Below, piece after piece: positions 1 through 64,000 of a stretch of DNA of 64,000 nt (within the stretch, counting starts at the first letter, position 1; each line of letters begins with the position of its first letter). The DNA is from Phyllosticta citribraziliensis (Eukaryota): the NCBI RefSeq assembly GCF_038025025.1, contig NW_027117339.1:1798001-1862000 (forward strand). The letters are read 5' to 3'. Under the pieces are notes generated by a model. That model saw nothing but the letters and a program-made list of their open reading frames with translations. It was not told the origin of the DNA and did not search any database. Both the position numbers and the translations under genes were made by a program.

Positions 1-1629
1 GGAGGTTAACTGGCTGCTCTCTGTTTCCCAAAATTACAATGCACCGTCTCGATAGATGACATCGTGTTCGTGAACGTGTTCAGGGGGAGCAAGAAAAATG
101 GATTCAACGAAGGTGGTGGGCAAACATTTACCGTGCCATCTTTTCTCCATTTTTGACGACGCCGCTGCAAATTATGAGTCTCATTTGGGAATGCCCATGT
201 GATAGTCGGACACCGTGTCAGCTTTCAATCCTTCTTCTAAGTAATCAGTGACATATTGAACTCTTTGTGTTGAACCGCCGGCATGGGGATGTCCATACCA
301 GGAAAGCCACCAAGCCATCCGGCAAGCAGAAAAAGCTGTGGGCATTCCTCTGTACTGTCCCGATAATGACGCACGACCTGTGACAGGGACCAGAAGTCGT
401 CTCCAGGAGCTCACGCGTGGTTGGAATGCTGGCTCTCCTCACGCTCTCAGAAGTTTAGATTTGGCAATCTTTGTGGTAGGGGTGATGTCTGACAGACACA
501 CGCATGCTGTCAGTCGGTCTAATAGGGGACAATTGCACATATCCGAAACAGTCGTCAGTTTGCAAGCAGTGCGTTCAGCCAAAGTGTCGCAACCACAACG
601 GAAGATACTCAGGGCTCGAGAGGAACATGCTCTCAAGCAATCTTGTCGAACAAAATATTCTGTCTTTCGATTTCCGGGTTCCATCTGTAGCGCGGTCCGA
701 CGGTGGAAGCTCCGCGCTGGTGCCTCAAAGTTGCATAGTAGGCACCACGCGGAACTGCGGATACCACTGCTGATGTCAGAGACCAGGGTATGAGATCGTT
801 TACGACCCACAACAGACCTCTTTTTAGCAATGACTGTTGCCGCCGCTGGTCGCAGACGGGTGGTAATAGCCAAGGAGTCCACACTGGTAAGGTTATAGGA
901 TACGCTTGTAGATGACAAGTCTAGGGTTGTCTTGAAAGTGTGCTGAGGCTAGGTGTGCGATCGTGATATTTGTTGACCAGGCCTTGTAGAGGGCATAATG
1001 TTCTTGATGGAACCCATAAGCAACCGCTTAGAGATCCGGTAGTTCCGGTAGGCGCAAGTAAGACGCCAGCATTTGGAAATGAGTGCTCTTTCACGACTTC
1101 ACGTCGTCCTAGAAGGAATGACTGGGCTCAAGGGCCGATGAAGCGGGGTTGGTGCAACTCGACGATTTAGTTGTCAAAGTAGTATAGGGCTGACGTTGCC
1201 TGAAAAGACGTGCTTTCTGTGGAGTGTCGTTGTGTCTTCATTTGTGTGCTATTGGCCGCTTATGGTCAGTGAGCTTACAATATCTAGACAAACTCGTCAT
1301 ACTTCCAGTCACATTCGCGGCATTTCACACTCGGCAACCCTTCCGCGGGAATTTCTTTCGTGGGGCTCACCTTGAGTTTGCCATGCGGTGTTTTCGTTCC
1401 AAGTCATTCATCTCATACCTCAATATTGCTTGTAACTCTCTCGACTCCCACCTTCGTGATGACCATCTCGCGTTTTCGAGCTCCTTCACTTGTCTCTTCA
1501 GCCGACGATCTTCACAGCTTCCATTCAAGAACAACCAACTTCGACAAATCCACTCCACGACGTCAAGCATTCCCTCTTCTGGCGGCTCAAGCGATATAGT
1601 GAAGTCTCGGCGCTCCAAAATAGGCAGTA

Positions 1630-3350
1630 ATGGCGTCAAGAAGTGTCTTGGCCGCGACTGCGGCCCATTCGATGGGGTCTTGTCGGAGCAATGGTATTCG
1701 CAGGATCACCTCCTTATCTCGCATGAAAGCCGCCCAGGGCGCACTCGCCGAGACGGCCGTCGAGCAACACCTTCCAGTTCCTGAATTCGCCAAGACTCGC
1801 ACGAGACAAGCCCCTGAAAAAGTCGACGAGTTTTGGCGCAAGATCCCTGGATGGGAGGATGTGTCGGCAGATGATTTCACAAGCTACCGATGGAGTGTAG
1901 GTCGATCACACCGTCTCTTGGTTAGTCTTGATTGCTAGAAGTCAGAGTCTGACCTTTTCAGTGCAAGAACCTGGTCGAGGGAAAACAAAAGTTACATCGC
2001 TTCCTCGAGAGGGTTCTCCCAGAAACTATTCCTACAACTGGCGTCATCAGCAGCAGTACAGAGCCTCGCGAGCGGCTCATCGAGGATGTCTTCAACGGGA
2101 TCTCAGACGCGACAATGTCTGTTCGTGTGATATGAGCTGTCCACAAATCGTCCGAGGGAAGCAGACTAATGCAGTCTCAAGGCCGTACACTCTCAGCCGA
2201 ATCGACTGGAGTAACCCACGCAACGACCCAATTTTCCGCCAGTTCATAACTACCAGATCGATCATGAAACCCGATCACCCGAATCTGACGCTAGACTCGT
2301 TGGAAGAGAAGGCCGATTCTCCTGTCCCAGGTTTGGTCCATCGCTACCCAGACAAAGCGCTTTTTCTTCGTAGGTTCAACAGACGCGGCGCTGGTTATGC
2401 CAGTGTCTTGCGCATCCAACATTGCATCGATTGACCATCTATCTTAAGCTCTTTCCGTCTGCCCGACGTATTGCGTATTCTGCACTCGATCCTACGCAGT
2501 TGGCGCCAATACCGACAGCGTGGAGAAAGACTCTCTTAAGCCAGGACGCTCGCGATGGGAGGCAGTGTTCAAGTACGTCCAACGTACGCCGGAAATCCAA
2601 GATATTGTCGTTTCCGGAGGAGACTCGTACCAGCTACTGCCTCAGCATATCGAAATGATTGGCAACTGGCTGGTCTCAACTCCCCACATACGTCGGTTCA
2701 GATTCGCTTCCAAAGGGCTCGCGGTCTGCCCGACTCGGCTGATTGACTCCAAGGACACTTGGTTCGACGCTCTTGTCGCCGTGTCTGATAAGGCCAGGAA
2801 GGCTGGGAAGGCCATGGCTCTCCACACTCACTTCAACCATCCCAACGAGATTTCTTGGATCACGGAGAAGGCCTGTCGCAGACTGTTCGAAGCAGGCGTG
2901 ACAGTGCGGAATCAATCTGTCCTGCTCCGTGGCGTCAATGACGACGCTGAGACGATGTCGACTCTGATCCGGAAATTGGCGGACAACAACATTTTTCCAG
3001 TATGAAAACGTAATTCTGAAGGCTGAGGATTTGGCGCTGACCTGGCCCAGTACTATGTTTACCAACATGACATGGTGCAGAAGTCGGAGCACTTGCGAAC
3101 GCCGTTGCAAACTATGCTCGACTTGGAAGCCAGCATCAGGGGCTCGATTGCCGGCTTCATGATGCCGCAGTTCGTAGTGGACCTCCCCGGGGGTGGTGGC
3201 AAGCGCTTGGCGGGCACTCACACATCATATGACCGCAAGACGGGCGTGTCGAAGTTTGTTGCGCCAGCGTTGACGGGTCGCGGCAAGGAAAACAAGGTCT
3301 ATGAGTATCACGACCCAGTAGACTCGCTTCAGCGTCCACTGCTTCAGTAG
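1630..3350 (+). CDS. kamA: KamA-family radical SAM/PLP L-lysine 2,3-aminomutase-like protein with probable mitochondrial presequence (5 exons)
   Basis: Exons ~1630-1896, 1962-2131, 2182-2369, 2449-2999, 3051-3350. Motifs: LVHRYPDK, CPTYCVFC (CxxxCxxC, 2460-2483), VSGGD, HFNHPNE, NQSVLLRGVND, YYVYQHD, FVVDLPGGGGK (PLP lysine). N-terminus is Arg/Ser-rich. The intron 2 donor is problematic (see findings). Confidence 0.9.
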
Positions 3351-3647
3351 GTCGCGTACTAACACGTCTGTCGAGCGTGTTCCAGTAGCTCGCCGCTTTG
3401 GAGACAATGAAAGGGAGGACCGAGACGAGTGAATTTCCTGCGAATTGCGGGCGATGTTCCGTTTGTTGTAATTTGTGGTGTTGAAGATGGTTGGAGTTGG
3501 CCGGCCAGCCGAGGCAACCACAGTTCTGAATGCGGCGGGGCCAATCAAAGGTGGGGAAGCGACCAGGATAGCAGCTGCCCCTCCGCCCTCTATCAGCGCC
3601 GGTCTCTCACGCATTTCTCCTCTCCTTTCTCTCTCTCTCCTTTCAGA

Positions 3648-4660
3648 ATGCCAGTCGAGGAACTGAATCTTGACCAATACCGCATCACCGCACAGGAGCT
3701 TCAGGCACTGTCTGCAAAATGCCTTGAAGCGCGCGAACGGGCATACTGTACGTGAGATCTGCACCTGCACCCCTCTCTCCCTGTCAGTGCACATCAATTG
3801 CGCGACTGGCTCAGCGGCAGCCCTTGTCGCTGCTGCTTGCGTGACGTCTTTGCAACACCAGACTCTCCTGCCCTTCGCGATTCTCTTTCTGGACGCTCCA
3901 AGATGTTGCGTTGGCGTCGCCGCCACCATCGCGCTCTAGCCCTCATCCCACTTTCAATCAACCAGTGGCGCTATGAGTCCCGAGTCTCCTGATCTCAGAA
4001 CTAACGCTGGATTCCAAAGGCCCATACTCCCAATTCCGCGTCGGCGCCGCCTTGCTCTTGCGACCGCAATCCGAATCGACTACGGCCACCGCTGAACACA
4101 ACATCGTCATAGGCGCAAACGTCGAAAACGCTGCCTATCCTGTCGGCACATGCGCGGAACGTGTCGCCGTCGGTACGGCCGTGGTCCAAGGGTACAAGCG
4201 CGGTGACATTCGCGCTGTGGGCGTTGCGACGGACATTGAAGGATACTGTAGTCCTTGTGGCATGTGCCGGCAGTTCTTGAGGGAATTCTTGGATGTGAGT
4301 CGACCTCTCGCCTGTGAAAGATGTCAAAAGCTTCGACACAGTGCGGCTCTGGGTTGGACAGCAAGGTTTCGAGCATCGGCGGATCAGCAGGCATCTGAGC
4401 TGGTGGACTGCTTGGCACAGGTCCTTCTCGGGCATGCGTCACTAATTTCACGCTTCTGTGCCTGCATTTCACACCCGACCACCTGCGTGGCGATTAGAGC
4501 TGATGCTAACGGCCTGTTCCCCTAGCTTGATACCCCGATATTCATGCACAACAAGGACGGCAACTTCCAGGTCAAGACGATGGGAGAGCTGCTACCCATG
4601 TCCTTCGGTCCAGATGTCTTGCCACCGCCAGAAGAGCTTCTCGCCTCGAGAGCAGGCTGA
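3648..4660 (+). CDS. CDD1: Cytidine deaminase, homotetrameric type (3 exons)
   Basis: Exons 3648-3747, 4020-4294, 4526-4660 with GT-AG introns. Motifs AYCPYSQFRVGA, GANVENAAY, CAER, SPCGMCRQFLREF, LLPMSFGP. Confidence 0.95.
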
Positions 4661-4976
4661 CGTGCCATTTATGGCATGGTAAGAGTAGTCAGGCGTCTTG
4701 GACTATGGAATTCGACGGATGGACAGGCCGTCACGGAGCATGGAGTGAAATAGAGTACGGGGTGTTAGGAGTGGTCAGGTGAGCTCGTGAGTGTTGTTCG
4801 CCTTTGTGGAGTAGTATGAAGGCGATTTGTGCAGTATTCGGCCAATAGGTTATAAAGATGGGATGATCAGAATTGAATTCGTGCCTAACATACACAGTCC
4901 CAAAAGCCTCCGAGTATCAATGTTCTGGTACATGCCTTTTTACAAGCATCAAGAAACTGCTCAGCTGACTGATTCT

Positions 4977-6260
4977 TCATATTGGAACAGTCAAGGGGCT
5001 CATAACTCTGTCTACACATCAGCTTTCACGGCACAAATTCAACGCCTTTTCGCTTTCAATGAATCAGGGGAAACTCACGTGGCTCCTCCATCCACCACCA
5101 TATTGGCACCAGTGACATAGCTGCTGAATCCACTTGCTAGGAAACCGGCAACCTTACCCACTTCCTGAGGCAGGCCGGCGCGTCCCAGCGCAATGTGATC
5201 GCGCTGCGCCTTTTGAGATTGGAGATCCGCCGGGTTCGGCGGCAGTTGGGAGCGCCCCAGGTCCATGTCGAGGGAGAGACCGACGTCGATTTGGCCCGGC
5301 GAGATGCAGTTGATGCGAATGTTGGTGCCCTTGAGGGATGTGACACCGGCGCGGACCACGCCGAGGGCGGCGTGCGATGTCATTGTGAAGCATGGGCCCC
5401 AGCAGCCTGCGCTGGCATTAGAGACACAGCGAAGAAGGTGTGTAGCCGAGGATTGAAATGCTGCTGTTTCTGATCTCACACATGACCACTCACCACCATA
5501 TGTGCTTGCTACACTCGCCACGACAATGATACTCCCATACTCGACCTCTTTAGGCGCCGCATTTGGATATTTCCCCCTCGGCGTCGTCTTAGCCATGGCA
5601 GGCGGCGCGTATTTGAGAGCGAAAAAGGGCGCCATAGCATTGGCCTCGAAGCACTTGCGCAAATCGCTTGGAGCCGTCGTCTCGAGCGTCGGCGGGCCCA
5701 GCAGGCCGCACGACGACACCCACACGTCGAGCCTGCCCCAGGCGTTGAGTATGTCGTCGATGAGCGTCAGCGTGTCTTCTTCCGTCGCCGGGTTGAGCGG
5801 GTACGGGATGATCTTGGTGTTGGGGTGTACGCTGTTCACGGCCGCGGGCAGATCGTGCGGCTGATCTTGAGGCGTTGTCGAACATGCTGGTCAAGTTGTT
5901 GGTGAGCTATCGGGTAGGTGTGGCAATTGAAGTTACCGTAAACGCACGCGGCGCCGTGCGCTTCACGTTGTCAGCCGAGTTACTTGTTGGACATGGGAGA
6001 ATTCCTACCAGCAAGCTCCATTGTGATGGCACTCCCAATGGGTTGCGTTGCGCCTGTGACAACACATACGAAGCCGTACTGTGCTGAGTGATCAGTGACA
6101 GTTCCATGTCGACAGCTCCACCTCCCGCACCAGCCATTGTGGATTGCAGGTTTTCAGTTCGTCTTTCTTTGCATACCAGCTTTCCGTCTGATCGATATGG
6201 CGAGAGATGTTCTGGATCCATGCTACTGAGAACCTTGGGGTCTGGAGCGGCTGGAGACAT
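4977..6260 (-). CDS. Short-chain dehydrogenase/reductase-fold protein, atypical (6 exons including a 24-nt micro-exon)
   Basis: The spliced product reads VCVVTGATQPIG ... WGRLDVWV ... IRINCISPGQID ... GRAGLPQEV ... SSYVTGANMVVDGG, ending TVMSPLTVPI*. All introns are GT-AG. Confidence 0.85.
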
Positions 6261-6821
6261 ATTTGCGAACAGGTCGAGATCGAATTGACTTGGGGAATGC
6301 TATAGCACCCAAACAGCGGCTTCAGTCGGGTAGGCAAAATGCATCAGATCGTTGCCTTACAAATCCCAGCGAGATATCCACACTGCTAAAGCAGCTAATC
6401 CGTAGCAATATTTTGGTTCTTCACAGCACTTCCACGCTCCACGGAGAAAGCGCGCTGCGGGGCTTATCGCTGATAAGCGCTGCATATGATGCGGCTGGTG
6501 GGATTGCTAGCAGGGAATGCGGAGGTGGGTTTGGAAATCTGTTACGTTCATGAGCTGCTTCTATTTGCCAGCGGCTTTCACATTCCCAATCAAGAGTAAT
6601 ATGATGGTCGGCCTGGTAGCTTGAGATGAACGAAGATTTGGCGCACTACGTCCAAGCTGAGCGCTCCGAAGATATAAGTCTTGAATTCATTGCTTTTCCC
6701 TTCTACCCGAAATCCCCAAGATCCATGCTGGAGACTTCATCACCGTGCCAAATCGTAAGTCAGAAGCAATTCGAATTGCTGCTCTGCCCTGACATTACAC
6801 AACACCTGACGTTTCTTGCAC

Positions 6822-8665
6822 TTATTCGTCATCCTCGTTCTCGTTGATGACCTCCTCTTCGGCTTCCTCCTCAAACGTGTTGTCCGGGACCTGGTACAGA
6901 CGGAGGACCGGCTTATTGGGGTCCTTGACCAGGACGTACTTGCCCTCGGGCATCTTGAGACAGAAGTCAACAATAGTGCGGACAATGCCCCAGCCGTTGG
7001 CAAGATTGAGGGCCATCTGGTTGGCGAATTCACGGGGCTTGTTGCTGAGAACACCGAGGATGACGTGGTCGTTGTTGTTCTTGGGGTTCGCGCGAGAGAC
7101 GAAACTGAGGTTCATGTTAGCATTTTCCCTCAAGAAAAATACGAGTAATGCTCACCCAAGCTTCATCGTGTCAGCCTTGGCCAAGATACTCTGCACAGTC
7201 CAGCGAGCGAGCTTGCAGCTGTTGTTCTTCATTTCAGTAGCAAGGACAGCACCCCTCTGGCTGGCAAGCTTGGTGCGCCAGTCAAGAGCACCACCGCTGC
7301 CCTGAGCCTTGTTGTCAAATTCGTTGAGAGCCTTGATGGTGACAAATTGGTCTTCGCCATTGATGTTGTTCTTGATGGTAGCGTCAACCTCCGTCCTGAC
7401 AATGAGGTTGAGGGGCTCGTCGTCGTTGGTGAGCGAGAGGTCAAAGCGGCGGTACTTGTACGCCTTTGACGCCGGAGGGTCGGTCTCCTCTTCCTCGTTG
7501 TAGAAGGGGTGGGGGTGCGGCATGTCCTTCTTGTTCGTCTGCGACTCCTGCACAACCTGCAGGGGAAAGACGTTGTTGATGTGGGTGGCTTCCATCATGA
7601 GGGCGTGAGGGTTGTTGAGGGTGTCCTTGTTGCCCTCCGAGGTCTCCAGCGGTGCGTCCATCGCGTTCTCGTTGACCGTGACCATGTCAATGGTAGAGTT
7701 GTCGCGCTTGTCAATGAAGACCTGGTTGCGGCGGCGCGTGATGACCAAATCCCAGGGGTATACGGACTTGGGTGCGCACATGAGCATGGACAAGATGTTG
7801 TCTGTCGCAAAGATCGTGGCCTCGTCCTTCTCTGCAAGCTCCTGGATGATGGGGTCGCTGGAGGTGGTGACATTGTAGGCCGCGCGGTCGAGGACCTGGA
7901 GCTTCTTCTCGGATGTCTTCGCACCGGGGGCCTTGTCGTAGACACGGTCGTAGTAGTAGAGGAATCCGTATGCGTCAAGGTCCTCGCCATCGGGAGTCTC
8001 GAGGTTGAGCTTGGACAGACGCGCAAAGTCAATCTCCTCCAGGACGGACCAGTCGGGCTTGACCTGGACGGAGGCGTCCCTGTTGCGCTGAGGCTTGTCG
8101 TCTCTCCAGCCAAAGCGCCTGCCACCACGACCTCCGCGTCCGCCGCGGTTGTCATATCCACCCTGCGGCTTTCCACCAACACGCTGGAAGGTTCCTCTGC
8201 CACCGCGGGCTGCTGCTCCACCACGTTGTCCACGGCCGCGGAACACGGTGCCGCCGCCACGCCCAAAGCCACGAGTCCTTGCGGAAGTGCGGGTGTTGTC
8301 GACGACGGAGAATGTGGCCTCCTCTTCGGCAGCCTGGATCGAGAAAGGGTTGTTCGCCTGGGACGCGCCGTAGACCTGCTGATCTGCGTAGGAGTTTAGC
8401 TTCAATACTGAAAGCCATTGTGTCGCAAAAGTGATACAAACACTGGAAACTCACCCCTGTAGTTCCTGTTGCCGTAATTCTGGCGACCGCCGCGTCCTTC
8501 ACGGTCCTTGCCTTCGGTCCAGTCGGCCATGCGTCCAAGCTTGTCGCCCTTGGAGTAGGGTGCGTACGGGACGCCATCGAGCATAGTCTCGCTGGAGACG
8601 GGCGGTCCCCAGCTATCGCTGGACGGCAAAGCCGCAACGAGGTCGAGCAACGAGGTAGGGGCCAT
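6822..8665 (-). CDS. eIF3d: Eukaryotic translation initiation factor 3 subunit D (3 exons)
   Basis: [21 protein letters not shown]-rich segment, [54 protein letters not shown]. Strong codon bias. Confidence 0.97.
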
Positions 8666-9024
8666 GATTGTGGTGGGGTGGAAGGGTGTTGCCGAACAAA
8701 GTGCGCGTTCAGTGACCGGAATTTTGATATCTTGGCGCGCTCTGAGTAAGCGACGCCTCGATCGGATGCGGGGCGGCTACCGGTGGATTTCACGCCGCGC
8801 CACTTCCTGCTCCCTTCACCCTTCAACAACATTCCAAGTCTTTGTTTCTCGAGCCTTATTTCCTTTTATCACCGGTTACATTCATGAGTGCAAGTTACTT
8901 GCCCTGCAACATGCAAAAGGCTCCCACTTACCCTTAACACCAAGGCCAGTGCTTACACCTCAAACTCTGGAAATGATGGCTTTTTTGACATCACCTCATC
9001 TGCGCCTCCTTCGTGATTCTAGAG

Positions 9025-10686
9025 ATGAAAAACTTGGAGCTCTTAGTGCACATTTCTGCACCAACATCTCACAGAGATGATGAACATTACAGGCGACTGG
9101 CTGAGGCCGCAGACGACTTTGAAGCCACGGCCAAAATTAGTTGCACAGCACTAGATGGAGATCAGTCTGTGGAAATATTAGATTCTCGCGAGGAGGAGAA
9201 TGGCGTAAATCAACAAGATGGACACTCTAATCTTGATTGCCCGCAACCGAAAACCGCAAAGCCTCAAAATGCTGCCGTCTTCCGCACGGCCACTCAATCG
9301 AACCAAGTAGGGCCTGGCCATGAATCCCTGCAACAGAACACGCCGTCAGCCAAATTCAAGGACAAGACGCCTATCCGGTATGGGGCAGCCCCGGATTTCG
9401 GAAGTTTTACAAGCACTTCAACGACACCAATCCAACACTCCGATAAAATCAAGCGGCGATGGTCCAAACAGCAGACGTCATCAAAGAAGCGTCCTGTGTT
9501 TCGCTTGTCTCAGAAAAGCCTCGAGGAAGCATCAACCAAAAATGGGACGCAGGAGTTCGTGGAGAACACGCAACAGGCTTTGGCTGCGTTGATAGATTAC
9601 ATCCCCAGCTCATTCCTGGTACAGCACGACTCGGTTTATGGGAATTGTGACGAAAGTCGGTCTCATAAACGACGACGTCTTTCAGTGGACGATGCCGCGA
9701 CTTTGGACTTTGGACAGCCCCAGGCATCCGTCCTACAATCACCGACTGCGCCTCCAGCAGAAGAACCAGCAGAAGAATTAGCAGTTGACCATTCGAGGAT
9801 ACCTTCTGAACATCCCGAAAATCATGGTTCAAATTCCCAGCTGCGAGATAGTTACGGCCTCAGCAACTCGCACTCGCAGGGCTCTTCAAAGAGCCAAGGA
9901 TTATGGCCAGAAATCGTTATGGGTCCGACCATGTCTTTCGAATTACCACTGCACGGATCACAACAGTCGCAGGCGCACACCGACGAAAATGAGGGCACCC
10001 ACAATGTTGAAATTCCTACAGCAAGGGATCAGCCTCCTAATGGTGTAGAGTTGTCGGTAGATGCATCCCAACCCCACGATGACACGAGAAACTCCTTTAA
10101 TTTGCTCCGAGATCTCTCTGCGCAAATGGACGGGCTTCACGAAGAACAGGCTTCGGAAACTGCAGCACCGAAAAAGGAACACACGACAACTGACTTCAAC
10201 TTTGCCTCTCTGCCAATTGAGCTCGAGCCTCCCCCTCCCAAGACTGCGAATAGGGGAGTTTTCGATGAATCCACTCAGACGCTTGAGTCTTTCGGTCAAT
10301 CCTTGAGCCTCGACAGATATTTTAACCCGTTATCCAAAACTCGACACATCAAAGATGACGAGCGGGGCTGCTGGATAATCGAGACGAATGGTTGGAGGCT
10401 CAAGTATCAGTACGAATTCTGGACACAATTGAGAGACCTAATCACCACTGGGCGTCTTGGTGCTGTTCGTTGTCAGCGAAACACACCTCAAAATTACCCT
10501 TGGATAGGCACAGACGGCAAGGAAAACGAGGGGCTCGGAACGGTCTGGGTTTTCTGTTGGGGACAGGTCGTGACTCAAATTTGGCTCACCATGCTTGTCC
10601 AAAGCCACAGAGAGATTGAAAAATCCCATGCTCGTTGGACAATCGGATCTCCAGAGGATCTGGAAGTGGTCGTTCAGATGCCCTAG
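9025..10686 (+). CDS. Uncharacterised fungal protein (~553 aa) with N-terminal LLVHISAP motif, SQ/TQ-rich disordered middle and Trp-rich C-terminal domain
   Basis: Long single-exon ORF, first ATG at 9025, divergent from eIF3d. The C-terminal region (ERGCW ... VFCWGQVV) looks globular. Confidence 0.8.
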   Translation: MKNLELLVHISAPTSHRDDEHYRRLAEAADDFEATAKISCTALDGDQSVEILDSREEENGVNQQDGHSNLDCPQPKTAKPQNAAVFRTATQSNQVGPGHESLQQNTPSAKFKDKTPIRYGAAPDFGSFTSTSTTPIQHSDKIKRRWSKQQTSSKKRPVFRLSQKSLEEASTKNGTQEFVENTQQALAALIDYIPSSFLVQHDSVYGNCDESRSHKRRRLSVDDAATLDFGQPQASVLQSPTAPPAEEPAEELAVDHSRIPSEHPENHGSNSQLRDSYGLSNSHSQGSSKSQGLWPEIVMGPTMSFELPLHGSQQSQAHTDENEGTHNVEIPTARDQPPNGVELSVDASQPHDDTRNSFNLLRDLSAQMDGLHEEQASETAAPKKEHTTTDFNFASLPIELEPPPPKTANRGVFDESTQTLESFGQSLSLDRYFNPLSKTRHIKDDERGCWIIETNGWRLKYQYEFWTQLRDLITTGRLGAVRCQRNTPQNYPWIGTDGKENEGLGTVWVFCWGQVVTQIWLTMLVQSHREIEKSHARWTIGSPEDLEVVVQMP

Positions 10687-11231
10687 ATTGCCCTTCATGT
10701 TTTTCTAATTTGGCGGTGGTCAGATGGGCACAAGTTGTGCGTTGCGTCGAAAAACATGGCAACACGTCTGGTATACCACAAAGACCTTTATCAATACAAT
10801 GAAATCAAATCAATGTTGGAACTGGAAAACGTGTACGGGGGGATGTTGTTTTAGCCTGGCTAAGGTATTGTAGTGGCCGGTGCCATGTGACATCTTGGCT
10901 GCAATGCGGCCACCTGATTCGGCCCCCGGCCCGCCGCGTGCACCAAATCGGCGGTGTCAAGTCCCGATAGCATCATCGGTTCGGTACTCTCAACCATCTC
11001 CAGTTGGTTTGGCCGCAAGGGTCGCTTGCAAGCGTTCGCCGTTCCCGCTCAACACTGTCCACGCCCTTCTTCACTCTCGCTCGACTCTGCCCCGCGCCAA
11101 AACTTGCCCGATGCCGTCCTCCAGCGCATAATGTTGTTGAACACGCAGCCCCGCCATCGACCACCTACGATATCATCACACCGCCTGGAAGCTGTGGGCT
11201 CACAAGTGTTCTTTGACTAAATACTATCGCC

Positions 11232-14200
11232 ATGTGAGTGTGTCGCTCTCTTGGTTACAACCTTGCTGACACTCTAGCGACTCAGGTTCGAGAAATCACT
11301 CTACGACCTCATTCGAGGTCTGCGGAATCACAAGGGCAACGAGCGCGAGTATATCCAGGCAAGCATTCGAGAATGTCGCAAGGAGATCAAAGGCTCGGAC
11401 ATGGACTTGAAGGCCACGGCACTTCTCAAGCTCACCTACCTCGAGATGTTCGGCCATGACATGTCCTGGGCTTCATTCCATGTCCTCGAGGTCATGTCGT
11501 CCCAAAAGTACGCGCAAAAGAAAGTTGGATACCTAGGAGCAGTACAAAGCTTCAGGCCGGATACAGAGGTTCTGATGCTCGCCGAAAATCTGCTCAAGAA
11601 GGATCTGAACTCGCCGCAGCCCACAACGATAGCTCTTCCTCTGATGGCCATTCCGCATGTGATCAACCCTTCTATGGCGAATTCACTTCTCTCGGACCTC
11701 CTACCCCGCTTGACGCATTCGCATCCTGCAACGCGGAAGAAGACGATTGTCACTCTATACCGACTTGCCCTGGTATACCCAGAAACACTACGACCAGCAT
11801 GGCCCAGGATAAAGGAGAGATTACTGGACGACAACGAGGACGCGAGTGTCACCGCTGCCATTGTGAACGTCGTTTGCGAGCTCGGTTGGCGCCGACCCCA
11901 AGACTTCCTTCCCCTCGCACCTAGGCTCTTCGACCTGTTGGTCCAGGGCGGTAATAATTGGATGGCCATCAAGATCATCAAGCTTGTAGGTCCACGAGAA
12001 ACCCAGGATATCCTGCCAAAACTAACGATTTGCAGTTTGCAACACTTACTCCGTTAGAGCCCCGTTTGATCAAGAAGCTACTGCCCCCCTTGACCCAGAT
12101 CATCCGAACAACACCGGCAATGTCACTTTTATATGAGTGTATCAACGGTATCATCCAAGGAGGCATCCTCGAAGGCGTTGAAGGCTCCGCAGAAGGGGAG
12201 GACCTTGCACGACTCTGCGTGGGCAAGCTCCGTGGCATGCTCGTCGTTGAAGGTGACCCAAATTGTTAGTCTACTCGGACGTGGAGCAAATTTACCCCTT
12301 GCTAATCGAGGAACTAGTGAAATATGTGGCCTTGCTTGCTTTCGACAAAATTGTCAGGTCACACCCTCACTTGGTAGCTCTCCACCAAGATGTCATCCTC
12401 GAGTGCATCGATGATGCGGATATTTCCATCAGAACGCAAGCGCTTGGCCTCGTCGTGGGAATGGTCAACCCTGACAATCTCACGATCATCGTCGGGCGGT
12501 TGATGCGGCAATTGAGAAATGCGCCCATTGCTTCTGCTGTGGACGATCCTCTCAATGACCGAGGCTCGGAAGAGGGCGTAATACCCAGGGCAGATCTGGA
12601 CGACGACGAAGCCGAGGAGTCACTCCGTCGCCAAGAAAGAAAATCCGATCAACCACCTCCGCTACCCGAAGACTATCGCATTCGAGTCATTCAAAGCATT
12701 CTAGAAATGTGTTCTAGAGAGACATATGCGAACATCAATGACTTTGACTGGTACATTGACGTTCTGGTCCAGCTCGTGCGGGTGTCACCCGCGTCGAGCT
12801 TGACGTTTTCCGTTTCTGATGAAATGCCCGAGTCAGACGGAACCTCAATGGGAGACCAAGAAGATGTCTCTTACGACATTGGCAAAGAGCTTCAAAACGT
12901 AGCAGTACGGGTACGAAACGTCAGACCGGAAGCCACCGAAGCTGCGCAATCGCTTATCCTTGTGGACCGACGGGAGCAAATGTTTCCTGTTTCTGGAAGA
13001 GGTGGACAAGGTGTTCTGGGAGCCGCTGCATGGATTGTCGGGGAGTATGCCTCACTTCTCACAAATCCCGAAGGGACTCTCAACTCCTTGATGCACTCAT
13101 CTTCCGCTCATCTCCCACACCATATTCTTGCAATCTACATTCAAGCAGTTCCCAAGGTCTTTTCATCCCTCTCAGCCGACGATGGACTATCCTGGACGCC
13201 GGAGCGAAGGACCACTCTGACGCTTCTGATGGCAAGAATAGTCCATTTTCTGGAGCCTCTGGCCATGCACCCAAATCTGGAGGTCCAAGAGCGAGCTGTG
13301 GAGTACCTGGAACTCATGCGCCTCGCATCTGAAGCCGCATCGGGTCACGAGGCTGGTCCTAAAGGTGGCGACTTTGTTGACCCACCACTGCTGCTCACTC
13401 AAGCGATTCCGTCTCTGTTTACTGGACTTGAGTTGAATCCAGTTGCCCCTGGGGCACAAAAGAAAGTGCCTGTACCCGAGGACTTGGATCTCGATACGCC
13501 AATAAACGAGAATCTGCAAGGACTCTTGCGCAGCGCCGACTTTGATCCATTCATGGTGCAAGAAGACGACGACATTTGGGCATTCTACAGCACGCGAACC
13601 AAGCCAGTGCCTCAATCAGACGCAGCCGCAGATCGGCTCGAGTCGCCCCGTGCAGAACCGACGTCTTATCAGGGGAACGCCACTGAGGAAGAGTACCTTG
13701 ACCCTGACATTCTTGCCAAGAGAAAGGCAGAGCGCCGGGCAAGACACAAGGACGACCCCTTCTACATTGCGACTGAAGACGACTCGGGTGCTTCGACTCC
13801 GCTGCACAACATCATCAAGAACAGCAATGGCAACGACTTGGATATTGACTCCATCCCGATCATGGATTTGGATCTGGAAACCAAAGACCGCCTGAGCGAA
13901 GGGCGGGCAACATCATCGGACCGGATAAAGCCGAAACGCAAGGCGAGAAAGAATTTTGAAATCCTTGTCGATGAGAATCTTGGGCCGGACGAGCCGCCGG
14001 CAAACGAAACAGCGCGGCCCGAACTGACAAGACCGGCCCCAGGAAAGGCAAAGAGATCTTTGCTGGAGGTCGACTCGAGTGGGTTGAGCGCTCTCTCGCT
14101 GGAGGAGAGCGGGAACAGCCAGCTCGACGTCGAAAGACGGGAACAGGAAGAGGCGGAAATGCAAAAGGCACTGAAGGAGGTAGAGAGGCTGCGGCTGGAG

Positions 14201-14521
14201 ATGCAACGGGCGAGCGAAAGGATCCAAGAGAGGGAAGAGACGGTTGTAAAGCGGAAGAAGAAGAAGAAGCCTTCCCCGGGAGCATCGACCGGAGACGCGA
14301 CAATACCAGACGTCACGCCGGCGGGCAATGGAGACGGCGGAGGAGCGGTCGTCAAGAAAAAGAAGAAGAAGAAGGTCAAGAAGACGGAGGCGTCAGGAGG
14401 CGACGAGGGGGAGGCTGTCGCCGGACAAGAGGCCAAGCCGAAGAAGCAAAAGAAGAAACGGGTGGTGAATCTGGACGAAGGCGAAGCTTTGCAGGAGACT
14501 AGGGCGCCTGCAGAAGGTTGA
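11232..14521 (+). CDS. APL5: AP-3 adaptor complex subunit delta
   Basis: Start codon is split AT|G by intron 11234-11285, giving MFEKSLYDLIRGLR. Also MSWASFHVLEVMSS, ELGWRRPQDFLPLAP, NNWMAIKIIKL, EVQERA and a Lys-rich C-terminus. Further introns near 11986-12035 and 12265-12317. Confidence 0.96.
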
Positions 14522-14913
14522 AGCTTGAACGGCTACAGGGCTCTGGTTGGTAGGCTAGAAATAGCGTGGCTTGCCGGGCGATAGAGAATCGTCAAAAAGC
14601 ATTCATCTTCATCAATCAAGCATTTGCGAGGATCAATTGGCATTGGACACGGTGCGCAGCGCGAGAATGGCATGACGCCAGCGACGGGTCGGGTGCAGGT
14701 GGTGGTGGCTACGTGGGAAAGGGTCTGCCCGTCGTCCGTAGGCAGAGCCAGGATGAGGTTGCAGCTTGAAACGTGGCCGTGAAGGTGGCCCAAGCTCGCG
14801 CACATCCGGGCGCCACGACACGACACCGCCTGCGAGAATCAATCGACTTTTGAAGCAAGCTGGCCAGTCTTTTCCTGTCCTCCACCACGACAAAGACTGC
14901 CACCATCTTTGCC

Positions 14914-16640
14914 ATGGCAGACTCTCTCAAGCCGGACTCGGTGGACTCGTTTGAGTTCATCGAGACTCCTCCTGCCGCAACCCCTCCCCCCACCGAGAAC
15001 TACGGCGTCCGGACCACCAATGTAAGAATGTCCATTTCCCGTTGGCGTCCCAACGTCGGCCATTGGCACGCCAAATTCATCAAGCGCTAACCAATGCCCC
15101 TCGCCCACAGTACCCTACCATCAAGAACGCTCCCCTGCCCGCCGATGGCCCCGGCAGCGACAGCTTCAACAACAACATCCTCTTTGCTCTGCTCGGAGGC
15201 ATTCCCCTCTACTTCACCTTCAAGGTTGGTGGCGGTCTGAAGACATGGCTCTTCTTCATTGTCCTGTGCGCCATTCCTATTCTCATGGCCTTTTGGACCG
15301 TGGCCTCGACCTTTGGCCCTCGTAAGAACGAAAAGGCTCGCTACCCTGGCAAGCCCGTCGAGCACTACATTCAGTTCAACAACGAGGAAGACAAGGACAA
15401 GTACTATGGCAAGAACAAGATTCCCATGCACACCTTCCACGAAAAGTACTTCGCCGGCGAGGTTGATTTCAAGGGCGACGCCCTCGAGATCCTCGAGTAC
15501 AGGCACGACTGGGCCAACTTCAAGTTTACCATGGGCTTGTTCATCTTTTTCTTGACTGGCATGATGCCCGAGGTCATTCTGCACACTCGCTCCCAGGGTA
15601 TGCATACGATTCCTTGGTCGCAGTAAAATTTTCTCCTTGCTTACGCGTCCAACAGATGAGGAACAGGTTCGCGACCACTACGACCGCGGTGATGACTTCT
15701 ATGCCTGGTTCCTTGGCCCTCGCATGATTTACACTTCTGGCATCATCTCCAACATCCATGAGGAGGAGTCTCTCGAGCAACTGCAGGACAACAAGCTTGC
15801 CATTGTGTGCGAAAAGATTGGCCTCAAGCCTGGCGAAACCCTTCTCGACATTGGCTGCGGCTGGGGTACTCTGGCGCGCTTCGCCTCCGTCAACTGCGGT
15901 GCTCACGTCACCGGTGTCACTCTTGGCCGTAACCAGACTGCTTGGGGCAACAATGGCCTGCGTCGCGAGGGCATTCCCGAGGAGCAGAGCCGCATTCTGT
16001 GCATGGACTACCGCGATATCCCTGTTCCCCAGGGCAAGTACAACAAGATCACTTGCCTGGAAATGGCCGAGCACGTTGGTATCCGTCATCTGGGAGGCTT
16101 CTTCCGCCAGGTCCACGACATGCTTAACGACGATGGTGTATTCTTCCTGCAAATCGCCGGTCTGCGCAAGAGCTGGCAGTACGAGGACCTCATCTGGGGT
16201 TTGTTCATGAACAAGTACATCTTCCCCGGTGCCGACGCTTCCACTCCTCTCGGAATCGTGGTCGACAAGCTCGAGGGCGCTGGTTTCGAGGTCAAGCACA
16301 TTGATACCGTTGGTGTCCACTACTCGGCGACGCTGTGGCGCTGGTACCGCAACTGGATGGCCAACCGCGACAAGGTCGAGGCCAAGTACGGCAAGCGCTG
16401 GTTCAGAGTAAGTTGAAAGCCACCATCCTGCGCTCTCGAAATGTGTTGTGCTGACATATGATTCAGATTTGGGAGTACTTCCTTGCCTACTCGACCATCG
16501 TCTCTCGCCAGGGTGGTGCTACCTGCTGGCAGATCACTTTGGTCAAGAACATCAACTCGACCCACCGCATTGAGGGCGTGCCTACTCAGTACAACCTCCA
16601 GGGCGCTTTGAACGCTTTCCGGGCCCGGAAGCACGATTAG
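14914..16640 (+). CDS. MTS1: Sphingolipid C9-methyltransferase (cyclopropane fatty acid synthase-like SAM methyltransferase; 4 exons)
   Basis: YPTIKNAPLPADGPG, two TM segments, EQVRDHYDRGDDFY, LDIGCGWG SAM motif, KITCLEMAEHVG, NKYIFPGAD. Confidence 0.93.
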
Positions 16641-17672
16641 AATCTCCATCTATGCATCATCATGTCGAAGAGCTCCTCTTTCGAGGCCACTTGCCAGCGT
16701 CCAGCTGGTAAACTGCTCATGAGTTCCAAGCAGCGCTGCTAGCACTCACTTCACAATCTTCGGCTAGGCAGGGAGGGGAGCAAAGTTCAATTGTGTTTTA
16801 TGCATGACACGGGGCTATTTTGGGCGATGACATGGGTCATTTTGCATGTCGAAACTTTGCATTTTGTCTGTACTGTTTCCTCTATTCGAGAGAGGCCCCC
16901 AACCGACCCTTGATGCTGAGGTTTCATTCTGTTGTTCCTCTGACGATTTCAAATGACTATTATGGCATGTAGGGACGGATGGAAAAAAAGGGGAGGTCCA
17001 GTGGCGAGGGAATGCGGTGGGGCCAGTGTGGTCAGTGATGGTGGAGGGCTGTGTGTTGGCTGGTTGTAGATGACCCCGGTCTATTCAAATGGAGAGGAAA
17101 ACATTCCAAGGAGATCGATGTACGCCGGCTCGGGAAGGGTGTTACTTCTTGAACAGTGAATTCACTTACTCCCTTGGCATCTCGGAAGCAACAGGCTGAT
17201 TTTCATCCAGTACGTGCGCGCCTACTGCTATCTCTGAAAAGTCTCGAAGCCTCTGCATCCGTGCTGACAGATCTGTGAAGTGTTACGGGCTCTACATCAT
17301 GTTTCAAGAAGGCTCCTTGATGTTCCTACCACGACAGGCATAGAGCCTATTGAATAACCACGACTTTTCATCCATTTGAAGAAGAGCAACCACGCTCTCC
17401 TCTACCCTCAACCCACGCAGCCGCCTTTGTTCCAGGCATTCCAGTGTGCCTCTTTGCAGTTTGAGCTCGTGCTCGTAGCAACTTCAGTCGATTTCGACGG
17501 CCCCAAATTTGCGAAGCCTGTGTTTTCCCTCCTGAGACCACAGACCGAGAAGAGTCTGGTTAGCTGATTTCAACTTCGGACCGAGAAATGATGTTGGGGC
17601 TGAAGTTTTTGACAAAGGTTCCAATAGACTGAGGTTTAAGCAGGCCGAGAATGGGCACACAAAGGAATGCCA

Positions 17673-18008
17673 TCAGCTAGGGGAGGAACCAGCAGACTTA
17701 GGCGTCGCGCCATCCAGACCTGTGTCGCCCGCAGCGCGATTGGCCGCTTCTTTCTGGCAACGAATCTTCCACTCAATCCACGCAGGAGTCCTCCAGAAGT
17801 CTGGGAAGTTGCCGTACAGCATCTGCACCCTCATCCTATCGACAAACTCCAAGTCAAACTCGTGCCCAACGTGGCGATTGAGCGCACAACGGATGTCCTC
17901 GAGTATGTATCCGTCCGGGAGCTCGCCGTATCCGTCTCCCCAAAGAACAATAAGCTCTCCGTCAGTGAGGCCGGTCGTGTTGTGCGCGGGCTTGGCCGTG
18001 GTTGACAT
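17673..18008 (-). CDS. Small orphan protein (111 aa) preceded by a 5'UTR intron
   Basis: ATG at 18008 (MSTTAKPAH...WRTPAWIEWKIRCQKE). A canonical 47-nt intron (GTAAGT...ACTAAC...AAG, 18083-18037) lies just upstream of the ATG. Confidence 0.6.
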   Translation of the reverse strand: MSTTAKPAHNTTGLTDGELIVLWGDGYGELPDGYILEDIRCALNRHVGHEFDLEFVDRMRVQMLYGNFPDFWRTPAWIEWKIRCQKEAANRAAGDTGLDGATPKSAGSSPS

Positions 18009-18411
18009 GACGTCGAGCGGTTCAGATTTGGAGGAGCTTTCAAAGTTAGTTAACTTGAAGCACTGTCCGCTGGAACAACTTACTTTGGTGGGTTGGTTGA
18101 TGAGAGGTGAATAGGTAAGGTGAATGACTGCACCGAACTGCGGAGGTGACGGGAAATATCTTCCTCGAAAGAAGAGATCTCGATGTACAGAGTAGAAGTG
18201 GAGGGCGGATAGTGAGTGGAAAGGGAGAAAGGTAAGATATTCAGCGGCCTTGTTTATTGCCCGGGGCTCTTGTGCACGCGGTGAGAGGCGATTATATCTT
18301 GTCCAACTGCGTGCCCATCCTCCGAACTCCAGTCCTCCACACTCCCATCCCCAACACACTTGTCCTCTAAAAGTTCATCTTCCATATTCTTACCTTCCAA
18401 CTCTCATCTTT

Positions 18412-18556
18412 CACCCTCTCCTCTTCCACCCTCTCCTCTTCCACCCTCTCCTTTACCCACTCTCTCCTCTACCCACTCTCTCCTCTACCCACTCTCTCCT
18501 CTACCCACTCTCTCCTCTACCCACTCTCTCCTCTACACACCCTCTCCTCTACCCAA
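18412..18556. repeat. Pyrimidine-rich minisatellite
   Basis: About 3 copies of 15-mer CACCCTCTCCTCTTC grading into about 6 copies of 16-mer CCCACTCTCTCCTCTA. Confidence 0.9.
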
Positions 18557-18791
18557 CCACTCTCTACCCAATCATCCTGATCTCTCACATCATTGACTTC
18601 GATTGATTGCATTTTTACGTCTGGATTCCCTCTTCTCGACCCAAATATAGACACACTTGATACAAGTGCCTGTCTATCTCCCAGGTGAGTGCTTGCACAC
18701 CAGCCAAAATACTCCCACGAGAGCTAATACGCAACGAAAGTGAGGTCAACTAGGAGCAGACGAATTGCGGCAAAACACCACTTCCCCAACC

Positions 18792-19772
18792 ATGGGTCAC
18801 GGAAGGGCGCCGGAAAGGAAACGCGGCTTTGATGAAATACAAAAGGACGACAATGACCCGGCGTCCAAGGAATCAGAGAAGCCAGTCAAGAATTCGAGGA
18901 AGACTTTGCACCTAACATCCGAAGACGACAGGCGGACTCTGAGGGAGAATTCGAGCTCACCAAATAATCTTCAACTCATCCTTACAAAAGATGCTGTCTA
19001 CGCAAGAGCCCTCTGCACGGTTGAGTTGTTGAAGGCCAAGCGGGATATTCTGGTCAAGCTGGATGGCAAAATGACGGCTATCAGGAACAATGTCAATGTC
19101 GCTCTCGACCGCTTTACTCAGGCACTCATCAAGGCCTTCCGCGGAAATCCTGAAATGACAGCAGATGATTTCGGTTTCAAGAATTACCAATTGATCAATA
19201 ACCCTTCTGACCGCAAGCGCTACAGTGCGCAAGAATTGATTGATCGGTCAACGAGGTATGCTCTGGGGTCCAAGATTGAGATATACAGCAGCTTGCGGTA
19301 CGCAGTAGGCATGTCTGCCTGCATCGTACGTTTCACCCTGTCCGAAGTTCCCGAGTACATCACCTTTGCGGACTTGGACACTTCTGAAGCACACAATTAC
19401 AACAAGGCCTTCCACTTGGGACGATTCTCGGTTACAATGAGGGGCGCCTTCCTCAAACTCACTCAGCTGATGACAGGCATCACGGACAAGATAAAGTGGA
19501 TCGACTCACGGATGAACCAGTGCACGAGCAACTTTGTTCTGACTGGATTGAAGGACAAGAACGAGATGCTGAAGCAAGCAAGCAAAGTCCTCTACCTTCG
19601 GGACATTCGTGACCTGGATCAAAACACGTTTATCCAAAGCGTCAACGGTGTCATCGACTTTTATGAGCTTGATCACTTGGAGGACTTCGAGCCACAGTGC
19701 AGGCTTCTCGAAGAGTACGGAAGAGTGCTTGCGACGGTGAACGATACTACTTCGGACCAGCCCGAGCTTTAA
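18792..19772 (+). CDS. Orphan protein (~326 aa) with basic/disordered N-terminus and helical-looking body; 5'UTR intron
   Basis: Uninterrupted ORF with ATG in AACCATGG context. Upstream intron GTGAGT (18685)...GCTAAT...AAG (18740). No family recognised. Confidence 0.7.
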   Translation: MGHGRAPERKRGFDEIQKDDNDPASKESEKPVKNSRKTLHLTSEDDRRTLRENSSSPNNLQLILTKDAVYARALCTVELLKAKRDILVKLDGKMTAIRNNVNVALDRFTQALIKAFRGNPEMTADDFGFKNYQLINNPSDRKRYSAQELIDRSTRYALGSKIEIYSSLRYAVGMSACIVRFTLSEVPEYITFADLDTSEAHNYNKAFHLGRFSVTMRGAFLKLTQLMTGITDKIKWIDSRMNQCTSNFVLTGLKDKNEMLKQASKVLYLRDIRDLDQNTFIQSVNGVIDFYELDHLEDFEPQCRLLEEYGRVLATVNDTTSDQPEL

Positions 19773-20476
19773 TGGGATTGAAGAGCTGGTAGGGGGTACT
19801 GGTTCTTCTGGATCTTTGGTCTTCTTTTTGGCACTTGCTTGCTATTCTTCTGTGGACTTCTCTGGCCGACTTCTCTCATTGGCAACCCCGGTTGGCTTCT
19901 CTTACTGGCTTCTCTTGCAATCCTTTTCTGCTTCCCCATTCTGCCGGACCAAGATAAAAGTTACCACTTCTCTAATTGACCTTTCAATCTGCTTCTTACA
20001 TGAGCTCGTGGACGTCTATGTGGATCGAGAGGTGTGTCCGGTAACGGTAAGCCCTTGGACATCCCGGCCTGCGCAGTCCATCTACGCGCCACAGTGGGTG
20101 TCGAAAGAATTTAGACATCGTTCACTGCTAGTTTTCATCTCCCTTTGCAGCGATGCCCAAGGAGCATTTGTCCGCCTTCTCAGCGACGCTTAGGGAGCAG
20201 TCGTCCGCCACCATAGTATGTGCAACTTTTCGAATTGATAGCCAAACCGGCAGCGCAGTCACTAGCCCCAATGAGAAGAGACAGAGGGAATCTCGCAAAG
20301 AAATTTCGTGAGATTGAATATGGATAGATGCGACATCGTCTCATGGAAAGGACCGTGTTGCTTTAAAAGCTGCTCAGTCGGAAATTGTCGTCGTCCTTCA
20401 ACGGTATGACTGAATGGGACCAAACGCCAGAGTCTTCATGCAAACGCAACGAGGAATAGGGAAAAGCGCTAAGCGC

Positions 20477-20940
20477 CTATTTTCCCTTTTCATTCCCTGT
20501 GGCTACGCGGTCAATAGATATCGACAGAGGAACGACTCGAAGCAAAACACCATCTGCTGAGGGGGTCGACATACCCAAAAAGGCCTCGTTGAATTTTTTG
20601 GCAATCGGGTTCGGAGGATCTGGCCGTTGTGCAGCAAAGTTCTCGTGAAAGTGCTTGGAGCCGAGACCTGCGTTGTCGTTAGCCAAGAGTCTCGAGAAAT
20701 GCTTGGATGCGGACTTGACAGACCTCCCTCGCCTTCTCTGTGTTGATGAGTTTCATTCCTTTTACCCCGGGGCGTTGCTACGGCAGGGGTATGCGTGTGT
20801 GTTCCTCCGCCGGCAGAAAAGGCCTCTGCGACTTGCTTTGTTGCTGGTGTGTGAAAGACGCCGTTGTATGCGGGGATGGTTGCAATTGCTCCAACGGTAG
20901 CGGAGACGGTCCAGAAAGCTTTGGATCTGAGGAATGACAT
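20477..20940 (-). CDS. Small uncharacterised fungal protein (~110 aa, 3 exons) with N-terminal hydrophobic segment
   Basis: MSFLRSKAFWTVSATVGAIATIP...AGGGTHTHTPAVATPRG | LGSKHFHENF...FNEAFL | TGNEKGK*. Two GT-AG introns with branch sites give a continuous reading frame. Confidence 0.75.
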
Positions 20941-21473
20941 GTTGGATATGTGTAGAACTTCAATTGGAAGCACGTCTGAAAGAAGGGCGAGTTCAAGAAG
21001 TTTTGGTGTCGTTTGGGCGAAATCGAGGTCGGTGGACTTGTGTCAAGGTGGGAGGACTTGGAAATAGTGAGAAAGTGAGCGCAGAGGGGATTGCTTTTGT
21101 AAAGACATGGCGGAACACCGATGTCATTCGCGCATGCGGCTTGCTGGTAGTGGTCACCTCATCCCTATCTGGTACCTAAGGGAATCCAACTGCGTCATGG
21201 ACTTTGGAGTAGCATCACTAGCAGGGATCTAGGTCTGGGGGACGCGTCGGACTAACCCGGCGGCCGGAAGGGCTGCGTGAGGTGCAGCCAGGCCGGCTGG
21301 CCGACGCCGCCCGCATCACCGGGGGAATGGGGAACGTGGACTCAAGCCCCGACAACCATTGCGCCCATCTCTGCTCCAACATTGAACCCTCGATCCCCCG
21401 TCTGACTTGCTTTTCCCTGCATGCGCAACGGAATTCCCTCCTTGGCGCGGTGAATTAGGAGGAGGACCGCAAC

Positions 21474-22883
21474 ATGGACGGCGACCCTCGTGTTGAGCCG
21501 GAGCTGGACTCGTTTAGTCTCGTCCTGCCTCTGCCCTACCGCGTGGCATTTTTACTAGTTTTGGGTTGGTTGTAGGCGAATTCTGGAATTGGAGCAGAAA
21601 TTGTGCTAATATAGAGTGCTAGGCGTCTGGGCTTGGGGCGCGAATCTCCATTACCTCCGTCTCGTTCGCATTGTTGGTCCCCCCGTCCTCGACATCCCTC
21701 TTCACGACATGCCGCTGATGCCCTCTAGGATGTGCCTTCTTTGATTCGATACCCTTCGCGGTCTTCAGCAACACACCCATCGCACCATTTGTCCACATAT
21801 CGACTGGCGACGCTGCTCACCATTCCTCTGGTCGTCTCCATCCTCTTCTTCTGGCTGTTCACTCGCGGAAACCCATCCCTGGTCGTCGATTGGGAGGTAC
21901 TCCCGAACCTATACCTAATAGTCCTCGTGCTTTGCATAGTCCTCCCCTGGCACGCCATTTCTCGCTCCGGGCGCTCTCGCTTCGTCGCAACCCTCCGACG
22001 GATAAGCATTGGTGGACTTGCCGAAGCTCAGGATGGGAAATTCGGCGACATCCTCCTCGCCGATGCGCTGACATCGTACGCCAAGGTCCTGGGAGACCTC
22101 TTCGTTGCCCTGTGCATGTTCTTCAGCTCGAGGCACTCGACGGCCAAGCCTGACCGTGGCTGCGGCGGAACCTTCTGGGTCCCCTTCATCATCAGCGTCC
22201 CCTATCTGATCCGATTCCGACAATGCTTGATTGAATACGTTCGCGTGCGGAAAAGCAATCAGAGAGCAGGGGGAATCGGCAGTGCTGGCTGGGGAGGCCA
22301 ACATCTGGCCAACGCGGCCAAATACTCGAGCGCCTTCCCAGTCATCATCCTCAGCGCGCTGCAGCGCGGCTACGATCCGGCCAAACTCGGGATGACCGAA
22401 GCAGGCCTCTTCCGTTTGTGGCTCTTCGCCGTTCTGGTCAACTCCATGTACTCCTTTTATTGGGATGTGACCAAGGATTGGGACCTCACGCTGCTGTCTT
22501 CGTCCAAGGAGCGCAACGACCCGGAGCATCCTTGGGGACTTCGCCGCCACCGCTTCTTCCACGCCCAGCAGATCTACTACATTGTGATTGCCATCGACTT
22601 TTTGCTGAGGTGCACTTGGAGCGTCAAGCTCAGCCCACACCTGGACCACTTCAATGACTTGGAGGGCGGCATCTTCATGATGGAGTTCTTGGAGGTGTTC
22701 AGACGATGGGTTTGGATCTTCTTCCGCGTAGAAACTGAGTGGGGTAGGTTCCGTCCTCAAATGAATGCAGAATGCGGAACTGACGACAACTTCTTCGCAG
22801 TGCGCAACGACCGTGGCCCGGCGCCCGACGACATTCTGCTCGGGGAGTACCACAACGGAGGTCCCAAGTATGATGACGATTAG
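21474..22883 (+). CDS. ERD1: EXS-family protein ERD1 (ER protein retention; 4 exons)
   Basis: MDGDPRVEPELD...LPLPYR, FGDILLADALTSYAK, HLANAAKYSS, YSFYWDVTKDWDL, LRCTWS, LEVFRRWVWIFFRVETEW. Confidence 0.93.
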
Positions 22884-23289
22884 GCTCGTCCACGCGATAC
22901 CCTTCGTTTCTCTTGCCCATCTTAGAACGTTTGCATTAGAGCGGGAGGCGAACTGTAGGAATTTGCGTTGGTGGATTATCGAATCTTTTTGTATTAACAG
23001 CCTATCCAACCTTCTAATGTGTTGTCGAGTCACTTTGCACAGTCCAGTCCGGTCCAGAATCAGGAGCCAATGAGAGGAATTGTAAAACTCTAGCCGTAAA
23101 TCTCCTTTCGATGCTTCCCTCATAAGAGCGGCACCAGGTTGTCCTTGAATGCTTCGTCGGATATCGCCCTTAACTCCAAAAACCCAAACGTACAAGAAGC
23201 CCCATTCAACTCTTGAAAGCTGACAATGTCGCCCCTTTTTTGGTCCGTAGAGAGCTTCTGCCACATCTCCCACGCCGGCACTCATAAGC

Positions 23290-23768
23290 CTAGAAGAACA
23301 GCCTCAGCAGTTCGAAGATGAGGCCACCGCAAACGACGAAGGCGAGGACGACTGCAATGCGGAGGACGAGTCAGCCAACGTGCACCTTGAGATAATTGCC
23401 AGCCCCTCAAATATGCCACTCCATGTGTGTTCGCGCGCCAGTCCACTGCAACGTTTGCCAGGGGAGGGAGCGGTTGTCAACGTACGGACCCAGCCCTTGC
23501 TAATGGGCGCCTTCTGCACCTCCTGCTTCTTGACGACGGGGGCTGATTTGCCGCGCTTGGCCGCTTCAGCCTTGGCGAAGCGCTCGTTGGCGAGGCGTTG
23601 CTGGGGAGTTTGGGCCTGCGCGTACTGTGTTAGTCAAGAGTCTTTGGCGCGAAGGTGATGGGTGGTGTTGGGAACACGTTGTTAAACGAGGGGAATGTTT
23701 GAGCGGGAATACGGAGGTGTAAGGCATGGGAAATTTGCGAGAAAGCGCGTGGACGGGGAAAGTACCAT
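23290..23768 (-). CDS. RAMP4: RAMP4/SERP1 (Ysy6) ribosome-associated ER membrane protein (3 coding exons, the first being ATG only)
   Basis: M|AQTPQQRLANERFAK...KAPISKGWV|LVLAFVVCGGLIFELLRLFF*. Exons 23768-23766, 23615-23486, 23351-23290. Not visible in the ORF track. Confidence 0.92.
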
Positions 23769-24241
23769 TGCGTTGGTGGGGAGTGTTGAGGTTGTTTGGT
23801 CAAGGGAGAGAGAGACACGGGGTGGTGCGGCGAGCTACGGTAGGTCGATGTCCGCGGAGGAGGCGCGGAGGTGATGGCTGGAGCTGGGTGCTGGATCGGG
23901 ACTGTAGCTGTCGAGGAGCGTATGGGGGCAGTGAGAAATTTCCGAAGAAAATAAGGGCAATTGCAAAAAGAAGCGTCTCTCGACTCAGTCGCGGAGCTGT
24001 GTTTGTTGGTGGTCGTTTGGGTAGGGTTCGGATAGACAGGTGGTCCCTTGGGGAAAGTGGATGCCCGGCCCTGGGATGTTCGTTCGCGAGACTGAAGACC
24101 GACGGCAACTCCTTCCCCTCCGCGCTCGTCCATTTTTATATCCAACGACTCGACAACAGAGACCACGTTTCGTCGAATCCTCTGCCGCTCCCGCTTCTTG
24201 TCATCATCAAGAAAGAGTCATACCCTTTGCGCAATTGGACA

Positions 24242-24988
24242 ATGTTCGCCGCTCGCTCAACTGCATCGATGATGCTCCCGCGCACGAGCGCTGCGCGACC
24301 ACAATGGGCCCGTCCAACAATGCTGGCTTCGGTCGTCAACAAAGCAGTCGCGGGGAAACGCGAGCAGAGGTCTGGGTACTCGTCGCAGCAGCAGCAGCAA
24401 CAACATCAGCAGAAAAAGCCAGAGCAGCAGGAACCGCCGGCATCAAATCCGCATGTGAGAGCCTACCTTTCCACGCACAACACCAACCTGCCAAACATGC
24501 TAACCTTGCTCCTCGTTCGCAGAGAGACTTCTACAAAGACTTTGGCCCGCCAATTCTCAAGGTCTTCTTCGGCGCCTTCATCGTCTACCAAGGTCTCTAC
24601 TACGGCTGGCTCAAGCTCGAAGACATCGAAAAGAGGCACGACTCCGAAGGTGCGTAAGAAAGAAGAAGAAGAAGAAGTAGTAGCCGGGACGAGTGCGCGC
24701 GCCTCGCCACCAGCCCGCCGACACAATCCGCAACCAAGACATCCTTTCTCTTGCTCGCTGAGCTGTCCGAATCGCACAATCATATGGCGGGTGGGAATAG
24801 GGCAGAGTGCGTACGCAAGTGGATCGCGGACCGGGCGCTGATTGTTATGTTTGATCTCGACAGCGGAGATTGAACGGCTGAAAGCCCAGATCCAAGAAGC
24901 GCAGTCCAAGGCCAAGGCGACGCTGCATCCCGACGAGGCGGCGCAAGATGGATGCTCTCCCAAGAGCTCTTGGTACAAGTTTTGGTAG
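24242..24988 (+). CDS. Mitochondrial single-TM coiled-coil protein, INA17-like (3 exons)
   Basis: Arg/Ser-rich presequence and poly-Q, then NPH|RDFYKDFGPPILKVFFGAFIVYQGLYYGWLKLE...|EIERLKAQIQEAQ...WYKFW*. Introns ~24455-24522 and 24650-24864. The family assignment is tentative. Confidence 0.7.
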
Positions 24989-25552
24989 GATATTAGTTGG
25001 CTTCCGGTAACCACCATCATCGCTACCACCACACATGCCAGCATTCGGACGTCAGGTGCTCCGTATCTTTCCGAGCATCTGGCCAGTCGGACGTCTGCAG
25101 TGCGTCCAAATACCCAGCGACAACTGCTATTGGCAAGACTTCTCTTAAAGCGAGGTAAAATGTATTGGCTAAAAGCGTGAGCCGCATATCCTTGGCAACC
25201 GGCAACATGGCGCGGGTAGAGCCGCAGAGGACATCCCGAATTCTCCCATTTCGTTCGCACTGGATTGAAAACGGCTTCGAAAAGTCAATCGGCAAAGGCT
25301 TGAAAAATCCAAGTTTTGTATCCGTATTGTGTCCAAAGCTGGCGTAATGTCAAATCGAGTAGCAGTCAGATTCAGTCAGATTCAGTCCCTAGCCGAACAG
25401 AGCAAGCGATGAGGATGCTGGGCAATCAAAACCCGTAATGAGCACGTGGAAAGGCATTGATTCTAGGCCTAGTGCGCCACCATGCAATTATCGTCATGTT
25501 TGTCCCCGGCAGCGTCTCAAAGTCGACTTCCGTCCCAGCCCAGCAACGTCCC

Positions 25553-26893
25553 CTACAACTTCTGGTAATCCAGCTTACCCTCCAGCTTCTTCGTCTCGGC
25601 CATCTTCCGCACTGCCTTGTTGAAGTCGTCTTGATTGATCGAGTCCCGGTAGTCTTTGATCGCAAACAGACCGCTAGGAACTGGTTAGCTCGTGCAATAT
25701 GCGGAGAAGATAAAACGCTTACGCTTCAGTGATCACGTTGCGCAAGTCAGCACCGTTGAAACCGTCGCTCATCTTGACAATGCTCTCAAAGTCAATCTCC
25801 CCCTCGGTCTGAACGCCACCGGCATGAATCTTGAGAACCTCCAGTCGGCCGACCTCGTTGGGAAGCGGGATCTCAATCTTCCTGTCCAAACGACCGGCAC
25901 GCAGCAAGGCCGGGTCTAGTGTGTCGGGCCGGTTCGTGGCCATGATGATCTTGGTCTTGCCTAGGTAGTCGAATCCGTCCAACTGGTTGAGCAACTCCAT
26001 CAAGGTGCGCTGAATTTCACGATCCGCCGAGGTACCCTCCGAGAATCTCCTTCCGCCAATCGCGTCGATTTCGTCCATGAAGATGATGCAGGGTTCGTGT
26101 TCCTTGGCGTAGCCAAACATCTCGCGGATGAGACGGGCAGACTCTCCGATGTACTTGTCGACAATGGCAGACGAGACAACTAGACGACAATGTTAGCGAA
26201 TCAGAAGCTCGACCGAAATTCAGGCACTACGAACCCTTCAAAAAGTTGGTCTCCAGACTACTCGCCACAGCACGCGCCAAAAGCGTCTTTCCTGTACCGG
26301 GCGGGCCGTAGAGTAGCACACCCTTGGGAGGCTTGATGCCTACCCGCAGGAAGAGTTCTGGGTTCTTGAGGGGAAGCTCGATGACCTCACGAAGCTCTCT
26401 GATCTGATCGTTGAGACCACCGATACCACTGAAGTTGACCTGGCCGGGATCCTCCAACGACATGTTGTACACCAACGGGTCGACTTCACGGGGAAGCATG
26501 CGCATGATGGTGAGGGTGGTCATATCTAATGCGACGCGAGTGCCCTGCTTGAGCTTTGCCTTGTCGACCTTGGAGCGGCAGCCAACGACGTATCGGGGTC
26601 CTGACGATGCCTTGACGATGACTGGGCAATCCATTAGCTTGAGATAGGCGCTGATGATGCGAAGGGGGCAGCCCACATCTTTCCTCGTCCAACTGCTTCA
26701 GCACCTCTCCTATTATCTGTCCCACGCTCTGCAGCGCCTTGATGTTCTCCTCGGACACGTCGTAGTCGCGCTGCAGGCCCTTGATCTCCAACCGCAGAGC
26801 CTTGAGCCTGGCTTCCCATTCCCTTGAGCTCAGGAGCTTATCCTTGTACTCTTCAAGCGCGCGTCCGCGCTCGGGGTCGGAGGTGTCGGCCAT
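25553..26893 (-). CDS. RPT4: 26S proteasome regulatory AAA-ATPase subunit 10B (4 exons)
   Basis: [38 protein letters not shown] Walker A, IIFMDEID Walker B, C-terminus [11 protein letters not shown]. Confidence 0.98.
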
Positions 26894-27071
26894 GACGCTG
26901 ATGTGAGGTTGGCTTCGGATGTAGAGTTGAGGTTGTTGCAGGCTCTCCGAAGACTCGAAGTTCAGGCAGAGAGGTGAGTGCGAGCTGCCGGACCAGCAGG
27001 TAGGTTCGAGGTAGGAACGGCGACGCGATGGAGACGGGGAGGGCGTTGGTGGATGGATGGAAGTTGATGGA

Positions 27072-27077
27072 GGAGCT
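27072..27077. promoter_or_regulatory. Possible Pezizomycotina Rpn4-type proteasome promoter element (GGAGCT)
   Basis: GGAGCT lies ~180 nt upstream of the RPT4 start. It is only a 6-mer and could occur by chance. Confidence 0.25.
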
Positions 27078-27968
27078 CTACCAGAGCGCTGCTACAGCAT
27101 CACAGCTGCCGGCCGGAGAGGTCCAAGCGGGCTTGGCGAATGAGGCGGCGAGTGAGTCAACATGTGTGCCTGAGGCAGTATATGCTAGTCATGTTTGGCA
27201 AAACTTCGGGGACGCGAAGGGCGAATCAAGACTCGCGCCTCAGGCACTTGGTGGCATCCAAGGACCTCACGAAGGGATGCAATGGTGGGACTACTACGCT
27301 GGGTGGTCTCTGAGCTGCCAAGCTGGCCCGTCGTGATCTTGGCATCCATGATGAAATGCTATCAGCGTTCTATTTGTGTCATGACATGGACTTTTGGCTC
27401 GAATGTGTCACGACGGTTCGGAGGCCGAGGGTTTTAAAACGGTTGGTCATCGGTATGATCAACCCGTTGTGTCAAAGGGTTCGGGTCGGGTGGGTGGTCG
27501 GAGCCCGTCGCCGGCGGGTTACTGGGCGGTAACCTGGTACCGATCCCGTTAGGGTCCAATCAGGAGAAGCAGTTGTGCCCCTCTACTAGTCCAGAATGCG
27601 AGAGGCGCCTTTACCGCAACACGCGGGCCAAGCTACGAGCGACCCCGCCATCATTCAACAAAATTCTCGTCCTTCGCCCTCCTGCTGCGCCGTTTCATCC
27701 CAATTCTCTCGAGCCTTTGCATCCAAGAACATCTGCCATCACCTTCGCATCAGGGTAAGTCAATGCCCTTATTTATTCCCTCACACCAACCGGCCCACTT
27801 GCCGTGTCACCAGTGGGATGAGATCTGGCTACCCAAACCGTGCGTCGGCAAACCAACACCGTGATACGCTGGGGGGGCCGCTTTTCCTCAAGACATTGAG
27901 CCCACTGGGCGTCTGACATCACGCCAATGGGACTCCGTGCCTGGCGCTCGTCGCCGATCCAAACAGTC

Positions 27969-27975
27969 TATAAAA
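27969..27975 (+). promoter_or_regulatory. TATA box of enolase proximal promoter
   Basis: TATAAAA 68 nt upstream of the ATG, followed by a CT-rich tract. Confidence 0.6.
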
Positions 27976-28012
27976 TACGCCGCTGTCCTCTCCCACCTCT
28001 TGCTTGGACTAA

Positions 28013-29563
<1,551 letters not shown>

Positions 29564-30511
29564 ATTCAATGATATCACGACCATAGGGCTAGACCGGACC
29601 ATGAAGGAAACTGGACGTACGATGGGACGAATTTCGATCTGAGAGGGCTTGAAGGACCTCGGTATGGTAGAGATGAATGAAAAAGCAGATATCCCCTTCA
29701 TTCTCCGCTTGTTGCCGTGATTACTTTCTGGGCGCGCGGCAGTCTGGCCACGAGAAGTCCCCATGGCACGGTCGCGTCGAATTTGGTCTGTATGCTGACA
29801 TGGCGCGCAGGCAGACATGCGCGTTTTCCCTTTTCCCCTTTCCGTAACATGCTATTCCTCCTGCTTCCTGGATTGTCCGTCTGCATCGGAGCAGCGCGGC
29901 TCGACGTTGACCAGTCGACCGTGTTCAGTGCGGAAAACCTCGTGCGACCGAACAAAGACTTGACAATAGCTTGGCCAAGATTGGAATGCTGAGGTGTACT
30001 ATCAACCACTTCAGTAAAGCTTGACCGCGACAACATCAAGTCGCAAAACAAACAGATAGCGAAATAGACGCGCCACCATATTCAGCATATCCATCAGCTT
30101 TCTGAAATGCGTCCGCCAACAAATCGGGGTCTGTTCCATGCTCTCTCCTACCACCGCAGTTGTTCACATCTAGGGCTGAAACCTCCTGAGCATCCAAGAC
30201 ATACTGCTTGGCACAAAGCAGTCTCACGGTCAAACGCATTCCTCTCAAGAAGAAGCGGCCCTGAGTCCCGTAAGGAGCGACGCGTGAAGAACACCTCCAA
30301 GACCATGCATTCCAAGATACAGTAAACAACCGCAAGCGGGCTTATAAGCTGCGTGGCCATCTTCGCAGCCTGCTCCACCAACTGTCTTTAATTTTCCATT
30401 GCTTCCGCTTGGTTTGGCCGTCCGTCACTCATTGTCTGAATTGTCGCTCCTTCGCGAAAAGCTCCCTCTGTTTCTTCACCTTTCCCTACACACACTCCTA
30501 ATATACCCCAA

Positions 30512-31438
30512 ATGAGGACAACAGCCGTGGCAGTGCTGGCGGTCGTTGCTGGCGCCTCTGCGCAAAGCCTCGTCCCCAGCTACATCACACACGTCTACTA
30601 TGACGACTGTGTCTCGTCCATGAGCACTCCAGTCGTTACCGAAACCGACGAGGTCATCATCACCACATGCCCTTCGTGCACGCACAAGAGCACGCCTTCA
30701 GCAACGGCCAGCGCATCGGGAGTATCGCTTACCCCTATTCCCACTTTGCACACCACCGTCTACACGACATCCTACGTAACCCTCTGCTCGACTGGCCTGG
30801 TGCCAAATACCTACACCGTCACGGAAACTTGCTCTGGAGAAACCCCAACGTGGCCAATGACAACCTCCAATTACCTCCCGCCTGGGTTCACCACTACCGT
30901 TACCGTTTGTACCGTTTGCCACAGCGATCATCCTACCACGGTCACTCTCACCGTGCCTTGCGACACCACTCCAGCCTCCTCGCCGGCTACTTCTCCCACT
31001 AGCAGCGCCTCAGGCTCTTCTGGTTCAGCATCCCCGGCGTCATCGTCGTCGTCTTCACCAACTGCGTCGGCGACTGCCAGCGGACTCAGTAGATCCCCAT
31101 CTGCTTCCAGCTCGTCGTCTGCTTCCAGCTCTCCATCTGCTTCGAGCGGTGCTACCTCTGCTCTCGAGGACGTGACCACTACCACCACTGTCTGCGCCAA
31201 GTGTTCGCACAGCAGCACAAGCGGAGCTTCTGGAAGCATCACCGGCAGCTCCAATGGCGTCTCTCAATCAGTCTCGACGCCCACCACGCCGACAACGCCA
31301 ACCACGCCTACCACGACCTTGACGCCCACCTCTTCCGGTGTCGTCATGGCGACCGGCGCCGCCGCAGCGCACTTCCCCGACTGGAGGGCCTCGGCTGGCT
31401 TCTTGGGCGCTGTCGCGGCGGGTGCCATATTCTTGTAA
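30512..31438 (+). CDS. GPI-anchored Ser/Thr-rich cell wall protein
   Basis: Signal peptide, CxxC/Thr-rich repeats, Ser/Thr/Pro stalk and hydrophobic C-terminal GPI-type signal (ATGAAAA...FLGAVAAGAIFL). Confidence 0.88.
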   Translation: MRTTAVAVLAVVAGASAQSLVPSYITHVYYDDCVSSMSTPVVTETDEVIITTCPSCTHKSTPSATASASGVSLTPIPTLHTTVYTTSYVTLCSTGLVPNTYTVTETCSGETPTWPMTTSNYLPPGFTTTVTVCTVCHSDHPTTVTLTVPCDTTPASSPATSPTSSASGSSGSASPASSSSSSPTASATASGLSRSPSASSSSSASSSPSASSGATSALEDVTTTTTVCAKCSHSSTSGASGSITGSSNGVSQSVSTPTTPTTPTTPTTTLTPTSSGVVMATGAAAAHFPDWRASAGFLGAVAAGAIFL

Positions 31439-32380
31439 AAGAGCGACGAAAGTCGTGGCCTTTATGACGATATGACTACTAGGATAAAGTGAGTGCTCTT
31501 CCCCTCCTGCAGAACCGCGAATCATCTTTTGGTCTAACCATTACGCGTTCAGGCTTGGAAAATCTGGCATACTCGCGGTGTGGCGCTCGGAGCTCCTTTT
31601 TTTGTTGTCTTGTCCACTCACACTGTCTTTACCTTTCTGGAGGAATCGATTGGTTACCGCCCGCCTCAAGCTTTTTGGAACTCTTTTACATCTTAATTCA
31701 GACAATGCCTTACCTTCTTCCAATGGTATATTCATAGATAATCTCTTTCTCTCCGTTCATCGTTTTTCGTTTCGCCACACGGACGAAGGCGAGTTTGACT
31801 GGGCTGTGTTCAGGCCTAGCGCCTATGTAATCGTAATTTTGTTGCCTGCAATACTTTGTGGCGGCAAGAAAGCCAACAGAATGCTCCTCAGTTTTCGGAC
31901 TGCCTGCATCGTGACTTGCTCATCGCGTGAGGTTCCTACCTGAAGTAGTTGATTCGCCGTCGCTCCCGAACGTAGCCTCCTATCTCAGATCAGTGCCATC
32001 TCAAGTACGAGAAATCCATCGGATCGGGGCAAAAACCTGCGGCGTTCGATATCGGTCTCTTCGAGACTACTGCTCTGAGGGATTCAGATGTTCCTCGCCT
32101 TGTCATCCAAAAGCTTGAAACTCACGTCGACTGCTTCAGGGGTTTTCCGCATCTCTTCGACATCTCACCTCAACTTCTCAAAAAAGTGAATCGACCTAAC
32201 CCGCCCTGTATCGATCTCCGGGACTGCTCAAACTCTCTTGATCTCGTCACAGTGCGCGACACATCCTTCCACCCCAACCATCACCACAACACCATAATTA
32301 CCGTACACAGACACTCGCTACCAAACTACGGCAGCCCTCGCTACCAAGCAAAAAGGGAGCAGCAAAAAGTTTAACAGCAG

Positions 32381-32466
32381 TGGGTCGGCTAGGATTTGAA
32401 CCTAGAACTTGCTGCGACTTGGTTTTTGTTGGCCGCAACACGTGTTTTCCTATACACTCCCAACCC
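32381..32466 (-). ncRNA. tRNA-like RNA copy A (atypical or pseudo tRNA; GCC at the anticodon position if a 14-nt intron is assumed)
   Basis: Acceptor GGGTTGG/CCGACCC+A, D-stem GTGT/ACAC, T-arm CTAGG-TTCAAAT-CCTAG (B box), 9-bp anticodon-position stem, TTTTT terminator ~12 nt downstream. Confidence 0.75.
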
Positions 32467-32985
32467 TTCGGTCATGGGAACGAGCTGTATAGTGTGGTAC
32501 TGGCGGGTGTACTTCTTAAATTAAAGAAAACTGAATCGCGGTTCTCTTGTCGCCACAGGTAAGTGACCTTCCAGCAACGCTTTTTCTTCATTTGTGATTG
32601 TTGTACTTTCATTTCGTGCTCCATTTCATCTGATTCTTCCTCGCGGGGAGTGATTCCACCAGAAAACAAGACACTCAGTTTACGATTACACCTCTCATCA
32701 AGCATCCATTTCATCGCCACTTCTGCCTCGCTTTACTTCTCTCTCGTGGTGATGATCTGGCCCGTGTATCGTTGGTTCCTTCCAAGGTTGACAATAGGGG
32801 AGAAAGGGAGCGATCATGGGAGCTTCAAGATGCCAAAAAAGTTCCCCAAAAGTTGACGCAAAGCATTTTCTGGACCCCAGGGTCTTCCAGAGATCCCTGA
32901 CCCACCCAACTACCACGCTCGGTACCAAGCTTTCTCACCAGGGCAAATCAAAAGAATGAGATGGCAAAAGGTTTACCAGCAGTGC

Positions 32986-33072
32986 TAGGTTGACCATGAC
33001 TTGAACCTGAGACTCGTTGCGGCTTGGTTGGTGTTGACCGCGACACATGTTTTCCACACACACCTCCAACCC
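32986..33072 (-). ncRNA. tRNA-like RNA copy B (GTC at the anticodon position)
   Basis: Acceptor GGGTTGG/TCAACCT+A, D-stem GTGT/ACAT, T-arm TCAGG-TTCAAGT-CATGG, extended stem TGTCGCGGT/GCCGCAACG, downstream TTTT, upstream TTTATAAA. Confidence 0.65.
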
Positions 33073-33903
33073 CGTCATGGGAACGCTGTATAGTAGGATA
33101 CTGGCGAATTTCTTTATAAATTGACGAAGAATTATCATCTGGCACTGCAAATTGCAGTCTCCTAGTCGCAAAAGATAAAAGTCTGGTTTTTCGAATCCTC
33201 GAGCATAGCGCGAAGCCCCTGAATCAATACTCGAGGTTTTAAAGGATGCTCCTTAACCAACCTTGACTCCAGTGTGTGGGACTCTCCCCGTGATTCTAAA
33301 AACTCACTCGACTGCATTGTTATTCCTCGACATTTATTGACACCAATTGGTAATGCACTTCGCTTTCCATAAACCTTCGACACGCGGCCTTTCTCCTCAT
33401 AGCCTCCAGACCATGCCACGCGGAGCAACATAAAGGTTTTTTCTCCAAAAATAAAGCGACATTCTTTGTTGATTACACAGTGGCGCTGCGACACATGATG
33501 GTCAAGCTTTTTCTGGAACAATGAGAACAAAGTGAGTCAGAAGATCCGACACAGTCGCAGTATATATTCACCCATGCCCAGATTTTTCGTCGCCCAATCG
33601 TCAATTCTATTCTGTTTGTTCATTCGAGAGACGTCTACTTCCTTCGTTGTAATTTCTCTCAAGCTGGAACTTGATCACCACACCACCTTCGTTTCGAGTA
33701 CATAGGTCCCTTGGACTGCTTCGATTCGCACCGTACACTAATATAGTGAGGACTGCCACCTTTTATACCCATCTACATTCGTTTCTGCTCTGGAGAACAC
33801 ACTGCAGCTTTTACCCCCCCAAAGCATCCGAGAAGAAACCAAAAAGCAAAACTTCAAAGAAGTCCGAGAAAGGAGAGAAGGCGAACTTTGGCAAATTAAA
33901 GTA

Positions 33904-36537
33904 ATGCCGCAACATAATCAGCAACCACACCACGTGCGCCACTTGCCGGCCGAGGCAGATAGACTGCAAGACACCGTTTCGGCCGCCGTCCACGCCGCTC
34001 GCGCTGCCTCGTCACGCTCAACTCCAACACCAGCGTCTGCTGCGACTCGACCCCGACCCTCCGACGACAAGACGTCGACCTTTGCCCAGCGACACGCTGA
34101 CTTCCGCAGTTTCGCACCTCATCAACAGCACCGGCAACGACCAGCCGCATCCGGGTCAGCGTCGGGGTCCAGTTCGCTGAAGAAGTTCCTCGCCGAGTTC
34201 AAAGAGACGTATCGCGCGGCGCCGGAGAACGACACAGCGGTCCTGAGCCGCGAGGTGCGCGAGTGGTATCGCGATCGCAAGGAGGGGAAGAAGGAAAATG
34301 TCGCGGCGCAGGTGAGGGCGCACGTTCAACTGCAGCAGCAGCAGGAGGAAGAGGCACAGAGGCTTTTGCGCGTGCAAGAAGAGCAGTATAGGCAACAGCA
34401 GGAGCTGCTGCAGCACCAACAGCGATTGGTCATCGAAAAGCAGGCGTCGGTGGCACCGAGGATCGAAGTGACAGAGGCGCCGGACGAGGAGGACTGGCGC
34501 AGCGGGAGAGCAGCGCCCTCGCCTCCAGAGCAGTTTTTCGACTTTGTTGTCAGGGAGCGAGCGACGGAGAGTTCAAAGTCGACGGCGTCTGATGCTGGCG
34601 TCACTGTGTCCACAGATGCTGCGAAATATCACAGTCCTCCTGAAGAGCTGCGCCCTTGCACGCAGGGGTACCGTCAAGATGATGATCTCGATCGACCATC
34701 AGAACATGGCGCCGCCGTGTGCAACAAAACCGATTACAAAATTCGCGCAGCTCCTCGAGCCGGCCGCCTGCTCTACGCATCCGAGCGAATCTGCTACGGA
34801 CCCAACGAGCAGCCGCCCCAAAGGCCCGCGCAGCCCGACGACCTCGAAGTGCTCAAGTCCAAGATCCAAGACATCAAGACAGACATCATGGAGGGGCGAC
34901 AAAGGCACAAAGCCGCCAAAGCCGCGCGGCGGCTGGCCGAATCCGAGAACAAAGAAACCGAAGCGCGCGAGAAGTGGCGGCGGGAGATGAAGACACGAAT
35001 CGGAGGGCCAGTCCTGCTCGTCGCGGGCGAAGAGAGGATTGGCATTTCAGGCGGCGCGAGGCAGAGTCTGGACGAGTTGTCGCCCGTTCGCTCGCCCGTG
35101 TCGCCGCTGAGACGCCACAGCTCGCCTGCTGTTTCGCCTGTCGTTGCGAGGCCTTTTGCGCCCCCTGGACACGTCCTCATCGTCCCCCAGGTCATTCCGT
35201 CACCAGTTGACAGCAACCGCAGATCCTCGCCGCCAGCCTTGTACGCGACTCACGCGGCGCGCTTTACGCAGTGGGACGACTTTGTCAATCCGCGTCCGAC
35301 TCCACCCACTCCCCCTGTCCTGCCCCCAGCGCCCCCTGGCACTGCGTCGTCGTCCATCATCAACACCACTCGCACGACGCAATCCACAACACGACAAGCA
35401 CCTTCGGTATGGACTCCTCCAGCGTCTTCCAAGTCGACTTTTTCTTCCACCTCGATGACCTCTTCCAAAGCGGCCTTCGCCTCCATCGCCTTCAAGCCCA
35501 CGCTCCCTAAGCTCTTTACTCGCGGCATCCATCTTCCACGGCACCACCATGCATCCAGCGCTTCTAGCGGCAGCCACTCGGGAGCCTCGTCATTTGGCTG
35601 TCGTGGCATCAGCGCTGGCGCCGAGGCAAACGGTGTGGCGGCCATGATGTTGCGCGCGGCGCGGGCGTCGGTCGTCCAGCAGCAGGAACAGCGCCGGGAA
35701 AGCCCCAGGGCAAAGAAAGACGGTGGATTTCGTAGTCCTCTGTCCCCGATCCAGCGCGTGAGTCCGCTGGCCGTGGAGTTTGGAGGTGAGCGGAACAGCA
35801 GCAGCAGCAGTGTGAGTGATATAGAGGCGGACGAGGACCTGGAGCGGACGCAAAGCCGCTACAGCGTCATGGCAGCCGTGCCGTCGCCGCTGAATGTCAG
35901 GAAGACGGCGACGACGCCGTTGGTGGAGCGTCGGGTTCCTCGTCATGATTATGATCATCATCATCAACATCATCATCATGGCGAGGAGCGCTACGATTCG
36001 ATGCTCTCGCCCTCTTCCCCTTCGCACAACCGTGGAGGTCACAATGATACCTCGCGCGCTGTCTCCACCTTCAGCCGGCCGTCGTGGTGGACGTGGGAGT
36101 CGTCGGCATCGATTTCACCAGAGTCGTCGCCGTCGCTGCCTCACCACAACAACAACAACAACAACAGCAACAGCACACTATCCCAGAAGCAGGCCAAGGC
36201 GTGCGACTCGGACTCGGACTCGGAATCGCTGTACACAGCACCGCCGCCGCCCCGCCAAAGAGCTGACAATGGCGAGGAACCGCGGCAGCAGTCGTACATT
36301 CCACCGCGCGCGAATTGGACGACCGACTCGCTCAAGACTTCAATCGACCCTTCGACAATCGCCTCGTCCTCTTCAGCTTCGACTTCGTCCACGTACCCCA
36401 CAAGCAATAGCAGCATCGGCAGCGGCAGTGACGCCACCGGCGGCGCCACGGCCCAAGGAGTCAAGGAGAAGACGCGCTTCTGGGATGATGTGAGAAGGGG
36501 ATTACGGCCGTCGAATGCGTCGTTTGCGCGGAGATGA
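33904..36537 (+). CDS. Hypothetical low-complexity protein (877 aa; coiled-coil N-half, Ser/Pro/His/Asn-rich disordered C-half)
   Basis: Single long ORF with poly-Q, poly-H and poly-N tracts and many SP motifs. No domain recognised. Confidence 0.75.
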   Translation: MPQHNQQPHHVRHLPAEADRLQDTVSAAVHAARAASSRSTPTPASAATRPRPSDDKTSTFAQRHADFRSFAPHQQHRQRPAASGSASGSSSLKKFLAEFKETYRAAPENDTAVLSREVREWYRDRKEGKKENVAAQVRAHVQLQQQQEEEAQRLLRVQEEQYRQQQELLQHQQRLVIEKQASVAPRIEVTEAPDEEDWRSGRAAPSPPEQFFDFVVRERATESSKSTASDAGVTVSTDAAKYHSPPEELRPCTQGYRQDDDLDRPSEHGAAVCNKTDYKIRAAPRAGRLLYASERICYGPNEQPPQRPAQPDDLEVLKSKIQDIKTDIMEGRQRHKAAKAARRLAESENKETEAREKWRREMKTRIGGPVLLVAGEERIGISGGARQSLDELSPVRSPVSPLRRHSSPAVSPVVARPFAPPGHVLIVPQVIPSPVDSNRRSSPPALYATHAARFTQWDDFVNPRPTPPTPPVLPPAPPGTASSSIINTTRTTQSTTRQAPSVWTPPASSKSTFSSTSMTSSKAAFASIAFKPTLPKLFTRGIHLPRHHHASSASSGSHSGASSFGCRGISAGAEANGVAAMMLRAARASVVQQQEQRRESPRAKKDGGFRSPLSPIQRVSPLAVEFGGERNSSSSSVSDIEADEDLERTQSRYSVMAAVPSPLNVRKTATTPLVERRVPRHDYDHHHQHHHHGEERYDSMLSPSSPSHNRGGHNDTSRAVSTFSRPSWWTWESSASISPESSPSLPHHNNNNNNSNSTLSQKQAKACDSDSDSESLYTAPPPPRQRADNGEEPRQQSYIPPRANWTTDSLKTSIDPSTIASSSSASTSSTYPTSNSSIGSGSDATGGATAQGVKEKTRFWDDVRRGLRPSNASFARR

Positions 36538-38130
36538 GGACTAGGGAGAGAGAAATTGAAAGAGTGAGTGAGGTCAAGGTGGATGCGTAGCCAAAGGTGT
36601 CTGTCCACTTACGTTGTGTTTGTCGCGTTGGTACAGTACGCCATCATCAATTTGCTGCTTCAATCGCTCGTAGCTTGCCAATCAAATTCGAGTTGCTTTG
36701 CCAGCCTCTCAATCTCCCCTGCTTGCTTGGAGAGTGTCTTGCTGCTCACCTCTGCAATCAGGCTGATTGATCCAATCTTGTAGAGAAAATGTCGGGAGTG
36801 AAGAATGCGGTTGATGATTAGGACGGCTATGACTGTGAAACAAGACCAAACAACTGAGAAAAAGGACATTGTGAGGAGGCTAAAAATGCAAGCTCCGCTC
36901 GGCTCAAACAAATGAAATCGCTCACACGTATTGCCCCCATTTCCCTTCTCATATTGTACAGTACACTATACATAGCAGCAGCACACAGAGGACACAAAAG
37001 CACACGCACGCGTACGTACACACACAAGGCTTTGCGGAGTAGTGGTACTAGTAGTAGTAAAAGTAGAAAAGGCAGCAGTAGCAGCGGCCACTAGCAACCA
37101 CCACGACCCCAAAAAACAAAAACAAAAAGTCTATATCTCCCATTCTTTCTCCTATCCCCTTTTTTTTTTTGTTCTTTCTTTCTGCTTACCCAAATGTGAA
37201 GTTTCTTCCGGACTCCACTTTTGACGTCGTCTTTTGAGCCTTGTCCGCCTCCTCCTGCCTCCACCATTACAAGCAGCTTGCAGTAGCAGTGGAACAAACT
37301 TCGTTGCCATCCTTCCCAATACCATCCCGAAATCCTTTCCATCCGAGAACCGTCTCAGCCACCTGAGGGTCCAGTCCGTCGTTCCGAGATGAATAGGAGC
37401 GCGGCGGGAGGAGAGGCCTGAGAGGGAGAGAAAAGGTCCGAAGGAAGTGCCAGGCGGGACGGAAGAGTGCGTGCAAGAACAAGCGCGATCGAGCTCCGAA
37501 CAAATTCATTCAGACCCTCCTGCCGTACGCCTTTGTGTATGAGAAGAGGAAAATGAGTAAGGAAAAAGAAAGACGAGGGCAAAAGAACAAAACAACCACA
37601 GATTATGCTACCAAAGCCGGCCGTAACAACAAAGACTACTAGTGCTCCGATGGAAAGAAAAGAGAAAACAAAGCGGCAAAGCCTCGAAGAGTGAGAATCG
37701 TGGACACATCCAGGTCAAGGTAGGAGAAGGTGGTGCTGGGGTGGGATTTTGAGGAGGACGAAGAGCAGTATGTATGATGACGAGGGGAGGAGGGAGATGA
37801 TGACTCCAATTGGTAGACGCAGCAGATGGCAAGAGAGCAGGAGCGTCAGCCAAAAAGAGAAAAAACCAGCCAGACCTGCCCAGGCAATGCACACTGCGCC
37901 CCACTATGCATGTTGATCGCGATGATGACGATGATTAGACCAGCTGACGACAGAAGTGGCCCGCAAACGCTTGCGGAAAAGGATGATATGAGGGACGAAA
38001 GGTGAAGAGTGGTACCAGCGGGAGGAGTTGATGCCGAATCCCCGTGGCAGATAATGGCGCGGCGGTTGCCATTTCAGTGTTTGGGGTCAACGTTGGTTTT
38101 TGACTTGCGGCCTACTATACCACAAAAGAC

Positions 38131-40053
38131 TTAGAGAGCTGCCCACGTAGGTCATTGGCGAGCGACGGCTTCGACGCCCTCACTCACCACAGCATAGCGT
38201 GTTGACAATCTTTTTCCACACCGAAGGCTTTTGCTCGGGGGAGGGCGTGGGCCGGTTGCCGGCGGGCGTCGGTTGCGCGTTGCCTTGGATTCCGGCGCTC
38301 TGAGTGGCGCTCATTCTCTGCGGGAGATTTTGTTGGCTGGTCTGAAACTGCGCGGCCGTCGAGCCCTCGGGTGCTTGAATGTCTCCTCCGCTTTTTCTTT
38401 TCATGGGGTCCGATTGGTACTTGGCGACGTCGGTCCTCGAAGGGTGTCTGGGCGTACCTCCCGGGGGGCGAGTAGCGCCAGGCTTTGGGAGCTCAGCATC
38501 AAGTCTGCCAGGGGGCATAGGGGTCTTGGAACCACGCACGTTGCTGCCGTGGAGCTCGCGGGCCGAAGAGTTGGGGATGGCATTGTTGTGATGGAGATGC
38601 GCGGCGGACGAGTGGGTTTTCATGGCTTCCCATCCCTTGCCGTTGTTGATCTTCATCCAGTCATACTCGCCATCCTCAACCTCGCCCGTGTTCTTGAGCG
38701 CCTGAGTAAAAAGGTCACGCAGATAGTCGTAGTCTGGATTGTCTTCGAATCCAAGATTGCGGACGTAGCTGAGGTACTTGTTGAACTCCTCTGTGGTGTG
38801 GTTAGTCTCGAACTTTGATATCTGGCGCGACACGACGAACCAGGGAAACCATCGCACAGATCCTTAATCGCAGTCGTCTGCTTCTTCTCTCCAATCTTTT
38901 CGTACTTTTGCTTGTTCGTGGCGGCCTTGAGGCCCTGCCACGGCAAGCCACCCCTCAAAAAGTACATGAAGACGTGGCCAAGAGCCTCCAAGTCATCCCT
39001 CCGCGACTGCTCACGGCCAAGGTGGGTGTTGATCGACATGTAACGAGCCGTGCCGGACAAGGACTTGCGCTCTCTGTACGGAATGTGTTGCTTCGTCTTG
39101 GGGTCGCGGTATTGTTTGGCCATGCCAAAGTCGACGACGTGGATTACGTTGGCGGTCTTGGTGTTGGGGCGCCCAATGAGGAAGTTGTCGGGCTTGATGT
39201 CGCGGTAGATGAGGTTCTTTTCGTGGATGGTTTGCACGCGTGACAGCTGCCAGACGTTAGTTGGGCCGTAGGCTACCGTACGGCCAGACGCACCATTTGC
39301 TTTGCGACCATGACGACCGTCTTGATGGAGAAGCGGCGGTTGCAATGGTCAAAGAGGTCCTCCAGGCTTGGGCCGAGCAGGTCGATGACCAGGATGTTGT
39401 GCAGACCCTCTTGTCCAAAGTAGTAGACATTGGGGATGCCGGCTGCAGGACGGTCAGCTGATAGAATTCGGCACAAGTTCAAATTGGGGGGGGGGGGGGG
39501 GGGGGGCATGGCCATCCGATCGCGCAGGGCGTCAACGTACAGTCGTCGACGTCGTCCTCGTCGACAGGCGTTGCCTGTGCCACATGGCGGCGGCGGCGCT
39601 GCTTGGCGACTTGGACGCGACCCTTGACGGCGGTGATGAGCATGCGTGTAGAAAAAAGTATCCCACTTACGGCAGCCCACGAGAATCTTGTACGTCCGGT
39701 ATTCGTCCCTCAGCTGGGGGGCATCGCTCTTCCGCGGTTCCTGTCAAAGGCCGACGGTTAGTGTCCAAAACGGCGCAGGATGGGCAGCGGCCCCTATATT
39801 TGTGGCAGGGCGTGGGGACGCACAAACTTGATGGCGACCTGCTGGTTGTTGAGCAGGTTGGTGCCCTCGAAAATAACGCCAAAGGAGCCCTGGAGACGCG
39901 ACAAGTGTCAGTGTGTGGGCGTGGAGGTGTGCGCGCGCGCGAAGAAGGTAGTAGCGGCCCGAGGGCAGGTCGCGGTGGGCGCAGGCGTACCTCTCCTATC
40001 TTTTTGCCGACCCTGTAGTGGACGCCCACGACGTTGGAAGACGAGGACGCCAT
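38131..40053 (-). CDS. YCK1: Casein kinase I, Yck1/Yck2/Cki (CK1-gamma) type with C-terminal CC (6-7 exons)
   Basis: [79 protein letters not shown], terminal LCC. The last exon is uncertain (stop at 38131 or 38180). Confidence 0.95.
39486..39506. repeat. G21 homopolymer within a casein kinase I intron
   Basis: 21 consecutive G on the + strand. Confidence 0.95.
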
Positions 40054-41898
40054 GGTGGAGTAGAGCAGACGATGTGGTGGTGGATGTCGGCGGTGGAGGG
40101 TGGACGTGGTTAAAGGGTGGACGGGAACGGCCTCCTGAAGGGCAGGCAGGCAAGCGGTCGGTCGGGCAGAGCGACTCGGTCGGTCGACTCTCTTCGCCGC
40201 GTGGTGGATGGATGGTGGAGAGAAGCAATGCGGAGAGGAGGGGGAGCAGACGGGAGCGGGAGCAGGAGTGCGGTGGGAGAAGAGGCAGAAAACGAGGACG
40301 GGACCAGGAGGGAGGAGAGGCGGAGCGGCCGTCACAGGTACGGGGGAGGTTGCAGTGATGGTGGAGCGGACGGGCGACCGAGTGAACTGGAGGCCGCCGA
40401 CGGAAGTGGCTAGTGGGAACACCGGCCTCGACCAGGCGGCGGCAGCGCCCACCTCAGTGCAGTGCAAGAGACATGGGAGTGGCACAGCGGCCAAAACCAA
40501 AATAACGTGCAAACTCTACAATCATCAGGAGATTTGGGCGTCTGGGTACTTGATGCGACGCGATGGATACCGGTTTGGCTTGACCGGACACCCAGTGCCT
40601 CTCCGCGTCGCATCTGCGACGCTCTCACCAGTCACGACTCCCCAGGCCAGGGCACGTCAGCCAGCCCAGCGCATGCCAGCCAGCACGAGGCCGGCAGCAC
40701 ATTCTCCAGCTTCAATCTGTTATCGCCATGTCAAGAGGCTGGCAGGCGGTTGACGGGCGCCGGCGCACAAGCCGACCAGAGGCGGACCGGACACTAGGAC
40801 ATCAGCAATCTCGCACGCATGAACCCTGCGCCAAACTCTCACAGACGGTCCGGGACCGCCACCACGGCACCTTGGACTGGCGAGAGGGAGCACACTTTGG
40901 GTCGCCACATGATCCGTAGGTACAGTATACGCCTCGCCCGTCGCCACCCCCATCTACTGCACTATACATGTAGTCAAGAAAAACACAAAACAAATCCTGC
41001 CGCCCTACCGGTACACAACTCTGTCTGCTCTTGGCTGCCCGCCCGGCCCCACGCCCTTCGCTCCGCCCTGATCGACCGTACCTATGTACCTGCTGGCTCG
41101 AGATACCAACCCCAGCCCATCACTGCCAACCACTCGTCACTGTCAGCCAGGCAAGCGAGGGCGACATTCTGCAAGCCCCAACCGAACCGGCCACAATTAT
41201 GATGCAACCCTCACGGCCAATGATCCATCAACAACACCTTCAGCCACCTTGTAAGCCTGCTTGGTTGCCCTGTTCTGCAGTCTGCCCTGCCTGATGCTCT
41301 GCCCTGCTGCTGATCGAAGCGCCCTGCTCCCAATTTCGAGGGTGAGAAAAGAAAAAAAAAAAAAAAAAAGCACGGCCTCTCCGACTACGTTCGACAAATG
41401 ACCAACCAGCCATCTGCAAGGTGGGCGAGCAAGAAGGGAGAAGATTTCACCAGCGGTGTGAAGTTGTAGGCGGGTGATTGTGTAGAGTGACCAAATAGAG
41501 TCATGTGACAAGGCTTAGTTCACCTATTCCGCCCACCCACCCACCATTTCCAGGTACCGCGCAACATCTCACCGCCCTTGAACGTCGGTGCTGATTGACG
41601 TCTGCGTTCATAATCTCGATTGTTTCAATGTCGCTACCGTCGCTGTTGACGTTGTTGCCCAATTGCCCGGTTGTTTTGCTTGCTCGCTGAATGTACGCCG
41701 TCAAAACCGCGTCTGACCTCATTTGTGGCTGATGTCCGTCTTTGCCCAAGAGTAAACAAAAAACAACAGCAATCATCCCTCCCAACGCCATCCCCCACCC
41801 CACCCCCGTTTCCCGCTCGCCCGCTTATGATTTTAATACAAGACGTGCTATAGCCCTTGCCCCTGTCTGGCCCGTCCGCACTCCTCACTCCTCACTCC

Positions 41899-44800
41899 TC
41901 ACTCCTCCATGACATCCCCGTTGGTCTCGGAGCTCTCCTCATCATCCCCCTCGGATCCCCCTGCTACTGGTGCCGCTGCCGATGCGCCACCACGACCACC
42001 ACCACCACCATTGCCCGTCTCGACGCTCTGCTGCACATCATCCATGGCCTCTTCGAGATCCTCTTCCGACTCCTCGGGCACCGGGCTGATGCCGTTTTCC
42101 CGTGGATGAAACGGTTTCGCCCGAGGCGTGACATCTGGGTCGCCGTGGTCCGATGCGTCGTCGCCGTCGAGCCCCAACATGGCCCTGCGCTCCGCTTCCA
42201 CCTGGTTCACAGCCGTCTGCCGCGCAAGCTTCACAATCTCCTCGAACCAAAAGTCGGCCCGTGTCGACGATACCACGCTCTGCAGCTCGTTGTCGTCCTG
42301 GATGTTGTCATTGATTATTGGATCGCGCAGGTCCTCCGATGGGAACCGCGCCTCGAGCTCTGCCGGCCGGCAGCCCGCGTCAATGACCTCGCTCGGGGCC
42401 AGAATCTGGACATGGGGATTTTCGTTCCAGAAACCTATACCAATTGGTTAGCAATCATGGATTCTCAGCCTGAAACCCGCACCCCGTTTCAACGTTCCAA
42501 CAAGGGGATTCGTCGACTCCACTCACCATTTCTGAACCCTTGAAGCAGAAGTTTCCACGTTACCGAGTTTTCCACAGTACTGCGCGTCTGCTCGTCGCCT
42601 TGCGTCGCCGTATTGTTGATGACGGCCCAATTGTCACTCAAGAATACCCTTTTCCACGCCAACTTCAGCGCTCCTTCCCAAGTCTGCTTGTCCATCAGTC
42701 CTGCGGACACGGCCAGCGCTTCAAACGCCATAAACTTGAGGTTCCGGCTAATGTCGTGGGCTCTTCCTGGTTCGTGGCAAGTGGTGTCCATCAATGTCAA
42801 GACATCAATCAGCAGGCCAGAATCAACCACCCTGTGTGCTATAATCTCCTCGAAGCCGCGCTTGAGAACCTGGCATAGAGCGGGCCTGTCCTTGGTGAAC
42901 AATACGCCGTAGTCCATCATGACGAGGTCTATGGCGCTATCGTCATCGAGCGCTCCATCAACCGTGCCCTTGATATGCTTGTAAATCTTGTCCTGAATCT
43001 CACCAAGCTCGAGTTCCGCGTCGCAGCGAGCAAGCTGCTCGGTTGGCTTGGGAATGGCTTCCGCTTGGCCTTCTGCGTCGGCAGCGAGAAGCGTCAGTTT
43101 AGCCAGAGACACTTCCACCTTCTTGCCCCAGGCTCGCGTCTCCTGGGAGGTGCCCACGTGCAGCAGCGCCTGGCTGGCCGATGCAAAGTCGCTCTCGCCC
43201 AAAACGTCGTTAATCCAGCTCAGCTTGGCGAAATTGGGATCGCTGCGCAGGAACTTGGTGAGCATCGACTGCCCTACGCCTCGCTTGTCCAGCATGAGCG
43301 CAGACCTGCGTGTCGCAATGTGACTGGCATACAGTGCGTCCGCCCAAGCCTGGCCGAACTTGTTGAAGTAGCCGCGAATGCGTTGCTCGAGCTTCCTCAT
43401 CGACACTGCAAAGTGCCGCTCCTCGTCTTCCGTTGCCGACGCGCCGTGCTCTTCTTTCAAGAATGACAGCTCGTCCCACGTCAAGTCGACGAGGGCCACC
43501 ATGTCTCTGAGTCTCTCGGCGATTGTCATGCCAGGGTCCGCCATGCCAATTTTCGTGAGGGCCGTGATTTGTTGGTACCGGACTTTGGTTTCGAATTCAC
43601 GTTTGAGGCTCTCTCCAGAGGCTCGCACCTTCTCATCCGACTGGGCCAGGCACCACCGGAATCTCTCCATGTGAAGCTGACAGCAAAGCTTGACAAGGCG
43701 CGGGTTGTCAGCTGCCACCTTTTTGGCAAAAGGAATCTCTCCGTGCTCCTCGTAGATCTTGAAGACAATTTCTCTTGCAATGTCGACGAGCTGACGGGAG
43801 CAATTGACCAGGTTGTGGTTGGCTGTCCACGGCTGAGGCAAATCAGCGTATCCCGTCGTCAGAATGTTGTAGTCAAGTTCCTCGCCCTCCAGGCCATAGT
43901 CCTGTAGATGGTCCCGCCGGAAAACGTAGGCCCTTTCGAGCGAGTTCAGGAAAACATCGTCGGCCTCGCTGACCAGAAGCATGATCTGCTCAATGGTCCT
44001 CGTGCCTTCAGCGTAAATCTCTTTGATAGTCAGCGAGGCCCAAGGAACAATGAGCATCATCCTCGAGGCGTCGCGGACGAAGAATTGGCGAACTGGATCC
44101 AGCTCTCCGTGTTCTGGTCGAAGCTCCGTCTTGTATCGTTCATGAAGGACGGTGATGAGCTCTTCCAAGAGCGGCTTCTGATTGACCTCGTACTTCAGAC
44201 GATCCTCGTAGTATTCCCAAATGCCAGCTGCAGCCGTCATCTTTTCGGCGTTCCAGAGAAGGTTCCATTTTCCAGCTCGCGAGATTGGTGGGTAATTTGC
44301 CTTCAAGTGACGTGCAAGGCTGTCAAGTGCCGACGCTCTAAATGCGATTTGTTGGGCCAAGGAGGCAATGACTATGGGAACGTGTTCCGAAGCCGAATCG
44401 AGAACCTCTCTGCTGAGCTCAAGGGCTGCCGCCTCGACCTCTTCCACATCAAAAGCAAGCTCGGGCTTTGCAGAAAAGTCGAATATGCTGTCAGGGCTGC
44501 TGCCAAAGAAAACAGCCTGCTCGATCCTGCTCTTTGCTGTGACTCGTGTCTTCTCAAAATCAGATCCAGGCTCCGGTGTTGAAATCCGGATCGGACCAAC
44601 GCCGCTGGCAAAAACAATACAGCTAGCTTGTTTTGACTTGCGACTCGACTCCTCCAACACAAATCCAACAAAGCGAATTTTTCTGTCTTGCCGCAAGTAT
44701 AGCACGTCTTGAAATGGTTTCGGCGGGAGTCCTTCGTCCACGGTCAGTTGCATGTCCGGAGTTTCGGTACGTCTTGCCAGCGAATTGATGACCACAGCGT

Positions 44801-46285
44801 CTTTGAAAACGACGAACGCCGTGTGCTCTGGAGGAGGAACGAGCAGTTTTGCCGTCTCTGGTGCCTGTGTAGAGCTTCCAGAATAGGTATCCAATGCCAG
44901 TGTTCTCTCGATTATGGCCGCGTTGTTGGCCAGGTCCATCTCGACAAGAGCATAATTGACATTGTTCGGCGTGAGGACTGCCACGAGTGCCAGGATACTC
45001 GTGCTTGGTGGTGCCGTCGGGTCGCTGACCTCGTTTCCCTTTGACCTTGACCGCAGAATGGAGAAGTCCAGTACCTTTGTGGTTATAGACGAGCGCACTC
45101 CGAGGACTGAGATGCCTTGCAGTGAGGTGAGGATCTGCTCGCGCGCATCGATTTCCGACTTGAGAGAATTGTTGCCAGACCAGCTGAGATCCCAGAGTTG
45201 AAAGGTTCCAGATCCAGTACCAATGACAACCTCGAGCTGTCCCTTCAAGGGCGATGGCCGGACCTTGACCGCTGCCACGTCCTTGTTCCACCCGCTGCCC
45301 GAGATGATGCTCCTAAGCCCACCAAAGAAGCCAACAGATCCATTTTGCGATGAGCTCCGAAGGAATTGGACACTGATTTGTGGCCGGCCCTGAGAGTCCC
45401 TGACTCTAAGTTGCGCCGTCCGCCCAGTGCTGAAGACGAGAATGAAGCCAGCTTGTTCAGCATCCACAAGATCAACAACATGCTCACCCGAGAGCATGGA
45501 GCCGATTGATCCCTCGATACCCTGTCGACGCTGCTGGAATAGGCTAAGCGACTCGGCGCTGTCCACATTCTCCCAAAACTTGATTTCTCCATTGGTCGGG
45601 TGGATAACAACCAATCCGAGGTCACCAGTCGGGCCAGCGTTGACAACGGAGCCCACTGGAAGTGGATCTGATCGTTTGGACTGAAAGGGAAGCTGCAGGG
45701 TGTGCGATGAAGCGGTGGTTGCGGCGGGCGAGGTGTAGTCCCAGACGTAGGCATACTCGTGAGTGATGGCGACGGCAAAGGGACTTGAAGTCAAGGCAAA
45801 GGTCCGGTGAGCTTCTACGCAAGCGTCAGTGCGGGGGCAGCGCGTTTATTCGAGGCGCATACCATGGGGGTTGAGGCGAAGACGCTCTGGGAGGCTTGGG
45901 AGCTGCTTGAAGGTATAATTGGGCGACTTGGTCTGCAAAACACGTCAGTAAGCCATCATGGAGCGATGCACCTGTGACGGACCAGAATCGAAGCACCGTC
46001 GATTTTCCGCGCAAGGGGAGCGGAGGGCTTCTTCTCCCGCAGCGGAATCTCGTGGCGCAACGCGGACCGCCTCTTTTCGTCACCGTTGACGGCGTGGCCA
46101 TTGAGAGCCACAGCTTCCTTGTTGATCTTTGCTGTGTTCGAGGGGTCTTGGAAGGTGGTTGGAGATATCTTGCTGCGCTTCCGCTCGGGCTGGTTCTTTG
46201 CTGAGTCGGAGTCGTGTCGCTGGCGTCTTCGGGGATTTCGCGCAGAGCCATGAACACCATGGAAGGAAGCTTCTGGCGAAAACAT
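41899..46285 (-). CDS. NUP133: Nucleoporin Nup133
   Basis: MFSPEAS...RNPRRRQR start, beta-propeller-like N-half (YAYVWDY, IKFWENV), AKSRIEQAVFFG, KLSWINDV, KKVEVSLAKL. Introns near 45985-45930, 45870-45815 and 42525-42440. Confidence 0.9.
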
Positions 46286-46781
46286 GGCGAGCGAACGCGA
46301 CGGCGACAGGACGCGATGCACGTGTTGAAGAGGGTGGGGAGGAGGGATGATGGGGGTTGGTGTTTTCTCGAAGCTGACTTCGGCTCTCTTGCATGGATGT
46401 GCTGCGTTGTTTGTAGTCACGTCTTGGCGCGCGTCCCCCGACGGCAGGTTTAACGCCATGGACACACGCAGTTAAGCCCGCAACTGCTTTTGAAAGTGCT
46501 CCCGTCGCCATCATTTGCTCAATTTTGGGCCGCTGGATTGAATGTAAAAATCATTGTGTCATTGATTCGTACCCCTGACCAGTCTATTTAACGCCATTGA
46601 AATGCGGCGTCTCGTGTGCCTGTCCTGTCCTGTCCTGTCCTAATAACGCGTCTCCAGAAGCAGCATTCAGATTCCGTGCCCTCTCCATACCCAACACCCA
46701 GCCGAATATACGTTTGTTGCGAAGAGCTACGCGCCCGTTGACTTGACCTTTCCAAAACCAAACTCCGCAGCAATGCACAAT

Positions 46782-47854
46782 TTACAGCTGAATATCGTTA
46801 TTGAGAAGCCGCACCTCTTCGCCCGGCTTGAAAGCAGGCAGGCCAATGTACGGGCAGCCGTCGCAGCGGAACGCGTCGCCAAGTGCGCAGTTCCCGCAGC
46901 TGCCCACCTTACCTTGAACGGTAAAGTCGACTTCGGCAAGATCCTCGGATTCGAGTTTCATGGTGTTGAGGGCTTTGTCGGCCGCTTCCCGTTTGGCTTT
47001 GTCTTCTTGCTCGAGCTGTTGCGCAAGTCCGCAGGTACAGTCTTTGCAGGCACGCCTCCGCTTGCCCACCTTTGGTCGGCATTCAGGTGCTGTGTAACCG
47101 TTAGCCTACGCATGCATGCTGCCGGCTTGTCTCACTTACGCGGCATAACAGGCCTCATTTTATCTTGCTCCGTCAACAGCTCATCCTCGTCAATCAAGTC
47201 GTCGTCGTCATCATCGTCTTCGCCAGTGACAACAGGAGTGCCAAAGTCATCACTAAAGTCGACGAAGCCGACACCAGCCGGCTTTGGTGGCTCAACTGAC
47301 TCGCTCTTCCTCTTTCCATTCAGAGCGAGGGGAACGGCGCCGTTGGATGGCGCAGTGTTCGTCTTTCGTTTGAGCCGCAAAGGCACAGCTTGCTCGGCGC
47401 TGTAGTCGGGCTTGAGCATGCCATCATTGTCTTGGCTGACGAGGCCTGCAAGAATGGCTTCGGTCTTCTCTGCTCCGTCGAGGCCGAATTTACCATCCTG
47501 GCTGCGGAGGCGACCACCGGGCTTCAGGGTCTCGATGAGCTTCGCAATGACGTCGCGGCTGAGAAGGTTCTGGCTCTGGGTGCGCGAGCCATCTGCGTCG
47601 GACAGGACGAGGACGGCGTCGTAAGTGGATTGCGGAAGAGTGACGAGGCCAAGTGAAAGGCGATCCAGCATCTGGATGTCGGTTACATTGCGATCATGGG
47701 TCTCGAAAACGCGGTTCAGGGCCTCGGGATGCGCAGCAACGGATGGTGGGGCTACGAGCAGCGTGCGAGTGCCGGTAGCGGACTTGGTGGGGTGAGTCGC
47801 GACCGAGGCGAAATCGAAATCTGAGGAAGTATCGATGGAAACCGAAGGCGCCAT
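46782..47854 (-). CDS. DRE2: Fe-S cluster assembly protein Dre2 (anamorsin; 2 exons)
   Basis: [70 protein letters not shown]. Confidence 0.97.
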
Positions 47855-48354
47855 GTTGACGGCGTGGGAGGAAGTGGATAGACTTCAGCTTGGGTCCGGA
47901 GGGTCAGGAGAGCGTCGAGGGGAAAATTGCGAGCGGACAGATTTGCAAGAAGCGGGAGGACGTCGAATAGTTGAGGTAATAGGCGTCTCCACGGAACTGC
48001 GAGTCGCTGCGGTGCTTACAAAGCCTGATGTCGGGTGCTCTGAGTGGAACGACAGCAGGTGGTGGCCTGAGACGTCAGGCAGCAACGGCGAAACTATTCA
48101 CCGGTGCGGGACCCTTGCCTCCCCAAAGCAGACAAGCGCAGTGCGGGGAAATGGGTCACCACCGGCTGGCCCTTTGGTTCCATTGTTTGTCCAGGGCAGG
48201 CTGGGGGGAGCCAATGTTGCACTGGACGATGCCATGTCGACTACAGTACCTATGTAGCTGAACTTGGTGCAATCCCACAGCAACGCTGCTATCCCAGCTA
48301 CGGAGGCATTCCACGCTCCTCAGGTCTGCCTCCGCTGCTTCGGACGGCGAGTAG

Positions 48355-48366
48355 TGACGTAAGGGG
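48355..48366 (+). promoter_or_regulatory. Possible overlapping CRE-like (TGACGTAA) and STRE (AGGGG) elements in the DRE2/STF2 divergent intergenic region
   Basis: Sequence TGACGTAAGGGG. These are short motifs with plausible context only. Confidence 0.25.
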
Positions 48367-49110
48367 TCCAGCTCGCCCGTTCAACATCACCCAGATGGCA
48401 CCTTAGGCACGGCATTTTGGCAATTGCAAATGGCCTATGGCGAGTCAGATACCTCGCATTCAGGCACTCGTGCGGCTCACAGCAACCTGTTGGTTTGAAG
48501 ACGGGCCGTTATGCGTGCCAGGAGTCGCAGTCGTGTGCTGTCTAGACGTGCATACCCCGCCTCCCGCCTCCGCAAACGCCTACAGGTTGCTCGCGTGAGC
48601 CTGTATCGTACATCAATACCGCCGGACCATCGCCATAGTTCCTGTCACCATCGCGTCGCAGACTTCTTTGCAACTCGAAGCTGGCTTGCCCTGCCTCCAA
48701 TCCTGGTCCCATTCCCACTCCGCATCTTTCCTGCAGGTACCATCACCCGTGGTGGCTCCACCATCACCTACAGCCGCGCTTGGCCCAAGCTCCCAAAGGG
48801 GTCACGAGAGTCGAAGCTGATCGAATAAAACGCCATTCCCATCCAAGACCCTTTCCTGTTCCCCAGTCTTCACCTTCAACTCTAATTCTGACGCCAACTC
48901 CACCGCTCTTCATTCTCTCTCCCGCTCCTCAATCACACCAGTGAGTCTGCCTCATCCTCCGTCCGTTGTTCCCATCCGCAGCTCCCGTGGCAGTGCGAGC
49001 TTGACAAGCACACACGTCACTTCAGCTCCCTTATCTATGCCACCTCGCCCGTTCGACAAAGCTTCAGCTCTGACTGTCAATCCAAAGATCTCTTCCTTTT
49101 CCAATCCATC

Positions 49111-49646
49111 ATGACCCGCTCCCACAAGGCCAATGACCGTGACCACGCCGCTCACCAAGGCAACGACGAGCACCACCATCTTCCTCGCTTCTTTGCCAAA
49201 CACGGTCATGTTGACTCTGAGCCCGGAAAGGTCAAGAAGAACGGCGGGGGTAACTTCAACTGGTAAGTCTGGTACATGCTCCAGTCTGATCTTTCCAAGA
49301 ACCTATTACCTCACGTCATCCACGGTCTGCTGCTCAATTGATTGCCTCTTGTCTATGCATCGTAAGCTGACAGCAGACGACTTCCAGGGGCCGCGAGGGT
49401 GACGAGCTAGACGACTTTGCCTACAACATGTCCAATCCCCGCCGTCGCTCAAACAGCAGCACCCTACACAATATGAGGGATGTGAAGACAAAGTTCGAGA
49501 CGGTCGAGCCCGAACCCGTCTTTGAAGAAGAAATTCACGGTCCCCTCGCTGAGGACAATGACCTTGACAAGGTCTCCACCGGCGACAGTACCAACACTGA
49601 AGGCAGTGTCGAGGACGACGAGCACGGTGCTGCCAAAAAGCTATAA
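49111..49646 (+). CDS. STF2: STF2/TMA10-like small hydrophilic stress protein (2 coding exons plus a 5'UTR intron 48941-49087)
   Basis: MTRSHKANDRDH...PRFFAKHG...KVKKNGGGNFNW|GREGDE...RRRSNS. Intron 49263-49387. Confidence 0.85.
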
Positions 49647-50715
49647 GCTCGGCGTTCTGAGATCGAAAATACTCTCCGCAGCAACGGTGCATTGATTTTG
49701 GGGTGGCTTTTCTTTCAAGACCACATTGCTCTCGTCCCTTCCTGCCCTTCGTCAATCTTGCTTGGCGAGACTAGCTGCGGCTGGTGCTTGAAACAAAGTC
49801 GCTACGTTTCTCACCGAACTCTTACAAAAAGGACCACAAGAAGGTCTGGGAGATTCTGAGCCGCCTTTTTCCTTTTCTTTCATCAATGTTGTTTGCTAGG
49901 CCCACAAACTTGTTGCCGTCGGCGTTGCTGCAAACATCAATGTACTCCATAGGCGAACTGTTCTTTCACTAGTAACGAATGGATGACTTGAACGAAAGAC
50001 TTAACTAACCACATCATATCGAGTCAGTGATCCCAACGATGTTTCGGCCGCACCACGCATAGGTAACCTTGCTCGAACCCCTGCGGGCTCGGCCACACCC
50101 CATCTCACCCCTTGCCTGAGGCTTCCCCCACGACCGCCACTCCCCCACCTCCCCCTCACGTGTGCCCATCACGCGGCACCTTGTCTTTGAGCCTTTCACT
50201 TTTCTCGTATTTTGATTTTTGAAGCTAGGTCCAGATGTGGACAACGTCTCGCCTTACCCCACGCCAGCCTTGTAGCACCTCACTTGACCTTCCTGATCCC
50301 GAAACACCCAGACCCCACACTACCGGGACTTGGAAGCGCATGCTTGCTTGGTTGAGTGAAGGAGAGAGAAATATTTGGTTTCACGGGATTCTCTCCCAAA
50401 GCTAGCATGTAGCTACAAAATAATGACGCTTTTGATTAAGGCTTGGATGCTGAGCATGCTAGGTGGGTAGTCTAGGTACTAGCTGAGACTAAAGGAGACA
50501 CAGTGCTTGAAATGCCAAAGCAAGACCACGCAAAGAGAGGACAGACGAATAGCAGAATGAAAAGGTATCTCGGCTTTTCACCTCTCCCCTCCTTGCTCTT
50601 CCCGCGGCCTCGACAATAGTAAACCGAAAGAGTAAACAGAGACAGAATTCCTTCATCTCTGTTGGTAACATTACGGAGGCAGAGCAACCTTGCTTCCACT
50701 CATACTCCTCTCTCC

Positions 50716-53700
50716 TCACAAGAATGCGCCCACGCTGCCATCTCTTTCGTCCCTCGCCTTCTGCTGCTCATGAACTCCCGCCGTTGCCGCCACCGGCGAA
50801 GCAGCACCAACGCCGGCGCCGTTCCAACTGCTGCGCTCCCTGCCATCCGCATGCTCCAACTTGCCGACTAAGCCTCCACCCCTACTCCACCCCTGGCTCG
50901 CGCCTACACCACCGCTGCCCCCTGTTCTTGTACCCGTTCCCGCCCCCTTGCCCACATTCCCAATCTCGGCCAACGCTCTCCTCTCCATGGCCCCGAGGCC
51001 CGTCGCCCCTCCCCCACTGCCCCCTCCATCTTTCTTATGGCTGCTCAGCGCACTCGCAACACTGCTGCCGCTGCTATGCCGCCCGCGATTCACGATGCTG
51101 CCGCCCATGCCCGCGCGCAGCTGCTCGCGCACCGCGACGCTGAGCCGGGCTCGACTGGCACTGGCTCGCCTCGCCTGCACGGCGTGCGCCGAGCGGCGGA
51201 TGGCCGCCGCCGCGTGCAGGTCGGCCAGCGAGGGCGTGGGCGAGCTGTCGTGCCGCGGGGCGGACGACGACCCGCCGGAGAGCGCGGCGAGCGTGAGGGC
51301 CGTCGGCGTGGCCGTGGCTGTGAGTCTGGTGGGAGATGTCATCGTTGTCGTTGCGGCAGTGGGGTCTTGGGCCCCGGCCGTCGTGTGCGGGACCCGCACT
51401 GGCAATGTCGAGTGCTTCGGCCTACTACTGCTGTTGTTCTTGTCCTTGCGTGGGCTTCTTCGCAGGTTGACGCCCAGGATGGCGAGGTCGTCGTGCGACA
51501 GGGCCGACGTGGAGCTGGCAGTCGAAAGGGGACGATGTGCCGCTGCGTTGCCACTGCGCCGCGACGAAAGTGGCCGCCTAATGGGCGATGATGAGCTCGT
51601 GGGCCGTTTGGAGGGCGATGTCGTTGACATTCGCTTGAACGGCGACGAGAGTATCGATTTCAGGGGGCTGGAGGGGCGGCTGGTGCGGCCAGCGCGGGTC
51701 GGCGAGGGGGTTCTGGGGCGATATGTCGGGATGGGAAAGGGTGAGTTTTCTTTGCCCGTTGGAGGTGGGATACTGGGAGCCGTCTCGAGCGTCGGAGAGA
51801 CATTGCTGGTGCTGCGATGATGACGGAGCGGGGGGTGGCTCCTGAGTGGACTGAGGCTCAGGGATGGACTCGACCGTTTCCTGCCTTCAAGAGAGCGGGT
51901 GGAGAAGGGGGAGGCGACGACGGGATTGAAAGTGACAGGCCGCTGTTGAATATGAGAATCGACACTTTCACGATTGGCGTCCCGTTTGGCGTGTCCTACT
52001 TCTGACTTTGGAGAATTAACGTGAACGGTCTTGTCTGCAACGTCCAACCCGCCCAGCACAGTTGCAGACTGCGGGTTGTTGCTCGCGGCGCTGCCAACGC
52101 TTTCCTCGGTATCCGTGTACAAGCTCTCGCTGAGTCCAGATAAAACCATGCTACTTCGCGGGCTTTCGCTTGGTGCTCTTCCGGCCAAGGGTCCATGTTC
52201 TCCTGGAGGCAGGGCAGTGCTACGCCAGCGGCGTACCCCAGAAGACGAGGTTTCAGAGTACGCTCGCGCTGTGGCTCGTCTGCCCGTCCGCTTGCGGCGC
52301 AGACTACCCGGGAAATTCGACCCTTCTGAAGGCATGGCTCCAGTTGTGACCGGCCTCGACTGGGCGCCCGAGTCGGAAGAACCTTCCAAAGACATACTCT
52401 CCTTCCCCTCTCCATTCATGGTGCCGATTATGGACGGGCGCTTTTCACTGGAGCCGCAGGATGAACTGAAAAATGGCGAGTTCGCGGAAGCACGCTGCCG
52501 GATCCAAGATTGACGCTTCTCGTGCAGTGAACGGTCGTCGGCTGCAGCAGCGGCTGCGAGGAAGGAGAGGCCATCTGGAGGTGGAGACCCAGGGACTAGA
52601 CGGACGCTTTTCCGCTCGTCTGCATTCGAATAACGATTTGCGTCGCTAGTTGGCGAGGTAGGCGGAGGATTTGGGAAACTCGATGGTGCGGGAGACAGCA
52701 TTCCCGTCGACAATGTGCTATAAGAGCTACGACTGCCGCGAGATTGTTGACTGTATGTTGACAAGCGCTGCCCCGACAGCCGCCGAGATGGAGATCCCCA
52801 AGATGCTCGGCCGTGGCCGATCCCAGTCATGCGTTTGCGATGGGGCAGGCCGATGGGATACCGAGCATCATTGCTATCACGATGAACAGGGAATGAGCGC
52901 ACTGGCCGACGACCGCGAATTGGTGAATCGCCTGCCGGACGAGATTTGATGTGTCGCGAGCGGCGTACGTCGGGAAGACTCCATTCCCCGGAGCGAATGG
53001 CACTTTCAATCATGACTCTGTCTGTTTCGCCAATCGTACTAGTCTGGGAAGGCTTGTATTTGTGGTGACGGGACTTCTTTAGCGGCGAAGGCAGGGCGAT
53101 CTGTGGAGGTGGTTCTGGCGTGCGGGCTCTGTGGGTTGACTCGCCCTTTTCAACGTCCCGGTCCCCGGGATTGGTGAACGCGTCTTCGTCGTTCTCCCAC
53201 GCGTGCTCCTCGTATATCGGTCTCGAGATGTCTGGCTTGCTGATCTTTGGGGAACTCGACCGCGATCGTCCTCTGCTGCTCGCCCTTTTCCGGCGTCGGA
53301 AAAACAGAATCCCAAGAACGAGGGCGATAAGTGCGAAGAGGACACAGCAGACAGACACGGCTATGATAACGGAGCTGCTTTCAGGGTCCGAACTGGAACG
53401 AGTTGCGGAGGAGGAGTGGTCTGAGGCTGTAGTTGCTTCAGCATCTGCTGAGGTGGAACGGGGGGAGTTGTTCGTACGTGTAGCGGTTGCATTCGCGCTC
53501 TCTATCACAATGCTAAAGCCTTGTGAATCGCTGACCGACCCTTCTGCTTTCGTGATGTTGACGCTGGCGTGTATTGTCTGCGGCTTCGTACCTGCCGGTA
53601 TCTCGCCAATGATGGCGCGTTCGGTCTGGTCAAACTGTAGCCACTGAGCAGCTGCACCGAGGTCGACTTGAATGTCTAGATCCGATCCTCCGACGATGAC

Positions 53701-54732
53701 AGTGCTCATGTCGAATTTGACCGGCTCGCCTACCACAGCGTTGAGAACCCCTATGTCGCCTCTGAGGAGCATGGAGGCCGAAATCAATTGTAGGGTCGTG
53801 TTTGCGACATCCCCGTACGTGTCGACCGCAAGGACCGTGATTTCTGTGTAGCTGATGTTCTGCGGGGCTGCCCCGTTGATTTCCATAGACCTTGGGTCAA
53901 AGAAGAGCCATTCGGGGACTTGAGCCGTTGTTCTCCGCAAGTTTGAATCGTTGACAGGGTTGCCATCCAGACTCAAGCTACCCCGGAGATTGGTGATCCT
54001 GACTGAATCTCCCGGGCTGAGGCTGATCGTTTGCTCCACCACTGCGAAGACAAATTCGTGGTTGCTCACAAAGATAGAGAAGCCGACTTCTGCGCCTGCA
54101 AATCCAGGGTAGTCCGAGGCAATGAGAAGTATTTCCAAGGTCTGCGGCAATGTGTCGGCTGCAGGGCTTGTCCCGGAAAAGGCCAAAGATCCAGAATCGA
54201 ACTTGACCCACGACGGGAGCGGAGATCGATTGCTCAAGATAGTTGTGTACTGAGTCAAATCGGATGTCGCGGACGAGAATAAACCATCGTCAAAATGGAT
54301 TGTAAAATTTGTCGATGGATACAGGACCACAGCGTCTGGGCCAGAGAGCTTGCCCGCATTGAGCAGGGAGGTCGTGATGTTCCCTTTGACTTCTGGAGCG
54401 GGATGGTCCGACACCATCAACGTCGACTCCATTGCAGTGGATCCAGTCGAGTCCTGCGCCGTGATTGCAAAGTGTGTAGTTCCAACATCGGTTGCCGTGG
54501 GAGTACCGTATAGTCTTCGATTTGGCGAATCCAACGCGAGCCATGGCGGGTTACCGGAGATGCTGTAATTGACAGTCCCAGAAACTTGCGCAAAAGTCCC
54601 CGGGGAGAAGCGAAACTCAAACGGCTGCGATACTCGTGCAACAGGTGGAACTTGCGAATTGAGAGGAAACGATATGGTTGGTATTCCTTCAACGGCGAGC
54701 GCTAAGGACAGAATGAACGCGAACGGCAACAT
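50716..54732 (-). CDS. AXL2: Axial budding/polarity protein Axl2 (cadherin-like Ig repeats, single TM, long disordered cytoplasmic tail)
   Basis: Signal peptide MLPFAFILSLALAVEG, PTISFPLNSQVPPVARV, WLALDS...LYGTP, SPLPSWVKFD, TM followed by RRRKR, KISKPDISRP. Confidence 0.92.
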   Translation of the reverse strand: MLPFAFILSLALAVEGIPTISFPLNSQVPPVARVSQPFEFRFSPGTFAQVSGTVNYSISGNPPWLALDSPNRRLYGTPTATDVGTTHFAITAQDSTGSTAMESTLMVSDHPAPEVKGNITTSLLNAGKLSGPDAVVLYPSTNFTIHFDDGLFSSATSDLTQYTTILSNRSPLPSWVKFDSGSLAFSGTSPAADTLPQTLEILLIASDYPGFAGAEVGFSIFVSNHEFVFAVVEQTISLSPGDSVRITNLRGSLSLDGNPVNDSNLRRTTAQVPEWLFFDPRSMEINGAAPQNISYTEITVLAVDTYGDVANTTLQLISASMLLRGDIGVLNAVVGEPVKFDMSTVIVGGSDLDIQVDLGAAAQWLQFDQTERAIIGEIPAGTKPQTIHASVNITKAEGSVSDSQGFSIVIESANATATRTNNSPRSTSADAEATTASDHSSSATRSSSDPESSSVIIAVSVCCVLFALIALVLGILFFRRRKRASSRGRSRSSSPKISKPDISRPIYEEHAWENDEDAFTNPGDRDVEKGESTHRARTPEPPPQIALPSPLKKSRHHKYKPSQTSTIGETDRVMIESAIRSGEWSLPDVRRSRHIKSRPAGDSPIRGRRPVRSFPVHRDSNDARYPIGLPHRKRMTGIGHGRASWGSPSRRLSGQRLSTYSQQSRGSRSSYSTLSTGMLSPAPSSFPNPPPTSPTSDANRYSNADERKSVRLVPGSPPPDGLSFLAAAAAADDRSLHEKRQSWIRQRASANSPFFSSSCGSSEKRPSIIGTMNGEGKESMSLEGSSDSGAQSRPVTTGAMPSEGSNFPGSLRRKRTGRRATARAYSETSSSGVRRWRSTALPPGEHGPLAGRAPSESPRSSMVLSGLSESLYTDTEESVGSAASNNPQSATVLGGLDVADKTVHVNSPKSEVGHAKRDANRESVDSHIQQRPVTFNPVVASPFSTRSLEGRKRSSPSLSLSPLRSHPPLRHHRSTSNVSPTLETAPSIPPPTGKENSPFPIPTYRPRTPSPTRAGRTSRPSSPLKSILSSPFKRMSTTSPSKRPTSSSSPIRRPLSSRRSGNAAAHRPLSTASSTSALSHDDLAILGVNLRRSPRKDKNNSSSRPKHSTLPVRVPHTTAGAQDPTAATTTMTSPTRLTATATPTALTLAALSGGSSSAPRHDSSPTPSLADLHAAAAIRRSAHAVQARRASASRARLSVAVREQLRAGMGGSIVNRGRHSSGSSVASALSSHKKDGGGSGGGATGLGAMERRALAEIGNVGKGAGTGTRTGGSGGVGASQGWSRGGGLVGKLEHADGRERSSWNGAGVGAASPVAATAGVHEQQKARDERDGSVGAFL

Positions 54733-55939
54733 CGTTGTCTGATCGTCGTCCTTCTGTCCAGTCGAATGGAGAGGACCCTTGAGGAGGAAATAGAAAAGAC
54801 GAGAAAAATGTCGCAATGACAAGAGACATTCGACGGCGCCTTCCTAGACCTGCCACCATCTGACGCAAAAATCGCAGAGTCGACCATTAGTGGCGGGACG
54901 ATGTCTAACATGACTTTCTACCAGGGACCAATCTACGCGTCACTGCGCGTCTGGCGCGTTTTGGCGCCTGACCCTTACCTAGCATTTTCAACATCAAGTG
55001 GTGGTGATGTGGAGGAATGCGGGACAGGAGTGGTAAGAATTCGAGGGAATGTGGGCGGCAAGGGATGACTTTGTGGTGCAGGCCTTTGGGCTTACCTGTC
55101 CAGCCACAATTGTTAGAGGGGCGAAGTCGATCGATATGATCCAGAATTCTTGAGCTGAGGCGTAGAGCAGTGTTGATCCCGTTTTATCCGGCGCGTTGTG
55201 ATCGATGCAACGGTCAATTCTGGATCTGGTGGAGGTGCGGACCGTTGCCTTCAAACCACCCACCCACCCTGCTGCGCCGCCCTCTTTTCAACATCGCCAT
55301 AGTTTTCTCTCTGCGAAGAACTCGCTGATGGTCCCTTGTGTAGCTGGTCATTGCAGCGACACGAAGCTTGCGACGCCAGGCGGCGCCCTCGACCGGATAG
55401 CAATATAGCTCGTAACTTGCGGAATGCCTCCTGCTTTTTGACCATTCGTGTGCCCCTCTTGCGATTTCCTTGTCAGGATCCGATGCTTCCTTGTAAGAAA
55501 ACCGCCTCCTACGCTCGCCATTGGTGTCAAATTCTATGGTGGTGGCTGGTAATGAAGTCAAGTTCTTTACCAGCACCTCGGCGTCTTGCACCATTTCCTA
55601 GCTCTTCCATTATTCCGAGACATCCAGGAACGCTAATCTTCTTGGTAGCGATCGCAGGACGGGATTGTGGGCCGAACGAGTTGAATACAAAGCAATCGAC
55701 TCGTGCATTCAATCCACACAACCTTGGCACATGGCAGCTTTGTGCTCCGCCGCTTCGGACCAGTGGCCTGCCTTTCCCATCCTGCCTGGCTATGAGGCCG
55801 TCGGATATTTTGAATTCACAATTTTCAAGACTAGAGTCCTGTCACTGACCTACCCCTCCAGGGGCTTCGAGCAAGGGATTGTCATTATTCGATCGACGTA
55901 TCTAATGCAAAAAATCTTTTCTCTCTTGCCGCTATATCT

Positions 55940-57589
<1,650 letters not shown>

Positions 57590-57792
57590 TCAATGACGAC
57601 AGAGCCTAGACCTTTGACGTTGCGGGTGCGCGGGAGTAAGCACCACAAGTCGACTAGCTGACCGTGTGTTCAATGCTCCAAAGGGCGGCGCGGGACAGGA
57701 CGGGCGCTGGATATATCGTCGAGAACAAGTTCGGCTGACCAATGGCCATGGCACAGGGAATCTTGCGAGCTCGCGATGGCGATTCCACCTCA

Positions 57793-57799
57793 TGACTAA
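57793..57799. promoter_or_regulatory. Putative Yap1/AP-1 response element (TGACTAA) upstream of glutathione reductase
   Basis: TGACTAA ~400 nt upstream of GLR1, which is a known Yap1-family target in fungi. Confidence 0.4.
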
Positions 57800-58097
57800 G
57801 CGGCTAGCCATTGTCCGAGGTCGCCGAGCTAGCCATTGAAGCGTGGAGAACACACTTTGAATCGTGCAGCCTCCAACGGTGGTTTTTTGTCCCTCTAGCA
57901 GTTGTTCGAGTGCGGCTTCGTCTAATGAGGCGGTACCTGCAGTTCGGCTGAACATTCGCCTCCGCCGCCTAGTGACGTCGAGCATCTTCTTGTCACGCCA
58001 TGTTCCTGGCGCGAAGTTGTAGCTTCATCCTGCGGGGAAACGCGACCACCACTGCAAAAGTTCCTCCCAAACATCTCCGACCCCAGAAGCAGCAACC

Positions 58098-58573
58098 ATG
58101 GGAGGCCGTCAATCCGTGCCTCGCGGACCAGACAACATGAATGAAACATCTCGTCCGACCCGGCCGCCCCGGTCGTTCGTCTACAATGCTAGGGTACGTG
58201 CAACCCGGGTCGACCTTGAAGCGAGATTCTGAGAGACGCGACTGACTTGCCCGTGCAGACATTTACCGCTCCGCTTGCAGCCTTCACCATGGCCGGTCTC
58301 CTTTTCATCTATGCGAGAACATCAATCCGGGCCGCAAAGTTGAACGCCCAGAAGCATCGCGAAGCCGATGGTGGGCAGATAAATTGGAAGAATGAAAGCG
58401 CTCGACGACATGGCCAAGCCGAGCAGCTAAGCACGAATTCGTCGTTGCTGAAAGAGGCGTTGATAGGCGACAGACTGTCAAAGACTCCCAAGGATGGCGT
58501 GGAGAAGCAATCATCAGGCACAAAGTCCGACGACGATGCGGCTCTTGAGAAAGTAAAGGCTGGTAGAGCATGA
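58098..58573 (+). CDS. Small uncharacterised single-TM protein (~136 aa, 2 exons) with N-terminal MGGRQS
   Basis: ATG 58098 in ACCATGG context. Intron 58194-58258 (GTACGT...CTGAC...CAG) joins in frame to TFTAPLAAFTMAGLLFIYARTSIRAAK...READGGQINW. Confidence 0.8.
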
Positions 58574-59032
58574 GGGGATGGAATAATGGATACCCAGGGT
58601 GGAATGGACGAAGCATCTAAAGTTCCGAATTTCATCATTGAAATACCAAGGATCTGGGCCTGCTGAATTTCTCAATTGATGAATCAAGCCCGCTTGTCTT
58701 TCCAACGATCCAAATCACCATGGATGTGGATAAACATGCAAGATAATAGGTTGACAGGTGGGGCGCAAGATACTGAATTAGCCAAGAGGCAGTCTTCATA
58801 GCCACAAATCCCACCCATGAAGTCACATCAGGCTCCAATCGCTAGCCCGGTCTTCTCGAACGCTCCCGATAACTTGATGACTGCGGGGTAGCACAAGACA
58901 ACAGAAAGACCAAACTCTACTTCGGGCAATGTAGGAAGCAAGCGCACCTCTCGGGTTGCAAATATCAGATTCCTGTTAAGACGTGGTATCATTCATGCTC
59001 CGCATTATTTCCCTCTAGCCTCGCCATGAGTT

Positions 59033-59823
59033 TTAAGCAATTCCACCTCCATTTTTCCGAAAGGAAACCTTCTCCACACCCACGTTCTCGTTCCCGTTTG
59101 CGTCCTTTCGCAGTTGGTAGACGTAAAGTACTAGTACGTCGCCTTGAATCTGAGGAAAGTGTCAGCAGGCGCACTGGAGTGGTTGGTCAAGCCACGTACA
59201 TCCATGAGTACGAAACTTGGCGTAGGTTCGTCTTCCTCTGGCCACCAGCCCGTTGTCATTGCGCCCGTAGCGCTCCCCGGGTTGACAAAGAACTTGCCCT
59301 CCATCTCGTAGGCCTCGAATCTGTGTGTTCCGCCCCACAGAAGAACGTCGACATCCATCTGGCGCGCCGCGATCAACAGGCTGTCTGCATCGCCAGGAGG
59401 GATGATGGTGTGTCCATGTGTGAAGCCTATTCTCAACGAGCCATGGGTAACGACTTTGGAGAGGGCAAGGTTAGGCGCTTCGACATCGAAGTCGCCCTTG
59501 ACGATCTGTAGGTCGGGAGCTATGCTGCGCAGGAAGTCATAGGTATCCTTGTCGGTGAGGTTGCCTAGACATAGTATCTGGCCGATCTTGCCCGGGGCAA
59601 GGAGTTTCTTGAACTGTTCGGAGTCAGAGGGGCTGCGCGTGGCGCGAGGAGACGCGTTGAGGGACCGGATAGGAGGAGCTGGTCTACCTTTGTGGGAATG
59701 TCCTATGACGTGGTTTAGTCGCCGAGCTGTGTCTGGATTGGGGGCAGGGTGGGATCAAGGGCTTACCGAAGCTCTGTCTGGGATGAAGAGGTCACCAAGA
59801 CATAGCACCAGTCTTGAAGTCAT
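59033..59823 (-). CDS. VPS29: Retromer subunit Vps29 (4 exons including a 15-nt micro-exon)
   Basis: MTSRLVLCLGDLFIPDRA|DIPTK|FKKLLAPGKIGQILCLGNL, RIGFTHGH, FFVNPGSATGA, PSFVLMD|IQG...YVYQL. Confidence 0.96.
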
Positions 59824-60387
59824 GGTGTTCGGTCATCCACGACAGTTGGCCGCGTTAGGCCCGCAAATGGTAGTGTCGGTGCGGAGTTGAGTGATGTTGG
59901 AAGCACGCGCCTCCGGAGAGCGGAAGAGGAGGCGGGATTCCTCTAGCGGGACGCCAAGCAGCGGAGCGGGCGGGACGACGGGAATCGCGAGTCGATGGAT
60001 GTTGGTCCTTTCCGGGAGCTTGCGGACGACAATGGAGCAGTCCGGGCGGTTGCACTCGGCCACTATTGACTCTTTGAAGGGCCAGAAGAGCAATATGACT
60101 GCGTCAATGTCGCCATGTATGCGCCGGCACACGGTCCCTTGGATTGGACATCGGACTTAAGCCACCTGCCGGGGTGTTGAATTGTTCAATTACCTTCAGG
60201 TCATTGTCATCTCATTCGAGTCCCGAATTCAACCACCGCTGTCAAAACACACGATCAATTGCGCCGACGGCCAAGAATCGCAAAACATCCCACTTTGGAG
60301 AGCTCATCATCTCTGCTGACTATCCCAATCCGGAAGTTCGGTCCCGCCCCGCGTTCCTTAACCCCTCCCACCACTCCGCCGCCAATC

Positions 60388-61788
60388 ATGGCCTCCAGCG
60401 CCAGCTCCCGCCTTAGTCTCGTGTCGAGACACTTGAACGGCAAGTCCATCGCTCCTCCAAACACCTCCTTCACCTACGAACTCGACATTGACTCCATCGC
60501 CAGACTCCTCTCCAGACTCGCCTGCCATGTCTTCCCAGGAGCCGCACGCTGCCCTGCTCATTCCCGGGCCAATAGAGTTTGAAGATGCCGTCCTCCAGGC
60601 CATGAGTCACTACAGGTACGTACAAGCTGATCCGCGTCTCACTCGGCCCAATATGCTGACGGTTGTGCTCCAGTGAGTCGCATGTCGGCGCACCATTTGT
60701 CTCTGTCTTTGGAGAGGCCCTCTCCATGCTCAGGAAGCTCTTCCAAACCTCCAACCCCGCATCGCAACCGTTTGTCATCTCTGGGTCAGGGACGCTTGGA
60801 TGGGATCAGGTGGCAGCCAACTTGGCTGAGCCGGGCGACGAGGTGTTGGTCCTACACACTGGATACTTTGCCGACTCATTTGCCGATTGCTTCGACACAT
60901 ATGGCGTCAAGGCCACTCAGCTGAAGGCGCCAATTGGTGACAGGCCGCAGCCCGACCAAATTGAGAAGGCGCTGAAGGAAAAGAAGTACAAGTTGATTAC
61001 AATCACACATGTCGACACGTCTACCGGGGTTCTCAGCGACATCAAGGCTGTGTCGGAACTGGTGCACCGCGTCAGCCCGGAGACCCTGGTCGTTGTGGAT
61101 GGCGTGTGCAGCGTTGGGTCCGAGGAAATCCGCTTCGACGACTGGGGAATCGACGTTGTTCTTACTGCCAGTCAGAAGGGAATTGGCTGCCCCGCTGGTC
61201 TGAGCATTCTCATGGCATCTGGTAGAGCCATTGAGACCTTTAAGGACAGAAAGACAAAGCCAACTTCCTACTTCGGCTCGTGGAAGAACTGGCTACCAAG
61301 TATGGCACTGCCCCCTTAGCGCATCCAACCAGTTGCTAACAGGCACAGTCATGCAAAACTACGAAGCCAAGAAGCCCTCTTACTTCGCCACTCCCTCTCC
61401 GCAGCTTGTTCGCGCTCTTCACACATCGCTGACCCACATCCTGGCTTCGCCTCTGGATCAACGCTTCGCACGCCAGAATGAAGTTTCCCAGAGGGTCAAG
61501 CAGACCGTCAAGTCTCTTGGATTGAAGCAGCTCGCTGAGAAGCCCGAGAACCAGGCAAATGGCATGACCGCCATCTATCTCCCCGAGGGAGTTGCTGCAA
61601 CCCAAGTGTTGCCCTCGCTGCTCAAGAAGGGTGTCATCTTCGCCGGTGGCCTGCACAAGGAGATTGCTACCAAGTACATCCGATTTGGCCACATGGGTGT
61701 CAGTGTCATGGATCCCAAGCGGGACGACATTGATCGCGCTCTGGCAGCTCTCAACGAGAGCTTGTCTGATGCTGGATACAAGGCTTAA
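60388..61788 (+). CDS. AGX1: Alanine-glyoxylate aminotransferase (class V PLP enzyme); long PTS2 isoform from 60388, short isoform from ATG 60527
   Basis: LLIPGPIE, SGSGTLGWD, ITHVDTSTGV, VVDGVCS, TASQKG (PLP Lys), YFATP, IRFGHMG. Introns 60440-60503 (GC-AG), ~60616-60673 and ~61300-61348. Confidence 0.95.
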
Positions 61789-62301
61789 TGGAGAAAAACG
61801 CGTCCAAATACGTACATACTGTCTCTTTCCTATACATATGATGGAACGACCAAAAAAGGCTGAAATTCGATTCAGAAAATGTTGAGAACAAGTTAAAGAA
61901 CATTCGATTTGCACAGAAATATCTTGCTCTCGCACTGTGAATGCCTACATGCAAAAGGGAAGCTTGACAGTCTCCTCCAATGCTGCAGGGGACAGCAGGC
62001 CCAGGACTCCCTGGAATGGCGATTGCAGAGAGCGAAATGGACCGGCCCGCATGCCAGGGATCTCGGACCGATCTCTTCGGATGGAGCATTGAGGAGCAAC
62101 GAAGCCCTCTGCAAAGATGCAATTAAATCACTTGTCACAATCCATACACAATGCAGAAAAAGCAAAGCATCAATGCAATCGTACAGGATACCTAACAATT
62201 CGGTCGGACAAGCTTTCCCGCTTCTCCCACAAGCATTCCAGGGAGCATCCGATGGTCCATCAAGGTGCAGCAGATCCTGGCAACGACACACCGCGTCTGC
62301 C

Positions 62302-63363
62302 TTATCCTCCCGTCAACTCGTCCATCCCACCGCGCACCTTATCCCTAACTTCATTCCTATACAACGGGCACACGTCAACCTCCCTCCTCCACAGCTCCCA
62401 CGGCCTACCCACCGAGCCCTTCGCAACCGACTCCGCGGCATCCCTCGCCTCCCTGTCACTCAGATACCGCACGCCATCCACAGCCGCACTCTTGACAGTC
62501 GCCCCACTCAGCTTCCCACTACCTTCGTCAACCTTGCCTCCCTCCACCACGCCGCCTCCCCAGGCCGCAGCAATTGTCAAGGCCCCCGTCAATGCCTGCG
62601 CCGCCTCCTTGGTGTACACGGCCTGGAATACGGCAGTCTCGATGCTGGCGGCCGCCGTGGTGAAGCCGTGGCCGCGCATCAGCACCGTCGAGTGTTCCGG
62701 GACGCGCGGTCCAGGCGGCGGGTCGCGGCCGGTGATTCTGGTCCTCAGCGACGTCGACAGTGTCGCCAGCGCTGTGTGAGACACGCGGAAGGCATTGGCG
62801 AGCGCCGCGCCCAGGCGCGGTGTGCGAACTAGCAGGTCTTGTGGCTCTGACGAGGATGAGGAGAAGTATGCGGCTATGTCCCAGACAGGGACCTGCGGGC
62901 CTGGAGAAAAGGAAGAGGATTAGCAGGTGAACCAATAATGGTGTAGTTGAGCGCCGGGCATACCGAGAAACCCAGCCATGTGCGTAGTCGGCCTGAGCGG
63001 CACATTGCTCACGCAATACGGCAAGACCTCTGGACAATGACTATGGACGACGGCATTGACATCCGGGTACTTTTTCAGAAGCTCGCTATGTATGCAGCGC
63101 TCGGCGTAGCCGGGCTTGACGTTTGGGTAGACGGGCGACGCGTCCTCGACGTTGTACTGAACCAGATCGGCCTCGCTGCTGATGAGCGCGGGCGCTATGT
63201 GGCGCGCCATGAAGAAGGTCGACGGGTTGTGAGGGTTGCGCACGCTGAGGTGCCCGTAGCCGTCGACGATCCCGTGGTGGTGCAGGATGTGGGATCCGGT
63301 GATGAAGATGTCGAGGAGTGCATCGTCTATGTCGCCTTTGGCTTGGCCTTCGTTGTCTGCCAT
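62302..63363 (-). CDS. Class II aldolase/adducin-domain protein (2 exons)
   Basis: HILHHHGIVDGYGHLSVRNP, ERCIHSEL, AVVHSH, HMAGFLG | VLMRGHGFT, RPWELW. Metal-binding His residues are present. Confidence 0.9.
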
Positions 63364-64000
63364 TTTTGCTTTTGCTTGACGCTGCGATTGACTTATGTTG
63401 TTTGAGGCCGAATGTTGTTGTAGTATGCTGGGGGGTCTGGCTGGGAATCCAGCTGCCATTGCGTCATGCTTGCGACCCCGCCATGGCTCTTGCTACCTAG
63501 CTCCAGTCGCGCATGCATAAATCCGGGTTTTCCTCAGGAAGGAAAGCTTGGTGCATATAGACAACGACCAAAAGGGAAGGAGGGTGGAGGAAATCTGAAT
63601 TTCTTTCGGGAGCTCAGAAAGGGAGGGAATCAAGCGTTCAGGAGGAATGCATGGAGAATTCAAGTGATAAGAAGCACACGACCAATTAAGCGAGATGCGT
63701 TTGCACCACTCCAAGTCCTACCGTCAAACACTCCAGTAGCAAAGAATACAGCAGTCTCAATGCTCCGCTCGAATCGATATCCGCACCAGTCCCTTGGCAC
63801 ACATTCGAAATTCGACACTGAGAAGCCAGTATAGCTATCGAAGCTTACCCTCTCCCTGACACGATGAAGTCAATCAACCATACATCCAAGCTCCAACGGA
63901 GTCGTCCACTCATACCGATTGAAGTCAATGGCAGCGTCTCAGTTACACCTGAAAGAACCAACATCATCGGTCCAACCCTTCAAATCATCTGTCCCAGGCC

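Follow-up and report, generated by a model that had tools for sequence, protein, structure and literature searches.

Two tRNA-shaped units lie in tandem on the minus strand of the window, a 64,000-nt stretch of the Phyllosticta citribraziliensis genome. We give about an even chance to the full reading set out here: that the units are diverged copies of one module, descended from the LTRs of an ancient TRIM of the Helenus type, and that the lower-coordinate copy is maintained by selection as the gene of a non-decoding RNA while the upper copy decays. Below, copy 1 is the lower-coordinate unit and copy 2 the upper one (copy B of an earlier note on this DNA).

Two Tandem Units Are Copies of One Module

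The features discussed in the text are the following.

32381..32466, minus strand: copy 1 body, an 86-nt tRNA-shaped RNA gene (start 32466, end 32381)
32467..32528, minus strand: copy 1 upstream block, a probable promoter or leader, which aligns with the copy 2 block
32350..32380, minus strand: copy 1 trailer and T-runs, CTGCTGTTAAAC, with T5 at 32368-32364 and a second T5 at 32354-32350
32337..32346, minus strand: primer-binding-site (PBS)-like motif TGGTAGCGAG after copy 1, exact 10-mer
32314..32323, minus strand: second TGGTAGCGAG after copy 1, exact, 23 nt past the first
32529..32917, minus strand: spacer between the units, a candidate TRIM internal region, purine-rich at about 32640-32578
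32986..33072, minus strand: copy 2 body, an 87-nt diverged paralog (start 33072, end 32986)
33073..33128, minus strand: copy 2 upstream block, with AATTTATAAAG, CGCCAGTATCC and CTATACAGCGTTCCCATGAC
32964..32985, minus strand: copy 2 trailer, GCACTGCTGGTAAAC and T4 at 32969-32966
32918..32927, minus strand: PBS-like motif TGGTACCGAG after copy 2, one mismatch to TGGTAGCGAG

The earlier note had placed two minus-strand copies about 605 bp apart and judged them roughly three-quarters identical. Our measurements agree: the starts are 606 bp apart, and the bodies differ by 21 substitutions and one indel over 87 columns (about 75% identity). Similarity extends beyond the bodies, as 33128-32964 aligns with 32528-32362 at 74.9% over 171 columns (E 2.6e-24), with a local alignment score of 128, where 200 shuffles reached no more than 30. 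The repeated module, about 170-200 nt long, consists of an upstream block of about 60 nt, the tRNA-shaped body, and a T-run. In the upstream block of copy 1, an AT-rich TTTAATTTAAG is found near -57..-47, CGCCAGTACC near -43, and CTATACAGCTCGTTCCCATGAC at 32492-32471. The conserved upstream block and the downstream oligo-T described previously are both present, with T5 occurring twice after copy 1 and only T4 after copy 2; the two trailers can be aligned up to the first T-run of copy 1. The T5 runs after copy 1 are probable Pol III terminators.

Flank similarities outside this core did not rise above those of shuffled sequences (17/200 for the part 3' of the T-run, scored alone, and 53/200), and no alignment of the spacer with the other flanks was obtained. 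A third copy of the module was not found in the 64-kb window, where a covariance model matched just copies 1 and 2. Neither leader-trailer pairing nor leader hairpins were conserved between the copies. Faint colinear matches were seen past the core on both sides: TTA(T/C)C..GCGAC upstream, and 32842-32825 versus 32187-32170 downstream.

A metagenome scan with a pattern spanning the D loop to the 9-bp rod returned 0 loci. A pattern from the loop to the T arm returned four loci with 33-42% GC, which we read as chance matches because the surrounding sequence has no similarity to the unit. Literature searches yielded no account of such an RNA and, for the 10-mer TGGTAGCGAG, only unrelated primer listings.

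A Cloverleaf with an Extended Rod Is Intact in Copy 1

The 7-bp acceptor stem, discriminator A, 4-bp D stem, and T arm with B box reported earlier are all present; in both copies the stems measure 7 (acceptor), 4 (D), 9 (rod), and 5 bp (T). Copy 1 has GG in the D loop, and its anticodon arm is replaced by the 9-bp rod with a 13-nt CA-rich loop, CAACAAAAACCAA; the rod loop of copy 2 is CAACACCAACCAA. The T loops are TTCAAAT (copy 1) and TTCAAGT (copy 2), and the elbow features of tRNA, G18 G19 and a TTCRANY T loop, are found in both. U8 and U33 are indeed absent, position 8 being G in copy 1 and A in copy 2, and position 33 being G in both. The B box GGTTCAA(A/G)TC has two sites in the window, both in these units, though the 10-mer alone is not above chance, with at least two matches in 42 of 100 shuffles.

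Standard pairs occupy 48 of 50 pair cells, compared with 34-46% in a control with the partners slid. When the 25 pairs of copy 1 are set against those of copy 2, 13 are invariant, 9 carry one-sided changes and are still paired, 1 is changed on both sides, and 2 are broken. These counts bear out the earlier observation that most inter-copy differences keep pairing and that one true double change is present, a U-A/C-G exchange in the T stem. Likewise, copy 2 has just the two stem mismatches ascribed to it: C.A in the 9-bp stem (33042/33018) and G.A in the T stem (33007/32997). The unbulged 9-bp stem, claimed for both copies, holds for copy 1 but is interrupted in copy 2 by the C.A mismatch.

Despite about 25% divergence from its paralog, copy 1 has 0/25 pairs broken. 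On the window alone, the pair-preserving changes between the copies give a weak structure signal (P 0.048). When the states listed for the relatives are used, the paralogs differ by 10 stem transitions with 0 broken pairs, an outcome that random placement of 10 stem transitions gives with P 0.011. Copy 1 is predicted to adopt the cloverleaf at its MFE of -31.6 kcal/mol (z -3.7/-3.9), and this fold takes up a share of 0.63 of the ensemble. For copy 2, the cloverleaf is predicted at -14.0 kcal/mol versus an MFE of -19.4 kcal/mol, with an ensemble share of about 1e-5.

Copy 1 Is under Purifying Selection, while Copy 2 Decays

The window was compared with contigs of related organisms, 3 of the 6 sequencing runs listed, none of them an RNA run, containing part of the stretch. 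The same tandem locus is present in contigs of two related organisms. In one of them (organism B), there is at least 1 difference in the 126 nt of 32381-32506, that is, the copy 1 body plus 40 upstream nt, versus at least 26 in the spacer, over 273 nt (Fisher p 4.5e-4); these counts are of differences listed and may be undercounts inside the unit. Conservative whole-record counts for the same organism are 4/141 versus 82/856 (p 0.0055). None of the differences listed against organism B falls in the copy 1 upstream segment 32467-32506. Within the copy 1 body, the sole change among the differences listed against related contigs is U.G to U-A, and wherever a stem difference from the relatives is listed (5/5), the relatives have a Watson-Crick pair. 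We conclude that the lower copy, together with its 40 upstream nt, is kept under purifying selection. Organism B carries at least two versions of the pair, the second with a spacer of 311 nt compared with 440 nt, as well as low-depth contigs.

Copy 2 carries four derived changes in this genome; two break a pair, and two convert G-C to G.U. Contigs of the relatives have the pairing base at 32993, 32997, 33010, and 33018; these copy 2 states are among the differences listed, and the relatives may carry further ones. RIP, which acts in a CpA/TpG sequence context, was considered as the source of the copy 2 changes and rejected, as 0 of 3 transitions lie in that context. The upper copy is decaying in this genome. 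The proposal that a whole family is kept by selection on shape stands for copy 1 and falls for copy 2; our claim of selection is limited to one copy here because the other has four derived changes and no longer favors the cloverleaf.

Copy 1 Is Very Probably Non-decoding

At default settings, ARAGORN called neither unit. With introns allowed and a relaxed threshold (-ps90), it called copy 1 only, as a Gly-GCC gene interrupted at 37/38 by a 14-nt intron, i(38,14), a call that agrees with an intron-containing pre-tRNA by position only. Two whole-window Rfam runs gave no match at either unit. In a search of 1.1 kb with lax filters, copy 1 matched the tRNA model (RF00005) at 37.5 bits (gathering score 29), with the anticodon arm aligned as a 27-nt insertion where the model has 13; copy 2 remained unmatched at E up to 10. 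The Rfam comparison, which the earlier note had proposed, thus did not mark the units as ordinary tRNAs. Both copies form a 9-bp stem and a 13-nt loop with G33 rather than a 5-bp anticodon stem and a 7-nt loop with U33 and purine 37. The 3' splice-site bulge, said to be absent, is missing from the predicted MFE and centroid structures of copy 1, which place the site inside an unbroken 9-bp helix (share 0.63). Three further candidates were rejected by eye: tRNA-Sec (no TCA), a BHB-type intron (no bulges), and alternative intron sites giving U33 (one T in the 21-nt loop region).

Strong conservation of the lower copy, together with listed stem changes in the relatives that restore or keep pairing, leads us to regard it as a selected, structured, and very probably non-decoding Pol III-type gene. 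A SINE head, one of the origins suggested earlier, is rejected because about 60 nt 5' of the RNA start belongs to the repeat and the terminator comes at once, with a T-run 12-15 nt past the head.

PBS-like Motifs Suggest an LTR-Retroelement Origin

The origins previously considered were incomplete, as they missed a PBS-like motif 3' of each unit, which points to an LTR-retroelement (TRIM). The two exact TGGTAGCGAG matches that the window contains lie shortly 3' of copy 1, and the motif after copy 2 has one mismatch. In organism B, the place of the second TGGTAGCGAG is taken by TGGTAGCGGG, as read from a loose-end consensus. The 10-mer is the complement of an initiator-type tRNA 3' end, ...CTCGCTACCA, initiator tRNAs being assigned by the A1:U72 rule; the PBS reading rests on this rule and on rust-fungus elements, and the host's own initiator tRNA may differ. 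Over both strands (128 kb) there are 10 occurrences of the universal core TGGTAGC, which corresponds to a chance of about 0.005 per given 60-nt stretch. In the accessible part of Kojima 2024 (PMC10886601), the internal regions of Helenus-5_PGr and Helenus-7_PTrit begin with the same 10 nt, TGGTAGCGAG. The presence of the motif after each unit suggests that the units derive from tRNA-bearing LTRs.

Other retroelement hallmarks were sought at the locus. TG..CA termini are absent. The boundary combinations tried gave 18 candidate 5-bp target duplications, none of them with TG or CA, where chance predicts about 17. The lower unit is not bordered by a polypurine tract; the purine-rich segment at about 32640-32578 does not reach it, and there is no G-run like those at the ends of the Helenus internal regions described in the accessible text. 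Priming at the downstream motif by the tRNA-like 3' end itself was also considered, and rejected because the two are not complementary.

Proposed Origin and Expression

We propose that the units most likely originated as the two LTRs of an ancient Helenus-type TRIM, a small LTR retroelement with LTRs bearing a tRNA-like Pol III unit. Its insertion would precede the separation of this lineage from those of two or more related organisms. In the module, a conserved upstream block precedes the tRNA-shaped gene, whose A-box-like and B-box-like sequences are internal promoter elements, and a T-run follows. TFIIIC would recognize the B box, which is good, and the A box, which is weak; TFIIIB would occupy the upstream block, which is conserved and includes a TATA-like CTATACAG; and Pol III would terminate at T5. 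The acceptor, T arm, and elbow are intact and would be accepted by RNase P and RNase Z as well as by the CCA-adding enzyme, giving an RNA of about 89 nt; transcription, Pol III use, processing, and CCA addition of the units are all predictions from sequence. Such an RNA would be unable to decode, as a continuous 9-bp helix, capped by a 13-nt CA-rich loop, locks up both the anticodon loop and the would-be intron, and position 33 is G. It might serve as a tRNA decoy or a small-RNA source, or the locus might be just a Pol III-bound site. The more specific proposal, that a Helenus-like TRIM repeat was domesticated in a Phyllosticta-like ascomycete lineage to give a conserved, Pol III-made, tRNA-shaped RNA that has a 9-bp rod and CA-rich loop as its anticodon arm and would undergo tRNA-like processing yet work outside decoding, is offered tentatively and is possible rather than probable.

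Alternative Explanations

We consider it unlikely that the locus is a purely cellular, tandemly duplicated tRNA-like ncRNA gene with no retroelement involved, TGGTAGCGAG being there by chance or in another role. Such a gene would fit the lack of TG..CA ends, target duplication, and adjoining polypurine tract, the strong conservation of copy 1 and its upstream block, and the PBS-like motif 3' of both units, where a simple LTR-internal-LTR arrangement predicts one after the 5' LTR only. The faint colinear flank matches would be the expected remnant of an old duplication of about 600 bp, with constraint centered on the gene; these matches, however, are not above shuffles (17/200, 53/200). The motif, moreover, has the place and form expected of an initiator-tRNA PBS (chance of the 7-nt core about 0.005 per unit), and its 10 nt match those of Helenus primer-binding sites exactly in the accessible part of PMC10886601. 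Two or more versions of the pair are also present in organism B. A neutral relic, made of decaying LTRs or tRNA pseudogenes, is quite unlikely. In its favor, copy 2 has two broken pairs and four derived changes that weaken pairing, and P is 0.048 when structure is tested with the window only. The apparent conservation of copy 1 would then come from differences missing among those listed, paralog mix-up, or gene conversion among copies: the counts are of differences listed, and in organism B the unit is covered by several contigs, the orthology of each being uncertain. Whole-record counts still differ (4/141 versus 82/856, p 0.0055), however, copy 1 has kept 25/25 pairs after about 25% paralog divergence, and its sole listed change turns U.G into U-A.

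That the units are ordinary intron-containing tRNA genes, Gly-GCC and Asp-GUC, spliced at 37/38 and decoding, is in our estimate very unlikely. The Rfam score of copy 1 (37.5 bits, above the 29-bit gathering score) and the relaxed ARAGORN call of Gly-GCC, with its 14-nt intron in the canonical position, speak for them, and a working tRNA gene would show purifying selection. The copy 1 loop C-G-GCC-A presumably differs from the usual Gly-GCC loop at position 33 only, and copy 2, like yeast tRNA-Asp, has G10.U25; discriminator A and G38, on the other hand, are presumably ill-fitting for Asp. Against decoding stand G33, G8/A8, and a 3' splice site within a continuous unbulged helix in 63% of the predicted ensemble. 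Default ARAGORN and both whole-window Rfam runs missed the units, the copies share acceptor stem and discriminator A yet differ in "anticodon," and the 40-nt upstream block is as conserved as the body, which is unusual in tRNA genes.

Significance and Comparison with Known Systems

Units of this kind are called intron-bearing Gly-GCC tRNA genes by relaxed finders and are missed by default Rfam filters; therefore, tRNA gene counts in fungal annotations can be inflated or distorted. Distorted counts from such units are reported for rust fungi (PMC10886601, section 3.5). Should the proposed origin be correct, tRNA-bearing TRIMs would be extended from Basidiomycota to Ascomycota, in the first such report from Ascomycota. 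Expression of the lower copy, if it occurs, would make this a clean natural example in which a tRNA-like unit carried by a retroelement has become a structured RNA maintained by the host.

mascRNA and the herpesvirus tRNA-like RNAs are processed by tRNA enzymes and do not decode; they are animal or viral, come from other precursors, and have short anticodon arms. The units share with them an intact acceptor, T arm, and elbow with an altered anticodon arm, so that end-processing without decoding is presumably to be expected, although the arm is extended here rather than short. With intron-containing pre-tRNAs, as described in the accessible part of Yoshihisa 2014 (PMC4090602), the units share a 14-nt insertion one base 3' of the would-be anticodon, pairing of the first anticodon bases with the insertion, the cloverleaf, the two Pol III promoter boxes (A and B), and a terminal oligo-T. 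Unlike those pre-tRNAs, they have no 3' splice-site bulge, C32-G38 and three more pairs making the 9-bp helix continuous, and they have G33, no U8, and an "anticodon" that differs between near-identical paralogs.

Cassandra TRIMs of plants, to judge from their description in the accessible text of PMC10886601, carry 5S-rRNA-like Pol III units in their LTRs. The likeness lies in an LTR-borne small-RNA-like unit that is independently transcribable by Pol III, which for the unit here is a prediction; the Cassandra unit, in contrast, is 5S-derived and ours tRNA-derived. Helenus elements (TRIMp3) are listed, among fungi, for Basidiomycota only (Table 1 of the same paper, Kojima 2024), whereas the host here is an ascomycete. 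A protein-atlas hint of a basidiomycete host was rejected, as the Nup133-like protein matched Phyllosticta proteins with 96, 91, and 80% identity. As far as the accessible text describes Helenus, our locus also differs in lacking TG..CA ends, a 5-bp target duplication, and a G-rich polypurine tract, in having a PBS-like motif after both repeats, in repeats that are just 75% alike, in an A box much weaker than in Helenus consensus sequences, and in one repeat that looks selected, while Helenus copies are treated as selfish. The same text gives Helenus LTRs of 116-270 nt in elements of 311-1263 bp, each LTR having a short upstream part, a tRNA-like part, and a T-rich tail, followed by the PBS. 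Our locus has this layout, with direct repeats of about 180-250 nt, a tRNA-like unit near the 3' end of each, a short T-rich tail, and the PBS-like motif next to it; its overall length of about 800 bp falls inside the Helenus range, and in both cases the tRNA-like part is implausible as a working tRNA.

A repeated module built around a tRNA-shaped body

The two tRNA-shaped minus-strand copies described in the earlier note were confirmed. Their bodies, here called copy 1 (lower coordinates) and copy 2 (upper), start 606 bp apart and are separated by 21 substitutions plus a single indel over 87 columns. The only notable direct match in a self-BLAST of 30500-34500, a strong one, pairs 33128-32964 with 32528-32362 (74.9% over 171 columns, E 2.6e-24). 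The likeness extends beyond the bodies (local score 128 vs at most 30 in 200 shuffles); the spacers flanking the two units could not be aligned to each other. The repeated module consists of about 60 nt of upstream sequence, the body, a trailer of 12-15 nt and a T-run:

32466 to 32381, minus strand: copy 1 body, 86 nt
33072 to 32986, minus strand: copy 2 body, 87 nt
About 60 nt 5' of the body, minus strand: upstream part with an AT-rich box, CGCCAGTA(C/T)C and CTATACAG..CGTTCCCATGAC
12-15 nt 3' of the body, minus strand: trailer CTGCTG(T/G)TAAAC, then the T-run

T5 occurs twice after copy 1, and only T4 after copy 2. From both bodies we made a covariance model, as had been suggested earlier, and searched the 64-kb window with it, filters off. 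It recovered only copy 1 and copy 2 (107 and 101 bits), with no third family member in the window (next match 10.6 bits, E 1).

Predicted fold of the two bodies

The predicted minimum free energy structure of copy 1 is a perfect cloverleaf (-31.6 kcal/mol, 63% of the ensemble), with a folding z of -3.7 against dinucleotide and -3.9 against mononucleotide shuffles. Positions 8 and 33 are both G, and the parts are as follows:

Acceptor stem: 7 bp, discriminator A
D stem: 4 bp, GG in the loop
T stem: 5 bp, loop TTCAAAT
Replacement of the anticodon arm: unbroken 9-bp helix, 13-nt loop CAACAAAAACCAA

Copy 2 follows the same plan, but one pair of its 9-bp helix is mismatched (C.A), as is one of its T stem (G.A). 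Hence the unbulged 9-bp stem ascribed to both copies is found in copy 1 and is interrupted in copy 2. The copy 2 cloverleaf is predicted at -14.0 kcal/mol vs -19.4 for a different, minimum free energy fold, and makes up about 1e-5 of the ensemble. Standard pairs occupy 48 of the 50 pair cells of both copies, vs 34-46% with the partners shifted by 1-3 columns. Thirteen of the 25 pairs are invariant, nine have a one-sided change and are still paired, one has a two-sided change and two are broken, both in copy 2.

A decoding tRNA is an unlikely reading

With a relaxed threshold, ARAGORN calls copy 1 as Gly-GCC with a 14-nt intron at 37/38, and the Rfam tRNA model matches it at 37.5 bits (gathering score 29), though only in a search of 1.1 kb under lax filters. 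The same ARAGORN run makes four other calls where Rfam searches show no tRNA, a still laxer setting makes 122 calls in the window, and the Rfam alignment passes over the anticodon arm of copy 1 as a 27-nt insertion; copy 2 has no match to the model at E up to 10 in the 1.1-kb search. In the window, ARAGORN found no tRNA by default or with introns allowed at the default threshold, Rfam at gathering thresholds reported nothing, and a whole-window Rfam E-value search missed copy 1 again. Taking the 14 nt as an intron would put the 3' splice site within a continuous helix of the predicted fold, with no bulge, and would make the spliced copy 1 loop C-G-GCC-A-G, with G33. Moreover, the copies share acceptor stem and discriminator and differ in would-be anticodon (GCC vs GTC). 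On all this evidence, we regard it as improbable that either unit is a decoding tRNA.

Whether Rfam reports 32381-32466 as a tRNA depends only on the length searched: it is reported in 1.1 kb and filtered out in both 64-kb searches. Units like copy 1 could therefore go missing, or appear inconsistently, in genome annotation.

Conservation of the locus and of pairing

Contigs from three DNA sequencing runs were compared with 32200-33300. Pieces from a metagenome were identical to the window. Organism A yielded one syntenic contig (32210-33287; about 87% identity in the longest aligned piece, where 72 of 569 letters differ). In organism B we found a syntenic contig at 32442-33297 (82 mismatches and 13 gaps over 856 nt), another at 32331-32471 (4 mismatches and one gap over 141 nt) and a further one (32442-33122) in which a copy-2-like unit (17 differences over 177 nt) is connected to a 5' part resembling copy 1 (one over 64 nt). 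In the second version of the pair, the 440-nt spacer gives way to 311 letters of unrelated sequence. Judging from these contigs, the tandem pair exists in organism B in two versions or more, and the copy number of the family seems to vary among relatives. Since the locus is syntenic in organisms A and B, the comparison places the tandem pair before their split from the window organism. Organism B also has several contigs of low depth, among them ones whose copy 1 trailer passes into a long tract rich in T.

Among the differences listed for organism B (a listing that, judged by its order, is complete up to 32801), the copy 1 body with 40 upstream nt (32381-32506) carries one, vs 26 in the spacer at 32529-32801 (Fisher p 4.5e-4; Poisson expectation 8e-5). 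Whole-record counts, which are independent of listing order, are 4/141 vs 82/856 (p 0.0055). The 40 upstream nt are as conserved as the body among the differences listed, and the sole copy 1 change there (32386) turns U5.G68 into U5-A68. We conclude that, among the differences listed, copy 1 and its upstream block appear to be under purifying selection.

Every related contig departs from the window at four stem positions of copy 2 (minus-strand letters, window > relatives):

32993: T > C, G.U > G-C
32997: A > C, G.A > G-C
33010: T > C, U.G > C-G
33018: A > G, C.A > C-G

The relatives hold the pairing base each time; therefore window copy 2 is the one that gained two pair-breaking and two pair-weakening changes, and by this comparison it is decaying in the window genome. 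With the relatives' states, the paralogs show, among the differences listed, 10 stem transitions at 8 pairs, two pairs two-sided and none broken; ten transitions placed at random on the copy 1 stems break no pair with P 0.011 (window alone, 12 transitions and one transversion with two broken pairs: P 0.048). We conclude that the shape has probably been kept in the family, among the differences listed, and the changes, which preserve pairing, speak for a role of the RNA fold itself and not of promoter boxes alone. Part of the earlier reading, a selected non-decoding tRNA mimic family, is borne out: copy 1 fits it, and copy 2 is decaying here. The suggested "SINE head" does not fit.

Proposed transcript

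The B box GGTTCAAATCC is close to consensus and the A box region GAGTGTATAGG is poor. That the 40 upstream nt match the body in conservation fits a Pol III unit dependent on the B box plus elements further upstream, for example the TATA-like CTATACAG, which lies 20-25 nt ahead of the body; T5 would end transcription. The acceptor stem, T arm and D/T elbow serve as recognition features for RNase P, RNase Z and the CCA-adding enzyme. Because these features are intact, an RNA of about 89 nt would be expected; it would not decode, since it has no anticodon loop. It could serve as a decoy for tRNA-binding factors or a small-RNA source, and the unit could be a template-end or promoter module of a retroelement or a Pol III-bound chromatin site.

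Host genes and other matches

Genes in the window are eukaryotic: a Nup133-type nucleoporin, an adaptin, a fungal-type kinase and an intron-split proteasome ATPase. The nucleoporin (42489-45497, minus strand) is 96, 91 and 80% identical to Phyllosticta proteins and about 62% to others of Botryosphaeriales; by sequence, the host is a Phyllosticta-like ascomycete. A Basidiomycota affinity of this protein (commonest phylum of its nearest protein Atlas cluster) was rejected on the 96% identity to Phyllosticta (Ascomycota); the Atlas taxon line is misleading here. Four long ORFs, flanking the tRNA-shaped locus or elsewhere in the window, match no Pfam family at E 0.001:

33904-36537, plus strand: 877 aa
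28676-29818, minus strand: 380 aa
30512-31438, plus strand: 308 aa
9025-10686, plus strand: 553 aa

At 17075-17105 (minus strand), the Rfam model of the TMV upstream pseudoknot domain scores below threshold (25.3 bits vs 34, E 0.048), most likely by chance. Probably also chance are two C/D-box snoRNA-like matches in the spacer, both far below gathering score, although GATGAA/TGATGA and CTGA motifs are present, spanning only about 45 nt:

32673-32718 and 32549-32593, minus strand: sR49 (17.1 bits, E 1.4) and GlsR14 (13.1 bits, E 3.7)

A primer-binding-site-like motif and comparison with retroelements

In the window, the 10-mer TGGTAGCGAG has two exact occurrences, each shortly 3' of copy 1:

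32346-32337, minus strand: exact, directly after the second T5 of copy 1
32323-32314, minus strand: exact, 3' of copy 1
32927-32918, minus strand: one mismatch, 3' of copy 2

It is complementary to a tRNA 3' end ...CTCGCT-A-CCA, i.e., with U at position 72 and A at 73, which we take to be an initiator-tRNA signature. Its core TGGTAGC is present 10 times in the window, counting both strands, so the probability that one lies within 60 nt of a given unit in the correct orientation is about 0.005. The leader stretch CTCGTTCCCA (32471-32480, the best conserved of the leader) could pair with TGGTAGCGAG at 32337-32346 (8 Watson-Crick pairs, one G.U and one mismatch in copy 1; 6 of 10 positions in copy 2). 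The chance of so good a match anywhere in the leader is about 0.02; the pairing resembles self-priming retroelements, a weak lead.

Helenus elements are TRIMs, small LTR retroelements described as having LTRs of 116-270 nt that carry a tRNA-like sequence and are followed by primer-binding site, internal region and polypurine tract, with 5-bp target duplications in fungi (Kojima, 2024, PMC10886601). The module is not a clean member, because TG..CA ends were not found, 5-bp duplications are at chance level (18 candidates vs 17 expected; 0/18 with TG or CA), no polypurine tract adjoins the lower unit (copy 1), and the likeness downstream of the T-runs, motif included, taken alone is not above shuffles (17/200). 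Unlike in a simple LTR element, the motif lies 3' of both units, which would need a tandem LTR-internal-LTR-internal form with an end lost, or another history. Further, the host is an ascomycete, whereas Table 1 of that paper lists fungal Helenus for Basidiomycota only.

The order of parts (upstream part, tRNA-like part, short T-rich tail) is nevertheless the same as in the Helenus LTRs described there. In its supplementary sequences, TGGTAGCGAG is the exact start of the internal regions of Helenus-5_PGr and Helenus-7_PTrit (tggtagcgag), and others open with tggtagca.. (PMC10886601). An LTR origin of the module is likely, as the best single account of the repeat, its fairly sharp core, the motif and the second organism B version; this LTR-retroelement origin is new information beyond the earlier reading.
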